This document shows, in pieces, positions 1-64,000 of a stretch of 64,000 nucleotides of DNA. The number at the start of each line of letters is the position of its first letter. The stretch's first letter is position 1. The position numbers and the translations under genes are program-made. The stretch is from Candidatus Latescibacterota bacterium (GTDB lineage: Bacteria; Latescibacterota; UBA2968; UBA8231), in NCBI GenBank assembly GCA_965242865.1, contig CBDETK010000008.1:1-64000 (forward strand), read 5' to 3'. The notes under the pieces were generated by a model. That model made no database searches. It was not told the origin of the DNA and saw only the letters and a list, made by a program, of their open reading frames with translations.

Positions 1-162
1 TCGATGGCCTTTTACTAACTCTTTATAGATCTCGCTCGGAATCCGGACGTACCTCTGCGTGGACTGCCAAAGCAGCCATCCCCAGAATTCAGGGACTCGG
101 TCAAGCGGATAGTAATAACGATCCGCGTCGATAAGGGTGTTTGCATCAAGCAAGTACAGCAT
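1..162 (-). CDS. DUF4411-family PIN-like protein (runs off the window start)
   Basis: Manual translation MLYLLDANTLIDADRYYYPLDRVPEFWGWL..., a PIN-type (Y/L)LLDAN start; RBS GAGGAGG upstream; directly follows XRE-ImmA gene. Confidence 0.75.
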   Translation of the reverse strand, partial: MLYLLDANTLIDADRYYYPLDRVPEFWGWLLWQSTQRYVRIPSEIYKELVKGHR

Positions 163-183
163 GGATCTATACCTCCTCGCATG

Positions 184-1350
184 TCATTTCGAATCGAAAA
201 TATTTTGCATGTTGCCCGTCTTGACGTTCAGTATCTTGGCCGCTTTGAGCGTCGTGAGTGCCCCGCTTAGCAACAACTCTTGAGTTGTATCGATTAACTT
301 TTTGCCGATTTGGTACTTATGCCTCACATAATACCCAGGGCCGCCTTGCCGTTCTCCCGACGAGTCTCGGCGGTTCTTGGCGGATTGATGCCATTCATTT
401 CTGAATCGCTCGTTTAGCGAGCGATATGATTGAAATGTAATTTTTCCTGATCGCCAAGCTCTATATGCAACCATACTGCGACTCAGGTTACGCTTCTTGG
501 AAAACATTCCGATCCGGTCGGCCACTGTTGCGAATTCTGTTGCAAGTCCTAACTGAAGGTTCTTGAGTTCATCTGTTGGCAAGAGAAAGTTGCTGGCAAC
601 ATCATTACAGAACTTCTCGACATCATTCTCGGAATCCATCCCACTAATTCCTGTATTTCCAAGAATGAGATGTGCGAGTTCATGTAATAGTGTGAATGAG
701 AGGGCCGACTTCGCGTCTTGGCCATTGATTACGACAAACGGTGCCATCGCATCAGCGATTACGAAACCCCGGAACTGATCTAGATCGATCTTGGAATGAT
801 AGCTCCCCAAATCATTCTTGAGTAAAACGAACACGCCCGCATCGTGGGTCCGATCCCGCAAGAGATTAAATGCAGACTCAGGCTTGCTCATGGCGTAGTA
901 TTGAGGTGCTGACATACCGACCACACTGTGAAGCTGGGTTACTACTTTGGCGACTCCATCTGACGCTTTTAGAGACGCCACAAATGGCAGGTTACTTGCT
1001 TCTTCTTCGTCCTCTAACGCTGCCTTAAGTATTCCTTGACGCACTCGAATATCTCTGATCAATGCCTTCAAGTTTGCGTCTAAATTGGTGGCCTTATGGA
1101 CAGAATGTTGTGCGCGAAAATCGACCCCATAATCGCACTCATGCGGCGGATTGACCATATAGAATGCAATGAGAGGCTGGCGATAAACCTTAGCCATTCT
1201 TTCTAGCATTGCCGAGGTTGGGTGAATCTTTCCAGACTCGAGGTTCGCCAGCCGAAGGGGTGCTATCCTGAGCTTCCTGACAGCTTGATCTACGTTCAGT
1301 CCCGCAGACCCGCGCGCCCAAGTCAGTATTTTTGGATTGACACTTGGCAT
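184..1350 (-). CDS. XRE-family HTH fused to ImmA/IrrE metallo-endopeptidase
   Basis: N-terminal HTH (LTWARGSAGL...LESGKIHPT), FTLLHELAH zinc motif, EKFCNDVASNFLLP; lower GC than the backbone. Confidence 0.9.
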   Translation of the reverse strand: MPSVNPKILTWARGSAGLNVDQAVRKLRIAPLRLANLESGKIHPTSAMLERMAKVYRQPLIAFYMVNPPHECDYGVDFRAQHSVHKATNLDANLKALIRDIRVRQGILKAALEDEEEASNLPFVASLKASDGVAKVVTQLHSVVGMSAPQYYAMSKPESAFNLLRDRTHDAGVFVLLKNDLGSYHSKIDLDQFRGFVIADAMAPFVVINGQDAKSALSFTLLHELAHLILGNTGISGMDSENDVEKFCNDVASNFLLPTDELKNLQLGLATEFATVADRIGMFSKKRNLSRSMVAYRAWRSGKITFQSYRSLNERFRNEWHQSAKNRRDSSGERQGGPGYYVRHKYQIGKKLIDTTQELLLSGALTTLKAAKILNVKTGNMQNIFDSK

Positions 1351-2344
1351 CGTCTGCTGTGCTTCCTTCGACTATAGCACGAGTGCCTTCACCACCGGGG
1401 ATCCGCGTCGATACACCAGCGGGGTCGGATTTCAAGTCGCTGGCCGGGAGTCTCCTGTGTTGTGCCCGTCGGCATCTGGCGGTCTGACGGCGATGGGGCG
1501 GACTGAGCGAGCAATCACCGTACCATCCACCATCGAGATTCCGTCCTGCCTCAGTTCACGAAGTCCGCAAGGCTCACCCGCTCGGCCAAGTAGCGTCACG
1601 AACGTTGGCCGCACGTTGGATGTGGCCGCCGCCAAGCGGTCGCGACTGCATGACTCACTGTATACCAAAAATCGCACCACAGTATCAAGGCGTTTCTGGG
1701 AGGGTCGCTGTGCCAGTGGTCGAAGCATCCGTGCAACGTGATGGCATAGCCGCGGAACGCGAGATCATGTACCATTCACTCTGGGGTTGCTTGGCAGCGA
1801 GCAGCCAGATTCAGAACGGCACCTTTCGGGAGAGGCGATACTCCATGTCTAAAGGTTCGAAACTGTTCGTGACCGCGGGCTTCGGGCCAATGACAGGCTC
1901 GGTCCGCTCTTACGCATCACTGAATGCCTGGACTCCTAGATGCATGCAGGCACGGTGTACGACCACAGAGACCGTTCGTGGCTGGCTCTCGCCTGCGTCA
2001 CTCCGGCTAGGGGCAAGTACCGGAACCGCATCGCCGCGCTAGCGCAGAACGAGAGCGGGTTGCAATTTCAGCGGCAGGTCTCGCTGCGAGCCTCGGACCT
2101 CCGCCGTAGGCTGCGCCCCTTGGCCCTTGGGTTCGCAAGGCTCGTAGAGCACCCACCGCCGCGTTGTCACAGTTGCACCTGTACGGCTGGGGCAGGACGG
2201 GGGCGGAAATCTGAAAGCGAGCAATCGGAGCGAAGAGTCCGCATTCGCTGTATTTCGCATTGACCCTACGATGGGCTTCTCGCATTGGACCCGCCCGCTC
2301 CACGCCCGCCTCGATGCTCGGGCTGGTGCGATAATCTGACCGCC

Positions 2345-3802
2345 ATGAGTTCCCAGATCTCGCGCCGAGACTTTGTCCGTACAGGGGCCGCTGCTGCTGT
2401 CGCCCAGCAAGCTGTCGCCGCTGCGGACAGCCGCCCGAACATCCTGTGGATCTGCACCGATCAGCAGCGCTGGGACACGATCCGCTCGCTGGGAAACGAG
2501 CACATCCGCACGCCCAACATCGACCGCCTCGTCGCGAGCGGCGTCTCCTTCGAAAACGCCTACTGCCAATCGCCGATTTGCACGCCCAGCCGCGCCGGAT
2601 TCCTCACGGGCATGTACCCGTCGGCCGTCCACGGCTGCATGAACGGCAACGACTTCTGGGACAGCGCCGCCCCGCTTGTGACCAAGACCCTTGCCGACGC
2701 TGGCTACGATTGCGGCCTCTCCGGGAAATTCCATCTGTCTGCGGCTCAGGGCCGGATCGAGCCCCGCGTCGACGACGGTTACCGAGTCTTCCACTGGAGC
2801 CATCACCCTCACGACGACTGGCCCGAGGGCCACGCTTACGTCGACTGGCTCAAGTCGCAGGGCCAGGACTACAGCTCGGTCTACGAGAAGCTCGGCTATA
2901 TCCCGAGCCGGTACCACCAGACGACATGGTGCGCGGACCGCGCGATTGACTTCATGCGTGAGAAGCGCACGCAACCGTGGCTCTTCAGCTTGAACTGCTT
3001 CGACCCGCACTCGCCTTTCGACCCTCCGCAAGAATGGCTCGATCACTATCCTGAGGCCGCCATGCCGGGTCCGCTGTTCCGCGAGTCCGACCTAGCGAAT
3101 CAAGACCGGTTGAAGGAGATCAACTTCCAGAGAACCGCCCGGCGTCCCGAGGAGATGAACGCCAAGTCCTACCAAGCCAAGTACTACGCCATGATCGAGC
3201 TGATCGACCAAAATGTCGGGCGGATGCTGGACGCTCTGGAAGCGAGCGGCCAGATCGACAACACGGTCGTCATCTTTACCAGCGACCATGGCGAGACCTT
3301 GGGTGACCACGGTCTCTTGCTCAAGGGCTGCCGCTTCTACGAGAGCTTGGTGCATGTGCCGCTAGTCATCTCTTGGCCGGGCAGGTTCAAGGCCGGTTTG
3401 CGGAGCAAGGCCTTGGTCGAACTGACCGACATCGCGCCGACTTTGCTCGAGTTGGCCGGGCAGGCGGTTCCGGCCTCGATGCACGGCAAGTCGCTGGCCC
3501 CGATCTTGACGGGTGACGCCGCTCCCGACCGCCACCGGGAATTCGTGCGGAGCGAGTACTATCGCGCCTTGGCAGGCGTCCAGAGCTTCGGGACGATGGT
3601 CCGTAGCGAGAGGTTCAAGCACGTGACCTACCACGGTCACGGTCTTGGCGAACTCTTTGACTTGGAAGCCGATCCCGGGGAATTCGACAACCTCTGGGAC
3701 GATCCGCGCATGGCGCAGGTGCGTCACGACCACATGGTGATGAATTTCGACGCGCTGGCAATGTCCACGGATGTTGGCCCCGAGCGCGTAGCGCGATATT
3801 AG
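2345..3802 (+). CDS. Sulfatase (formylglycine-dependent), Tat-exported
   Basis: SRRDFV Tat motif, PNILWICTDQQR, CTPSRAG sulfatase signature, GKFHL, FTSDHG. Confidence 0.93.
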   Translation: MSSQISRRDFVRTGAAAAVAQQAVAAADSRPNILWICTDQQRWDTIRSLGNEHIRTPNIDRLVASGVSFENAYCQSPICTPSRAGFLTGMYPSAVHGCMNGNDFWDSAAPLVTKTLADAGYDCGLSGKFHLSAAQGRIEPRVDDGYRVFHWSHHPHDDWPEGHAYVDWLKSQGQDYSSVYEKLGYIPSRYHQTTWCADRAIDFMREKRTQPWLFSLNCFDPHSPFDPPQEWLDHYPEAAMPGPLFRESDLANQDRLKEINFQRTARRPEEMNAKSYQAKYYAMIELIDQNVGRMLDALEASGQIDNTVVIFTSDHGETLGDHGLLLKGCRFYESLVHVPLVISWPGRFKAGLRSKALVELTDIAPTLLELAGQAVPASMHGKSLAPILTGDAAPDRHREFVRSEYYRALAGVQSFGTMVRSERFKHVTYHGHGLGELFDLEADPGEFDNLWDDPRMAQVRHDHMVMNFDALAMSTDVGPERVARY

Positions 3803-4030
3803 CTCGCTCCAACAGGCTTGGAGTGCCTTGGACGGCTAAGGCCATGCCTCCACCTTCCGCGCTTGCTGCGGCAGCTCGCCGCTAGGATCACGGCGGCCTC
3901 TTTGCCCCGTGGGGCCGCTTCCGGGTATTCTCGCCATGTACCCACCGCCAATGGCATCAATTGCTAGCTTGGCCCTGTGATACCGTTACCATCGCGTGCC
4001 GCGAATCCGCGGCCGCATCGGAGGATTTCC

Positions 4031-5305
4031 ATGAATCGACGCTACTTTCTCGGGGCTGCGGCCATGGCCGGCGTGGCTGCCAGCCGGTCCGTCGCGGTCG
4101 CTGCCAACGAGAAGGTCAATGTAGGCCTGATCGGCGTCGGAGGGCGCGGTCGCGGCTTGACGCGAGCCTTCAACGACTTGCCCGAAGTCAACGTTTCGTA
4201 TCTCTGCGACACCGACCAAGCGTCCCTCGAACGCGCCGGGCAAGTCCTCGAGCGCGCGGGGGCTCGAGTGCCGGCCACGACCAACGACATGCGGCACCTG
4301 TTCGACTCCAAGGATGTAGACGCGGTCGTGATCGCGACCCCGGATCACTGGCATGCTCCCGCCACGATCCTTGCCTGCGACGCCGGCAAGGATGTGTACG
4401 TTGAGAAACCCGCTTCCCACAACGTCCGCGAAGGCCGCTTGATGGTGGACGCGGCGCGCCGGAATCGCCGCATCGTGCAGGTCGGCACGCAGGCCCGCAG
4501 CAGGCCCTCCACGCGCAGGGCCATCGAGATCGCCAAGTCAGGCGACCTGGGCGAGGTGCTGATGGCGAAGGCTTGGAACGTCCAGATGCGAGAGAACATC
4601 GGGCGGAAGGAGAATTCGCCGGTTCCGCAAGGAGTCGATTACGACACCTGGCTCGGTCCTGCACCGTGGATCCCGTTCAACGAGAATCGCTTTCACTACA
4701 AGTGGCACTGGCACTGGCATTTCGGCACGGGCGACGCCGGCAACGACGGAGCGCACCAGCTCGACATCGCGCGCTGGGCGCTTGGGGTCGACTATCCGAC
4801 CAAGGCCAGCGGCATGGGCGGAAAGCTTTACTTCGATGACGACCAGCAGACGCCCGACACGATGAACGTGACGTTCGAGTACGGGCGCAAGGCCCTGATC
4901 TGGGAGATGCGCATCTGGAATCCCTACCAGCTCGAAGGAGTCGATGCCGGCGTTGCTGTGTACGGCAGCGACGCGTCGATCCAGATCGGTCCGTTCAACC
5001 GCCGTTGGGGCTACAAGCTATTCGACAGCAAGGGGGCCCTTGTCGAGCACAACGACGCCGACGACGAGGCGGACGACCACCAGCGCGATTTCATCAACAG
5101 CGTGAAGACCCGCGAGTTGCCGCGGTGCGACATTTCGGTAGGCCACCTTTCCGCGATCCACTGCCATCTGGCGAACATCGTCTCCCGCACGGGGCGCAAC
5201 CTGAGATTCGAGCAGGAGACGGAGCGCTGCATTGACGACTCCCATGCGAATCAGTACGTCAAGCGCAGGTACCGGACGCATTGGAGCACTCCGCAGGGAG
5301 CCTGA
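4031..5305 (+). CDS. Gfo/Idh/MocA oxidoreductase, Tat-exported
   Basis: NRRYFL, GLIGVGGRG, DAVVIATPDHWH, KDVYVEKP; RBS GAGG before ATG 4031. Confidence 0.93.
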   Translation: MNRRYFLGAAAMAGVAASRSVAVAANEKVNVGLIGVGGRGRGLTRAFNDLPEVNVSYLCDTDQASLERAGQVLERAGARVPATTNDMRHLFDSKDVDAVVIATPDHWHAPATILACDAGKDVYVEKPASHNVREGRLMVDAARRNRRIVQVGTQARSRPSTRRAIEIAKSGDLGEVLMAKAWNVQMRENIGRKENSPVPQGVDYDTWLGPAPWIPFNENRFHYKWHWHWHFGTGDAGNDGAHQLDIARWALGVDYPTKASGMGGKLYFDDDQQTPDTMNVTFEYGRKALIWEMRIWNPYQLEGVDAGVAVYGSDASIQIGPFNRRWGYKLFDSKGALVEHNDADDEADDHQRDFINSVKTRELPRCDISVGHLSAIHCHLANIVSRTGRNLRFEQETERCIDDSHANQYVKRRYRTHWSTPQGA

Positions 5306-5331
5306 TCCGCTCGGTCGGCCGGATCGGTCGC

Positions 5332-6354
5332 TCAGAATGTCACGCCTAGACCGCTGGAGATGCCGTAATCGTTCTTCTTGGTCTGGGCCGCGGGTCGGCT
5401 GTCGAAGCGGTCGAAGAGCCGTAGCGAATACGTAAAGCGCCCCCACACGGGCACGCGCAACGTGCTGTCGTACTCCAATCGGACGCGTCCGCGGTCGACT
5501 ATGTTCGGATGCATCGAGAACTCCGTTACCAGTTCGATGAAATCGAACAGGCGGGTTTCCCATTCGACGCCGAACGATCCTTCTCCGGTGACCCGGTTCC
5601 CGGCATGGCGGAAGCGTTCGTGAACGTAGGCGAAGCCTCCCAGCACGAGCAGGTTCGTCGTCTCGTTGCGTAGGAGCCTGCGTCCGAATCCCCCGCCAAG
5701 CTGGGTTCGCAAGTCTAGACTCCTGCGTTCGTTGCGTTCGAAATCGGACAGCCCGTAGGTGAAGGTTCGAGCCTTCCAGTAACGGTCCACGCGAAAGCCG
5801 AGCGAGTGCCTGCTCTGGGCCCGCGCCCCGTCTTGGCGAGCCAGGAGCGAGTCCAGGCGGCCCGAGACCTCGTACGCATCAGATGTGTAAGTCGCCCGCC
5901 CGCCTAGCGACGACTGCATCTGGCTTTGGTTCCCTCGCGCCAAGCTGTAGCCGTAGTCCACGATCCCCTCGGCCGGCCCCAAGAAGCGGAACGGTCCCTT
6001 GCGTACCCTGTCCGGGACGACGCGCGCCACCGATTCGGAAGGCAATTCGACGGGATCGGCACCCTCGATCTCCACCCTGAGCTCGTCGCCTTGTCGCACG
6101 ACCGTCCCCGCGAGCCGCTTGCCCTCGTCCGTCAGGACGAGGAACTGCCTGTCGCTAGCGAACGAATCGATCGCACTCCATGGAATACGCATGTCCCCGA
6201 GCACCTCTGACTCAAGCACGAGGGTCTCGTCCGCCATGCGCGTAACCGTGCCCGTAAGCCTGTCTCCGTTGGTGAGGACAACGGTCTCGGCGGTGCCTGA
6301 TATCGCGCAGAGGAGAGGGACGAGGAACGCGAGCAGTGTTCGATCTACATGCAT
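5332..6354 (-). CDS. DUF481-family outer-membrane beta-barrel protein
   Basis: Signal peptide, VVLTNGDRLTG N-terminal motif, amphipathic beta strands, C-terminal F. Confidence 0.8.
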   Translation of the reverse strand: MHVDRTLLAFLVPLLCAISGTAETVVLTNGDRLTGTVTRMADETLVLESEVLGDMRIPWSAIDSFASDRQFLVLTDEGKRLAGTVVRQGDELRVEIEGADPVELPSESVARVVPDRVRKGPFRFLGPAEGIVDYGYSLARGNQSQMQSSLGGRATYTSDAYEVSGRLDSLLARQDGARAQSRHSLGFRVDRYWKARTFTYGLSDFERNERRSLDLRTQLGGGFGRRLLRNETTNLLVLGGFAYVHERFRHAGNRVTGEGSFGVEWETRLFDFIELVTEFSMHPNIVDRGRVRLEYDSTLRVPVWGRFTYSLRLFDRFDSRPAAQTKKNDYGISSGLGVTF

Positions 6355-6455
6355 GGGAAGACCCTAGACGCGGAAGGGAGGCGGGCGCCCGCCGATCGCG
6401 GCACCCGAAGTCGCCGTCTAGTCTCAGCCTAAGCGAGCGGTCGGACTGCCCACGT

Positions 6456-7328
6456 CTATCGAGACGCGCCGACGGCCGCTCCGGTGGGGGCGCCGGGCGG
6501 CGGCAGGCGTGGCGGCGGCGGGATGAGCCCGTTCGGATCGAACAACCTGCCGGGAAGGTAATCGGTTACCCGAGGGCCTTCAAGGGCCCGCACTTTGATG
6601 TTGCGGTACCAGACCGGGTGGTTGTGGTGCGTGAGCGCGATATATCCCGGACCCTTGAATCCGAACCCCGGCACGCGCTTGAACTTCGTGCGCTCCACGC
6701 GCTGGAACATGTCCTGCGAGTTGAATTCGTACTCTAGGATCTTCTTGCCGTTCAGCCAGTGCTCCCCGTGGGTCCCGTTGACTACGATCCGCGACGTGTT
6801 CCACTCGCCCGGGCCCCGAACCGGCTTGTCGTCGGCGGGTTTGTACAGGAGGTAGAGCGACCCGCAACTGGAGTACTCCCAGCCGGGCCCGCGATTCTTC
6901 AAGATAGTGTCGTCGAGCAGTTGGTATTCCGGTCCAGTCGCGCGCAGGATCGACCGGCGCTTGGCGTCCGCGCTCAAGTGCGGTCGATATCCCGGGCTCG
7001 CCCAAGCCTTTTGGACTAGGTACTTCACCCCGCTGTTGCCGCCGGGTACGAGCTTCCAGTCGAAGACCAGTTCGAAATTCTCAAACTGGCTGACCGTGAC
7101 GAGGTCTCCGCCGCTATTGTCTGCTAGCGTCCGGATCGTCCCGTCCTCGACGGCCCACGATCTGGTCGGGAACGGGGTGTTTTGAAAGCCTTCCCAGCCG
7201 GTCGAGGACTCGCCGTCGAACAGGAGTTGCCAGCCATGGAGCTTTTCGGCTTCCGTGAGCTGGTTGTGAGCGGGACCCGCGAACCCGAGGCCCGCACCGA
7301 GAATCGAGGCGATGAAGATACGAATCAT
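6456..7328 (-). CDS. DUF1080 (3-keto-disaccharide hydrolase-like) secreted protein
   Basis: GWQLLFDG, ENFELVFDWK, GNSGVKY, EYQLLDD, GEWNTSRI, VWYRNIKVR; signal peptide from ATG 7328. Confidence 0.88.
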   Translation of the reverse strand: MIRIFIASILGAGLGFAGPAHNQLTEAEKLHGWQLLFDGESSTGWEGFQNTPFPTRSWAVEDGTIRTLADNSGGDLVTVSQFENFELVFDWKLVPGGNSGVKYLVQKAWASPGYRPHLSADAKRRSILRATGPEYQLLDDTILKNRGPGWEYSSCGSLYLLYKPADDKPVRGPGEWNTSRIVVNGTHGEHWLNGKKILEYEFNSQDMFQRVERTKFKRVPGFGFKGPGYIALTHHNHPVWYRNIKVRALEGPRVTDYLPGRLFDPNGLIPPPPRLPPPGAPTGAAVGASR

Positions 7329-7616
7329 GAGCGTCCCGCAAGTTTCAAGCATAGCGGATGGAGCGGTTCCGCCGCTCGCCGAGAACGCTTCAGGGAGCAC
7401 TCCGCCAACTGAGCCAGGACGGGGGTGTAGCGGGCGCAAATCAGTAACTCGCGCAGGATGAGACGCAGGCTTAGCCGAGCAGCCCTCGAGGCTTGGCAGG
7501 CGGGGCGCAACCGAGCCGCCGGGCACCACCGAGGGGACCGCCGGAGCGGATTCGACGGAACGCTGACACCACGTGCTTCTGAGGGTGCGCCGACGGTCAC
7601 CGGGGGACGAGCGCGG

Positions 7617-7644
7617 TTGACAGCGCGTCTTCGGGTGTGACGAT
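7617..7644 (+). promoter_or_regulatory. Putative sigma70 promoter for 7769 ORF
   Basis: TTGACA (7617-7622), 16 nt spacer, GACGAT (7639-7644). Confidence 0.35.
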
Positions 7645-7768
7645 GATGGACTTGATGGTACATCGTCATCAGGACAGTGCGATTGGTATGCGACGGAGTC
7701 AGCGTCGCCGAGAGCGAGCGAGAAGCGATTCTGTCCGCTCGGGTCGGGCTATAGCGTTTGGAGGGATC

Positions 7769-8299
7769 ATGGCACACTTGGATTTGTATCGAGACATGGT
7801 CAAGGAACAGGCTTGGATGCGTAGCGGCGCCCCGGTCTTCAATGGCTCTACGGAGCACGCCTCCGCTGTCGTGGAGACTCTCTTTGCGACCGCTCAGGAG
7901 CAAGTGTCGATTCTGACTGGAAGCCTAAGCCCCCGCGTGTACGGGCGGCAACCAGTTGTCACGGAAGCCAAGCTCTACTTGGCGGTCTCTCACAAGAACA
8001 GGCTGAGGATCATCTTGGAGAGAGACTCGAAGATTGATCGCCAGCGGCACCCGCTCCTTATCGCGTGTTCCGACTTCCCGAATGTCGAGCTTCGCGTTGC
8101 GCCACCCGAGGTTCAAGAGTGGTACGACTTCCACTTCCTTGTTGCAGATGCGGACTGCTACCGCCTCGTAAGCGACAAGACCCTTCCGCTTGCGACCGCG
8201 CGGTTCGGGGATGTCGAAGGGGCTCAGAACCTGAATCGAATATTCGACATCTTGTGGGCGGACTCTGAACCCATCCAAACGCTCCCCAGTCGGCAGTAG
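7769..8299 (+). CDS. Hypothetical protein, possibly PLD-like fold without HKD motif
   Basis: RBS GGAGGG before ATG 7769; pattern LFATAQEQVSILTGSL...LRIIL...VELRV...HFLVADADCYR...FDILW resembles PLD-like domains. Confidence 0.6.
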   Translation: MAHLDLYRDMVKEQAWMRSGAPVFNGSTEHASAVVETLFATAQEQVSILTGSLSPRVYGRQPVVTEAKLYLAVSHKNRLRIILERDSKIDRQRHPLLIACSDFPNVELRVAPPEVQEWYDFHFLVADADCYRLVSDKTLPLATARFGDVEGAQNLNRIFDILWADSEPIQTLPSRQ

Positions 8300-8484
8300 C
8301 GGTTCCCCAGAGCGGTGCTGTTATTGGCCACAGGCCCCGTCAGGGACCGGGTTGAAGATAGTCAGTCCGCTTGGCGTCACTTCCACTCGAATCCGCCGTT
8401 GCCGAAGACCGCCGCTTCCGGTTGCATTCGCCAAGGGAGGCCTCCCAGAGACCAAGTCGGCCGCGACTGTCCGCGCAGGCTCGC

Positions 8485-11400
8485 TTACCGCACGAATAAG
8501 AACTCGGCAGTGTTGAGCATCGCGTGCGCGACATCCGTCCATCGGTCGGCCGGCGACTCCGCATTGTTCGCGGAATCCCCTTGCGTAGACAGGAATCGCT
8601 CGAGCTGCTCGATCTCGGATTCGACCGGCGGGCGACCGTATGCGCTCAGGTACATGCCCTGCAATCTATCCCGAGGCGTCCCGTCCGCGTTTCGCGCCTG
8701 CTCCGCCCACCGTTCCGCCTGCTCCGCCACGAACTGGTTGTTGAGCATCAGCAGCGCTTGAGAGGCCACCGCCGAGACGCCGCGACGGCCCTCGGCGGAG
8801 ATTGGCAGCGGATAGTCGAACGCTAGGAACAGCGGCGGCAGGAAGTTTCTGCGCACTTGCGTGTAGACACTGCGCCGTCCCTGTCCGTCGAGCGGTCCGG
8901 ACTGCGGCTTGCCGCGTCCGTCTTGGTACTCGCTGATGTGCGGCGGAACGCTCGGGCCTCCTACCGCCGAGTCGAGCGAGCCGGCGACCGCGAGCACCGA
9001 ATCGCGAATCGCTTCCGCTTCCAGCCGGCGCACGGGGAAGTGAGACAAGAACCGATTGGAGGGATCGCCCTCCGTTGTGGCGGACGATTCGACGCTGCTC
9101 GTTCTGTACGTGCTCGACAGGACTATCGACCGATGCAGATCCTTCACCGACCAGCCCGACGCTACGAACCGGCTCGCTAGGTGATCCAAGAGGTCCGGAT
9201 GGCTCGGCTGTTCGCCCATCCTCCCGAAGTCGTCCGTCGACGCCACGATTCCGCGTCCGAAGTGGTGATGCCAAACCCGATTGACCATCACTCTCGCCGT
9301 CAGTGGATTGCGCTCGCTGGCGACCCATCGCGCGAGTTCCAATCGACCGGAGCCGTCCCGGAACGGCTCTTGGTCGGAGCCTGCGATCACCTGCAGGAAT
9401 TGGCGCGGGGCGATTTCCCCGGGATTTTCGTGATTTCCCCGGACATGGATCGGCGAGTCGGCCGGTTTCCAGTCCTGGCTTGACATGGCGAACGTGGAAG
9501 CCGGGATACGGTCGTCGGCTTGGCGCCGGCGCTCGGCCAGCGCATCCACCGTTTCTGCCTCGGCCGCCGAGAGGAACCGCCGACTGTCTTCCAGGCGGCT
9601 CTGCCCCGTGATTCCGGCGAACAGTGCTTGGTCGGTGTGCGAGCGGTCGGGATCGCTGGCCAGAGCTTTAGCCAGCAATTGGTAAGCCTGCGCGAGGTCG
9701 CCGAGCGACCCGATGGATTCGTCCGCGGCGATCGCGAGCACCCGGGCATCTAGCGCTCCCGCCACCGGCGGCGGTTCCGGATCTTGGGAGAACACGATTT
9801 GGTCGACCGCGATCGCCCCGTCGCGGTCGCGATCGATGATCTCGATCGCGCAGATCCGCCCGCGCTCCTTCGTCATCGCAATGGTGTGCCAATTCAGACG
9901 GCCCTCGCCCGCCGGCATGGCGTGCCCGGACTTGTGCTCGTCGGCAATGACCGTGAGCCGCAGGGCCGCGACTTCCCTCAACCGGCTCGAGTACGGATCC
10001 CCCGCCATCCGCACATGCACGTAGCGGGCAGGCATCCGGAACTTGTCGGTCGTGAGCGTCCCGACGAATCCGTTCGACCCGCCCCCGAAGGACGCGGCGA
10101 GTGCTTGCCCGGCGTATCCGCTCATGCGACGGTCTGGAGGGACGCTGCGAACTGCCGCGCTACCGAAGGCCTCTCCCGTGGAAGTCCACTTGCCCAAGCC
10201 TGTCTTGAAGTCCTCGTAGATTTCGTCGCCGCGCTCTTTCCAAATCGGGTGGTCGCGGTCGGCCTTAGCGGCCCACCCTGCCAGCTCTTTGCGCAACGCA
10301 GCCATCCGGTCGACGAATTCTTCCCCGTCCTCGCTCGGCTGCGCCGCTTTGGCGAATAGGAACAGCGGATGGCTCGGCTCGGTCAGCGCGTATTCCAGTT
10401 CCCGGGCTAGCTCGGGACGGTCCTCGCCCTCGCTCTCCTCGGCCGCGGCGAGCAGTCGCTCGCCAAGCGCGGCCGCGCCGAGCTCTTGGCCCTGGCGCAG
10501 TACCGATTCGATCTCTCGATTGATGTTCGCGATCTCAGTCGCTGCCGCTCGAATCCCCTCGCGCCGTTCCGGGGAATCGATGCACACCTCGCTCATCTGG
10601 ATCGAGTTGAGGATGCCGAACAGGGAATAGTAGTCCGCGGTCGGGATCGGATCGAACTTGTGGTCGTGGCATCGCGCGCATGCCACGGTCAGGCCTTGCG
10701 TGGCCTTGGTCAGCACGTCGATTTGGTTGTTGATGATGTCGGCTCGGGCTTGGATCGAATCGGTCGGCGAATTGAGCACCTCCCACAGCCAGTACATGCC
10801 CGCGGCGACCGGACTCACGTAATGCGTGCCGTCGGACGAGAGGCGCGGAGGCAGCAGGTCGCCCGCGATCTGCTCCTCGAGGAACTGCGTGTACGGGAGG
10901 TCGGAATTGAACGCTTCGATGACGTAGTCGCGGTAGCGCCAGGCGTCGAGCTTGTTGTTGTCGAACTCGTGCCCGTTGGTCTCGGCCCACCGCACTAAGT
11001 CCAGCCAGTGCCGGCCCCACCGCTCTCCGTAGTGCGGCGACGCCAGCAGCCGTTCCACCACCCGTTCGAAGGCGTCGGGGGAGTCGTCGCGCAGGAACGC
11101 TTCGATATGCGCGGGCGACGGCGGCAGTCCGGTCAAGTCGAACGTGACTCGCCGCAAGAAAGTCCTCCGATCCGCTTCCGGGGAGGGTTGCAGCCCGGCC
11201 TCCGCCAATCGCGACAGGATGAAGCGGTCGATCGGATTCCTCGCCCAGGAGTCGCCCTGTGCATCGGGCGCCGCCGGATCTCGCACGGGGCGAAAGCTCC
11301 AGAATTGGCGCCCCGCGGAGAGGTCGATCCCTTCTTCGATGACGGGCGCCGCGGTCGCGGCGCGCGGGTCCGGCGCGCCCATCCGGATCCAAGCTTCCAA

Positions 11401-11745
11401 GCGGTCGATTGCCTCGGCGGACAGCTTCCCCGTCGGCGGCATCTGCAACTCCAGCGAGCTGTAGGAAACCGCCTTGAGCAGCAGGCTCGCCGCCGGATTC
11501 CCCGGCGCGAGTGCCGGACCCCGGCTTCCGCCCCGGAGCAGGCCGTCCGCGGAATCCACCCGCAGCTCGCCCATCGCCATCGTCTCCGAGCTGTGGCAGG
11601 CGTAGCAGTTCTCCGCCAGCAAGGGGCGAATGTGCAATTCGAAGTACTCGACTCCCTCGCGGTCCTGGGCGGCGGCGGCGGGCAAGGCCGCTGCCATTCC
11701 CAAGCTCAGCAGTCCGCGTCGCGAGAGCATCGATTTCGCGTTCAT
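8485..11745 (-). CDS. PSD1/planctomycete cytochrome c domain protein (PSCyt1, DUF1549, DUF1553)
   Basis: CYACH heme motif, NPIDRFI, YGERWGRHWLD, CARCHDHKFDPI, NPLTARVMVNR, RRLEAEAIRD; Tat-like SRRGLL. Confidence 0.92.
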   Translation of the reverse strand: MNAKSMLSRRGLLSLGMAAALPAAAAQDREGVEYFELHIRPLLAENCYACHSSETMAMGELRVDSADGLLRGGSRGPALAPGNPAASLLLKAVSYSSLELQMPPTGKLSAEAIDRLEAWIRMGAPDPRAATAAPVIEEGIDLSAGRQFWSFRPVRDPAAPDAQGDSWARNPIDRFILSRLAEAGLQPSPEADRRTFLRRVTFDLTGLPPSPAHIEAFLRDDSPDAFERVVERLLASPHYGERWGRHWLDLVRWAETNGHEFDNNKLDAWRYRDYVIEAFNSDLPYTQFLEEQIAGDLLPPRLSSDGTHYVSPVAAGMYWLWEVLNSPTDSIQARADIINNQIDVLTKATQGLTVACARCHDHKFDPIPTADYYSLFGILNSIQMSEVCIDSPERREGIRAAATEIANINREIESVLRQGQELGAAALGERLLAAAEESEGEDRPELARELEYALTEPSHPLFLFAKAAQPSEDGEEFVDRMAALRKELAGWAAKADRDHPIWKERGDEIYEDFKTGLGKWTSTGEAFGSAAVRSVPPDRRMSGYAGQALAASFGGGSNGFVGTLTTDKFRMPARYVHVRMAGDPYSSRLREVAALRLTVIADEHKSGHAMPAGEGRLNWHTIAMTKERGRICAIEIIDRDRDGAIAVDQIVFSQDPEPPPVAGALDARVLAIAADESIGSLGDLAQAYQLLAKALASDPDRSHTDQALFAGITGQSRLEDSRRFLSAAEAETVDALAERRRQADDRIPASTFAMSSQDWKPADSPIHVRGNHENPGEIAPRQFLQVIAGSDQEPFRDGSGRLELARWVASERNPLTARVMVNRVWHHHFGRGIVASTDDFGRMGEQPSHPDLLDHLASRFVASGWSVKDLHRSIVLSSTYRTSSVESSATTEGDPSNRFLSHFPVRRLEAEAIRDSVLAVAGSLDSAVGGPSVPPHISEYQDGRGKPQSGPLDGQGRRSVYTQVRRNFLPPLFLAFDYPLPISAEGRRGVSAVASQALLMLNNQFVAEQAERWAEQARNADGTPRDRLQGMYLSAYGRPPVESEIEQLERFLSTQGDSANNAESPADRWTDVAHAMLNTAEFLFVR

Positions 11746-11790
11746 GATTCGCTCTGCCGCGAGGTCTCAGGCCCGAGTTCGCGACACGCC

Positions 11791-12246
11791 CTAGTCCGTG
11801 CCGGTGCTTGCGGGAACCGGTTCGACCCGGAGCGAGACCCCTTCCACGTCCGTGACCTTGACCTGCGTGCCCTCGGGCAGGTCCTCGCCCGTGATTTTCC
11901 AAGTCGTGTCGGCGACGATCAGCTTGCCCACGCCGTTCACGATCGGTTCGTTCAGCGTGAATCGCCCGCCGATGTAGCGATGGGCGCGCTGGTTCAAAGC
12001 CGGCTGATCGGTCTCGCGCTCGCTCGGCTTGAAGCGGCGCCACAGGAACAGGGACACCAGCGCCATGACCGCGAAGGCGGCTAGTTGCGCCTGCCACGGA
12101 ACCCCCGGAATCGCCGCGATCAATCCCGTCACGGCTGCCGACCCGGCCAGCCAGAGGAAAAAGTAGGCTCCGGAGAGGGTGACTTCCAAGGCGACAAGCG
12201 CGATGGCCAGCACCCACCAGTGCCAAAGCTGGAGGCTTTCGAACAC
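11791..12246 (-). CDS. NfeD-family (YbbJ-like) membrane protein
   Basis: WHWWVLAIALVALE TM segments, LNQRAHRYIG, OB-fold C-terminus; downstream of SPFH genes; GTG start with RBS. Confidence 0.88.
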   Translation of the reverse strand: MFESLQLWHWWVLAIALVALEVTLSGAYFFLWLAGSAAVTGLIAAIPGVPWQAQLAAFAVMALVSLFLWRRFKPSERETDQPALNQRAHRYIGGRFTLNEPIVNGVGKLIVADTTWKITGEDLPEGTQVKVTDVEGVSLRVEPVPASTGTD

Positions 12247-12263
12247 GGTTTCCGCCTCGGCCG

Positions 12264-13214
12264 CTACCGGCGGCCCCGCGCTCCATGCGCCGACTCGCCG
12301 CCCAGCTTGGACTCGCCGAACGCCTCGCGCACGATCTCGGCCGCGCTGCCCAGGGCACCGATGGATCCCGCCGCTTCCGGCGGAACGAAGATGATCTTCT
12401 GGTTCGGCGACTTCGCCAGCGATTGCAGCGCGTCGATGTACTTCTGCGAGATGAAGTAATTGATCGCTTGGAGGTCTCCTCCGGCGATCGCCTCCGAGAC
12501 ATCGCGAGTCGCCTTCGCCTCGGCTTGGGCCGCGCGCTCGCGCGCTTCGGCTTGGCGGAACGCGGATTCGCGACGGCCTTCGGCCTCCAGGATCGCCGAC
12601 TGCTTCTGCCCTTCGGCCCGCAGGATGTTGGACTGCTTGTCCCCTTCCGCTTCGAGGATGGAGGCCCGTTTCTCCCGCTCGGCCTTCATCTGGCGGGCCA
12701 TCGCGTCGACGAGATCGCGCGGCGGCTCGATGTTCTTGATCTCCACGCGCGTCACCTTGACGCCCCAAGTCGACGTGGCTTCATCGACCACCGAGAGAAT
12801 CGATCCGTTGATCCGGTCCCGTTGCGAAAGCAGTTCGTCCAGATTCATCGAACCCATGACCGTGCGGATGTTGGTCATGGTCAGGTTGACGATGGCCCGC
12901 TGCAGGTTGTTGACCTCGTACGCCGCGCTGGCGGCTTCCAGCACTTGGTAGAACACCACCCCGTCGACCGTGACCATGGCGTTGTCGCGGGTGATGATCT
13001 CCTGCTCCGGAACTTGCAGCACGTTCTCCATCATGTTGATCCGGTGACCGACCCGGTCGACGAACGGCGTGATGACATGCAGACCGGGATTCAGCACCAG
13101 CGTGAAGCGACCGAACCGCTCGAGCGTGAACGCATGCCCTTGGGGCACGATCTTGACGGCCTTGACGAGGACGACGACCGCCAGCAGGGCGAGGACGCCA
13201 GCGAAGATTTGCAT
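12264..13214 (-). CDS. SPFH/Band 7 (QmcA-like) protein
   Basis: [40 protein letters not shown]. Confidence 0.93.
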
Positions 13215-13217
13215 GGC

Positions 13218-14153
13218 TCAGTCCTCTTCCCGCGCCTGCGAGCGAGCGCTTTCTGCGAGGGCTTCCACGCCGCCGACCGTCCCGATCACGCTCGATGCGT
13301 CCAGCGGCAAGAACAGCACCCGCTGCCCCGGGGACTTGGCGTAGGCTTCCAGGGCGCCGACGTAGCGCTGGGCCACGAAGTAGTTGATCGCCTGCAGGTT
13401 GCCCTCCGAGATCGCGCTGGAGACCGCGTTGGTCGCGGTGGCCTCGGCTTGGGCGAGCCGCTCCCGAGCCTCGGCGTCGCGGAAGGCCGACTCGCGCGCG
13501 CCTTCGGCCTTCAGGATCGCGGCCTGCTTCTCGCCCTCGGACCGGAGGATGTCGGCTTGGCGCACCCCTTCGGCTTCGAGCACGGCGGCGCGCTTCTCCC
13601 GCTCCGCCTTCATCTGCCGCGCCATGGAGGAAACCAGATCCGCGGGCGGCTGGATCTTGAGAATCTCGATGCGGGTCACTTTCACGCCCCACGCCGAGGT
13701 GGCCTCGTCCACCACCGAGAGCAACTGGGCGTTGATGCGATCCCGGTGCGAGAGCAAGTCGTCCAGCACCATCGATCCCATCACGGTGCGGATGTTCGTC
13801 ATGCTCAGGTTGACGATGGCGCTCCGCAGGTCGGTCACCTCGTAGGCTGCCTTGGGCGCTTCCAGGACTTGGAAGAACAGCACCCCGTCGACCGCCACCA
13901 TGGCGTTGTCGCGGGTGATGATCTCCTGCTCAGGCACGTTGAGCAGCGTCTCCATCATGTTGATCCGATGCCCCACGCGGTCGATCAACGGCACGATGAT
14001 GTGCAGCCCGGGACGCAGGGTTCCGGTGTAGCGCCCGAAGCGCACCAGCGTGTACTCGTAACCCTGTCGCACCGTCACGACGGCGGCGCGGGCCACGATG
14101 ACCGCCAGCAATGCCAGTACCAGAGCTGCCCAACCCATGTCTGCCCATAGCAT
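13218..14153 (-). CDS. SPFH/Band 7 (QmcA-like) protein, second paralog
   Basis: Same motifs as neighbour; start uncertain (ATG 14153 or 14138). Confidence 0.9.
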   Translation of the reverse strand: MLWADMGWAALVLALLAVIVARAAVVTVRQGYEYTLVRFGRYTGTLRPGLHIIVPLIDRVGHRINMMETLLNVPEQEIITRDNAMVAVDGVLFFQVLEAPKAAYEVTDLRSAIVNLSMTNIRTVMGSMVLDDLLSHRDRINAQLLSVVDEATSAWGVKVTRIEILKIQPPADLVSSMARQMKAEREKRAAVLEAEGVRQADILRSEGEKQAAILKAEGARESAFRDAEARERLAQAEATATNAVSSAISEGNLQAINYFVAQRYVGALEAYAKSPGQRVLFLPLDASSVIGTVGGVEALAESARSQAREED

Positions 14154-14218
14154 ACCCCTTCGCTGCCAGCGGTTCCGCGCCGCTCCCGCGGCACGTGCAT
14201 TCCAGTACCATTGGTGCA

Positions 14219-14755
14219 ATGCTCGCCATCCGCCTCTTCCTGCTTGCGTCGGCCTGCCTGACAACCGCGATCGGCCAGGTCGAGGGCATGATCCCTCGCT
14301 GGCAGGTGGAAGAGATCGCGGCTTCAGTCGGGAGCAGCCTCGAATCCGCGTCCAAGGTGGCGGCCCAGTTGCGACCGGCGGAATGGTCCGCGGGAGGTGC
14401 CTCGGCGGCCTATGCGGACCAGCACGCGGCCCTGCTCAACGAGCTGCAGCAAGCCAAGCTGGCGGTAAGCGCGCTCGGCCGCGAGCCCGACCGGCTCACC
14501 TACGCCGTGGACGCCTTCTTGTGGCTGGAGCGGACGGACTCCCTGCTAGGCTCGGTCGCCGCGGGGGTGCGACGCTATCACAACACGGCGATCGCCGACT
14601 TGCTGGACGCGGCGCGCAATCGCAACACGGACGGCATGGCGACTGTCAAGCAGTACATGCGCCAGCTCGCGGCGCACGTCGAGCAGTCCATGAAGGTGGC
14701 CCATGCCGAGGCGCAACGCTGCCGCGCCGAACTCATCGCCCCGCCAAAACCCTGA
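14219..14755 (+). CDS. Hypothetical secreted alpha-helical protein
   Basis: Signal peptide MLAIRLFLLASACLTTAIG; backbone codon usage; -10 TACCAT 7 nt before ATG. Confidence 0.7.
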   Translation: MLAIRLFLLASACLTTAIGQVEGMIPRWQVEEIAASVGSSLESASKVAAQLRPAEWSAGGASAAYADQHAALLNELQQAKLAVSALGREPDRLTYAVDAFLWLERTDSLLGSVAAGVRRYHNTAIADLLDAARNRNTDGMATVKQYMRQLAAHVEQSMKVAHAEAQRCRAELIAPPKP

Positions 14756-14783
14756 TTGTCGTGCCGCCGGGCGCTCGTTGCGT

Positions 14784-15551
14784 TCAGCTTTTCTGCAACT
14801 CCTCGGGAAACAGCGCGATGCCCGGCGGCGGCGGCAGCCGGGCGTGGAAGTATAGCAGGCGATTCCGAATATGCTTGCTGGCCAGTTGCTTCGGACTCGC
14901 CTCCAAGGTCAGATCGCAGCACAAGCCGTGCAGGTACAGGCCCATGGTGTCGCGCAACGCGTCCAAGCGGTAGCGCATGAAGATTTCCTCCAGTTCCGCC
15001 CCTTCCGCTTCCGAGCGGAGCAACTCCTGCTTGAGTTCCCACAAGCCGTCGTTGATCTCTCCCGGCGTGTTGCTCGACAGCTCGGCGTCGACCTGTCGAA
15101 AGAAGTCGACCGCGAGTTCCGGATCGGCCCGGTCGGCGATCACTTCCGCCAGCCACTGGTACATCGCCGAGTGCGCGTCGAAGCCGTCGCCCTCGTCCGC
15201 CATGGCCAGGAACAGGAAGGTCTGTCCGCGCGTCTCTTCGGTACCGGTGTAGTACTTGCGCCCTTCCGGCGGATCGTCCGCCGTGATGTACAGTCGCGGG
15301 CGCTCCTTCTTGGATCGCGGGTGCCGTTCCAGGAACGGCACGAACACCAAGCGCAGCTTCGGGACCAACTCCCACACCTTGGGGGGCACGGCGCTGATCG
15401 GGTCCCGGACCAGCCGCGCCTCTTCCTTGTCGTCCAAGGGCAGAGCCGAGAAGTATTTCACCGACGTGCCTTTGACCGAGAGCAGGATGTCTTGACAGCT
15501 GCTAGCGAAGTTCTTGGTGCTGATCTTGGTCGACTTGCTAGATTCGGGCAT
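14784..15551 (-). CDS. Hypothetical protein
   Basis: Long ORF with backbone-like codon usage and globular composition (YLHGLCCDL); no family recognised. Confidence 0.7.
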   Translation of the reverse strand: MPESSKSTKISTKNFASSCQDILLSVKGTSVKYFSALPLDDKEEARLVRDPISAVPPKVWELVPKLRLVFVPFLERHPRSKKERPRLYITADDPPEGRKYYTGTEETRGQTFLFLAMADEGDGFDAHSAMYQWLAEVIADRADPELAVDFFRQVDAELSSNTPGEINDGLWELKQELLRSEAEGAELEEIFMRYRLDALRDTMGLYLHGLCCDLTLEASPKQLASKHIRNRLLYFHARLPPPPGIALFPEELQKS

Positions 15552-15675
15552 TGGCGCAGCCAATAAGTGATCTTAACAGAGTGCCTGCCGGGTCGGTCGC
15601 CGGACGGGCCTGCGACCCCGTTCTGATAGCCTGTCCTTTTGCCACGCGGGATGCAATCCGCAAGCGCGTGATCCG

Positions 15676-17448
15676 ATGGCCGAGCCCGCCGCAACGAGCC
15701 CCCCTTCCGACAGCGACCGGCTGTACACGCCGACCGCGGACGAACGCCAGCTCACCGTGCGATCCGTCGTCGCCGGGTGCCTGCTCGGCGGCGTCGTTTC
15801 CTGCATGAACATTTACATGGGCCTGAAGATCGGCTGGTCGTTCGGCGGCTCGCTGATCGCGGCCATCCTGGGCTTCGGGCTGTTCCTCGTCCTCGGGCGC
15901 TCGCTGTCCGTGCTGGAATGCAACATCACGCAAACGACAGGTTCCGCGGCCGGGACGATGGCGTCGGCGGCCGGCCTGCTGGCCGCGATTCCCGCGATGC
16001 AGCTGCTGGGATTCGAGATCCCGTTGCCCGGGCTGTTCGTCTGGGCCCTGTCGATCGCCTACCTGGGAGTGTTCTTCGCGGTTCCGCTGCGACGGCAGAT
16101 GATCGAGGTGGACAAGCTCCGCTTCCCGACCGGCACCGCGACCGCGGAGACGATCCTCGCGATGTTCGCCAAGGCGCGCGAGGCGGTCCAGAAGGCCCGG
16201 GCGCTGTTGCTCACCGGGGCGCTGGCCGGCGGCTTCACGTTGCTGACATACTTCGTCCCCGCGCTCGAGATGCCGCCGATGGAAGCTCTCGGCGTCGCCG
16301 CGCTGAGCACTGCCGCGGCTTGGGGCTTCCGGCTGTACTTCGGCCCGATGCTGTTCGGGGCGGGCATCCTGATCGGGCCGCGCGTGAGCGCCAGTCTGGC
16401 CCTCGGGGCCTTGGTCGCGTGGGGCGCGCTGGGACCTTGGGTGCAAGCGAACGGCTGGGCGCCGGGCGCGATCATGAGCTACACGGACGGCCCGCGCGGA
16501 TGGCTGCTCTGGCCCGGCGTGGCCATCATGGTCTCCGAAGCCTTGACTTCGCTGGCCCTGAGCTGGCGGACGTTCCTCCGGGCGTTTCGCGGCGGCACCC
16601 CTGTCGGCACGAGCGAGACGGGCGATCAGCGCATCCCGACCGCATGGTGGAGATCCGGTCTGGCCGTGGCGGCAGCCGGGACGATCATCGTCGCTTGGTA
16701 CCTGTTCGAGATTCCGATGCACCTGACCGCCGTGGCGTTGGCCCTGTCGTTCGCGCTCGCGGCCGTGGCCGTGCGCTCGACAGGGGAGACCGATATCAAC
16801 CCTGTCGGCGGCATGGGCAAGGTCACGCAGCTCGTTTACGGCGGCTTGGCGCCGGGGAGCATCGCTACGAACCTCATGGCGGCGGCTGTGACCGGAGCCG
16901 GCGCATCGCAAGCGGCCGACATGATGCAAGATCTCAAGACCGGCCGTCTGCTCGGCGCGTCGCCGCGGCGCCAGTTCATCGCCCAGCTTTGGGGGATCGG
17001 CGCGGGCGTCCTGTTCTGCATTCCCGCGTACTTGCTGGTGACGAGCGCCTACCCGCTCGGCGGCGAGCAACTGCCCGCTCCGGCCGCGTTTTCGTGGAAG
17101 GCGATGGCGGAATTGCTGACGCAGGGGCTGGATGCCCTGCCGCCGCGGGCCGGGGCGGCGGTGCTGCTGGGCGCGGCCTTCGGCGCGCTCCTGCCGCTGC
17201 TGAGGCGGTTCCCGAAGGTGAGGCCCTACCTGCCGAGCGGCCTCGCGATCGGGATCGCGTTCATCGTGCAGGCCTTCTATTCGCTAGTGATCTTCTTCGG
17301 AGCCATCGTGCTGGTCGTCTGGCAGAGCCGGTCTCCGGACAGCGCGAAGAGGCTCAGCTTCGCGGTCGCGTCCGGGCTTGTAGCGGGAGAGGGTCTGTTC
17401 GGGATCTTCAAAGCCGCGATGACCCTGCTCGGAGTGCCGACGCTGTAG
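15676..17448 (+). CDS. OPT-family oligopeptide transporter
   Basis: QLTVRSVVAG, NIYMGLKIG, LECNITQT, LRFPTGTATA, ADMMQDLKTG, many TM helices. Confidence 0.92.
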   Translation: MAEPAATSPPSDSDRLYTPTADERQLTVRSVVAGCLLGGVVSCMNIYMGLKIGWSFGGSLIAAILGFGLFLVLGRSLSVLECNITQTTGSAAGTMASAAGLLAAIPAMQLLGFEIPLPGLFVWALSIAYLGVFFAVPLRRQMIEVDKLRFPTGTATAETILAMFAKAREAVQKARALLLTGALAGGFTLLTYFVPALEMPPMEALGVAALSTAAAWGFRLYFGPMLFGAGILIGPRVSASLALGALVAWGALGPWVQANGWAPGAIMSYTDGPRGWLLWPGVAIMVSEALTSLALSWRTFLRAFRGGTPVGTSETGDQRIPTAWWRSGLAVAAAGTIIVAWYLFEIPMHLTAVALALSFALAAVAVRSTGETDINPVGGMGKVTQLVYGGLAPGSIATNLMAAAVTGAGASQAADMMQDLKTGRLLGASPRRQFIAQLWGIGAGVLFCIPAYLLVTSAYPLGGEQLPAPAAFSWKAMAELLTQGLDALPPRAGAAVLLGAAFGALLPLLRRFPKVRPYLPSGLAIGIAFIVQAFYSLVIFFGAIVLVVWQSRSPDSAKRLSFAVASGLVAGEGLFGIFKAAMTLLGVPTL

Positions 17449-17680
17449 CGGTTCTATTCGCGCATGAGACGGGAGCGCTCCCGCCCATGCACCGTCGCTT
17501 GAGGCGAGAGCGAATCCAACCAGCGCGTGGACCGTCCGTAACTTCCCTGATGGAAGTGTGCCAGCGATCGGACCGGCCCGGAAGCTCGCGAAGTCTCTCG
17601 CGGCAACCGCGCCGCCATGGACCACTGGAGCCTCTATATTGGACACGTTGCCGAAGCTCCGGGCATTCTACGGAACCTTG

Positions 17681-19546
17681 GTGCGCGCGATCTGGCTCTG
17701 TTGCGCGTTCGATCTCTCGGCACAGGAGCGATTCGGATTCGCCGATGCCCACGAATTCCTAGAGGACCACTGCCTGGCGTGCCACCAAGGAGCGGCGGCC
17801 GCCGTCGGATTCCGCGTAGACACGCTGCTGGGAGACAGTGCATTCCGCGAGCGTCCGGAAGCGTGGCTCAAACTCGCCGAGCGCGTCGAGGCGGGAGAAA
17901 TGCCGCCGAGGGGAGCCCGCCGTCCGCCGACAGATGCCCGGGTCGCGTTCGTCGACTGGATCGACCGCTCGTGGCGCGAACACGCCTGCCAAGCTGGCGA
18001 GCCTCCGGCGCGGTTTCCGGTCCGACGACTGAATCGCGACGAGTACAGCGCGACCGTCCGCGACCTGTTCGACATCCAGATCGACGTGAGCGAACGGTTT
18101 CCGGTGGACGGCGCCGGGGGAGAGGGCTTCGACCACGCTGCCGAGACTTTGTTCATTTCTCCCCTGCTCGCCGAAAAGTACTTGGAAACGGCTACCCATG
18201 TCGTGGACGTAGCGTCCAAGGAGTTCAAGTCACGCGCTCGAATCTTCGTCTCCCGGCCCGGCGCCGACGAGAGCGAGCAAGCGGCTGCCCGACGAATATT
18301 GGCGGAATTCCTGCCGCGAGCGTTCCGCAGGCCGGTTCGCGCCGACGAGATCGAATCTTATACCCGCCTCTTTCGCAGAGTCCGCCGCAAGGGGTTGGAT
18401 TTCGAGTCGGCGATCTTCGCCGCCTTGCGCAGCGCCCTCGTCTCGCCCGCATACCTGTTTCACGTGATTCCGGAACCAGCAGCGGCCGGATCCCGTCAAT
18501 TCGCGCTCGCGTCGAGATTCTCCTACTTCCTATGGGGCAGCATGCCCGACGAGCTGCTGCTCGACCTGGCGGCCGCGGGGCGGATGAGCGAACCGCAGGT
18601 TCTGGCCCGCCTCGTGCCGCGAATGCTACGTGACCAGCGAGTGCTGGAGTTCTTCACTCGGTTCACCGAGCAGTGGTTGCGAGTCCGTGAACTCGAAGGA
18701 GCGCATGGCCCGGACCCGATCCTATTTCCCAACTACCATGCCGATGCCGAACTGCGCGGGGATATCCGGCTGCAGCCCGTCTTTTTCTTCCGCGAGGTCT
18801 TCCGCAGCAACCGCTCGCTGCTGGAGTTCCTCGATTCCGGCGCGACGATCCTCACCCAGGGTCTCATCGATCATCTCGAACTCCCGATGAAGAAGAAGCA
18901 GGACTCCAAGAATCCCAATTGGATGGACCTGCCCGAGGGGTCCGGGCGCGGAGGCCTCCTCGGCATGCCGGCGATCGCGGCCGTGGCATCCCACGCGCAT
19001 CGCACCAGCCCGGTCTTGCGCGGCGCTTGGATACTGGACGCGATCCTCGGCACCCCGCCGCCGCCACCGCCGCCGGATGTGCCGGAACTCGAACAAGCTC
19101 CGCCGGGCGGGCCGCCCAAGTCCCTGCGAGAGATGCTGGCGCGGCACAGCCGCGAACCGACCTGCGCGAACTGTCATGCCCGGATCGATCCCTTCGGTTT
19201 CGCATTGGAGAACTACGACGTGCTCGGACGCTGGCGCGACGAGGACGGGGGCGTTCCCGTGGATGCCGCCGCGGAGTTGCTCGATGGCACGCGGCTGGCT
19301 GGCCCGGAGGATCTCAAGAAGGCCCTGCTTGATCGGAAGAGACTGTTTCTGAGGAACTTGACACGGCGCATGCTGGGCTATGCTCTTGGTAGAGGTTTGA
19401 CAAGCGCCGATGCGTGCGCGGTAGAAACCATCGTTCAGGACGTGGAGCGTCAGGAGTATTCCGCGTGGGCCCTGTTGCGGGGTGTCGTCACGAGCGAGCC
19501 GTTTCTCGGTCATTCGTCGCGAGTCGCGGAGACGGAGGTCGATTAG
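17681..19546 (+). CDS. DUF1592 domain protein (PSD family: DUF1587/1595/1592/1588/1585, cytochrome c)
   Basis: CLACH, RRLNRDEY, LASRFSYFLWGSMPD, RTSPVLRGAW, CANCH; start uncertain. Confidence 0.88.
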   Translation: MRAIWLCCAFDLSAQERFGFADAHEFLEDHCLACHQGAAAAVGFRVDTLLGDSAFRERPEAWLKLAERVEAGEMPPRGARRPPTDARVAFVDWIDRSWREHACQAGEPPARFPVRRLNRDEYSATVRDLFDIQIDVSERFPVDGAGGEGFDHAAETLFISPLLAEKYLETATHVVDVASKEFKSRARIFVSRPGADESEQAAARRILAEFLPRAFRRPVRADEIESYTRLFRRVRRKGLDFESAIFAALRSALVSPAYLFHVIPEPAAAGSRQFALASRFSYFLWGSMPDELLLDLAAAGRMSEPQVLARLVPRMLRDQRVLEFFTRFTEQWLRVRELEGAHGPDPILFPNYHADAELRGDIRLQPVFFFREVFRSNRSLLEFLDSGATILTQGLIDHLELPMKKKQDSKNPNWMDLPEGSGRGGLLGMPAIAAVASHAHRTSPVLRGAWILDAILGTPPPPPPPDVPELEQAPPGGPPKSLREMLARHSREPTCANCHARIDPFGFALENYDVLGRWRDEDGGVPVDAAAELLDGTRLAGPEDLKKALLDRKRLFLRNLTRRMLGYALGRGLTSADACAVETIVQDVERQEYSAWALLRGVVTSEPFLGHSSRVAETEVD

Positions 19547-19548
19547 GC

Positions 19549-20895
19549 ATGGAAGCGGATCGCAAGAAGGGAATCTCCCGCCGCCAGATGCTGCGGGGCA
19601 GCGGGGTCGCCTTGGGCCTTCCGTGGCTGGAAGCGCTTGCGGCTGGGAGCAGCCCAAAGGGTCGGTCTGCAGCCCCGGTTCGCATGGCGGCTCTGTACAT
19701 GCCCAACGGCGCTTTTCCGAGCACTTGGACCCCGACTTCGGCGGGGCGCGATTTCGAATTCACACCCAGCTTGGAGCCCCTCGAAGGGATCCGGACGCAC
19801 CTCACGGTGTTGAGCAACCTGTGGAACGAGCAGGCCAAGGACGGCGACGGGCACTACGTCAAGGAATCCTCCATCCTCACCTGCGCGCGAATCAGGAAGA
19901 CCCAAGGCGCCGACTTGCGGAACGGCACTTCTTTCGACCAAGTCGCTGCCCGGGCCCTTGGGAACGAGACGCCGCTGCCTTCGCTGGAACTCGGGGTGAC
20001 TCCCGTGGCTGTCGGCAACGACGCTGTCGTGGGATACACGAGAGTCTACGGATCCCATATTTCGTGGGCGACACCCACCACGCCGCTGGCTCGCGAGCTC
20101 AATCCCCGGGCGGTCTACGAGCGGCTCTTCCGCGCGGCAAACGGCTCCGGTGCGGGACGGGCAGCCATGGACACATTGCTATTGGATCGAGTCCAGCAGG
20201 ACGCGCGGCAGCTTCGTCGCAAGCTCGGATCCGCAGACCGCGCGCGGCTAGACGAATACCTCGCCTCCATCCGATCCCTCGAAAAGCGCGTGGAATGGTC
20301 CTCCAAGCCCGAGCGCAATCCGTGGAAGCCCCGTGCTCGCTTGCAGGAAACCCACGCGCCGACCGACGCTCCCTCCAGTCATGCCGAGCATGTCCGCTTG
20401 ATGCTCGACATGATCGCGGTGGCCTTCCAATCCGACACCACGCGCATCGCGACCTTCATGTTCGGCAACGCGGTGAGCAACGTGAGCTTCCGGTTCCTCG
20501 ACGGCGTGACCTCCGGCCATCACGATGTTTCGCACCACGGGAACCAAGAGGAGAAGCTCGGCGAGTACAAGATCATCAACCGCTGGCACGTCGAACAGTA
20601 CGCCTACTTGCTCGCCAAGCTAGCGAGAATGGCCGAAGGCGAGGGGACGGTGCTAGACAACTCCATGATCCTGTTCGCCTCGGCACTTTCGGACGGCCAA
20701 AAGCACGATCCGCACAAGCTGCCGATCCTCCTCGGCGGGCGCGGCGGCGGCAGGGTCGACAGCGGGCAGCACTTGGTTTACGGCGAGGATCACCCGCTGG
20801 CGAACCTGTACGTGTCGATGCTGGATGCGTTCGGGGCGCCGGCGGAGCGATTCGCCGACAGCACGGGTCCACTCGATGGATTGCTGCGAGCGTAG
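19549..20895 (+). CDS. DUF1552 domain protein
   Basis: ISRRQMLRGSGVALGLPWLE, LPSLELG, RLDEYLASIR, GTVLDNS; usual partner of DUF1592. Confidence 0.9.
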   Translation: MEADRKKGISRRQMLRGSGVALGLPWLEALAAGSSPKGRSAAPVRMAALYMPNGAFPSTWTPTSAGRDFEFTPSLEPLEGIRTHLTVLSNLWNEQAKDGDGHYVKESSILTCARIRKTQGADLRNGTSFDQVAARALGNETPLPSLELGVTPVAVGNDAVVGYTRVYGSHISWATPTTPLARELNPRAVYERLFRAANGSGAGRAAMDTLLLDRVQQDARQLRRKLGSADRARLDEYLASIRSLEKRVEWSSKPERNPWKPRARLQETHAPTDAPSSHAEHVRLMLDMIAVAFQSDTTRIATFMFGNAVSNVSFRFLDGVTSGHHDVSHHGNQEEKLGEYKIINRWHVEQYAYLLAKLARMAEGEGTVLDNSMILFASALSDGQKHDPHKLPILLGGRGGGRVDSGQHLVYGEDHPLANLYVSMLDAFGAPAERFADSTGPLDGLLRA

Positions 20896-20901
20896 CGGGT
20901 C

Positions 20902-21369
20902 ATGCGGTGGCCGGCTGTCCTAGCGGCCTTGGCGGTGCTGCCGGCCGTGGCTGGCAGCGACTTGACCGGGACGTGGATCGGCACCTTGCCGCAACGCGGC
21001 AGAACGCCCGCGAAAGATGTTGCGGTGCAGCTGGTCCAGCACGGCGAGAACTTGACCGGGAAGGTCTACAACGACGCCGGAACCAGCGACTCGATCCTCT
21101 CGGGCAGCGTGCGCGGGGAGCGCGTGCATTTCGAGGTCGATGCGCTCGAGCAGGCCGGGAATCAGATCAATATCGTGCGCTACCGCTTTGAGGGGACAGT
21201 GTGCGAGGGCGGAATCGAGATCAGCCGGGAGATGGCGGCCGCCCGGGACGCCTCGAGCGGAAACTCGATTCCGGTCCGGCGGCGCTGGGACTCCGACGAG
21301 CAGGATCGCCAGCGACGATTCCGGCATTTTCGGTTGGACCCGCTCTTCCGCTCGGGACCATCGCGCTGA
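20902..21369 (+). CDS. Hypothetical secreted beta-barrel-like protein
   Basis: Signal peptide, DLTGTWIG, LTGKV; co-oriented with DUF1552. Confidence 0.7.
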   Translation: MRWPAVLAALAVLPAVAGSDLTGTWIGTLPQRGRTPAKDVAVQLVQHGENLTGKVYNDAGTSDSILSGSVRGERVHFEVDALEQAGNQINIVRYRFEGTVCEGGIEISREMAAARDASSGNSIPVRRRWDSDEQDRQRRFRHFRLDPLFRSGPSR

Positions 21370-21782
21370 CGGGAGGGTATTGCACCTGCACCGGACCAAG
21401 CGGACTTGGTGAGTCTCGTCCGCATGGAATCGGGGCCTCCGGCTCCGCACGGGCGATCGCACATGGTTTGGCTTTGACCCCGCCGGTACGATGCGCCGAA
21501 GTGTCGGCTGGGAACGCAGCTCTGCCACAACAGTGGTTCGCTTCGCGGGCAAACCCGTTGACCGGGGTGTCCGCGATACAGGTTCCGTCCCTTGGAACTT
21601 CCAGTGCCCATGAGCCGGTCCCGCGGATTGGTATCATGACAGAGAACGATCTGCCAGCAGTCATGCCCGATGCGCCGTTGGAAGCGTGGCAGTGTCAACG
21701 TCGTGGCCTGTCGGCTTGAATCGGATCGACCCGGGCCGCTCGATACAACGGGCGCAAGGCTGACGAAACTCGCTTGAGCGAC

Positions 21783-22919
21783 ATGCCGACCGACTTGCAC
21801 CTTCCCGATCTCTCGATTCGCGCGTTTCGCGGGATCGACAACCTGCGCGTGCCCCGCCTAGGCCGAGTCACGCTCGTGGTTGGGGAGAACGGCATTGGCA
21901 AGACCACGGTCATCGAAGCGGTCCGAGCCTATGCGTCGCGTGGCAGCACCGATACGCTTGGCGCAATCTTGGCCGAGCGGCAGGAGTTCTACCCGGTTTA
22001 CTTTGATCGCTCTTCCAGTGCAATCAATTGGTCTCCGCTCTTCTTTGGAAGAGATCCGGAACAAGTAAGTGAACTATCCATTGGCCCAAGCGCGGCCGAT
22101 CAGCGATTGCTTATCGAAGCCGATACCTTGTGGATGGGGAACACTCTTCGGACAAACTTAGTGAATCCTGGTTGGGAACACTCGAGCCCGGCAACAACAT
22201 TGTTGCGGATCGGATTCGGCCATTGTAACCTCACGGTAGGTAACAGTCCAACCTTTGATTCTCCGTCGCTCCGCAGGCTACCCGCGAAAACAAATCAGGA
22301 ATTGCCAAAGATCGCAGATCCGGAGCAGGAATTGACCGCTATCGAGTGCCTGAATATTGGTCCAATCGCGATGGACCCTAGCATGGTAGGGAGGCTATGG
22401 CCCAGAGTCGTACTGACAGATTCGGAGGACCTTATATTGGAGGCACTCCGTCTCGTATATGGCTCCGAGGTTGAACGTATCGCCGTGATCTCTCTTGATG
22501 ATCGGGAGGACCATAGAGTTCGTAATCAAGTGGTGGTCAAGATCAAGGGTATTGCAACCCCGGTTTCCATTCAGAGCCTCGGTGACGGAGCAATTCGAAT
22601 GTTCGGTGTTGGTCTTTGTCTCGCTGCTAGTCGCAACGGATTCTTCACGCTTGACGAAGCTGGGAATGGATTACACCACACCGTTCAACATCCCTTTTGG
22701 AGCATGGTCTTGAAGGCTGCTGAGGAAAACAATGTTCAGGTCATCGCGACCACGCACTCGTGGGACAGTGTTTGTGGTTTTGCCGAAGCTATTGCGAATT
22801 CGGGCGATGACAAGGGAGTCTTGGTGCGCTTGGAGCGACACCGAGGATCTCTTCGTGCGGTAGAATACTCCACGAAGCATGTGTCCGTTGCTGCTAGAGA
22901 GGGAATTGAGGTTCGATAG
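21783..22919 (+). CDS. ABC-type AAA ATPase (AAA_15/AAA_21-like)
   Basis: FRGI, Walker A GENGIGKT, signature QSLGDG, Walker B LDEAGNGLH, H-loop TTHS; lower GC. Confidence 0.88.
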   Translation: MPTDLHLPDLSIRAFRGIDNLRVPRLGRVTLVVGENGIGKTTVIEAVRAYASRGSTDTLGAILAERQEFYPVYFDRSSSAINWSPLFFGRDPEQVSELSIGPSAADQRLLIEADTLWMGNTLRTNLVNPGWEHSSPATTLLRIGFGHCNLTVGNSPTFDSPSLRRLPAKTNQELPKIADPEQELTAIECLNIGPIAMDPSMVGRLWPRVVLTDSEDLILEALRLVYGSEVERIAVISLDDREDHRVRNQVVVKIKGIATPVSIQSLGDGAIRMFGVGLCLAASRNGFFTLDEAGNGLHHTVQHPFWSMVLKAAEENNVQVIATTHSWDSVCGFAEAIANSGDDKGVLVRLERHRGSLRAVEYSTKHVSVAAREGIEVR

Positions 22920-22923
22920 TGCC

Positions 22924-23568
22924 ATGCCCACTCCTAGAGAATCAGTGTCAAGAAGTCGGGTCCTTCTGGTTGAAGGGGCAGATGATCGGTGGGTAGTCGA
23001 GCGTTTACTCGAACGGTTGGATCAACCACGATCATTCGATATCTTGCAGGCCAATGGTGTCGATGAACTCATTGATCGCATCGGATCCGAGGTGCTTGCT
23101 CAAGGTCGCGAAGTCTTCGGGGTGGTTGTCGATTCGGACAACGACATTGAGTCACGGTGGCAGGCAATTAGGCGCGAGTTCAAGAGTGTGGACATCGAAT
23201 TGCCAGTTGACAGGCGCACCCGAGGAGTGATTATGCCTAGTATTCCCCGCGTCGGAGTTTGGCTCATGCCGAACAATGTTTCGAGCGGACAACTCGAAGA
23301 TTTTGTGCAGTCAATGATACCATATGATGATCAAGTGTGGCCCTTGGCCGATTCTTTTGTGAATAGCATCCCACTGAATTTACGGGAGTTTTCTCCCAAC
23401 AAGACAGTCCGTGCAAAGCTGTATGCATGGCTTGCCACACGTAAGGAGCCAGGTCCCATGTCAAGAGCAATCCAAGCAAGATACCTCGACATCCACACTG
23501 AATTAGCGCAATCTTTCTTGAGCTTCTTGACTGAACTTTTTGACGAACCATTTGAAGACCAAAATTAG
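22924..23568 (+). CDS. DUF3226-family (TOPRIM-like) protein
   Basis: LLVEGADD, GVVVDSD, VGVWLMPNN, GQLEDF, AKLYAWLA; 4 nt after the ATPase. Confidence 0.85.
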   Translation: MPTPRESVSRSRVLLVEGADDRWVVERLLERLDQPRSFDILQANGVDELIDRIGSEVLAQGREVFGVVVDSDNDIESRWQAIRREFKSVDIELPVDRRTRGVIMPSIPRVGVWLMPNNVSSGQLEDFVQSMIPYDDQVWPLADSFVNSIPLNLREFSPNKTVRAKLYAWLATRKEPGPMSRAIQARYLDIHTELAQSFLSFLTELFDEPFEDQN

Positions 23569-24081
23569 GATCCTAATCAAAGGAGTTGGGATCCAATTCA
23601 CGGTCGCATTTGGCAGGGTCGAGTGGTCACGGACAACACAGGCATGTGATTTCTGTTACCGTTTCTTTGTCGAGATCCATGCATTGATCGACTCAAGCGA
23701 ACAAGCAGCAGACTAGGTTGCACTAAGAGGCAGCGCGCAAGTCGATGTGGGCACGGAACGTGCGCTGGTAATCGTGGCCCGACCGTTGATTCTGCCATGC
23801 TCAGTTGGATTCACCGCTCTTGCCTGAGCGTTTTTCGATGGAGGGGCCAATCGAAGCCTCGGGCATCCGACGGGCACTCGCGTCTCGCCAGTCGACAGGA
23901 ACACTTAGATCCGGATTTGAAGACACCGATATGACGAACCTAGCGGTTGGCAGTTGGACTTCGCATGCTTGACCGCTACGATTCCCCTTGGTACTCTCAC
24001 GTTGACCCGTAGCCTCGGTCCGTCGGTGCGACGAACTCGGCAATCGCATCTCCGGGGTTCTGCGGTCGTGGAGGATTCGCT

Positions 24082-27000
24082 ATGCATCTGCACAACGCAG
24101 CCAAGTTTCTTCTAATCGCGACAGTCGCCGTCCTCTTGCCGGCGGCCGCCTTCGCCCAAACATCGACAGGGCAGATCGCCGGCACCGTCCTGGACCAGTC
24201 CGGGGCCGTGATCCCGGGTGCGAGCGTCGCCGTCACCAACACGGAGACCGGCGAGCAGGTTCGCGCACTGCAATCCAACGAGGTCGGCCGGTTCTCGGCA
24301 CCGCTGCTCCGCCCGGGAATTTATTCCGTGGCTGCCGAACTGGAGGGTTTCAAGCAGTACGTTCAGGAAGACATCCAGTTGCGCGTGGACGAGACGGTCA
24401 CGCTCCGGCTGGTTCTCGAGCCCGGCACGATCACGGAGCAGGTCACCGTCGAGGCCACGGCTGTCCAGCTCGAGGAGACCACGCACAGCATCGGGCAGGT
24501 CGTCGGAGAGACCACGATCCAGAAGTTGCCCCTCAACGGTCGCAACTACTTGGATCTCGGGAACCTGACGGCTGGCACCGTGCCGAATTCTCGCTCGCGG
24601 GACAAGACGTATTCGGCCTACGGCAACCGCGGCTACCAGAACGCATACCTGCTGGACGGCGCGCGCAACGTCAACTACTTGCGCGGCTTGGACAATCGCC
24701 AGCGCGACGCGATGCGCCCGTCGTTGGAAGCGGTCGAAGAGTTCAAGGTCAACACGAGCAACTTTTCAGCCGAGTACGGGGCGTCGGCCGGAGCGGTCGT
24801 CAACGTCGTCACCAAGGGCGGCACCAACGAGTACCACGGCTCGGCCTTCTGGTTCCTCCGCAATGACAATCTGGACGCTCGCGACTACTTCGCTCCGCCG
24901 ACCACGGTAGACCCGCTGTACATCCAGCATCAGGCGGGCGGCGCGATGGGCGGTCCGGTCGTGTCCAACCGCGTGTTCTGGCACGCCGCTTACCAGCGCA
25001 CCCATATCACCGAGGGAACCACCTTGACGGGCAACGTCCCGTCGAGCGACGAGCGCTCCGGTCGCTTCGGCAGCCAGGCCATCTTCGATCCCTTCTCCAC
25101 TCGCCCGAATCCCGCCGGCGACGGATTCGTCCGCGACCAGTTCCCGGGGAACGAGATCCCGGCGTCCAGAATTGACTCCGTTGGCCGCGATGTCGTCAGC
25201 CGCTATCCCGCGCGGGTATTCGAGCGCACGACCCGCAACTACGTGCGCGCTCCGAACAACGGCATTCGCACCGACAACCTCACTGGGCGCGGTGACGTGC
25301 GCGTCAGCGATCTGGACAGCATGTTCGGGCGCTATTCGTTCAATCGGCCCGACTTCCAGCAGAACGCGGTGTTCGAGACGCCAGCCGGCAATCCGGTGGT
25401 GCGCGAAGGCGACGCCTACAGCATCGGGTACGGCTATACGCGCACCTTCTCGCCCACGGTAGTCAACGAGTTTCGCTTCGCTTGGAACCGCATCGGAGTC
25501 GATCAAGATGGCCTGACCCCGCGCGAGGAGATCATCGCCGGGGCGCTGCATCCCGACGTGACTAGCGGGACCCCCACCTTCGGCGTCACGGGCTTCACCG
25601 CGATCGGCGTCGCCCCGCCCGGGTTCGGCAATCTCCCGCTGCTCAAGTCCTCGGCCGTTTGGAATTTCTCGGACAACGTCTCGATGGTCCGCGGGCGGCA
25701 CACGACCAAGTTCGGATTCGACTACCAGATGATTCGCACCAAGACCTCCGCCACGCTTGCCGGGCGGGGGAGCTTTAGCTTCAACGGTGTGTTCTCGCAG
25801 GATCCGCTCAATCGGCCCGCCACCGGCTCGTCAATTGCCGATGTGCTGCTGGGACTTCCGAATTCGATCCAGACTGGCACCCGCGCAACTGCCCGCGAGC
25901 AGCAGCAGAACCTCTATTGGTACGTCCAGGACGACTGGCAGGCCACGTCCAGGCTCACGCTGAACCTCGGCGTGCGCTACGAACTGACCCAGCCGTTCAT
26001 CGAACTCGACAACCGCATGGCCAACTTCATCATGGATCAAGGCGATCCGGACTTCGGCAGTCTGATTCTGGCCGGTGACGGGCGCAAGCCGCGCAGCCTG
26101 CTGGAAACGGATCGCAACAATATCGCGCCCCGCTTCGGCTTCGCCCTGCGCGTCAGTGACGGGATCGTGATCCGCGGCGGGTACGGAGTCTTCTTCGGCC
26201 AGGACGAGGGGACGGGAGTCTTCCGGCGCATGACGAACAACCCGCCGTTCTTCGGATTCGGCGGCATCGGCTTGCCGAGCGACCAAGTGAATCCGTCCAG
26301 CACGATCGCGCTGAGCAGTTCCCTTCCGCCCCGGCCGGATGCGATCGCTCCGCAAGACTTCGTTCTGGATCCGCGCTCGACCGCGCGCCTGCGGAGTTGG
26401 AAGCAGCGGCTGGACATGCCGATGATCCAGCAATGGAACATCAGCATCCAGAAGCAGTTGCCGGGCAACATGCTCTGGGAGGTGAATTACGTCGGCAACG
26501 ACGGCCGGACGCTCTACGCATCCTACGAGGGCAACCAGCCCATGCCGGGCGCGGGATCCCAGAACGACCGCCGCCCGCTGGGGCAGTACACGCGGGCGCG
26601 CATCATCCGCACCGAGCCGTGGGCCACCAGCAATTACCACGGCGTCTCGTCCCGGTTGGAGAAGCGCTTCAGCGGCGGGCTCTCGTTCCTGATGGCGTAC
26701 ACCTTCGGCCGTTCCCTCGACACCGCCAGCAATCTCGGGAACTGCGACGGCTGCGGGCCCTCGGGCGACTACGGCGGCGTGCAAGACAGCCGCAATCTAG
26801 CCGAGAACCGCGGACCGTCGAATCACAACATCCCCCATCGGTTCGTGTTCAGCGGCGTGTACAGCCTCCCCTTCGGCGCGGGCCGCGCCAAGCTGAACGA
26901 CGGCGCGCTCAAGCACCTGCTCGGAGGCTGGGATCTGTCGGGCATCGTGACCTTCTCGGACGGGATTCCATTCACCCCGGCACTGAACTTCGACAACGCG

Positions 27001-27363
27001 AACACCGGAACGATTTCCCGCCCCGACCGCATCGGAGACGGAGCGTTGTCCAACCCGACCATCGACCGGTATTTCGATATCGACGCATTCGTGTTCCCGG
27101 AACGCTACACCTACGGCAATTCGGGGCGGAACATCCTGTACGGGCCGGGCACGAACATGGTGAACTTCGCCTTGCACCGCAACTTCGGGCTGCCGATGAG
27201 CGAGGCGTCCCGGATCGAGTTCCGGTTCGAGGCCTTCAATTTCTTCAACCGTCCGCACTTCGGCTTGCCGGGCCTAAGCATCGGCAACCGGAACGCAGGG
27301 GTGATCGGCGGGACTTCGGAAGCCAACCGTCAGCTCCAATTCGGACTGAAGCTGATCTTCTGA
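24082..27363 (+). CDS. TonB-dependent receptor (Oar-like, carboxypeptidase-regulatory-like N domain)
   Basis: GTVLDQSGAVIPGA, LPLNGRNY, EEFKVNTSNFSAEYG, QDDW, RQLQFGLKLIF terminus. Confidence 0.93.
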   Translation: MHLHNAAKFLLIATVAVLLPAAAFAQTSTGQIAGTVLDQSGAVIPGASVAVTNTETGEQVRALQSNEVGRFSAPLLRPGIYSVAAELEGFKQYVQEDIQLRVDETVTLRLVLEPGTITEQVTVEATAVQLEETTHSIGQVVGETTIQKLPLNGRNYLDLGNLTAGTVPNSRSRDKTYSAYGNRGYQNAYLLDGARNVNYLRGLDNRQRDAMRPSLEAVEEFKVNTSNFSAEYGASAGAVVNVVTKGGTNEYHGSAFWFLRNDNLDARDYFAPPTTVDPLYIQHQAGGAMGGPVVSNRVFWHAAYQRTHITEGTTLTGNVPSSDERSGRFGSQAIFDPFSTRPNPAGDGFVRDQFPGNEIPASRIDSVGRDVVSRYPARVFERTTRNYVRAPNNGIRTDNLTGRGDVRVSDLDSMFGRYSFNRPDFQQNAVFETPAGNPVVREGDAYSIGYGYTRTFSPTVVNEFRFAWNRIGVDQDGLTPREEIIAGALHPDVTSGTPTFGVTGFTAIGVAPPGFGNLPLLKSSAVWNFSDNVSMVRGRHTTKFGFDYQMIRTKTSATLAGRGSFSFNGVFSQDPLNRPATGSSIADVLLGLPNSIQTGTRATAREQQQNLYWYVQDDWQATSRLTLNLGVRYELTQPFIELDNRMANFIMDQGDPDFGSLILAGDGRKPRSLLETDRNNIAPRFGFALRVSDGIVIRGGYGVFFGQDEGTGVFRRMTNNPPFFGFGGIGLPSDQVNPSSTIALSSSLPPRPDAIAPQDFVLDPRSTARLRSWKQRLDMPMIQQWNISIQKQLPGNMLWEVNYVGNDGRTLYASYEGNQPMPGAGSQNDRRPLGQYTRARIIRTEPWATSNYHGVSSRLEKRFSGGLSFLMAYTFGRSLDTASNLGNCDGCGPSGDYGGVQDSRNLAENRGPSNHNIPHRFVFSGVYSLPFGAGRAKLNDGALKHLLGGWDLSGIVTFSDGIPFTPALNFDNANTGTISRPDRIGDGALSNPTIDRYFDIDAFVFPERYTYGNSGRNILYGPGTNMVNFALHRNFGLPMSEASRIEFRFEAFNFFNRPHFGLPGLSIGNRNAGVIGGTSEANRQLQFGLKLIF

Positions 27364-27379
27364 GAGGGCTAGCGGGGAG

Positions 27380-27456
27380 TGGTACCGACGGATGGATTTG
27401 AACCATCGACCTCCTGATCCACAATCAGGCGCTCTAACCAACTGAGCTACGTCGGC
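27380..27456 (-). tRNA. tRNA-His (GTG), non-canonical: no encoded G-1, A73, G1:U72
   Basis: GCCGACG-TA-GCTC AGTTGGTTA GAGC-G-CCTGA TT GTG GA TCAGG-AGGTC-GATGG TTCAAAT CCATC-CGTCGGT-A-CCA cloverleaf. Confidence 0.95.
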
Positions 27457-27535
27457 ATCTTGCCGCACGGGCGCGAGTGCGTCGCAACGATCATCCGTCA
27501 ACGGTACTCCAAGCCCTGAATTTTCAGCATACACG

Positions 27536-29119
27536 ATGGCGATCGAGAAGCAAGCATCAGGACGCTCTCGCCCGTTCAACAGGCGGCGATTCCTAACGGC
27601 CGGTGCGTTGGCGCCGTGGATTCCGACCGGATTCGGAGCGGCTGCGGAAGCTCCTCCGGCTCTGCGGCTCGAGTACCGTGTGCAAACCCCGCCGCCGCTG
27701 CCCCCTCCGTTCGAGATCGACCCGCCGGCTCGCGTGACGGTCGGCTTTCAGGGCACCGGTGACCGGGCCCGATGCTGGCTCGGCCTGCATGTCGCGCGCA
27801 ACGGCAAGTCGGGCCTGTTGCCGCTCGCGCTGTGGATCGAGGATGCGCGGCAATACTGGGAGGCCCGCGAAGCCCTGCGCCTGCCTGCCTTCCGCGGTTC
27901 GGTCGCTTGGGACAGCGAGACGTGGAGTCTATCCGTTGGCGGAAGGAGGGAGTTCACGGCGCGGCCCTCCGCCAAGGAATCGGCCGGTGACGCAGGAGCA
28001 CCTCCGCTGCCTTGGTACACGTATTCGTTCGCGCTGTCTCCGGACTGGACTGTCGGTCCCTTCGCGGAAGAGGTACCGGAACTGTGGCGACTGCAACCTC
28101 TTTCCGCAGAGCCGTCACTGCGGTTGGATCCGGCGGCCTGCACCGTGGGTGGCGGGCTTGGCGGATGGCTCGCCAAGCTAGGCGCTTCCGACTTGATCGC
28201 GGCGTCGGCTGGCAGCGGCTCGCCTGACTGGCAACCGGAATTCGTACAGGTTGTCGATGCGAGCTCGCTGGAACCGTTCGCGTTCCGAACCTACAGTCCC
28301 GGCTCACTGCAACTGGTTCCGCGTGACACGCAATTCGTCGCGCCGCCGGATATCGCGGCCTATCGCGGGCACCGCCATCTTTTCCAAACCGGTCTAGCGG
28401 TCGTGTCCGTGGATGTCTTCGGCGGCTCGCAAGCGGCTCAGGGGTTGCTTCCGCCGCCTTGCGAGCCCATCCCGAACGCTTCGCTCCGCGCTATGGCTGT
28501 CCGCGGTCTCGACGATCCGCGCCACGACGAAGCGTGGCTGCTCGTCGAATGCGCGTTGCAGGGCAGGCGGGTATGGTACGCGCTCGCGCATCTGCGATCC
28601 AGCCTCGGGGCCTCGGAATTCGGCCGCGAAGTGCTCGGATACCCCACCAAGGACGGCACGGTGACCGCGACGATCGGCGGCAATCGATTCGGTTCGGGGG
28701 TCTCGCGACGCGGCGCGAGCCTGTTCCGAGCCGACGGATTCTACGGAGGGTTCTCGACAGGGACCTCGCTCGCCGAGATGAATGTCGCTACCTTGCGGTC
28801 GCGGCCTGCCACGCGCAACCGGGCCGTGCATGGCGAGATCGTGACCCAGTCGTGGTACTTCCAAGGCTTGCGACAGCCCGCGAATCCAGCGAGCTTGGAC
28901 GCGTCGTTCCCCGCCGGGAAAGGCCGGGAGGTCTGGAATCGAATCGGGCCTGTGCGGCCCTACGCTGCCTTGGTGCTCGACGGCGCAGCGATGCAGCGAT
29001 TGCCTGGAACGGTGGCGGCCGAGGTCGCGGACATCGCGCCCTACTATCGCGACCGCTGCGACGGCGCGTTGCCTTGGGAAGACATCGGCCCGACGGTCCA
29101 GGCCGAATCCTCGGACTAG
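27536..29119 (+). CDS. Tat-exported acetoacetate-decarboxylase-like protein
   Basis: FNRRRFL Tat motif; C-terminal half LLPPPCEP...DEAWLLVEC...FGREVLGYPTK resembles ADC family. Confidence 0.65.
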   Translation: MAIEKQASGRSRPFNRRRFLTAGALAPWIPTGFGAAAEAPPALRLEYRVQTPPPLPPPFEIDPPARVTVGFQGTGDRARCWLGLHVARNGKSGLLPLALWIEDARQYWEAREALRLPAFRGSVAWDSETWSLSVGGRREFTARPSAKESAGDAGAPPLPWYTYSFALSPDWTVGPFAEEVPELWRLQPLSAEPSLRLDPAACTVGGGLGGWLAKLGASDLIAASAGSGSPDWQPEFVQVVDASSLEPFAFRTYSPGSLQLVPRDTQFVAPPDIAAYRGHRHLFQTGLAVVSVDVFGGSQAAQGLLPPPCEPIPNASLRAMAVRGLDDPRHDEAWLLVECALQGRRVWYALAHLRSSLGASEFGREVLGYPTKDGTVTATIGGNRFGSGVSRRGASLFRADGFYGGFSTGTSLAEMNVATLRSRPATRNRAVHGEIVTQSWYFQGLRQPANPASLDASFPAGKGREVWNRIGPVRPYAALVLDGAAMQRLPGTVAAEVADIAPYYRDRCDGALPWEDIGPTVQAESSD

Positions 29120-30435
29120 ACCACTTCCTCTTGGGCCCGGTCCAGCCGCTCGTCCAGCGAGAGGAACGTCCGCTTGCCCGGCCCGGCGTAGATCTGGCGG
29201 GGGCGCGCGATGCGCTTCTCGGGATCCGACATCAGTTCTTCCCAATGCGCGAGCCAGCCCGCGACCCGTCCGATGGCGAACAGGACGGTGAACATCTCCG
29301 GCCGGAAGCCCATGGCCTCGTAGATGATTCCGGAGTAGAAGTCGATATTGGGGTAGAGCCGGCGCTTGACGAAGTAGTCGTCCTCCAGCGCGATCCGCTC
29401 GAGTTCCATCGCCAAGTCGATCTTCGGGTTCTTGCCCGTGACCTCGAAGACCTCCTCCGCCACCCGCCGGACGATCCGGGCGCGTGGATCGTAGTTCTTG
29501 TAGACCCGGTGTCCGAAACCCATCAACCTCCGCTCGCCCGCCTTGACTTGCTGCATGAATCCCGCGATGTTCTGTCCCGAACCGATCTCGTCGAGCATCG
29601 TCAGAACCGCTTCGTTCGCCCCTCCGTGGAGCGGGCCGTAGAGTGCGGAGGCGGCCGCGGCCACGCTCACGTACGGGTCCGCGTCCGCGCTAGCGACCTG
29701 ACGCATGGTCGAAGTCGAGCAATTCTGCTCGTGCTCGGCGTGCAGGATGAAGAGCGTGTCCAAGGCTTTGCCCAAAGTCTCGAGCGCGGCTTGCGTGGGC
29801 TGCCGGCGCGTGCCGTTCCACAGCATGTGGATGAAGTTCTCGCTGTACGTCAGGTCCCAGTTCGGATCCGGGTACGGATAGCCTTGGCTCTTGCGGTACA
29901 CGTAGGCCGCGATGGTCGGAATCTTGCTGACCAAGCGCACTTGCTGCCGACGCCGGTTGCTCGGGCTGCCGATGTCCTTCGCGTCCGGATAGAAGGTGGA
30001 AAGCGCGGCGACCGTGCTCACCAGCACGCCCATCGGGTGCGCGTCATACAAGAAGCCGTCCATGAACTTCTTGACGTTCTCGTGAACCCGCGAGTGCTCC
30101 ATGACCTCTTGGTCCCAAAGCTCCAACTCGCGGCGAGTGGGAAGATCGCCGCTCAGCAGCAGGTAGGCGACCTCCGTGTAGCTACAGTGCTCGGCGAGTT
30201 CCTCGATCGGGTAGCCGCGGTACCGGAGAATGCCGTTGGCTCCGTCGATGTACGCGATGCGGCTCGTGCAAGCGGCCGTGTTCGTGTAGCCCGGGTCGTA
30301 GCTCAGCATCCCGAACTCGGTGGGGTGCTGGCGGATCGGCCTCAGGTCCTTGGCCTGCACGGACGAGTTCTGGATCGGAAGGACGTGCTCGCGCCCGGTG
30401 CGCGAGTCCTTGACTGTCAGCGTGCCTTCTTCCAA
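29116..30435 (-). CDS. gltA: Citrate synthase
   Basis: YDPGYTNTA, GILRYRGYPIEELA, HAEHEQNCST, GPLHGGANE, GFGHRVYK, YPNIDFYSG. Confidence 0.96.
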   Translation of the reverse strand: MEEGTLTVKDSRTGREHVLPIQNSSVQAKDLRPIRQHPTEFGMLSYDPGYTNTAACTSRIAYIDGANGILRYRGYPIEELAEHCSYTEVAYLLLSGDLPTRRELELWDQEVMEHSRVHENVKKFMDGFLYDAHPMGVLVSTVAALSTFYPDAKDIGSPSNRRRQQVRLVSKIPTIAAYVYRKSQGYPYPDPNWDLTYSENFIHMLWNGTRRQPTQAALETLGKALDTLFILHAEHEQNCSTSTMRQVASADADPYVSVAAAASALYGPLHGGANEAVLTMLDEIGSGQNIAGFMQQVKAGERRLMGFGHRVYKNYDPRARIVRRVAEEVFEVTGKNPKIDLAMELERIALEDDYFVKRRLYPNIDFYSGIIYEAMGFRPEMFTVLFAIGRVAGWLAHWEELMSDPEKRIARPRQIYAGPGKRTFLSLDERLDRAQEEVV

Positions 30436-30635
30436 GCGAGCCCTCGCAACTCCGGTGCCGGTGCCGGAGATTCAATTGCCAAGGATAGCAAACCGCCTCG
30501 GTCCAGGAGCCCCAGCTCGTTGCGGACCGCGTGGCCGGGGGCGTCTTGCGCCCGGCGGACCGCCGCTCCAGCTGTCCCAACCTTACCCGCCCCGCAGACC
30601 TCCCCGCTACCGGCTTGGCATCATGATTGCGGGCG

Positions 30636-31472
30636 ATGGAACGAATGACGCGGCTAGCGGGGCACCTCCCTCCGGTGCCTCGACTTGGAGTGGCCACTCG
30701 CGGCAACACGACATTGGCCGTCGACGACGTCCACTACGCGATCGAGCGCGGCGTCCGGTACTTCAATTGGTGCGGCAAGCCGGATGGCCTGTCTCGCGCC
30801 GTCGCGGAAATCGGCGCGCGCCGTCCCGCACTCGTACTTGCCGCCCAACTCAAGGCACGGTCGGCCGACGAAGCCGAGCGGGAGATGGACCGGATTCTCG
30901 AGGAGACTCGATCGGAGCGCTTGGAGGTCGGCACCCTCTACTACGTCGAATCCGAGCAAGAGTGGCGCGAGATCGTCAAGCCCGGAGGGGCTTGGGACGC
31001 GTTCGCCAGGCGTCGAGAGCAGGGGCAGCTCGCCCTGCTCGGCATCACGAGCCACCAACGCGCGCTGGCCGCGTCATGGGCCGCCGAGCGGGCTCCTGAC
31101 GGAAGCCCGCGCCTCGACATGCTGATGGTGCGGTACAACGCCGCGCATGTCGGCGCTGAGCACGACGTATTCCCCGCCGCCTCGCGTTTAGGTGTCCCGG
31201 TGGTGACGTTCACGGCCTTGCGCTGGCGGGACCTGCTCGAGCCGACGCCCACCGATCCGCCCGGTTTCCGACCGCCGACCGCGGCGGAGTGCTACCGCTT
31301 CTGCATGGGATGTCCCGGGATTTCGGTCGTGCTGGCGGCGCCGAACGGACGCGTTGAGCTGGAGGAAGACATGGCGGCTCTCGACAGCACTTCAATTTTG
31401 GAGGAGCCGCGCGAGCGCGCCATTCGGGAGCACGGGAACAGAGTACGCGCATACCGACGGGAGTTTCCGTGA
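30636..31472 (+). CDS. Aldo/keto reductase-like protein
   Basis: RLGVA, AIERGVRYF, LGITSHQR, MVRYNAAH TIM-barrel pattern. Confidence 0.75.
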   Translation: MERMTRLAGHLPPVPRLGVATRGNTTLAVDDVHYAIERGVRYFNWCGKPDGLSRAVAEIGARRPALVLAAQLKARSADEAEREMDRILEETRSERLEVGTLYYVESEQEWREIVKPGGAWDAFARRREQGQLALLGITSHQRALAASWAAERAPDGSPRLDMLMVRYNAAHVGAEHDVFPAASRLGVPVVTFTALRWRDLLEPTPTDPPGFRPPTAAECYRFCMGCPGISVVLAAPNGRVELEEDMAALDSTSILEEPRERAIREHGNRVRAYRREFP

Positions 31473-31597
31473 GTTCGTCGTCAGACCTTCGCTGAGAGCC
31501 CTTCCGAGAGCGTTGCAATCGCAGGATGCACTGGCTCATGAGTTCTAACGCGGCCGCGAGGATTCCGTCGTAGTCACGTAGGAGTTCGATGGAACAG

Positions 31598-31870
31598 TCA
31601 CTTTTCGACGCTCCGAGCCAAATGGGAACGGTAGTTCGCCTCGATGCCTAGCCAGACCCTGAAATTGAGGTCGAACACCCCTTCCAGCCGGCGGGCCATT
31701 TCCGAGTCAATCGGAGTGTCGCCTGAGAGGATCCCGGCGACGAGTGTTTCCGAAGTGCCGCAACGCCGGGCAAGCTCCGCCGGCGAGAGACCGCGGACTT
31801 TCATCCGCTCTTCGAGAATCGCTCCAGGTCTGACTGCGTAGTCTGGCTCATAGGGATACGTTACGGGCAT
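31598..31870 (-). CDS. HigA-like antitoxin HTH protein (orphan)
   Basis: YEPDYAVRPGAILEE, AELARRCG, MARRLEGVF, WLGIEANY; RBS GGAG. Confidence 0.82.
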   Translation of the reverse strand: MPVTYPYEPDYAVRPGAILEERMKVRGLSPAELARRCGTSETLVAGILSGDTPIDSEMARRLEGVFDLNFRVWLGIEANYRSHLARSVEK

Positions 31871-32243
31871 CTTCTTCTCCGTTAGTGGTCAGTAGCAGCC
31901 GACGGGTGCAGGGATCTTGGAAGTAGCCCCTCTGTATCGATTGATACCAAACGGCCTTGGCACTTGGCACCGCCGGGAGTGCCGAGCCACCCCTCGATTC
32001 CATCGTCCCCCACCCGGGGCGCCGAGATGTCGATCCAGTCGACCATCGTCACGGAATACGCGAATGAGCACGAATGCTCCAAACTGCCGGGCCCTCGCCG
32101 ACTCCCTCTCCAATCCCGACCTGCGAGCTGGCCGTCGACAGTGGCACGCTCGGGACGAATAGCCGCAGATCAGCGCCACGTTTCGTGGATGATGGGTATA
32201 ATCCCTGCGGGGAGGCTCCTCGCCCCGCCCGCGGAGGTGTGCT

Positions 32244-33377
32244 GTGCTGAGAAACCAGATTTCAAGACTCTTGCTTGTCGGCGTGTTCGCGTTCGTTGCA
32301 GCGGCCGCCTATCAGTCGCTCAAGACCGAGGTCTTGATGGCGAACGCGGCCAATCGCTTGCTGGTGTCGCTGGACCGGATGCAGCGCATGGGAACCGTCT
32401 TCCCGATGGACGCGCCCGAGCGTGAGAACTGGCACTACTTCCCCGAGACGGGGTTCGCTGACGAGTACGGTTACGTGCGGAACGGAATCACGTTCAAGGA
32501 CATGGATCCCAAGCAGCGCCATCTCGCTTACGGACTCCTCAGCACGGGCTTGGGCCGCGCCGGGTTCGTCAAGGTCATGGATGTCATGGCCTTGGAAGAG
32601 ATCGTCCGTGTGATTGAAGACGACACCACCGGGTATCGCGACACCGAGCGCTTTCATTTCACCGTGTTCGGGAAGCCGTCGATGACCGGGGACTGGGGCT
32701 GGCGTGTCGAGGGGCATCACGTCTCGCTGCATTATGCGATTCGCGATGGCGTCCTCGTCGCGACGACCCCGACATTCCTCGGAGCGAATCCCCATGAGGT
32801 CCCCCAAGGCTTGCACAAAGGGATGCGCGCCCTCGAACGCGAGGAGGACCTTGCCCGCGCCCTGCTAGTTTCCTTGGACGCGAGCGGTCGCAAGCGGGCG
32901 ATCTTCGACAAGCAGGCACCCTATGACGTCGTGACCATGGCCGACAAGCGAGCGGAGTTGGAGGGTTCTCCTCAAGGCATTCCCGCCTCCGATCTGAGCG
33001 ACGGACAGTACGAAGACCTGCTCGGACTGATCGGCGAGTACGCGAGCGTCATGCCGCCCGAGATCGCAGCGAAGCGAATTCAGGAGGCTCGGGGAACGCC
33101 ACGGGACCAGCTCTTCTTCGGGTGGGCCGGAGATATCGACCGGCCCGCGGCCAAGCCGATCGAGATCGGCAGCAAGACTACGGAGAATCGGCATCTAGCA
33201 GGCAACTACTACCGCATCCAGTCGCCCACGTTCTTGATCGAGTACGCGAACACGCAGAACCAGAGCAACCACAGCCACGCTGTCTGGCGGGATTTCGAGG
33301 GCGATTTCGGTCGAGACGTGCTGGCGGCCCACTTTCGCGGAGTCGGGCATGGCGCGGAGCCGCTGCTCGCGGACTGA
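32244..33377 (+). CDS. DUF3500 domain protein
   Basis: WGWRVEGHHVSL, TPTFLGANP, YYRIQSPTFLIEYANTQ, HSHAVWRD. Confidence 0.9.
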   Translation: MLRNQISRLLLVGVFAFVAAAAYQSLKTEVLMANAANRLLVSLDRMQRMGTVFPMDAPERENWHYFPETGFADEYGYVRNGITFKDMDPKQRHLAYGLLSTGLGRAGFVKVMDVMALEEIVRVIEDDTTGYRDTERFHFTVFGKPSMTGDWGWRVEGHHVSLHYAIRDGVLVATTPTFLGANPHEVPQGLHKGMRALEREEDLARALLVSLDASGRKRAIFDKQAPYDVVTMADKRAELEGSPQGIPASDLSDGQYEDLLGLIGEYASVMPPEIAAKRIQEARGTPRDQLFFGWAGDIDRPAAKPIEIGSKTTENRHLAGNYYRIQSPTFLIEYANTQNQSNHSHAVWRDFEGDFGRDVLAAHFRGVGHGAEPLLAD

Positions 33378-33943
33378 TTGAGGCCATCGCGTTCGGAGAC
33401 GCGATCAGTCCATCAGAGCCAGGTTGCGTGCCGACGACAGTCCGCCGCGGAATCCCGCAAGCAATCGCAAACGCGAATCCCGTTGGCTCCTGCTGCTTGC
33501 AAGCATCGGGCGAGTCGTCTGCGTTCGGCTGACTGCATCGCAAGAGGTGTTCGGGGTGCTCCGCGCAGTGCCGGGCGTGGTGCGACACGGACAGCTTCCG
33601 GCCGCGTCCCAATGGAGCCGCAGAGCGATTCGTGATCGTGGTTTACCCTCACGCATAAAGTGTTGCATCGGGTGATGCTGGGCAGTGCGCGGAATCGACT
33701 GGCCGCCGCCCGCGAAAGCCCCGCGACTGGGCCGGGTCGGCCCTTTCGCTTCTGGTGCAGGACGCAAGACTCTCGCTCAGGCCCTGCAGCCGAAACCGGG
33801 CAGTCCGAGCATTGATCTTGCTCCCGCTTGGAGCATCGCCTCAGCGTTGCTACTGTATACTGGGTCCAAGGCTTGGAGTAGTCTAGCGACTTGGACAGCG
33901 TGGCCAGTCCAAGATCCCGAGAGGTGCTCCGATCGGAACCGAC

Positions 33944-34185
33944 ATGAGGAAGATTAGCTTCTCCGTCAACAGCCACCCGTACGAGACAGAGTCAACCGGA
34001 ATGACTGTTTCGGAGGTGCTCGGCCGTAACGCTAGCTTCGTGCTTGGCTGCCTCTCAAGTGCGGCAAGGTGTGCCACAAGTTGTTCAGTAGCCGAGAGTA
34101 CAGCGCAAGGAAACCAATACCGGTGTCCATTCATCCGCGGGTCTACCAGCAATTCTCCACCAACAGAACCGCAGGGCGTATCCGA
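33944..34185 (+). pseudogene. Possible degenerate multiubiquitin-domain gene
   Basis: MRKISFSVNSHPYETESTGMTVSEVL resembles a multiubiquitin N-terminus; later motifs split across frames (REYS...IHP...QQFST; PTEPQGVS). Confidence 0.35.
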
Positions 34186-34239
34186 AAACATCCGAGACCG
34201 GATATTTTCGGTACTTCGTCGACCGAAAGGACTTTACTG

Positions 34240-35496
34240 ATGAGTACAATCACAGAGCTACGAATCGGGAATGTTCGATGCTTCGACGGACTACAGTCTG
34301 TCTCCACTCGTAGAATTACCATCCTAGTAGGTGAGAATCGTGCTGGAAAATCCACCGCTCTTGGTTGCTATCGTGCGCTTGCTGAAATCGCAAGCCTAGC
34401 TGGAAGCGGCGAACCGAACTACTTTGGGCGGGCTCCATTCTGTATGGGAGACTTTGATAGTATTGCTCGTTCAGAGAGTCCTAGTTTCACAATAGGTGGA
34501 AGATTCAAAGGGCACTTCTATCCAAAAATCACGGTCCACTTCGTTCCCGACACGAATAGAAATCCGATTGCCAAGAAGGTGAGACTCGAATCAATGAAGG
34601 CGGGAGAGAACTATCAAATGCTCGAGATGGAACTGGTCAACGATTTCAAGGCCTTGCGATTCACAAGTCCCGATATCTGTTTTGATCTTGACTGTCGCGA
34701 TATCTCGAATGCGCCGATCTTGATATGGTTATCACAGTACGCAAATCATGGTTGCATTCCGTACGATGGAGAATTAGAGAAGCTGAAGGCACGAGTAGGT
34801 CCGGGGGTGGTAGAGAAAATCGCCCCAAAATTTGCAAAATTGATGACTATTCTTCGATCCGATCTACCGTTGCCAAATCAGCATTCATTCTTCGTTGAAG
34901 CTCTTAATGTGTCAACTAGAGAACGACTCCGTTCGTATTCGAGTGTGCCAGACTATTCGAGCAATATGTCAATAGATCACTCAGATCATCTAGCTAATGC
35001 AGGCAGAAATCTAAAGCTATGGGCGGACATTTCAATTCGCCATAACCCTGAAAATGGACGCAATGAAGTGTCAGTAAAGACACCGAGTGGATGGCAAGAC
35101 TTGGTCAATGTGGGGCATGGAGTACAGAGTATTCTGCCTTTATTGTCCGCATTATATGACCAGAAGAAGCCGACGACATTCGTACTACAACAACCAGAAT
35201 TTCAACTGCACGCGTCAGCCCAAGCGAACCTAGCCCAAATTATGGCTGAAAGCGAACACAAATTCTTGATTGAGACCCACAGTGATCACATTATTGATCG
35301 CTTCAGAATATGCGTCATGGAGGGAAAACTTCAGCCCGACGAGCTTTCCATCGCTTACTGTGCATTGAGTGCCGATGGCAGAAGTTCTCAGATTCACAAC
35401 TTGGGGGTAGATGAAGATGGCAATCTATTAAATGTACCGAGAGGATATCGCTCTTTCTTCATGGAAGAAACCAAACGTCTGCTGGGGTTCCAATAG
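34240..35496 (+). CDS. ABC-type AAA ATPase (AAA_21/DUF3696-like)
   Basis: NVRCF, Walker A GENRAGKS, VGHGVQSILP, LQQPEFQLHASAQ, ETHSD; low GC. Confidence 0.88.
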   Translation: MSTITELRIGNVRCFDGLQSVSTRRITILVGENRAGKSTALGCYRALAEIASLAGSGEPNYFGRAPFCMGDFDSIARSESPSFTIGGRFKGHFYPKITVHFVPDTNRNPIAKKVRLESMKAGENYQMLEMELVNDFKALRFTSPDICFDLDCRDISNAPILIWLSQYANHGCIPYDGELEKLKARVGPGVVEKIAPKFAKLMTILRSDLPLPNQHSFFVEALNVSTRERLRSYSSVPDYSSNMSIDHSDHLANAGRNLKLWADISIRHNPENGRNEVSVKTPSGWQDLVNVGHGVQSILPLLSALYDQKKPTTFVLQQPEFQLHASAQANLAQIMAESEHKFLIETHSDHIIDRFRICVMEGKLQPDELSIAYCALSADGRSSQIHNLGVDEDGNLLNVPRGYRSFFMEETKRLLGFQ

Positions 35497-35509
35497 AAAG
35501 GTCAGTTTG

Positions 35510-35720
35510 ATGCATGCAGTCGCGATAGCAGATACAAACTTGTTTTGGATACTCGTACCGCGACCTAAGCAGTGCAAGGATCCCTGCTTGAGTACTTGGA
35601 TCGAGGAAGGACATGGTGTTCTCGCTTACCCTCGCCAAGGGGTTACTTCACTGAACTTGCGCAGAGCGAGCGGTGAATGCTCTACCTTTGGAAATGCCGC
35701 CAGCGCTTGCACTGGAGGTC
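35510..35720 (+). pseudogene. Decayed PIN-like partner of the ATPase
   Basis: MHAVAIADTNLF...WIEEGHGVLAY then frameshift and stop; usual downstream position for a PIN-like partner. Confidence 0.45.
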
Positions 35721-36339
35721 GAGCCTTCCCGACGTTACGCGTGCAGCATGGTGCTGGGCGAAGACGCTTTTCGGACAAGCAACGGGATCTGGAGGCGTTC
35801 GCCAACTTCGCCATCCCGCTGCCGCACCCGATCGACGCAGCACCTAGCCCGACGCTGCCAGATGCGCCCCCCAAGCTGAGTCCCGTTTAGCGGTCTGGAG
35901 TCGCGACGGGCTTCGCGACAAAGGGACGGGGGCGCCTATACGGAAGATACTCGGAACTCGCGCTTCGGTGCTTGCGGGGACAATTCCGCGCCAAGCGCGA
36001 GTCAGCCGGTTTGGGCATCGCCCCTGTTCGCGTGACCCTGGCCCTCGTCAGTTTCTCGACATGGCTACGCACTCGATTGGTCCGGGCGGTTGAGCGAGTC
36101 TGCTGAGCGCACCGACTTGCTCGTGCCTCCATCATTCGGTCTTGCTTGGATCAGTCTTCGCTGTGGATCGTGGAGAGCCTTGGCAAACGTGTATCGGCCA
36201 CGACCCGTGCTCCGCCCGCTCCTTCTCCTCCACGAACGACGACATCGATGAGTACCAAGCACACGCCCAGAATCCGTCTGGCACCGCTGTGCGAAACTCT
36301 GATTGAACCGTGCATCGGCCCGCAGTGCCGGTTCTCCCC

Positions 36340-37548
36340 ATGCCGCCCCTGCGCTTCGAAGAAGCCCGCAACGCCGTGTTTGAGCGCATCCGCGCCCTCA
36401 GGCAAGTCCCCGCTACCGAGACCGTGCCCTTGGACGCGGCCGCGGGCCGGATTCTCGCAGAGGCCGCCATCGCGGATCGGGACTACCCGCCATTCAACCG
36501 CTCGGCCCGCGACGGCTTCGCAGTCATCGCCGCGGACGTAGCGGAGGTGCCCGCGACGCTGGAACTAATCGGCGAGACACGCGCCGGCGAGCCCTCGCGG
36601 TTCACCCTTGAACGCGGCCAGACTGTCGAAATCATGACGGGAGCGCCCGGTCCGCGCAATGCCGATGCCGTGGTCATGGTCGAGCACTCCAGCCGGACCG
36701 GCAAGGCAGTTACGTTGCACCAGCCAATCACCTCCGGCCGCAACCTCATCGAGGCCGGATCCGAGGTGTCTCGAGGCAGTTGCGTACTAAACTCCGGAAC
36801 GCGGATCGACTACCCGCAGACCGCCGTGCTCGGAACGGTCGGGTGCGCAGCCGTGTCGGTGTACCGGCAACCGGAAGTGGCGATCCTGTCGACCGGGGAC
36901 GAGGTGCTGCCGGTCGAATCCGAGCCGGAGCCCTACCAGATCCGGAACTCGAACGCCCATTCCCTAGCCGCTCAAGTCCGGCGCAGGGGTGGCGTTCCGC
37001 GAATCCTGCCCGTCGCGAGGGATCGGCTTGACGAGACCCGGCAACGCCTCGAAGAGGGCTTGCGCAGCGACTTGCTGCTGCTCTCCGGGGGTGTCTCGAT
37101 GGGCAAGCACGACTTGGTGGAAGGCGTGCTCAGGGACTTGGGCGCGGAGATCGACTTCACCTCGGTGCGCATCCAGCCCGGCAAGCCGCTCGTGTTCGGG
37201 CGGGTCGGCGACACGCCGGTATTCGGCTTGCCCGGGAATCCCCTGTCGACCATGGTCACCTTCGAAGTGTTCGCCTCGATAGCGGTCGACTTGCTAGGTG
37301 GCGCGAACGAATCCCCGTTGCGATTCCAGCGGGCGCAGTTGGCCGAGCCCTTCCGCCACAAGCCCGTCCTTACGCGCTTCATCGGCGCGCGCCTGTCCGG
37401 CACCTACGGAAGCGCGACGGTGCGTCCTGACAGGGGCCAGGGTTCCGGCGATGTCGTTGCCTTCGCCCGCGCGGATTGCCTGATGGTTGCGTCGCAAGAA
37501 CGCGAATCGTGGGAAGCTGGCGAATGGATCGAGGTCATGCCACTATGA
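36340..37548 (+). CDS. moeA: Molybdopterin molybdenumtransferase
   Basis: [41 protein letters not shown]. Confidence 0.95.
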
Positions 37549-38009
37549 GCGGGCTATCGCACTTCGACGAGAGCGGAGCGGTCTCGATGGTGGATGTCGG
37601 CGCGAAGCCCGCCACCCGTCGTGTCGCCACGGCAAGGGCGTTCGTCGCGATGAGCCGGGAGGTGCTGGCCGCGCTCCCCCGGAACCCCAAGGGCAATCCG
37701 TTGGAGGTGGCTCGCATTGCCGGCATCCAAGCCGCCAAGAGAACCGCGGATTTGATACCGCTGTGCCATCCCCTGCCGCTGTCTCATGTGGACGTGACCG
37801 CCGAAGTCGAAGAGAGCGGCGTCGTGGTCACTGCGACCGCTGCTACCCAAGCGGCCACCGGCGTCGAGATGGAGGCGATGACGGCGGCGTCTGTCGCTGC
37901 CCTGACGGTGTACGACATGTGCAAGGCACTCGACAAGGGAATTGAAATCCGTTCGATCGTCCTGATCGAGAAGGCCGGGGGCAAGAGCGGGCATTACGTC
38001 CGGCCCTGA
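37545..38009 (+). CDS. moaC: Cyclic pyranopterin monophosphate synthase
   Basis: LSHFD...[36 protein letters not shown]; ATGA overlap with moeA. Confidence 0.96.
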
Positions 38010-38048
38010 GTCCGCCGCCGGTGGGCTAGACTGAACATCGAGCGGGCG

Positions 38049-39221
38049 ATGACCGGATCCCGACCCAACTGCCGACCGTTGATCTGGCTGCTGGTCGCGC
38101 TGACCTGCAGCGCGGCGACAGCGTTCGGCCAAGACGACGGGAACCTGTTCGATCCCGAGACGCTGTTCGAGTCGGACCAGCCCGCGATCTTTCTGGAGGA
38201 CATCGACCAGGTAACGGTGCCGGTCACGGTGCGGAGCCCCAAGGGCGAGTACATCCACGACATGATCAAGGGGGATTTCACGATCTTCGACAACGACGTC
38301 GAACAGGAAGTCGTGGGATTCGACGTGAGCTTCCTGCCGATCTCGATGGTGATCTGCGTCCAGACCAGCGACCGTGTCGAAGGGATCCTAGGCGATATCC
38401 GCAAGACCGCCTACTTGTTCACGGAATTGGTCCTCGGCGAGCACGGAGAGGCGGCGGTGCTTACGTTCGACAGCCGCATCAGGTTGATGCAGGACTTCAC
38501 GAATGACACCAAGAAGATCGACGAGGCTCTCAAGACGATGCGGATCGGCACGTCCGCGGTGGCCATGGCCGACGCTGTCTACAGCGCCATCCGCATGCTC
38601 CTCAAGCGGCCGCAGCACCATCGCAAGATCATCGTCCTGATTTCGGAATCGCAAAACAACGGGAGCCGCATCGGGCTCGGGGAGAGCCTCCGCACGGCGC
38701 AGCTATACGACATGACGTTCTACGCGGTGCGGCTGTCGACGCTTTCGGCGCGACTGCGTCGTAAGCCGGAGGTCCGTCCTCCGAACATCCCGGCCGGGGT
38801 GGTCGTGCGACCGACCATGCCGGGCACGCCCAGCACCCCGACCGCCCAGCAGCAGAGCAGCTACTCCATCACGCCGAACATGATTCCGATCATCATCGAC
38901 CTCGTGCGGGGCGTGAAGAATCTGATCTTCGACAACCCGCTCGAGATCCTGGCGGACGGCACGGGCGGGCGGGACTTCAGCCCGCGCACGACCAGCGGAG
39001 TGCAGGAATCCATCATCAAGATCGGCGAGGATATCCGCAGCCAGTACCGCTTGAGCTACAACCCCAACAACCTGAACGAACGCGGGATCTATCACCGGAT
39101 ACGGGTCGAAGTGCCGTATGACAAGCTGCGCTTGCGCCACCGCGTGGGCTACTTCCACGGCCCCACGCCAGTCCTCGATGGCGAGCCCGCCGAGCCGGAC
39201 GTGGTGACCGACTCCCAGTAG
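38049..39221 (+). CDS. VWA-domain protein (acidobacterial VWFA-related type)
   Basis: VTVPVTVRSPKG, DFTIFDND, QDFTND, RKIIVLISE, TGG, IRSQYRLSY. Confidence 0.85.
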   Translation: MTGSRPNCRPLIWLLVALTCSAATAFGQDDGNLFDPETLFESDQPAIFLEDIDQVTVPVTVRSPKGEYIHDMIKGDFTIFDNDVEQEVVGFDVSFLPISMVICVQTSDRVEGILGDIRKTAYLFTELVLGEHGEAAVLTFDSRIRLMQDFTNDTKKIDEALKTMRIGTSAVAMADAVYSAIRMLLKRPQHHRKIIVLISESQNNGSRIGLGESLRTAQLYDMTFYAVRLSTLSARLRRKPEVRPPNIPAGVVVRPTMPGTPSTPTAQQQSSYSITPNMIPIIIDLVRGVKNLIFDNPLEILADGTGGRDFSPRTTSGVQESIIKIGEDIRSQYRLSYNPNNLNERGIYHRIRVEVPYDKLRLRHRVGYFHGPTPVLDGEPAEPDVVTDSQ

Positions 39222-39413
39222 GGACTCCGACGGTCGACTGCGGCAGACGGGCCTCTTGCCGAGGTGGTGATCGATTCGTAGAGCGAATCGGCTGACCCCT
39301 GCTCAGTGGATCGGGCTTCCGGAGTTGCAGGCCAATACGCGGTAGACCGGGGGCGACTCGCTCGCCCCGGGGTGCTGTTCGGAATCCAGTGGGCAGGGCT
39401 TAGGATAAGTGCC

Positions 39414-41735
39414 ATGCACGACATGACCGTGGCCACTGCGGTTCTGCACCGGTCCACGCTTGTATTCCTTGCGGCCACGGGGCTTTGCGGCTTGGCCCGC
39501 GCGCAACAGGCGCCTCTGCAGGGGGGAGGGTCGACCGTTGAAATCAATGTTCCGTTGATGGATGCAGGTTCCGCTGTCTTGTGGGCGTATCGTCCTTTTT
39601 CGTACCAATCCGTATCCCAGTTTGCCAGCTTGGACTCCACGAATATCTCCGTGGCGACTAGGCACTCGTTGAACACCGCGGACCTGCCCAAGTACCGCAC
39701 CTTAATCGACTTAGTCGGCGAGTCCCTGTTCCCTTCGTTCCCTCAGGTCTCGATCACCGATCCGCCGCCCAATGCTTCAGGTGTGATTCTCGACGAACCT
39801 GTCAGCGGAACGACCATAGCGGGCTTCATCATCGGACTTCCACCGAACCTCGGTCCGTTCTTGTCATTCGGGCAGCCGCAAATCCTCGCCCAAGCGCTCG
39901 GATTCTTTCCTGCGACCAATCCGGCTGCCGGTTCCGGGCGCTGGCACGGGCAGGTCCTTGGGATCGATATCGGCCAGGGTGAGACGCGTGGCAATCAGAT
40001 CCTCGGCGACGTCGCTATCTTTCTGGAGGACTTTACGGACCCGCACGTCGATGTCCAGTTCAGCGGCCTGCTTGATGTCGTAACCGGAAACGATCACCCG
40101 GTCATCCAGCGAAGGGGTATTCCCGTGGAGCACGGGTTTTTCGAAGTAGCGGACGCCGACGGTGTTTTGCGCGGACGATTTTTCGGGCCGGCGAGCGAGG
40201 AAGTGGGCGGCGCGTTCGCTATCGAATCGATACTCGGTGCATTCGGGGCCACGCGAGTCAATGACACACTCATCCCGGACAGTGATGGCACTGACGCGGT
40301 ATATCCGAGGCTTGTGATCGCGCCGACCGAGTCCGCGGCATCGATCGCAGTGGGTTTCGATGCAGGGGTGCGCTTCCAGCGAGGAGCTGCGAGCACATCG
40401 CGGGTGGGGTTGGATTATTCGGCAGCGGATAGTACGCGCGCCCTTGACGGGCAGGCGAGGTTGTCAACAGTCTGGCTCGAGGACGGCCAAGCGTACGTGT
40501 ACCGTGATAGCTTTCAACGCGACGACACGTTGGACCATACGTCCCTTAGAGGCCTCCTCATCGGCCCGTCCGATCAGGCCCGCGTGTATTCCGGCGGCTT
40601 GGCAGCAAACATGAATCCACCTACCGGCGGCGCAACTTGGGTCGGCGCGGTCGCGGCCATGGATCCTCTGGATCGGGCGACCACGGTGAGCGGCGACGCG
40701 CTGGTGCATATTGATGACTTCGCCGATCCGGTTGCCTTCGTCGCGCTGACTAACTTGCGGGAAGACGGCTCGGGGCGGCCGCGCCACGACATCTACTGGA
40801 ATCGCGTTCCGGTCAGGCGTGGAGCATTCCATGGCAAGACCACTGGAGGCTGGATTCGCGGCAGATTCCACGGCCCGACTGGGGATGGAGTCGCGGGAAC
40901 CTTCTTTCGGCCTGCGCTCACCGGTGCCTTCGGAGCGTCCCGGTCGCCGCAGCAGACAGGTCAAGGTATGACTGATGGAAGCATACCGACTGTTGGGACG
41001 GCCGCAACCGCGTTCCAAGTGATTGGCCGCGTGAGCGGGTCCGCAGTGCCATTCGACTCCCGGCTACGCCCAGTGCATGGAGAAGCAGGAGAAGTGGCAT
41101 TCTCAATCGCAGAGCATGCCTACAGGGTCGCGGCTCTTGGAACGCCGCTACCAACTTTCGAGTGGGTCGAAGAAACGCGCTCGGCATCCCTGCATTGGCT
41201 CGGCACGATCCTTGGAGGCGAACTGACAGGGTCTGAGGAACTGCCGGACGGAGACAGTTCCTATACGCTGCGACCGCTGCCCGATGGCGGTTTCGGCGTG
41301 TTGCGCTACGACAGGACTGGACCCGAGGATACGCGACTGACGCTGACCGCAGGCTTCGCATTCGGCGCAGCGCAACTCAGCAACCCCGTCGGCGGCGCTG
41401 CTACTTGGACGGGCGACGTGCTCGGCTTCGACATCACCGATGGCGAAACTTCCGGGAATCAGGTTGGGGGCATCGCCACGCTGACGATCGGAGACTTCGC
41501 GGATCCGATGGTCGATGTCGCGTTCACGGGCTTGCAAGACATGCAGACCAGAACGGCAATTGCCGATATGGCATGGTCCGCCGTGCCATTGGAGCGCGGC
41601 GGGTTTCGATCAGAGGGCCATTCCGGAGTGATCGATGGCCAGATGTACGGCACGGATCATTCGCACGTGGGCGGTGTCTTTGAGCGCGATGGGATCGTCG
41701 GTGGATTCGGTGCCCGTCGCGGATCCGCGCCTTGA
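39414..41735 (+). CDS. Secreted protein with three transferrin-binding-protein-like beta-barrel repeats
   Basis: Signal peptide; three internal repeats W-x-G...DF(T/A)DP-x-V-x-V...G-x-F-x-G-P/T...VGG-x-F...GAFGA-x-R. Confidence 0.75.
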   Translation: MHDMTVATAVLHRSTLVFLAATGLCGLARAQQAPLQGGGSTVEINVPLMDAGSAVLWAYRPFSYQSVSQFASLDSTNISVATRHSLNTADLPKYRTLIDLVGESLFPSFPQVSITDPPPNASGVILDEPVSGTTIAGFIIGLPPNLGPFLSFGQPQILAQALGFFPATNPAAGSGRWHGQVLGIDIGQGETRGNQILGDVAIFLEDFTDPHVDVQFSGLLDVVTGNDHPVIQRRGIPVEHGFFEVADADGVLRGRFFGPASEEVGGAFAIESILGAFGATRVNDTLIPDSDGTDAVYPRLVIAPTESAASIAVGFDAGVRFQRGAASTSRVGLDYSAADSTRALDGQARLSTVWLEDGQAYVYRDSFQRDDTLDHTSLRGLLIGPSDQARVYSGGLAANMNPPTGGATWVGAVAAMDPLDRATTVSGDALVHIDDFADPVAFVALTNLREDGSGRPRHDIYWNRVPVRRGAFHGKTTGGWIRGRFHGPTGDGVAGTFFRPALTGAFGASRSPQQTGQGMTDGSIPTVGTAATAFQVIGRVSGSAVPFDSRLRPVHGEAGEVAFSIAEHAYRVAALGTPLPTFEWVEETRSASLHWLGTILGGELTGSEELPDGDSSYTLRPLPDGGFGVLRYDRTGPEDTRLTLTAGFAFGAAQLSNPVGGAATWTGDVLGFDITDGETSGNQVGGIATLTIGDFADPMVDVAFTGLQDMQTRTAIADMAWSAVPLERGGFRSEGHSGVIDGQMYGTDHSHVGGVFERDGIVGGFGARRGSAP

Positions 41736-41825
41736 TGCAGAATAGACTGACATCACTGGCAAACTGCGCTTTCCGCCGGACCGGGGCGGTGGCACGAGGC
41801 GCAACGCGCTAACGGCGGCGGTCGA

Positions 41826-41854
41826 TTGCTGACAGGGGCTCCGTAAGGTATAGT
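41826..41854 (+). promoter_or_regulatory. Putative sigma70 promoter of macrodomain gene
   Basis: TTGCTG, 17 nt spacer, TATAGT, 12 nt before ATG. Confidence 0.45.
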
Positions 41855-41866
41855 GCAAGTCGGGCC

Positions 41867-42751
41867 ATGATCACCTACGTCAACGGCAACCTGTTCGAGG
41901 CACCAGCTAGAGTCTTGGTGAACACCGTGAATACTGTCGGTGTAATGGGGAAGGGCATTGCGCTAGATTTCAAACGGATTTATCCGGAGATGTTCAGTCG
42001 ATATCAACACTTCTGTGAGTCTGGACAGCTAGCGATTGGAAAATTGTACCTATTCAAGACCGATCAGAAGTGGATTCTCAATTTCCCAACAAAAAAGCAC
42101 TGGAAAGCCCCTTCTCGGCTCGAATATATCGAGGCAGGTCTCAAGAAGTTTGTTTGCCACTACGCAGATGTTGGCATTACATCAATCGCATTCCCCGCCC
42201 TCGGCTGCGGAAATGGAGAACTGGACTATGACACTCAGGTTCGACCACTCATGGAGGATCACTTGAATAGCATTCCGATCTCAGTCTTCATATATCTGAA
42301 TCGCCCTACAACGACTCCCCCAAGGCACCGGGACGTAGAGCGAATCGCCGTTTGGTTGCGTCAAGATCCTCCGTCACTTCCGTTTGACTGCGTGTTGAGA
42401 GATGTGCATAATATTCTGGCGAACGCAAGACCTTTGCATACAATCGACAGGCAACACGAATTTGTAGCACAATTCAAGAGTAATCCTGTGCGACTGCAGA
42501 TTACATCCGCCGGTCATTCGTTCGCATACTCGGAGGATGTACTCTGGACATTTTGGCAGAGACTTAGGGAACATGGACCAGTATACGAAGAGATCTTGGC
42601 GGACTACCATCAACCATTGTTCCTCATTTCAGTTTTCGTAATGCTTCCATATGTTCAACAGATTCAAGTAGCTCGGTCTCCTGATCAACTCTGGAATGAG
42701 CCGCATATTGGGCTGCAGATCAAACCAAGTTACCGAGGACATGACCTCTAG
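41867..42751 (+). CDS. Macrodomain protein (DarG/Poa1p-like ADP-ribose hydrolase)
   Basis: GNLF...LVNTVNTVGVMGKGIA, NFPTKKHW, SIAFPALGCGNG; low GC. Confidence 0.9.
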   Translation: MITYVNGNLFEAPARVLVNTVNTVGVMGKGIALDFKRIYPEMFSRYQHFCESGQLAIGKLYLFKTDQKWILNFPTKKHWKAPSRLEYIEAGLKKFVCHYADVGITSIAFPALGCGNGELDYDTQVRPLMEDHLNSIPISVFIYLNRPTTTPPRHRDVERIAVWLRQDPPSLPFDCVLRDVHNILANARPLHTIDRQHEFVAQFKSNPVRLQITSAGHSFAYSEDVLWTFWQRLREHGPVYEEILADYHQPLFLISVFVMLPYVQQIQVARSPDQLWNEPHIGLQIKPSYRGHDL

Positions 42752-42915
42752 TCAGTCGAAAATGTTAAGGGCTTCCAGCTCTTGAGTGCGGGTGTGGATG
42801 CTGGCGGAATCCCTCAGCAGTCTCGATCGGATCGCTTGGTCGGGGCGAATCGAACTGCTTGCGGCGGGCTCGGGGTACTCGGACCTCGAACGCAGGCACG
42901 GGTGCCCTTGCCGCC
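42735..42915 (+). repeat. Dispersed non-coding repeat, copy A
   Basis: GAGGACATGACCTCTAGTCAGTCGAAAATGTTAAGGGCTTCCAGCTCTTGAG...GGAATCC...GGGGCGAATCGAACTGCT aligns by eye to copies B and C. Confidence 0.8.
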
Positions 42916-43022
42916 CAACACGTCTGGCAAGATCCGCTCCACGTAATCTTCGGCTGCGACGGGATCTTTGGAGGATCCGGGGCTACGCGCGAGGCGGGTG
43001 ACTCGATCCGCCCTACAATTGA

Positions 43023-44000
43023 TTGTTGGATCACGCGACCGAATCGGTTTCGGACTTGGCGGCAAGCCTCGACCCAGTACCCGGATTGCACGTTGAGGCC
43101 GGTGTGCCGTTGAAGGCCCACACGCGCTTCGCCGTCGGTGGTCCCGCCGACCTGTTCGCTTGGGCCAGGACGCCGTCCGCCTTAGGTGCTGCGTTCCGAG
43201 GCGCACGGGAAGCCGGCATACCCTTCTACCTGCTGGGGGACGGGAGCAATGTAGTCGCGTCAGACGCCGGCTTCCGAGGCTTGGTGGCGCGGTACGTGGC
43301 GGACGGCTTGGAGTGTCGCGACGGAGTGATCGAGGCCGAGGCAGGGGGAAGTCTCCAAGCGCTGGTAGACCTCTCGATCGACAACCGTCTCGAGGGGATG
43401 CACACGCTGACGCGGATCCCAGGATCGGTGGGCGGAGCGGTCTACGGGAACGCGGGCGCGTACGGGCATCAACTCGACGAGTTCGTGCGTCGCGTGGATT
43501 TTCTCGATGACGGCGAATTGCGCTCGTTCGGCTCGGAGGACTGCGAGTTCGAGTACCGCGAATCCGTTTTCAAGCGGAACAAGGACTGGTTGATCCTTGG
43601 CGTCCAGCTCGAGCTGCCGCGGGGCGACTCGGCCGCTTTGCGGGCCCGCGCCGAAGAGATTCGAGCGGTGCGCGACGAGAAGTTCCCTCCGACCATGCGT
43701 TGCGCCGGCAGCATCTTCAAGAATCTCTACCTCAGCGCCTTGCCGCCGCAAGCCGCCGCGATCGTTCCCGAGCGGGCCGTGCGGGGCGGCAAGGTGGCGT
43801 CAGCGTTCTTCCTCGAGCAAGTTGGCGCGAAGGGTATGCGCAACGGCGGCATCGAGATTGCTTCGTATCATGCCAACTTGCTTTACAACCGGGGCGGCGG
43901 GACGTCCACCCAGATTCGCGAGTTAGTGGTAGAACTGAAGGTGCGCGTCCGGGATCGCTTCGCCTTCGAGATCGAAGAGGAAGTGCAGTACGCGGGTTGA
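43023..44000 (+). CDS. murB: UDP-N-acetylmuramate dehydrogenase
   Basis: HTRFAVGGPA, LGDGSN, IPGSVGGAVYGNAGAYG, FEYRESVFK, AGSIFKN, HAN, EEEV. Confidence 0.94.
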   Translation: MLDHATESVSDLAASLDPVPGLHVEAGVPLKAHTRFAVGGPADLFAWARTPSALGAAFRGAREAGIPFYLLGDGSNVVASDAGFRGLVARYVADGLECRDGVIEAEAGGSLQALVDLSIDNRLEGMHTLTRIPGSVGGAVYGNAGAYGHQLDEFVRRVDFLDDGELRSFGSEDCEFEYRESVFKRNKDWLILGVQLELPRGDSAALRARAEEIRAVRDEKFPPTMRCAGSIFKNLYLSALPPQAAAIVPERAVRGGKVASAFFLEQVGAKGMRNGGIEIASYHANLLYNRGGGTSTQIRELVVELKVRVRDRFAFEIEEEVQYAG

Positions 44001-44043
44001 GGGGGATCCGATCCGTTGCGCCGGACGACGGGAGCGAATTGAC

Positions 44044-44718
44044 ATGAGGCGAATGCTGCTGGCCTTGGCGCTGTTCGGGTTCGCGGCGGCGGCACCCGCC
44101 GCGGACTGGAAGGATCTGCTGGGCAACGGCTTGGACGACTGGCGGGTGCTGGGCGACGGCCATTGGCGGTTGCGCTCCGACGGCGTGGTCGTTGCTTCGT
44201 TCGGCCATGATCGCCAACAGGAATTGCAGGGTACCGGCCCGATCGACCGGCAGGCGTTCGTGCGCTGGAGCACGCGGCAGTCGTGGCTCTACACAGTGCG
44301 TGATTTCGAGGAATTCGACCTGCATCTCGAATACTGGGTCAACACTCCCGGGAACGGCGGAATCTCGATTCGCGATCCCTCGCAAGCGCGTTGCGGCATC
44401 GCGGAGCGACCCGATTACAGCTGCACTCCTTCCAAGCTCGGTTACGAGATCCAGATCGACAGCGAGTACACCGGCAAATGGGCGACCGGCTCGATCTATG
44501 GACTGGTGAGGGCCCCGGATGGATTGGACGTGCCAGGGGAGTGGAACCGGATCAATATCGAATCGCGCCGCGATGCGATCCGGGTGTACGTCAACGGAGT
44601 GCTGGCCTCCGAGCATCCCGGCGATCCGGAGCGGCCCAAGAAGGGTCCGATCGGCCTGCAGCTGCACGATCTGCACAGCTTCGTGATGTTCCGCAACCTG
44701 TGGATTCTGGAGTACTGA
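44044..44718 (+). CDS. DUF1080 secreted protein
   Basis: WKDLLGNGLDDW, EEFDLHLEY, GYEIQI, TGSIY, GEWN, GPIGLQLH, FRNLWI. Confidence 0.88.
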   Translation: MRRMLLALALFGFAAAAPAADWKDLLGNGLDDWRVLGDGHWRLRSDGVVVASFGHDRQQELQGTGPIDRQAFVRWSTRQSWLYTVRDFEEFDLHLEYWVNTPGNGGISIRDPSQARCGIAERPDYSCTPSKLGYEIQIDSEYTGKWATGSIYGLVRAPDGLDVPGEWNRINIESRRDAIRVYVNGVLASEHPGDPERPKKGPIGLQLHDLHSFVMFRNLWILEY

Positions 44719-44726
44719 CCGCCGAC

Positions 44727-46295
44727 TCAAGACGATTCCGCCTCGACATCGACGAAGCGTACTTCCTGTCCCCGGCGGATCTGCGAATGCTTGCGGAATG
44801 CCGATCGCGGCTCCGGGAAGTCCGAGCGGTAGTGGCCTCCCCGGCTTTCTTCTCGCCCTAGGGCGCAGCGCGCCACCAGCCGGATGATTTGGTACATGTT
44901 ATCGGTCTCGAATCCGGCCCGGCTGCTCCGCGCCAATCCCTTCTCGAACAGCGTCGACAGCAGGTCGAGTTGCTCGAGGCCCGCGCGGAGGCCTTCCCCG
45001 GAACGGGTGATGCCCGCGTGCCGCCAAGCGAGGTGGCGCAGGTTGGCGATGGCGTTGCCGGGCAGTGCGCTGGCCGGTCCCCGGTGCTTGATGCTCGGCC
45101 TCCGCACGGGCGCGTCGATTCTCGAGCGCATGGTTTCACCGGCCTCCGCTCCGAATACGAGCCCTTCGAGCAGCGAGTTGCTGGCCAGGCGGTTCGCACC
45201 GTGGACGCCGTTGCAAGCGACTTCGCCAGCCGCGAAAAGGCCGGGCAGGGTGGTAGAGCCATCGAGACTCGTCACCACCCCGCCCATCGCGTAGTGCGCC
45301 GCCGGGTGGACGGGGACCGGTTCGAGTTCCAAGTCCACGCCGTACGCCAGACAGGTTCGATAGACGCGCGGAAAGCGTTTGCGCACGTGCCCCGGCGCGA
45401 GGTGGGTCAGGTCGAGATAGACCGGACCCTTGCGCAAGCGCGCCAGCTCGCGCACGATGGCGCGCGAGACGATGTCGCGTGGCGCCAGTTCTTCGCTCTC
45501 GTGGTAGCGGGACATGAAGCGCTGCATGTCCGCGTTGCGCAGCACCGCTCCCTCGCCTCGCAGAGCCTCTGACAGCAGGAAGCGCGGAGCACCTTCCAAG
45601 AACAGCGCCGTGGGGTGAAACTGGACCATCTCCATGTTCGCGACCGTGGCCCCGGCCCGATAGGCCATCGCCACGCCGTCGCCGGTCGCCACGACCGGAT
45701 TTGTCGTCTCGCGATACACCCGGCCAATGCCGCCGGTCGCGAGCAGGACGGCGCGGGAATGGATGGGGACGAGCTCGCGCTGCTTCTCGTCCCACGCCAC
45801 GGCCCCGCAGACCTCTCCGTCCTCCATCAGCAGGTCGACCACCGACGAGAAACTTTGGAAAGAAATCGCCTCGATCGCCTGCGCCTTGCGAAACAGCGTG
45901 CGGGCGATTTCCCGTCCGGTCGAGTCGCCGTCGGCGTGCAGCACGCGATTGACGCTGTGGGCGCCTTCGATGGCGAAGGTCAGCTTCCCGCCGGCCGTGT
46001 CGAATTCGGCGCCCCAGTTGATCAGTCGCTGGATCCTGCGCGGACCGGCTTCGGCCAAGGCGCGAACGGCGCGCGGGTCGCAGAGCCCTGCGCCGGCGAG
46101 CAGCGTGTCCTGTTCGTGCAGGCGCACCTCGTCTTCGTCGCTCAGCGCGACTGCCACGCCCCCTTGCGAGTACTCGGTGGCGGACTCGGTCAGGCGATCC
46201 TTGGTCAGAACCAGCACCCGGCCGGCCGCGGAAGCCTCAATTGCGGCACTCAGTCCGGCGACCCCCGCGCCGCACACCAGAATGTCCGTTTCCAT
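44727..46295 (-). CDS. nadB: L-aspartate oxidase
   Basis: GAGVAGL, SQGGVA, EGAHS, QFHPT, SEALRGEG, AHYAMGG, GVHGANRLASNSLLEG, ESRGGH. Confidence 0.95.
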   Translation of the reverse strand: METDILVCGAGVAGLSAAIEASAAGRVLVLTKDRLTESATEYSQGGVAVALSDEDEVRLHEQDTLLAGAGLCDPRAVRALAEAGPRRIQRLINWGAEFDTAGGKLTFAIEGAHSVNRVLHADGDSTGREIARTLFRKAQAIEAISFQSFSSVVDLLMEDGEVCGAVAWDEKQRELVPIHSRAVLLATGGIGRVYRETTNPVVATGDGVAMAYRAGATVANMEMVQFHPTALFLEGAPRFLLSEALRGEGAVLRNADMQRFMSRYHESEELAPRDIVSRAIVRELARLRKGPVYLDLTHLAPGHVRKRFPRVYRTCLAYGVDLELEPVPVHPAAHYAMGGVVTSLDGSTTLPGLFAAGEVACNGVHGANRLASNSLLEGLVFGAEAGETMRSRIDAPVRRPSIKHRGPASALPGNAIANLRHLAWRHAGITRSGEGLRAGLEQLDLLSTLFEKGLARSSRAGFETDNMYQIIRLVARCALGREESRGGHYRSDFPEPRSAFRKHSQIRRGQEVRFVDVEAESS

Positions 46296-46353
46296 GCCGT
46301 CGCGGGCCTGTCGCGCCGTCCGCCGCGAAGCCCATGGTACAAAAGGGACATCG

Positions 46354-47460
46354 ATGTTCGTTCCCGTCGAGACAGGCTCTGGACGCTACGAGGTTCGCAT
46401 CCGAGCTGGCACGCTCTTGCAGGCTGCGGTCTATATCCGCGAAGCGCTCGGGGAACGGAGGCTGTTTGTCATCGCGGATGAAGCGGTTTGGGACGCTCAA
46501 GGGCACTACTTGACGAGCGGGTTGGCTGACGCGGACTGGGCCGTGCTCGCAGTGCCCCTAGGGGAGCCGCGCAAGCGTTTGGCCACGGTCGAGCAACTGT
46601 GCGAGGCGATGCATGTCGCGGGAACTGATCGGCACACGGTCGTGGTGGCATTCGGCGGAGGGGTCGCGGGTGATATTTGCGGATTCGTGGCCGCGTCGTA
46701 CATGCGCGGCGTCGATCTCGTGCAAATCCCCACCACCTTGCTGGCCCAAGTCGACGCCTCCGTGGGCGGCAAGACCGGAGTGAATCTCGCCACCGGGAAG
46801 AACTTGGTGGGCGCGTTCCACCAGCCGAAGCTCGTGCTGATCGACCCGGATATTCTCGAGACCCTGCCGGACCGGGAGTATCGCGCGGGCGTGCAGGAAG
46901 TTGTGAAGCATGGCGTCATCCGCAGCGCGGAGCTATTCGAGTTCATGGAAAAGGAGCGGGATGCCGTTCTGGCCCGAGAGAGCAAGGCTGTCGAATACAT
47001 GATTGCGGAGTCGGTGCGCATCAAGGCGGACGTGGTGCGGCGTGACGAGCGCGAAGGCGGCCTGCGTCGCATCCTGAATTTCGGGCATACGCTCGGTCAC
47101 GCCTTGGAGGCGGAGACCGGATACAGCCTCCTGTTGCATGGAGAGGCTGTCGCGTTCGGCATGATCGCTGCTGCGAGGCTGTCCGAACTGCGCGGCCGCC
47201 TCGCGACGCGCGAACGCAAGAGGATCGAAGCGACCGTGCTTTCCTACTGCGACCTGCCGGACTTGTCTGACTTGGATGCCGTCGCAATAGCGTCGCGGGT
47301 CGCGGGCGACAAGAAGTCTGTTGGAGGGCAGGCGCGCTTCGTGCTGGCCGAAGGGATCGGAAGCGTTTGCGAGGAAGTCGCCCCGCCCCAGGAACAAGTC
47401 ATTAATGCGACCAAGCACGCCTTGCGGGTTTGTCGCACCAAGGGCGGGTCAGCAGGATAG
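46354..47460 (+). CDS. aroB: 3-dehydroquinate synthase
   Basis: GGGVAGD, PTTLLAQVDASVGGKTG, KNLVGAFHQP, LNFGHTLGHALE. Confidence 0.96.
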   Translation: MFVPVETGSGRYEVRIRAGTLLQAAVYIREALGERRLFVIADEAVWDAQGHYLTSGLADADWAVLAVPLGEPRKRLATVEQLCEAMHVAGTDRHTVVVAFGGGVAGDICGFVAASYMRGVDLVQIPTTLLAQVDASVGGKTGVNLATGKNLVGAFHQPKLVLIDPDILETLPDREYRAGVQEVVKHGVIRSAELFEFMEKERDAVLARESKAVEYMIAESVRIKADVVRRDEREGGLRRILNFGHTLGHALEAETGYSLLLHGEAVAFGMIAAARLSELRGRLATRERKRIEATVLSYCDLPDLSDLDAVAIASRVAGDKKSVGGQARFVLAEGIGSVCEEVAPPQEQVINATKHALRVCRTKGGSAG

Positions 47461-47463
47461 CTG

Positions 47464-48234
47464 GTGGGCATGCCCGAGACAGCTCGCGGCGCGGCGCCCG
47501 CAGGCGTGGAACCGAGCGATTCCGCAGCCGTGTCGCGCGTCGTGCGCGAGATGTTCGGTCGCGTCGCTCCGCGCTACGACCTGCTCAATCACCTTCTCTC
47601 CGGCCAGATCGACAGGTACTGGCGGCGCAAGTTGGTCCGCGCCGTGCGCCCGTACTTGGACCGGGACGAATCACGCATCGCTGATCTTTGCTGCGGTACC
47701 GGCGACGTTGCGCTGGCATTCGGCCGCGCACGGCGGAAGAGCCCGCAGGCGCAGCCGTGCCTAGCGAGCGACTTCTGCCGACCGATGCTGGAACGGGCGG
47801 ACGAGAAGCTGCGTCGCGCGGGATACCGCTTCCCGCTGGTGGAAGCGGACGCTTCTCGCATGCCCTTGCCCGACGGCAGCCTCGATCTGATCGCCATAGC
47901 GTACGGCTTTCGGAATCTGGCGAACTACCGCGGCGGGGCCGAGGAATTCGTGCGCTTGCTCGCTCCGGGTGGCTGCCTGGCGATCCTGGAGTTTTCGCAG
48001 CCGACATCGCGGCTGTGGAGAGCGGTGTTCAACGCGTATTTCGAGCACGCGCTGCCGCGACTCGGCAACGCGATATCCGGTAGCGGCGGGGCTTACTCCT
48101 ACTTGCAGGAATCCGTCGCCCGGTTCCCGGAGCCCGAGACGGTCCGGACGTTGCTCTGCGACGCCGGTTTCGAGCGTGTGGAGGCGCGGGTGCTGACAGG
48201 CGGCGTGAGCATGCTGTACCTAGCGTTCAGGTGA
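47464..48234 (+). CDS. ubiE: Ubiquinone/menaquinone biosynthesis C-methyltransferase (UbiE/MenG)
   Basis: MFGRVAPRYDLLNHLLS, DLCCGTGD, YGFRN, LAPGG, ILEFS, AYSYL. Confidence 0.92.
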   Translation: MGMPETARGAAPAGVEPSDSAAVSRVVREMFGRVAPRYDLLNHLLSGQIDRYWRRKLVRAVRPYLDRDESRIADLCCGTGDVALAFGRARRKSPQAQPCLASDFCRPMLERADEKLRRAGYRFPLVEADASRMPLPDGSLDLIAIAYGFRNLANYRGGAEEFVRLLAPGGCLAILEFSQPTSRLWRAVFNAYFEHALPRLGNAISGSGGAYSYLQESVARFPEPETVRTLLCDAGFERVEARVLTGGVSMLYLAFR

Positions 48235-48459
48235 CCGGGCAAGATCTGAAATCCTGCCGAAGTAATGCTCGCGCCACCGTAGCGTGCCTGCTGGAGTGCA
48301 GGACTCGCTTTCTGATGATGTGAGACCGTCGAATGAGTCGAGACGCCAACCCCATTAGCGAGCAACAGAGCTTGCTGTGACTGATTTCGGCTGCCGACAG
48401 CCAGAGTGGGGCAAGCGCGGAGCGTAGCGGGGGATCCGTTCCCGGCCAGCGCGTAACAC

Positions 48460-48738
48460 CGGGCTACCGCGCCGGGTGCGCACGAGCGGTGTCCGAGCGG
48501 GTGGCTTCGTGGCGGTCAGTCGGCACAGATCACGATTCGCATAGGTAACGCATAGCGTTCGGCGAGGGCGCACTCGCCCGCGGCCGAGGTCTTGTTGCCC
48601 CAAATCTGCCGCCAGCAGTCCGATCCGCCCCGACCGAACGATGCGATCCAAGCTGATTAGGGATTCCGATGGCATCCACACTCGCGCTCAAGAGCCAAAA
48701 GTCCTAATCATTCTCAACTGGCCAGAGGTCATGTCCTC
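48460..48738 (-). repeat. Dispersed non-coding repeat, copy B (inverted)
   Basis: Reverse complement reads GAGGACATGACCTCTGGCCAGTTGAGAATGATTAGG...GCTCTTGAG...GCCCTCGCCGAACGCTA...TCGTGATC...CCGCCACGAAGC...GCGCGGTAGCCCG. Confidence 0.82.
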
Positions 48739-49005
48739 TGAGGCCCCGGCCAGGATTCTCGAATCGACCCCAGGCTGTTTCGCTGCACCTCTAGCAACAA
48801 GCAGCGGGCCTCGCAGCCTTGGCTCTGAGAGAGCCTGCCTAGTACGATTGCTCGCCCAGATGACTCTCAGCTTCGCGAAAAGATATCTTGCTTCCCCAGA
48901 ATCGTCAATGACGACTTACCACATTCCCTGCCGGTGCCCTGAACGCATGCTCGATCCCGCGTGCAAATCAACCGGGGCGGCCACACCTGCATTCGACACT
49001 CGCAC

Positions 49006-49035
49006 TTGACCTCCGACCTGCAGCAATGGTAAGCT
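49006..49035 (+). promoter_or_regulatory. Putative promoter of HNH gene
   Basis: TTGACC, 18 nt spacer, extended -10 TGG-TAAGCT. Confidence 0.35.
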
Positions 49036-49128
49036 GACACCTCAGAGCGGGCACCGTCGCCGGTCGCGTACGGCCTCGGCACAGATCGCCAAAACAATAA
49101 CCGGCAGCCTGTTCTATGTGGGGCACGA

Positions 49129-50796
49129 ATGGCAAAATCTCGCTATCTGTCTGCGCTCGGCTCGGAAGACCGCCAGCTACTCGTGCGCCAGCTTCACAGG
49201 CTGCAGAATCGTCGCTGTTTCATCTGCACGAGCGAGATCGATCTAGACCTTCACAAGGGGCAGATCGACATCGATCACATTGACCCGCTATTGGAGGACG
49301 GACTCGATGACCCAAGCAACTTCGCTCTGACGCACGCCAAGTGCAATCGCAGTAAGGGTGCCTCAAATCTGCAGGTAGCCCGGCGAGTAGCGGAGTTTGA
49401 ACGACTGCAAGAACAAGCGCGTAGACAGGGGAAGCGAGGAGCAGATCTAGGGGATGTCTTGTCCCTACATGATGGCAGTAAAGCTGACTTGAGACTTTTG
49501 GTCGAGAATGATCGTGTCAAGTATAGTTTGCCAAACAGCGGCAATGAGGGAGTATATACGGAACGATTGATGCATGATAAACTGAGCAATATGGATTCCT
49601 TTGTGGCACAGTTTCCTCTTGAATATCTACATCACGATGACCGGATCAATCCTCGTAGCATAGGATCGAACATCAGGAATCTGATCGAAGAGTTCTTGGC
49701 AAGGCGCCCGCAGCTTCATATGGCTCTTGGATGGTGGGAGCCAGACGAAGCGAACAGCCAGACACAGGGTAAGCTACGTCTGTTCGATGGGCAACATAAG
49801 GTTGCCGCCCAGATACTATTGGGAGTTAGGACTATACCGGTCCGCGTCTTCGTTTGTCCCGATACAAATGTACTGCTCAAAGCCAACACTAATGCAGGCG
49901 GCAAGTTACGCCAAGTGGCATTCGATTCCGCTGTCATGCGCCACCTAGGCAACACGCTCTATGAGGAGCGTGTCAACCAATTTCGGCAAATGCGGAGATT
50001 GCCTGATAACGATCTTTCGTTTTCTGAACAGGACCTAGTCAAATTCTTTAGGGGAGAGAGCCGTGAAATGATTCGCTATATCATCGACGCACAGAGAGAT
50101 CGAATTACGCGTAATTCCGACAATAAGCTCTTGGATTTCGTCGAGTGGTCTGGAAGATCGAACCAGCTCCCGATGGCATATCATACGGTTGAACGCTCGT
50201 TTTTCAAGGAATTCCTCTACCAAAAAGCACTAGATACACCACTCGATGAGGGGTATGAGCAGGGTTTCAATCCCCGCCAACTGGAGCGTGAACAGTTGAC
50301 TAAAATCATGTCTCTATTTTCCGAAGTGTTCTTAATCAATAATTGGGATCGCGAAATCGGCGGAAGACGCCTTGAAACCCGTGTCCACGCAGGAGAGAAG
50401 ATTCCCGAGAATCATCTTCGTGCTTGGCGTGTCTCTAGAGAGGAAGTACTTGCGATCATTGTACGATATTTGAAGCTCGTAATCACTAACTATCTTGCTT
50501 GGACGGGAGCGTATGAGGAAGAAGATCGACTCCTACATAAGTGCTTGCCTGACGAAGTGTGGACACGAATGGAGAACTTCCTCTCCAACTTGGCTGGCCT
50601 GCCATGCTGGATTGATGGTAGTTTAGCAACGACAGTTTTTGGAGCAAAGCAGAATCGGGATTATTGGGTGAGCATTTTGAAGACCGGGAAAACCCCATCA
50701 GGTATCGAGGTCTTGGCACAACCACTCAAAATCCAAGAGATGATCTTGGATAGGGCTCAACACGATGTCAGCTTAGATCTGCAGATGCACCCCTGA
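49129..50796 (+). CDS. HNH endonuclease fused to a DGQH(R)/ParB-like domain
   Basis: CFIC...IDHIDP...SNFALTHAKCNRSK (HNH); central LRLFDGQHKVAA; low GC. Confidence 0.85.
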   Translation: MAKSRYLSALGSEDRQLLVRQLHRLQNRRCFICTSEIDLDLHKGQIDIDHIDPLLEDGLDDPSNFALTHAKCNRSKGASNLQVARRVAEFERLQEQARRQGKRGADLGDVLSLHDGSKADLRLLVENDRVKYSLPNSGNEGVYTERLMHDKLSNMDSFVAQFPLEYLHHDDRINPRSIGSNIRNLIEEFLARRPQLHMALGWWEPDEANSQTQGKLRLFDGQHKVAAQILLGVRTIPVRVFVCPDTNVLLKANTNAGGKLRQVAFDSAVMRHLGNTLYEERVNQFRQMRRLPDNDLSFSEQDLVKFFRGESREMIRYIIDAQRDRITRNSDNKLLDFVEWSGRSNQLPMAYHTVERSFFKEFLYQKALDTPLDEGYEQGFNPRQLEREQLTKIMSLFSEVFLINNWDREIGGRRLETRVHAGEKIPENHLRAWRVSREEVLAIIVRYLKLVITNYLAWTGAYEEEDRLLHKCLPDEVWTRMENFLSNLAGLPCWIDGSLATTVFGAKQNRDYWVSILKTGKTPSGIEVLAQPLKIQEMILDRAQHDVSLDLQMHP

Positions 50797-51114
50797 AGAA
50801 AATCGCCACCAGTCATACATCAGTTTGAGGGAAGTCCGCTCTGTTGGACTGAGATTTGATTCAACTGACGGAGTGAAAAGGCGTGTTCCTAGCGTGTTAA
50901 AGGGCTAAGGTACAATATGTACAAGCAGGTCGAAATTGAGTAATTGGCGTGACGAATCTCGTTTCACAGTCTAGTAATCCGAGTCAATTCGTTGGATAGG
51001 ATCTAGGTGATATGGCTGATGCATAGGCTGCAAGTACGCGCAAATCGCAAAGGGCTAACGACATAGAACCGATCAGCCAGCGAGACGTCGGGGCGGATCC
51101 TGAAGGGTTGGCGT

Positions 51115-52992
51115 TTACGGAGTGTTCCACGGCAATGACAGGTCCGGCATGTTGGCGTAGCGATCCATGCCTAGTTCGAGACGTCGTCCAGCACCCGGCG
51201 CCAGTTTCACCGCGATCAGCTTGGAGTCGATGTTCCGCATGCCGCTTCCTTCGCCATCGTCCACGCCTGTGAACTGGTGCTCGGCGTAGCCGCCCGCCTG
51301 GACGAGCACTTCCCGTGCTTCCGCTTGGTTGACATTGACCAACGTGACCGCGACCGAGTCGTCCCGCAATTCGTGTACCAAGGCGGCCACGTCCGGCGGC
51401 AGGCCGGCTCGCTTGCGTTCGGGGTCGAAATAGCGCAGTCGGCTGTGCAGCACCCAGATGCGGCCGCGGGCGAAATATCCCCCGGTGGTCAGCCGAGTCA
51501 AGGTCTCGGTGGTTGCCGGCATGATCCCCAGCAGGTAGTCGGCAAGCCTTGTCTCCGCAGTCGTGGTGTCATTCCGCTGCGCTGCGAGGCGATCGCGAAT
51601 GTGTCGGAAGTCCTCTTGCATGGCGCGGATCGGGTAGCTCGGATCGGCGCCTTGCAGGAACGCAATCCACCGTTCGTCCGCTAGCGGTATGCGAGCGAGG
51701 TCTCGGTCTTGCATGGACCACAGGTAGATCTCGGCGAGGCGGTCCGAGTAGGTGACCGGCTGGTAGCGATAGAACTCGGGTTCCCCGTCGAACGCGTAGC
51801 CGCGCGGGTCGCCGTACATCATGGGCAAGAGCGTCTTCCCGTCCACTACCTTGGCCGCGTCCAGCACGAGGTCCATCTGCTTGCGCAAGACATCGATGTA
51901 CGCTTGGTCGCCTGTCAGCAGCAGGCCGTTCGCGAAGCCTTGGAAGCTCGCCGCCGTGAAGTAGTTGCGGTGGGCGATCTGCTGGAGCTCGCCGTCGAAG
52001 ATCGTGAAGTTCCAGCCGTACGTGCCCTTCCACCACTGCCCGTCGTGCTCCCCGCCGAGGGATCCGTCCAGCCCGATGTTCGACGGGATCATCCCGCCCG
52101 TGGCTGCGGCCCGCTCCCGCCATGCGTCGAGGTATTCCAGCGTCCAGTCGCGGTACTTGTCCTTGCCGGTCAATGCGTACGCGTTCGTGGTCAGCAGGGT
52201 CGCCGCTAGATTCAAAAAGTTGTCACCGACCGAATCGAGATATTCGTCGCAGTGCGCCAGCATGCGCGGGTACCACTGCTCGAGGTCCAGGAGCTTGGTC
52301 GTCCGGGCCGGGTTGTGCAGCAGGTGGAACTTGCCCGGCACCGGATCGCCCACCCAGTCGTACACGGTCGCCCGGCGCAGCATCGGCCCCAAGCTGCCGT
52401 TCCAAATGCTCTTGATGATTCTGGTTTGCGGATCGTAGTTCCCGTACCGGGGATCCTCGCCCGTGTACATCCGCGAAAACCGTTCCATGCGGTCCACGAA
52501 CCGCTCGTCATGAGGGTCCGCATGCCCCATCAGGAAGAACGCTCTCATGCCCTCGCCCGTGTGGAACCAATCCGACTGGGTGATGAATTCTTCGCGGTAC
52601 GCGCCCTCGCTCGCCAGCGTGGTGAGTTCCGTGCGGAGCTCGCCGTACTGCTGCAGGTGTCCCTCCAAGCCGCGCTTGTAGAGTTCCAAGACGGAATCCG
52701 AGCCGCCGAGGGCATGCAGCAGCGTCCAGTTGTAGAAGGTCTCGATGGCGTCGTCCGGTCCGTCAAGCGTGCCCCAGCGCGGCGTGTGCAGCAGGTAGCC
52801 CCGTTCGTCGAGGTAGCGCGCGGCGAAGGCTTCGACAGCCTTGGAATTCGCGTCCAAGAGCGCGCGCTCCATGAGCGCCCAGCCCGGCGGCGGCATCGCC
52901 TCGTCGATGTTAACCACCGGTACTTGGCCGAAAGCGGCCGCGGTCAGGAGGAGCGTTCCGGCGACACAGGACTTCATGGTGATCCGCAGCAT
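51115..52992 (-). CDS. Secreted hypothetical protein, possible alpha/alpha-toroid (linalool dehydratase-like) fold
   Basis: Signal peptide; DGPDDAIETFYNW, DWFHTGEG, IPSNIGLDG, GLPPDVAALV; backbone codon usage. Confidence 0.7.
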   Translation of the reverse strand: MLRITMKSCVAGTLLLTAAAFGQVPVVNIDEAMPPPGWALMERALLDANSKAVEAFAARYLDERGYLLHTPRWGTLDGPDDAIETFYNWTLLHALGGSDSVLELYKRGLEGHLQQYGELRTELTTLASEGAYREEFITQSDWFHTGEGMRAFFLMGHADPHDERFVDRMERFSRMYTGEDPRYGNYDPQTRIIKSIWNGSLGPMLRRATVYDWVGDPVPGKFHLLHNPARTTKLLDLEQWYPRMLAHCDEYLDSVGDNFLNLAATLLTTNAYALTGKDKYRDWTLEYLDAWRERAAATGGMIPSNIGLDGSLGGEHDGQWWKGTYGWNFTIFDGELQQIAHRNYFTAASFQGFANGLLLTGDQAYIDVLRKQMDLVLDAAKVVDGKTLLPMMYGDPRGYAFDGEPEFYRYQPVTYSDRLAEIYLWSMQDRDLARIPLADERWIAFLQGADPSYPIRAMQEDFRHIRDRLAAQRNDTTTAETRLADYLLGIMPATTETLTRLTTGGYFARGRIWVLHSRLRYFDPERKRAGLPPDVAALVHELRDDSVAVTLVNVNQAEAREVLVQAGGYAEHQFTGVDDGEGSGMRNIDSKLIAVKLAPGAGRRLELGMDRYANMPDLSLPWNTP

Positions 52993-53014
52993 GCCCACTA
53001 TGGTAGTCGTCCGT

Positions 53015-54676
53015 TCACTCGGGCGGGTGCCAGCTGGGATCGTGCGCCGTTGTAGCGGTCCAAATGTTGCTGCCCTGCATGTCGAGCATGCCCCGTCGCA
53101 CGAGGTCGCGGAGCGTGACCGCTTGGCGTCCTCCGGCGAAACGCCCCTCGAATTCCACGGTTCCGACGAGGGGTTCGCGCGGGGCGACGCGATAGATCGG
53201 GACGACCCGACGCTGGCGCTTGCCCGTGCCCTTGCCGGGGCGCATGCTGCCCGGCCGCTGGGTCAGGAACCGGTTCCACGAAGCTGTGTGGCGGATGTCT
53301 TCCTCGGTCGCTCGCTCGAGCACGGTCGCGAAGGTCGTCATGGCGGCGTTCAGGGCGCCGTAGCCCTCTTCGCCGGTGTCGTCGCTCTCCAGCGAGCGCT
53401 TCTCGCCGAAGGGCAGGATTTCCAGCGAAATCACGTGGGTCGCGCCCGCGTCAATCGCGATGTGGATCGGACTCGTGTGCAGCACCCCGCCGTCGACGAA
53501 GTGGTGATAGGCGATGCGTCGCTTGTCGGCGCCGTAGAGTCCGATCCTCTGGGTCGGGAAGGCCCCAGGCACAGCGGAAGACGCGCACAGCGTCTGCAAT
53601 AAGTTCTGCGACAGGGTAAACAGCGCGTCGCTCTCCGCACCGTATTCCTTGGTGTCGTGGGAATCCGATCCGAATTGCACCGTCATCCATTCGTGACGCA
53701 GCAACTGGGAGTAGGTCTCCGGGCGGACCAGCGTGAAGAGGCAGCCACGGCCGGCCGTGATATCCGTCGAGGCAACGATGAATTCGGGGGCTTCGGATTG
53801 CTGGCGGTACCAAGTGCCGACCAAGTCCCGGCTGAGTACGCGGGCTTCGTCGATGGCTTGGCCGCGCGATATCGGGCGCGTGCGTCGCATGTCGCCCTGC
53901 GGTCCGGTGTTCGCGAGCAGGTGCAGCATCGGCGCGTCGCCGAACAGTCCCGCCCGAAACTTCCGGAAAACGAGCGCTGCCGCGATTCCGAGCGCCGCGG
54001 TCGCGGCCAGCGACCAGCCGAACAGGTACGGGAGCGCGTCCACGAGGCTGCTGGAATCGATCCAGTTCGACGCCGGATTCCCGAGGCGGGTCGCGACGAG
54101 CGCTAGCGGCAGAAACAGGCTCGGTTGGAGCAGGGCCGCCAGAAGGAGCAGTCCTACAGCGAGGCAAGCAGTCTGCCAGCGCGACGCTAGCCCGCGGGCC
54201 AAGAGACGCACCAGCCACGACCGGCCGCCCACAACCCAGCGGGACGCTTTGCTGTCCCGCGCAAGGTAGGACCACACCGACGCGATATAGCTTTCGTACG
54301 GCTGCTGGACGGCAGGGTCCGATGCGTACTGCGGGTTCCGCATCCCCAGTTCCTCGACGAAGACGCCGTAACCGTTGACCGCGCCCGACGAGGTGCCGAC
54401 GAGCAGGCCGACCTTGATTCCCCGCTTGCGCAAGCGGTCGAGCAGCACCTCGAGCTGGCCGGCGCTATAGGCTCCGGCCGCGCCCCCGCCGCTAATCGCT
54501 ATGGCCAGCTTGCGTCGCTCTGGAGGGCACTTGCGGAGTTCCAAGCCGGGCTGGCGGAAGCGGCTCTCGCTCAGCGCGACCTCGTGCTCGATGGCGTCCA
54601 GCACCTCGTCCAGATCGAGGTATCGCGGATCCAAGAACCGCTCCAGATCGCCCTGCGGTGCCTTGTCAGAGTCCAT
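53015..54676 (-). CDS. Patatin-like phospholipase with transmembrane insertion
   Basis: ISGGGAAG, GTSSG, ASSAVPGAF, FVDGG; hydrophobic helices between the Ser and Asp motifs. Confidence 0.85.
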   Translation of the reverse strand: MDSDKAPQGDLERFLDPRYLDLDEVLDAIEHEVALSESRFRQPGLELRKCPPERRKLAIAISGGGAAGAYSAGQLEVLLDRLRKRGIKVGLLVGTSSGAVNGYGVFVEELGMRNPQYASDPAVQQPYESYIASVWSYLARDSKASRWVVGGRSWLVRLLARGLASRWQTACLAVGLLLLAALLQPSLFLPLALVATRLGNPASNWIDSSSLVDALPYLFGWSLAATAALGIAAALVFRKFRAGLFGDAPMLHLLANTGPQGDMRRTRPISRGQAIDEARVLSRDLVGTWYRQQSEAPEFIVASTDITAGRGCLFTLVRPETYSQLLRHEWMTVQFGSDSHDTKEYGAESDALFTLSQNLLQTLCASSAVPGAFPTQRIGLYGADKRRIAYHHFVDGGVLHTSPIHIAIDAGATHVISLEILPFGEKRSLESDDTGEEGYGALNAAMTTFATVLERATEEDIRHTASWNRFLTQRPGSMRPGKGTGKRQRRVVPIYRVAPREPLVGTVEFEGRFAGGRQAVTLRDLVRRGMLDMQGSNIWTATTAHDPSWHPPE

Positions 54677-54828
54677 TGGAGCCCTTAGCGTCACGGTCTC
54701 TCCAGTCCCGCTTGCTGCATTTCGCAGTATACGGAACGAGCGTCCCGGCCGATTCGCGACGGTGATACAATGCTGAAACTCTCACGCGCCCGAGGGCGCG
54801 GGAATCCGTTCAAAGGAGTCGATTCAGC

Positions 54829-55470
54829 ATGCAGAGCAGAGCACTCGTTGCGGAGTTCATCGGAACCTTCGCGCTGATCTTCATCGGGGCCGGCGCAGCA
54901 GCCATTAGCGGCAACTTGGTCGCGATAGCCTTCGCCCACGGCTTGGTCGTGATGGCGTTCGCTTTCGCCTACGGCAACATCTCGGGCACCCACATCAACC
55001 CGGCCGTGACGATCGGTCTGCTCGCCGGCGGGCAGATCAAGGCGGGCGACGCGGTGGGCTACATCTTGGTGCAGCTGCTCGGCGGCGCTGCCGGGGCGTC
55101 CGCGCTGTTCTTCGTGGTCGGCGAGGGTTCGCTGGGCGCAACCGTGCCGGCCGACGGAGTCGGTCTCGGGCAGGCGTTCCTAGTGGAGGTGGTGCTGACG
55201 TTCCTGCTGGTGAATTCGATCTACCATTCGGCGGTGAGCGGCAAAGCCGGGAACCTCGCGCCGGTCGCGATCGGCTTGACGCTGACCGCCTGCATCGCGA
55301 TGGGCGGGCCGCTGACCGGCGCTTCGCTGAATCCCGCCCGGTCGCTCGGACCGGCGCTGTTCAGCGACGCCCCGAACGCCATCTCGTCGCTGTGGGTCTA
55401 CTTCATCGCGTGCCCCGTGGGCGGCGTGCTGGCGGCCTTGGTGCATAAGTTCCTGACTAGCGAGGACTAA
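54829..55470 (+). CDS. MIP-family aquaporin
   Basis: AEFIGTF, ISGTHINPAVT, GASLNPARS; RBS AAGGAG. Confidence 0.95.
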   Translation: MQSRALVAEFIGTFALIFIGAGAAAISGNLVAIAFAHGLVVMAFAFAYGNISGTHINPAVTIGLLAGGQIKAGDAVGYILVQLLGGAAGASALFFVVGEGSLGATVPADGVGLGQAFLVEVVLTFLLVNSIYHSAVSGKAGNLAPVAIGLTLTACIAMGGPLTGASLNPARSLGPALFSDAPNAISSLWVYFIACPVGGVLAALVHKFLTSED

Positions 55471-55823
55471 TCAAGCGGTCGCTATCCGTCGGGTTGCCAG
55501 CCAGCCGAGGTCGGTCGGAGTCCTCGCGTCAGGCATCGGACCGAGCCGCTGTCCGCGAGTGACCGCGCTCTCGATGGTGCGCGCGAGGGGGCTTGCCTGA
55601 AGGGACCGTCGAGCGTCTCGCGCGACGAGGTGTTTCCGACTGCGGCGATTGCTGCAGGCAGACAGGATGCGGCTCGTTCTGCGGGCGCGGATCACGGACG
55701 CGCTACGCATGTCCTGTAGCGACCGGGTGGGCGGAATCGGCCGGTGGGTTCTCTCGCGCGTCCGCGCTCGCAGCCGGGTCGCATCTGCTGCGACGGGTCA
55801 GGTCGTTGATTGGCGTAGCGAAG

Positions 55824-56261
55824 CTACTCGATGATCATGCAAACCGATACCCATCTCTGCTTGTTCTCGAGTTCGTGGCAGGCAGCAAACATGACGCCTA
55901 CCTGCTTGGCCGTCGTCGCTCCATCCTTACGCCGGACCGTGACATCCATGATCTTCGCTTCGTCGTGCTTGCCGGGAACGCAAACGCCCCAAGTGGAGTT
56001 CTTGTCCCACAGCGGGATGAACGTGGGGGATTTGAATCGGTAGTCCTGGTACAAATCCGCCTTGGCCGCCCACTTCTGCTGTTGTTCCTCGGACATGCCG
56101 GTGAAAATCTCTCTGAGCCGGCAGCCGTCTTCGATCGCGGTGCTCCTCCGCGCGTTCCTAGCCGCGTCCTCGCGGCTCAACGACGCTTCTGTCTCTGCCC
56201 TTGACTTCTGGAATGCATCCAACAGTCCCTTCAAGACCCAACCTAGGAAAAACCCCCGCAT
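55824..56261 (-). CDS. Hypothetical protein
   Basis: 145-aa ORF with TACAAT 7 nt before ATG; no family recognised. Confidence 0.55.
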   Translation of the reverse strand: MRGFFLGWVLKGLLDAFQKSRAETEASLSREDAARNARRSTAIEDGCRLREIFTGMSEEQQQKWAAKADLYQDYRFKSPTFIPLWDKNSTWGVCVPGKHDEAKIMDVTVRRKDGATTAKQVGVMFAACHELENKQRWVSVCMIIE

Positions 56262-56648
56262 GGGCCTGATTGTAGCGAGGTCCGGTACTGGACCCCCTGC
56301 CGGGCGTCCGCGGCCGTCACTCGCCCCAACTGGTGCGTTCGCAGTGAGTTCATTCCAATTCGAAAATGAGCCTGAACGAGGGCCGAGGGAAGGGACGCGG
56401 GAACGGGGTGATTATAGACCTTCGGGAGGGTGGGCTGCAAGTCGTGTCCCACCGCCTCGGGCGCCCTTCCCTCGGGGCCAGCTCATGCCTAAGGAAAACC
56501 TTGGGGGGGTCGGGGGGCAAAGCCCACCTTCGGCTAACAAGGCTGCGCCCGCAGGGCGCAGACCGCTGACCCCGCTCGCGGATCCCGCGGCACGGCCCGA
56601 GGCGAAAAGCTCGATTCCAGCGTGAAGTGAGCCTGAACGCGGCCGCGC

Positions 56649-57899
56649 TCAGGCCGCTTCCCGCAGCTCCGCGAAGAGCGCCTCGCGGGCTTCCTGCAGC
56701 GCCCGCGCCGCCGCGTGATCCGTCTGCGCGTGCGCCTCCCGGTCCAGCTCCGCGAAGCTCGTGCCCGGCTTCAAGTAACGCGCCGCCTCCGGCAGCGCCT
56801 TGAGCCGCTCGTACGGCGTGCGGATGTCCGCCTGCCGGTACGCCTTGCGCCGCTTCCCCTTGGCGTCCGTCTCCACGTGCGGGAACAGGCACGGCCGGTG
56901 GTAGTTCAGGTACGGGGCCAGCACCTCCCGGTGGAACCGGTCCAGGCGCTCCGCGTGCCGCCCGGGGATGTGCCCGTACCCGAACTGCTTGCGGATCACG
57001 CTGCCGTTCTTGCTCTCCGCCAGGGCGTTGTCGTTGCTGCGCCGCGGGCGCGACTTGGTGAACTCCTCCACGCGCAGCTTCTCCAGCAGTTCGGCCACCT
57101 GGTAGTTGATGTACTCGGACCCGTTGTCGGAGTGAAACCCATGCACGGCAAAGGGGAACGACGCCAGCAGCCGCTCCAGCACCGGCAGCAGGTAGCGTTC
57201 CGAGATGCGCTCCACGCAGCCCGTGAACTGGTACTGGGTGACCTCGTCGACCGCGTTGATGTGGTACACCCCCTTGACCTTGTCGAGGTCGCCCTGATGC
57301 ACCGAGTCGACCCGCACCCAGCCCGGGCGGCCCTCCGGGCGCGGCTTGCGCCGCTCGCCGATCGGCGTCGGCGCGGGGCGCGTGCCGTCCAGGTTGCCGA
57401 GCACGCGCACGTACGCCTTCGAGTGCCGCAGGTTGTACAGATGGCCGTGGGAGATCCCCGCCAGACGCTCGTAGCGCTCGTCGCCGAAGACCTCGAAAGC
57501 CCGCCGCAGCAAGGCCATCGTGGCCGGGCCGGACAGCGTGCCGTGCAGCGCGTCCGTCTCGGCCAGCAGCAGGATGTCGTCCCGCGTGTAACGCCGCCGG
57601 AACGGTCGCGCCGCGCCCTTGCGCCCGTCCGCCAAGCCCCCTTTCTCGATGTACGCCGCGATCAGCCGCGCCACCTGCGCCCGCGACAGCCCCGTCGTCC
57701 GCTGCAAGTACGTCCGCAGCAAGCCCCGCTCCGCCCGCTTGGGCAGCTTCCAGTACGAGAACCGCCGCACCGTGCGCTCCACGTGCGCGTACGCCTCCGT
57801 GCGCGACGGCGCCAGCGTCGCCTCCGGCGGCGTCGCCTCCAGGAACTGACGCACGTCCGCCAAGGTCCTGTGCGTCGCCAGATCGATTTGCAAGATCAC
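56649..57899 (-). CDS. DDE transposase / integrase core domain
   Basis: RVDSVHQGD, INAVDEVTQ, FHSDNGSEY, NDNALAESKN, YLNYHRP. Confidence 0.93.
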   Translation of the reverse strand: MILQIDLATHRTLADVRQFLEATPPEATLAPSRTEAYAHVERTVRRFSYWKLPKRAERGLLRTYLQRTTGLSRAQVARLIAAYIEKGGLADGRKGAARPFRRRYTRDDILLLAETDALHGTLSGPATMALLRRAFEVFGDERYERLAGISHGHLYNLRHSKAYVRVLGNLDGTRPAPTPIGERRKPRPEGRPGWVRVDSVHQGDLDKVKGVYHINAVDEVTQYQFTGCVERISERYLLPVLERLLASFPFAVHGFHSDNGSEYINYQVAELLEKLRVEEFTKSRPRRSNDNALAESKNGSVIRKQFGYGHIPGRHAERLDRFHREVLAPYLNYHRPCLFPHVETDAKGKRRKAYRQADIRTPYERLKALPEAARYLKPGTSFAELDREAHAQTDHAAARALQEAREALFAELREAA

Positions 57900-57929
57900 C
57901 CTCCGATGATCCGCGCATCCCCTCCAGAG

Positions 57930-57991
57930 CCTCGTTGAGGCTCATCTCTCGTTGGAATCAACCCCCTCGTTGAGGCTCATCTCTCGTTGGA
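57930..57991. repeat. Tandem 27-bp direct repeats at the IS end (putative transposase binding sites)
   Basis: CCTCGTTGAGGCTCATCTCTCGTTGGA at 57930-57956 and 57965-57991; related inverted copies at 56353-56381 and 56615-56639. Confidence 0.85.
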
Positions 57992-58078
57992 GAAGACTCA
58001 GTGATAGCTGGTTGTACGATAAAGGCCAAGGTGCCGGGCCGCGGCGCTTCGCCACTGGCCCGCCGCCCGAGCGACAGC

Positions 58079-59035
58079 GTGAGTGGATTCGTCCCGATCG
58101 GCAACCTGCGTGCCAAGCCGATGGTTCCGCCGCACGCGAAGCCCTTGGAGAACCCGGCCGGTCCCAGGCCGCGCTGGCTCCTCGCTCCCGCCGCTACCGG
58201 CGAGAACTACCAGCGCCTGCGGCGCTTGACGTCGGAGTTACGCCTGCACACGGTCTGCGAGAGCGCGGCCTGCCCGAATGTCGGGGAATGCTGGAACCGG
58301 CTGAGCGCGACATTCATGATTCTGGGCAATGTCTGCACGCGTCGTTGCGGATTCTGCGCGGTCCAGAAGGGGCCTCCCGACACCGTGGATTACGACGAGC
58401 CGCGCCGAGTCGCCGAAGCTGTCGCGCAGCTCGGATTGCGCCACGCCGTGATCACTAGCGTCAATCGGGACGACCGGGAAGACGGAGGCGCCGAACTCTT
58501 CGCGATGGTCATCCGCGCGATCCGTGATAGGCTCCCGACTTGCACGGTGGAGGTACTCGTCCCGGACTTCCAAGGTGCTCGTGCCGCGATGGACATCGTC
58601 CTCGATGCGCGGCCCGATGTGCTGAACCACAACGTCGAAACGGTCTCTCGTCTCTATCGGGCCGTCCGCGTTGGTTCCGATTACCAGCGGTCACTGGGCA
58701 TGCTGCGCTACGCCAGCGCGCAAGTGCCTGCGATGCCGACCAAGTCCGGCATCATGCTCGGCCTGGGAGAGACTTCCGAGGAGATTCGGAGCACCCTGTC
58801 GGACTTGCGCGACCACGGCGTCTCGGTGCTGACGATCGGCCAGTACTTGCGACCCTCCCCCGATCACCTCGCCATCCAGAGATTCTACGCACCGGAGGAA
58901 TTCGACGAGTACCGGGAGTTGGGTTACCGACTGGGATTCCGCCACGTGGAATCCGGGGCGCTGGTGCGCAGTTCGTACCACGCAGACGAAGGCGCTCACG
59001 CATTGAGCGCGCGAGACGGTGCCAAGCCTTCTTGA
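58079..59035 (+). CDS. lipA: Lipoyl synthase
   Basis: LHTVCESAACPNVGECW, CTRRCGFC, NHNVETV, KSGIMLGLGE, IGQYLRP, VRSSYHA; start GTG 58079 or ATG 58121. Confidence 0.96.
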   Translation: MSGFVPIGNLRAKPMVPPHAKPLENPAGPRPRWLLAPAATGENYQRLRRLTSELRLHTVCESAACPNVGECWNRLSATFMILGNVCTRRCGFCAVQKGPPDTVDYDEPRRVAEAVAQLGLRHAVITSVNRDDREDGGAELFAMVIRAIRDRLPTCTVEVLVPDFQGARAAMDIVLDARPDVLNHNVETVSRLYRAVRVGSDYQRSLGMLRYASAQVPAMPTKSGIMLGLGETSEEIRSTLSDLRDHGVSVLTIGQYLRPSPDHLAIQRFYAPEEFDEYRELGYRLGFRHVESGALVRSSYHADEGAHALSARDGAKPS

Positions 59036-59067
59036 CGGAATCGGTCTCGAGCAGGCGAAGGTGGGAA

Positions 59068-59154
59068 TGGTGCCCGGAGTGGGACTCGAACCCACACGTC
59101 CTTGCGGACAACGGATTTTAAGTCCGTTGCGTCTGCCAATTTCGCCATCCGGGC
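59068..59154 (-). tRNA. tRNA-Leu (TAA)
   Basis: GCCCGGATGGCGAAATTGGCAGACGCAACGGAC-TTAAAA-TCCGTT, long variable arm, GGTTCGAGTCC, CCA end. Confidence 0.96.
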
Positions 59155-59261
59155 TGACTGCACCTGCTTTCATTGTAGGGAGTGGCCAATACGTCCGGAT
59201 CGGTCCCGGTCGGGCTCTCCGCGAGTCGCCGGGCCGGACGGGCACGAAGGAGGGTTGACCC

Positions 59262-60830
59262 ATGCGCAGCAAGCTCCGTTCTTGGCGGCTATCCGCCGTT
59301 CTAGCGACTCTCGCCTGCATTTCGATGCACGGCTTGTCCGGCGGTTCGGCGTCGGGCGCGACCGTTGGATCGGCCGAAGATTGCGAGCGCCTCGGCGAAC
59401 TGACCAACAGCGCGTACTCCATCCTCTCGGCGGAGTTCTTGCAAGCTGGCGACGAGGTCGCGGCACGCTGCCGCGTTGTGGGCGTTCTGCCGCCAGAGAT
59501 CGTTTTCGAGGTCGTCATGCCGGCTGCTTGGAACGGTCGCATCTTGATGCAAGGCAACGGGGGTTACGCCGGGACGTCACCAAACTCGCGAGGACGCAGG
59601 CAACGGTCCGCGAGAGTCGCTTCGCAAGGATTCGTCTCGGTCTACACGAACACCGGTCACGACCGGGTCAACGAACCGCTGGCCACGTTCGCTTTGAACA
59701 ATCGCCAAAAGGAGATCGACTACAGCTTCCGGGCCGTGCATCTGACCATCGTCACCGCCAAGGAACTCACCGAGACCTATTACGGGCGCCCGGCCAACTA
59801 CAGCTATTGGCAGGGCTGTTCCACCGGCGGTAGGCAAGGCTTGATGTCCGCCCAGCGCTTCCCCCGCGACTTCGATGGGATCGTGGTCGGCGCTCCCGTG
59901 CTGAACTTCACGGATACGCAGATTTCCGGGGCATGGAACGCAAAGGCGTTGGAGAATTCGGGGATCGGGCTGGACAAGATGAAGATCGTGGCGGACGCCG
60001 TCTACAGCCGTTGCGACACGCTCGACGGCCTGCAGGACGGACTCCTGGACGACCCCCGCAACTGCGACTTCGACCCTCGCCGGGATCTGCCGCTCTGCGA
60101 GTCGGGACTCGGAGAGGCTTGCTTCACCTCCGACCAGATCGAGGTGCTCGAGAAGGTCTACGGCGGCGTGATCAGTCGCGGCGAGACGCTTTTCCCCGGA
60201 TTTCCGTTCGGCTCGGAAGCCGCTCCCCCAACCGGGCGGCGGCGCACCAGCGGCTGGGCCGGGTGGCTGGTCCAAGGGGACGGACCTTCCCGGCAGCAGG
60301 TCTTCGCCGAGACGTTCCTGCGCTACATGGCCTTCGAGCCCGACGACCCCGATTACGACTGGCGCTCGTTCGACTATGACGAGGATCCGCATCGGATGGA
60401 CTTCATCCGTTCGATTCTCGACGCCACGGATCCCGATCTCGGGCGATTTCGAGACGCCGGAGGCAAGATGCTGATGTACTTCGGCTGGGCTGATACGGCG
60501 CTCAATCCGATGATGGGCGTCGACTACTACGAAGCCGTGCTGGAGGAATCAGGACCGGGAGTGGAAGACTTCTACCGGCTCTTCATGGTGCCGGGCATGT
60601 ACCACTGCGGAGGGGGTCTGGGGGTGTCCCAAACCGACTACCTCGGCGCTCTGATGAAGTGGGTGGAATCTGGCGAAGCCCCGGAACGCCTCGTGGCCGC
60701 GAGGGTGGTCAACGGCAGGAGCGAGATGACGCGACCGCTGTGTCCGTATCCGCAGATCGCTCAGTACGACGGCAGCGGGGACCCGAAGTCGGCGGACTCG
60801 TTCGCCTGTACAGACCCACCCGCGCGGTGA
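59262..60830 (+). CDS. Tannase/feruloyl esterase family hydrolase, secreted
   Basis: WNGR, GNGG, GCSTGGRQG, DFDGIVVGAP, FGWAD, PGMYHCGGG, TRPLCPYP. Confidence 0.93.
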   Translation: MRSKLRSWRLSAVLATLACISMHGLSGGSASGATVGSAEDCERLGELTNSAYSILSAEFLQAGDEVAARCRVVGVLPPEIVFEVVMPAAWNGRILMQGNGGYAGTSPNSRGRRQRSARVASQGFVSVYTNTGHDRVNEPLATFALNNRQKEIDYSFRAVHLTIVTAKELTETYYGRPANYSYWQGCSTGGRQGLMSAQRFPRDFDGIVVGAPVLNFTDTQISGAWNAKALENSGIGLDKMKIVADAVYSRCDTLDGLQDGLLDDPRNCDFDPRRDLPLCESGLGEACFTSDQIEVLEKVYGGVISRGETLFPGFPFGSEAAPPTGRRRTSGWAGWLVQGDGPSRQQVFAETFLRYMAFEPDDPDYDWRSFDYDEDPHRMDFIRSILDATDPDLGRFRDAGGKMLMYFGWADTALNPMMGVDYYEAVLEESGPGVEDFYRLFMVPGMYHCGGGLGVSQTDYLGALMKWVESGEAPERLVAARVVNGRSEMTRPLCPYPQIAQYDGSGDPKSADSFACTDPPAR

Positions 60831-60969
60831 GCCTGTTCGGTCGTGCTTGAGGGGGTGGGTCCAAGGGTTCGGTGGAGGCCGGTGGATCAGCAATCGCGAG
60901 ATAGGGTCTCAGTCAGGTCGATCTGCTGACGACCCTCGGCAGTCTGACAGCTTTCTTCCATTCGGATCC

Positions 60970-60997
60970 TTGCAGTCCATGTCGCACACTGTATAAT
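60970..60997 (+). promoter_or_regulatory. Putative sigma70 promoter of R-M operon
   Basis: TTGCAG, 16 nt spacer, consensus TATAAT. Confidence 0.5.
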
Positions 60998-61064
60998 GGT
61001 ATTCGCCTGACGGCAAAGAAGTAGGCCTTTTCCCGCGTCCCCTTGACGCCCGAGTCCCGAAACC

Positions 61065-62510
61065 ATGGCGAGAGCCCAGTTGCACGAACAGCGCGACATC
61101 ATCGCAGAGCCTGTGATTCCACCTGTCACGTCTCCTCACGCTGGCGAGACTACGGCGCGCCAGCTGCTGAACGACCGCTTCGGGGGCCGGGTCGCATTCG
61201 ACCCGGAGTTCACTCGTAGAACAGTCTCGTACCAAGGCAACCGACAAGTCCCCGGACTGCGCTGGATGAAATACAAAGAGGGATTCTCCAGAGCCTTGGT
61301 GGACTACCTGCTGGATGAGTACAAGCCGAATCGTGTACTCGATCCGTTCGCTGGGATAGGCACCACGCCGCTGATCGCCGCCGGTCGGGGAATGCAGGCC
61401 ACCGGAATCGAGATCATGCCGGTCGGGGTCCTCGCCGGTGCCGGAGTTGCTGCAGCTGCTAACGGATTGTCGAGCGTGGCTATCAAGAACGCCGCGGATG
61501 CTATCCAGAATCGGTTGGGGTCGGCGCGGCCCGCTGCACGCAGCCATGCTTTCCCTCACGTGCGGATCACCGAGGGGGCCTTTCCAGCCGAGACTGAGAG
61601 CACCATCGGGAAAGCCCGTGAGTTCATCGCAGGAATGGAGGACGGGCCGGCGAAGACGCTGGTGAATCTTGCTTGTATGTCCGTACTCGAGGCCGTGAGC
61701 TTCACCCGGAAGGACGGCCAGTACCTCCGCTGGGATACCCGATCCGGGCGCAATCTGCGGGCCAGAATGCACAAGGGCCCCATTCTGTCGTTTCAGGATG
61801 CCCTTGAATCACGTCTCTCAGAAATAGCTAGCGATTTGGAATTCGTCAAGCGCAAGTATGGCCGTGGCAGCCCTGAGCTTGTGAACGGCTCCTCCCTTGA
61901 ACTGCTCCGAACCATGCCCGACGCGGCATTCGACATGGTGATCACGTCTCCGCCGTATGCGAACCGTTACGACTACACCCGAACCTACGCGCTGGAACTG
62001 GCTTGGCTGAACCTAGATCAGACTGGTTTCGCTAGGCTCCGGCAACAGATGCTCTCTGCAACTGTTGAAAACCGGAGCAAACTCGATGCACTCAGTGACC
62101 TGTACGCTGACAGGCCGGACCTCCTGCAGCAGGCAGTCACTAGGTACGAGAAGCAAGCGGCTCTTCACGAAGTGCTACGCATACTGAGAACGCATGCCGC
62201 CGAACTTGGCAACCGCCATGTTATACGGCTACTGGAGGGATATTTCCTAGAGATGGCTCTCGTAGTGGCCGAACTTGGGCGCTTAGTGCGACCGGGTGGC
62301 AACGTGATCATGGTCAACGACAACGTGCAATACCATGGGGAGGAAATTCCGGTCGACTTCATTCTTGCCGACCTTGCTGAGCAATCGGGGTTCACCTGCG
62401 CGAAAATCTGGACACTAGCTCGTGGCAAGGGAAATGCGAGCCAACAAATGGGGCGGTTTGGACGTCGCGAGATCCGCAAGTGCGTCTACCGTTGGGTTCG
62501 GGAACGATGA
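61065..62510 (+). CDS. Site-specific DNA amino-methyltransferase (likely N4-cytosine)
   Basis: WMKYKEGFS, VLDPFAGIGTT (motif I), ITSPPY (motif IV). Confidence 0.9.
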   Translation: MARAQLHEQRDIIAEPVIPPVTSPHAGETTARQLLNDRFGGRVAFDPEFTRRTVSYQGNRQVPGLRWMKYKEGFSRALVDYLLDEYKPNRVLDPFAGIGTTPLIAAGRGMQATGIEIMPVGVLAGAGVAAAANGLSSVAIKNAADAIQNRLGSARPAARSHAFPHVRITEGAFPAETESTIGKAREFIAGMEDGPAKTLVNLACMSVLEAVSFTRKDGQYLRWDTRSGRNLRARMHKGPILSFQDALESRLSEIASDLEFVKRKYGRGSPELVNGSSLELLRTMPDAAFDMVITSPPYANRYDYTRTYALELAWLNLDQTGFARLRQQMLSATVENRSKLDALSDLYADRPDLLQQAVTRYEKQAALHEVLRILRTHAAELGNRHVIRLLEGYFLEMALVVAELGRLVRPGGNVIMVNDNVQYHGEEIPVDFILADLAEQSGFTCAKIWTLARGKGNASQQMGRFGRREIRKCVYRWVRER

Positions 62511-63418
62511 GTGGACACAAGGACCTGATTCGGCGCTCGAAGTTTCTTTCGGAGCGAATCAGACAACGCACTGACGTCAAGATGAGAGGGCTCGTCGACG
62601 ACTTTCCCGCTCCGCTCGATTTCCAAGACAGGGAAGACCTGCTGATCAGCCAGTCTGCTTGGGAGTACGTAACCAAATCAGGAATCAAGCTGCAGCAAGT
62701 CTTTGCTCACCCTGACTTACTGCGGATGCACCCTGAAACATCGCTTTATTACCGCGGGCTCGCACTGCTTCCATTGAAAAGGGTGCGCACAGCAGTAGGA
62801 GTTGAAGTGAAGTATTGGGAGAAGGGCTTGGTTGAGAACCTGCCGATGGAAAGCGCAAAAGCAGTCTGTCGCCTCTACAACAGCGTCGTTTCCTCGATCA
62901 TCGAAGGAGCTACTGACTGGACGTTGGAAAACGGCTACCGAAACATAATGCACAGCATCGGGATAACGCTCGACGGAGTATTCCGGAACACCATAGGCCA
63001 AGATGCCGAGCGACTGATAAAAACCAAGATTGAAGACTGGCTGCGCGAGCATGAAATGATTGTAGAGCAGGGATCTCGAACTGAATTTGTACTCGCAGGT
63101 GGTGTGAATATGATTTATGGGAGTGACCCCGACATCCTGTTCAAACGGCTAGGACGACAACTAGCCACCATTGAAATCAAGGGTGGCAAAGACCCCGCTG
63201 GCGCACTCGAGCGCCTTGGTGCCATGCAGAAGAGCTTCGATGCAACGCCTGCCACTTGTCAGAACATCCTAATTGCAGGCGTCGTTACGGCGGAAATGCA
63301 GACCCGACTCGAGCAGCTAGGTGTCCGTAGCGTCTTTATCCTTGACGACCTCTTGAATGACGACGAATGGCGCAGATTCACTCGAGAAGTATTCCATCAC
63401 ATACTTCGACTTCATTAG
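62507..63418 (+). CDS. XcyI-family type II restriction endonuclease
   Basis: GSDPDI...IEIKGGKDPAGALERLGA PD-(D/E)xK motif; ATGA overlap with MTase; low GC. Confidence 0.82.
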   Translation: MSGHKDLIRRSKFLSERIRQRTDVKMRGLVDDFPAPLDFQDREDLLISQSAWEYVTKSGIKLQQVFAHPDLLRMHPETSLYYRGLALLPLKRVRTAVGVEVKYWEKGLVENLPMESAKAVCRLYNSVVSSIIEGATDWTLENGYRNIMHSIGITLDGVFRNTIGQDAERLIKTKIEDWLREHEMIVEQGSRTEFVLAGGVNMIYGSDPDILFKRLGRQLATIEIKGGKDPAGALERLGAMQKSFDATPATCQNILIAGVVTAEMQTRLEQLGVRSVFILDDLLNDDEWRRFTREVFHHILRLH

Positions 63419-63465
63419 GGATCTCCCCTAGGTGACTTGGTTGGTAATTACCTAGGCACCAGTCA

Positions 63466-63738
63466 ACATGACCTATGGCCAGTTAAGAATGTTAAGGGAT
63501 TTCCAGCTCTTGAGCCCCAATGCGGAAGCTGTCGGAATCCTTGATCAGTCTCAATCGGATCCTTTCGTTGGGGCAGATCGGACTGCTCGCGCGGGTTGGG
63601 AACACCAAGATCCAGACCGCGCGCGAGTGTGCCCTCGCCGAACGCTACGCTTTGCCAGTGCAAGTCGTGATCCCAGCTAGTTGTCCGCCACGAAGCAGCC
63701 CATTCGACAAAGGTTCGCGCAACCCGCGCGGTAGCCCG
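63466..63738 (+). repeat. Dispersed non-coding repeat, copy C
   Basis: ACATGACCTATGGCCAGTTAAGAATGTTAAGGGATTTCCAGCTCTTGAG...GCCCTCGCCGAACGCTA...TCGTGATC...CCGCCACGAAGC...GCGCGGTAGCCCG. Confidence 0.82.
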
Positions 63739-64000
63739 CCACAGCGCTCCTCGCTGCGTCCGTGCCCGGTTGCTGTGGGGCCAAAACCATTAACCCGGCC
63801 GCTGGCCGGCTACGACTCTCCGGCGAGTGTTCTGCTCACCCAAAGGCCTTGTTTCACTTGGTCTTGTCACGAAGCGACTGCCGCGACCGACCGTAGGCGT
63901 CATGTCGTCTGAGGCAGATTGCTCGGACTTGGTTGCGGTCATCGGGTAACGCTTGGTACCAGTCCGCCCAGCGATGCCGGGATCAGGCTTAGGTTCGCCC

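Follow-up and report, generated by a model that had tools for sequence, protein, structure and literature searches.

The tRNA-His gene analysed here is very likely the ordinary, and probably the sole, tRNA-His gene of a sponge-associated acidobacterium that uses an identity system lacking G-1, and it lies on a contig (C8) that was mis-binned with the main contig (C13) of another organism. Its family, together with a second acidobacterial order, is a new taxonomic home for the known G-1-less tRNA-His/HisRS system. The usual teaching is that G-1 marks the identity of tRNA-His almost universally. The window, that is, the whole stretch of DNA that was analysed, comprises 64,000 nucleotides of C8.

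ARAGORN called a tRNA-His with anticodon gtg, and the Rfam tRNA model RF00005 matched positions 27383–27456 with 76 bits (E 6.9e-15). The earlier note had described a GTG anticodon, the acceptor stem with its G1:U72 pair, A73, an encoded CCA and T at position -1, and ARAGORN, Rfam and the sequence itself agree with it in every detail; its span of 27380–27457 takes in base -1, whereas the gene proper is one base shorter (Table 1). The acceptor stem includes the G1:U72 wobble, C2:G71, C3:G70 and G4:C69. The D loop consists of nine bases (AGTTGGTTA), a length that is not discriminating here because canonical acidobacterial tRNA-His also has nine. The encoded G-1:C73 of the canonical bacterial type is absent, with T-1 and A73 in its place, and T-1 could in principle pair with A73. 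Over positions 11–67 the gene is 93% identical to one canonical tRNA-His. A scan beside the gene for a sigma-70-like promoter and an intrinsic terminator found neither. Judged by its sequence, the gene is real and functional-looking. Sponge-metagenome runs from several studies yielded contigs that contain the locus, with the listed differences in the flanks and none inside the tRNA; no RNA run was listed among those with the locus. In four of these runs (X2, X5, X6 and X7), contigs often end at the tRNA (27380–27457), and contigs of other organisms align to the tRNA core with about six differences; several tRNA-His-bearing organisms are therefore present in those samples.

Table 1 Features of the tRNA-His gene and its surroundings in the window.
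Feature	Position	Strand	Basis
tRNA-His(GTG) gene, G-1-less type, 77 nt	27380–27456	-	ARAGORN; Rfam; sequence
Position -1 = T, not G	27457	-	sequence read
5′ acceptor strand GCCGACG, G1 at 27456	27450–27456	-	sequence read; alignment
3′ acceptor strand CGTCGGT; U72 at 27384 opposite G1	27384–27390	-	sequence read
Discriminator A73	27383	-	sequence read
CCA encoded at 3′ end	27380–27382	-	sequence read
Anticodon GTG	27420–27422	-	ARAGORN and sequence read
TonB-dependent-receptor-like protein of the outer membrane (CarboxypepD_reg + OMP_b-brl_4), convergent to the tRNA gene	24082–27363	+	Pfam
ORF with weak acetoacetate-decarboxylase-like domain, not hisS	27536–29119	+	Pfam
aroB	45727–47460	+	TIGR01357, 352.6 bits
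lipA	58001–59035	+	TIGR00510, 370.7 bits

The receptor gene next to the tRNA has a domain architecture that we take to be typical of Acidobacteriota and fits an acidobacterial source; a homologue of it adjoins tRNA-His in one of 20 loci from relatives (L205). Defence-like genes are abundant on C8. Among them are an AAA_21 ATPase paired with a DUF3226 protein (21774–23568 of the window), a 1829-aa protein combining a kinase-like part with a DISARM DrmA-like helicase (C8:137268–142757; L040:13268–18757) and a SocA-type antitoxin (L039:10893–11441). The contig also carries several sulfatase genes and, at 17558–19546 of the window, a protein with the complete planctomycete-type PSD/PSCyt domain set (DUF1587, DUF1592, DUF1595, DUF1588 and DUF1585) and a cytochrome c part; the PSD/PSCyt protein and the sulfatases fit a marine, sponge-associated lifestyle.

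PurA placed C8 more precisely. Among the named-genome matches listed, the closest was a MAG titled 'Bryobacteraceae bacterium' (60% identity), and MAGs titled Acidobacteriaceae or Acidobacteriota followed at 52–54%. The best identities among 401 genomes sampled evenly from that phylum were 56–60%. Within the order of the Bryobacteraceae MAG, identity rose to 77% for G709, 70–71% for G769, G777 and G759, and 65% for G815, against 56–60% for canonical-type members of the same order. The impression in the earlier note that the surroundings look acidobacterial was thus borne out, with the Acidobacteriota and Bryobacteraceae labels taken from the titles of the PurA matches and many MAGs among the relatives. 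An alphaproteobacterial source was rejected because the best PurA matches, the OMP_b-brl_4/CarboxypepD_reg receptor and the 77% PurA identity to G709 all indicate Acidobacteriota. C8 belongs to a sponge-associated acidobacterium of the family of G709.

The assembly (G000) consists of 13 contigs, with C13 (5.61 Mb) as the main one and C8 measuring 154 kb, and its stated contamination is 6.84%. A canonical tRNA-His (G-1, C73) lies at 4998406–4998482 of C13, which also holds the sole hisS of the assembly above the family cut-off (2632517–2633749; L001:1468–2745, minus strand); no hisS was found on contigs C1–C12. The presence of both tRNA-His genes and a single hisS in one assembly is what would be seen if C8 were a second replicon of the C13 cell, its G-1-less tRNA-His being an extra copy that is uncharged, poorly charged or otherwise used. 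Nor is composition very far apart, since the C8–C13 tetranucleotide correlation (0.888) equals the lowest value among 20-kb chunks of C13 (mean 0.964, minimum 0.888). Against such a replicon, four single-copy housekeeping genes are duplicated between the two contigs at only 46–55% identity (lipA 55.5%, aroB 48.1%, purA 47.5% and queG 46.0%), and the C8 PurA reaches 77% identity with a genome from a phylum other than the assembly's. The assembly's phylum comprises 168 genomes, and the phylum of the best PurA relatives of C8 (G168) is a larger, different group. BLAST of all 168 genomes, together with inspection of 29 loci, showed no full-length match to the C8 tRNA in the 167 other genomes and a canonical tRNA-His at all 29 best loci inspected. 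With the contamination figure also against it, we regard the second-replicon explanation as very unlikely. Because of the divergent housekeeping duplicates, the tetranucleotide profile, the contamination figure and the different PurA phylum, we conclude that C8 comes from a different organism than C13 and was mis-binned.

This bears on the case that the earlier note had set against its own reading, namely a canonical tRNA-His and HisRS elsewhere in the genome. Taken literally, both exist in the assembly, on C13; as they sit on another organism's contig, they do not refute the G-1-less reading. A genome-level check for a canonical tRNA-His in this chimeric assembly would wrongly have discarded the finding. 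Divergent duplicates of C13 tRNAs occur on other small contigs as well (Asp(gtc) on C5 and Gly(gcc) on C11, besides Leu(taa) and His on C8), and the tetranucleotide correlation with C13 is lower for most small contigs (0.83–0.89); several of them, besides C8, are probably mis-binned too. The C13 HisRS, which goes with the canonical tRNA-His (G-1, C73), reached 523 bits with PDB entry 3hrk and 517 bits with 3hri; the next solved HisRS, 1wu7, was far behind at 272 bits. We take 3hrk and 3hri to be trypanosomatid HisRS structures, in which case the scores hint at an old gene transfer between the assembly's phylum and trypanosomatids.

The earlier note had proposed surveying relatives, building a HisRS phylogeny and searching for Thg1-like genes, and all three analyses came out in favour of its reading. 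For the survey, we used a degenerate pattern that combined anticodon loop, T loop and U72-A73-CCA end and gave one match in the window and none in 100 shuffles; the pattern surveys detect only genes whose CCA is encoded and whose variable loop measures 5 nt. In the order of G168, 72 of 201 genomes matched, all of them in the family of G709. All 77 genomes of this family were then searched with a type-neutral tRNA-His pattern and the ends read row by row. Every genome gave a match, and the U72-A73-CCA end was present in 75, three of which have C32 and had been missed by the first pattern. The two exceptions are G755, with U72-G73, and G831, without a tRNA-like match. An additional match of the canonical type occurred in one of the 77 genomes (G825, positions 116–160 of the separate small contig C244). 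Outside the family, members of the same order have canonical C72-C73-CCA ends among the 150 matches listed of 266, with three exceptions in that set: G844, of the G-1-less type with C32, and G718 and G859, with A72-A73. The G-1-less tRNA-His is therefore a clade trait of the family of G709.

Of the 19 tRNA-His genes that ARAGORN called at 20 of the family's loci, 15 carry T at position -1, four carry C and none carries G. All 19 have U72 and A73; at position 1, 17 have G and two have A, giving A1:U72 at L205 (G697) and L209 (G723). The genes of G769, G777, G759 and G771 are identical to the C8 gene at 76 of 77 positions. A canonical tRNA-His used as BLAST query found the G-1-less locus as the only substantive match in all five single-contig relatives, with an additional 21-base D-arm match only in G709. 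The status of sole tRNA-His thus holds by BLAST for five of five relatives, the C8 organism itself being represented by a 154-kb fragment only. Most members of the family have a single G-1-less copy; some, such as G791 and G741, have two to five, spread over hundreds of kilobases. G823 and G841 have extra tRNA-His copies with C72-A73. Within one order, the A1:U72, A72-A73, U72-G73 and C72-A73 variants represent naturally occurring mutants of the positions proposed to determine identity.

A mobile-element, phage-derived or decaying copy rather than a working tRNA-His could be suspected from the AAA_21/DUF3226 pair near the gene and from the multiple copies in G791 and G741, but the gene folds into a perfect cloverleaf at 76 bits, is conserved at 76 of 77 positions across species-level genomes, belongs to a type found in 75 of 77 family genomes and is the sole tRNA-His in the five relatives checked, and the sponge samples differ in the flanks with no listed difference inside the tRNA. 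We consider such an origin extremely improbable.

The G-1-less type extends to a second acidobacterial order, that of G247. In the phylum sample, the pattern matched six of 401 genomes; two matches were not tRNAs, and the four real ones all belong to this order. Within the order itself, 92 of 127 genomes matched (89 of 124 without the unpublished G609, G663 and G664, all of which are positive). At its loci (L146–L149 and L166–L193), T occupies position -1 in all 33 tRNA-His genes, G217 and G648 having two tandem tRNA copies, and in 31 of 32 loci (30 of 31 without the unpublished L188) the next gene after the tRNA, in the same orientation, is hisS, which looks like a conserved tRNA-His-hisS operon. 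In the family of G709, no hisS was found within about 1.5 kb of the tRNA-His at any of 20 loci. For PurA of the order of G247, no named-genome locus matched above 56%.

Each of five G-1-less relatives of C8 has one hisS above the cut-off, encoding an enzyme of about 472 aa that scores 352–372 bits, whereas in all five canonical members of that order examined the HisRS measures 414–435 aa and scores 466–481 bits. The organism of C8 probably also encodes a HisRS of the G-1-less type, as these five nearest relatives do. Acidobacterial G-1-less HisRS shares a mean identity of 26% (22–26%) with canonical HisRS of the same order, 60% between the family of G709 and the order of G247, and 39–40% with HisRS from Rhodobacterales; canonical HisRS of the same order and of another acidobacterial class share 46%. 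The Rhodobacterales set was drawn from the order of a MAG titled Rhodobacteraceae (G173), whose own tRNA-His likewise has T-1, G1:U72 and A73. A search of that MAG recovered no HisRS, and a candidate, L160, was rejected as ThrRS.

Sequence marks in these enzymes follow the tRNA type. Where it describes T. thermophilus HisRS, Tian 2015 (PMC4357726) assigns the G-1 phosphate to Arg115 and Arg122, backbone contacts at nucleotides 70–72 to Gln117 and Lys118, and the G-1 pocket to Gly72′-Gly73′, which is replaced by two Asp in C. crescentus. The canonical motif-2 loop E-R-P-Q-K-G-R-x-R becomes D-K-P-x-x-G-R-x-R in nine of nine acidobacterial G-1-less HisRS and E-K-P-G-P-G-R-x-R in 12 of 12 Rhodobacterales HisRS, so that the Arg115 position is Lys in all 21 and Arg in 11 of 11 canonical-associated enzymes. 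The nine acidobacterial enzymes have no Gly in the pocket dipeptide, which reads E-N, E-E or the like; this position separates the classes imperfectly because nine of the 12 Rhodobacterales enzymes keep Gly in the stretch compared. The anticodon-binding domain of the same 21 HisRS contains an insert of some 17 aa, with a W-x-x-R-x-x-Q core common to the acidobacterial and Rhodobacterales enzymes, and the 11 canonical-associated ones lack this insert. The account of C. crescentus in Yuan 2011 (PMC3064791) treats the anticodon-binding-domain insert as the likely anticodon reader.

In a FastTree phylogeny of 32 sequences, covering one alphaproteobacterial order and with SH-like supports, the Rhodobacterales enzymes and both acidobacterial groups form one clade (support 0.995), in which the two acidobacterial groups join at 1.0; the enzyme of a Pyrinomonadaceae MAG with canonical tRNA-His and the C13 HisRS fall outside it. 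The single HisRS of each of the five relatives thus groups with Rhodobacterales and not with the canonical enzymes. Convergence from a resident acidobacterial HisRS, with the same reading of the tRNA, would draw on the Pyrinomonadaceae MAG (G170), whose HisRS belongs to the same broad subfamily and is 36% identical to the G-1-less ones, and on the identity of only about 40% between the acidobacterial and Rhodobacterales enzymes. We judge it unlikely, given that the clade excludes the Pyrinomonadaceae enzyme at 0.995, that the insert with its W-x-x-R-x-x-Q core and the Arg-to-Lys change are common to both sides, and that sister families within the order carry canonical HisRS that look unrelated (26% identity). 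The earlier note had left open whether the lineage acquired or convergently evolved an alternative tRNA-His/HisRS identity system; the system itself is supported, and the HisRS clade favours acquisition of a homologous HisRS, or a shared origin, as the more probable course.

The features A73 and no encoded G-1 are also those of eukaryotic genes, and in PDB searches the relatives' HisRS scored about 200 bits against the human cytoplasmic enzyme, more than against those of E. coli and T. thermophilus (about 86–88 bits). One could accordingly imagine a eukaryote-like route, with a G added opposite A73 post-transcriptionally and charging by a G-1-dependent HisRS. However, Thg1 (PF04446) was missing from all ten acidobacterial genomes searched, five from each clade, and from the assembly, which contains only a fragment of the C8 organism, while an M. 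acetivorans control was positive. Where T. thermophilus has the Arg that binds the G-1 phosphate, nine of nine acidobacterial enzymes have Lys, and they also lack Gly at the G-1 pocket dipeptide; these marks are common to Rhodobacterales, whose clade works without G-1 according to Yuan 2011 (PMC3064791). We therefore hold the eukaryote-like route to be highly improbable.

The preferred reading, a tRNA-His used without G-1, suggests the following course. U at -1 is the usual favoured leader base for RNase P. RNase P would be expected to cut the C8 precursor at the usual -1/+1 site, so that the mature tRNA would start at G1 and have a 7-bp acceptor stem. Charging would fall to a HisRS of the alphaproteobacterial G-1-less clade, which, by analogy with C. 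crescentus biochemistry and in view of the shared sequence marks, may recognise the anticodon and U72, and A73 to a lesser degree, in place of G-1:C73. For C. crescentus HisRS, the data given in Yuan 2011 (PMC3064791) identify U72 as an identity element (91-fold loss for U72C) and report 91- to 1000-fold losses for anticodon mutants, a minor part for A73 and no gain from an added G-1.

Among known systems, the alphaproteobacterial pair is the closest; this G-1-less tRNA-His with its divergent HisRS is reportedly also the subject of work by Wang in 2007 and by Ardell and Andersson in 2006. Like the pair described for C. crescentus (Yuan 2011, PMC3064791), the C8 tRNA has no G-1 and has A73, G1:U72, C3:G70, a nine-base D loop and CCA; C3:G70 is listed there, as is a D loop of nine bases that includes U20a, among the features of tRNA-His without G-1 in Alphaproteobacteria. 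The relatives' HisRS groups with Rhodobacterales and has the common insert and the motif-2 Lys, and Thg1 is lacking. In contrast to that pair, the host is an acidobacterial family. The enzymes also differ in length (about 472 aa in acidobacteria, about 500–510 aa in Rhodobacterales, at about 40% identity), in an 8-aa catalytic-domain insert that all 12 Rhodobacterales HisRS have and the acidobacterial G-1-less HisRS lack, and in the pocket dipeptide, E-N or E-E as opposed to the Asp pair reported for C. crescentus in the structural part of Tian 2015 (PMC4357726). Position 1 is A in two of 19 relatives' genes (A1:U72), unlike the alphaproteobacterial G1:U72.

The C8 tRNA resembles canonical bacterial tRNA-His in its anticodon, D arm and similar core and differs from it, as portrayed in Tian 2015 (PMC4357726), at positions -1, 72 and 73 of the acceptor end. 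The relatives' enzyme, unlike HisRS of the E. coli/T. thermophilus type, has no Arg115, no Gln117/Lys118 and no Gly-Gly pocket. The likeness to eukaryotic tRNA-His consists of A73, the missing encoded G-1 and, by PDB scores, a HisRS in the broad archaeal/eukaryal-like subfamily; the differences are the lack of Thg1, the G1:U72 pair and the bacterial G-1-less marks of the relatives' HisRS. In eukaryotic tRNA-His this pair is G1:C72. Protists without Thg1 (T. brucei and A. castellanii) are said to have been described by Rao and Jackman in 2015. The operon that joins tRNA-Trp(A73) with TrpRS-A in CPR bacteria, as presented in parts of Mukai 2017 (PMC5370408), is comparable in that a foreign-looking tRNA is linked to a synthetase gene, as in the order of G247. 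It concerns another amino acid, and the CPR pair coexists with the canonical pair, whereas in the C8 family tRNA and hisS are unlinked (0 of 20 loci) and there is no canonical pair.

A full-text literature search found no report of a G-1-less tRNA-His in Acidobacteria, although an older mention, for example in supplements, is possible. For bacteria, the section of a 2023 tRNA identity review (PMC9976931) that deals with this exception lists 'some groups of alpha-Proteobacteria' alone, and the passages of Mukai 2016 (PMC5389517) on G-1-less 8/4 tRNA-His mention it only in phages and one alphaproteobacterium.

A homologous HisRS accompanies the G-1-less tRNA in both acidobacterial groups, so that the exception reaches beyond a single clade and is linked to synthetase replacement. 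We tentatively suggest, as a possibility that falls somewhat short of probable, that tRNA-His and HisRS of the G-1-less type form a self-sufficient (orthogonal) module capable of horizontal transfer, which as a tRNA-hisS cassette displaced the canonical pair at least once in Acidobacteriota, with the two genes separating later in the family of C8. The cassette form is the one seen in the 31 of 32 loci of the order of G247, and Alphaproteobacteria would then be one of several recipients or donors and not the unique origin. The changed rule is the norm in an acidobacterial family of 77 genomes and occurs in a second order in 92 of its 127 genomes, and these groups offer independent natural replicates for asking how an essential tRNA identity rule is swapped, whether the pair moves as a cassette and which HisRS residues bear the switch.
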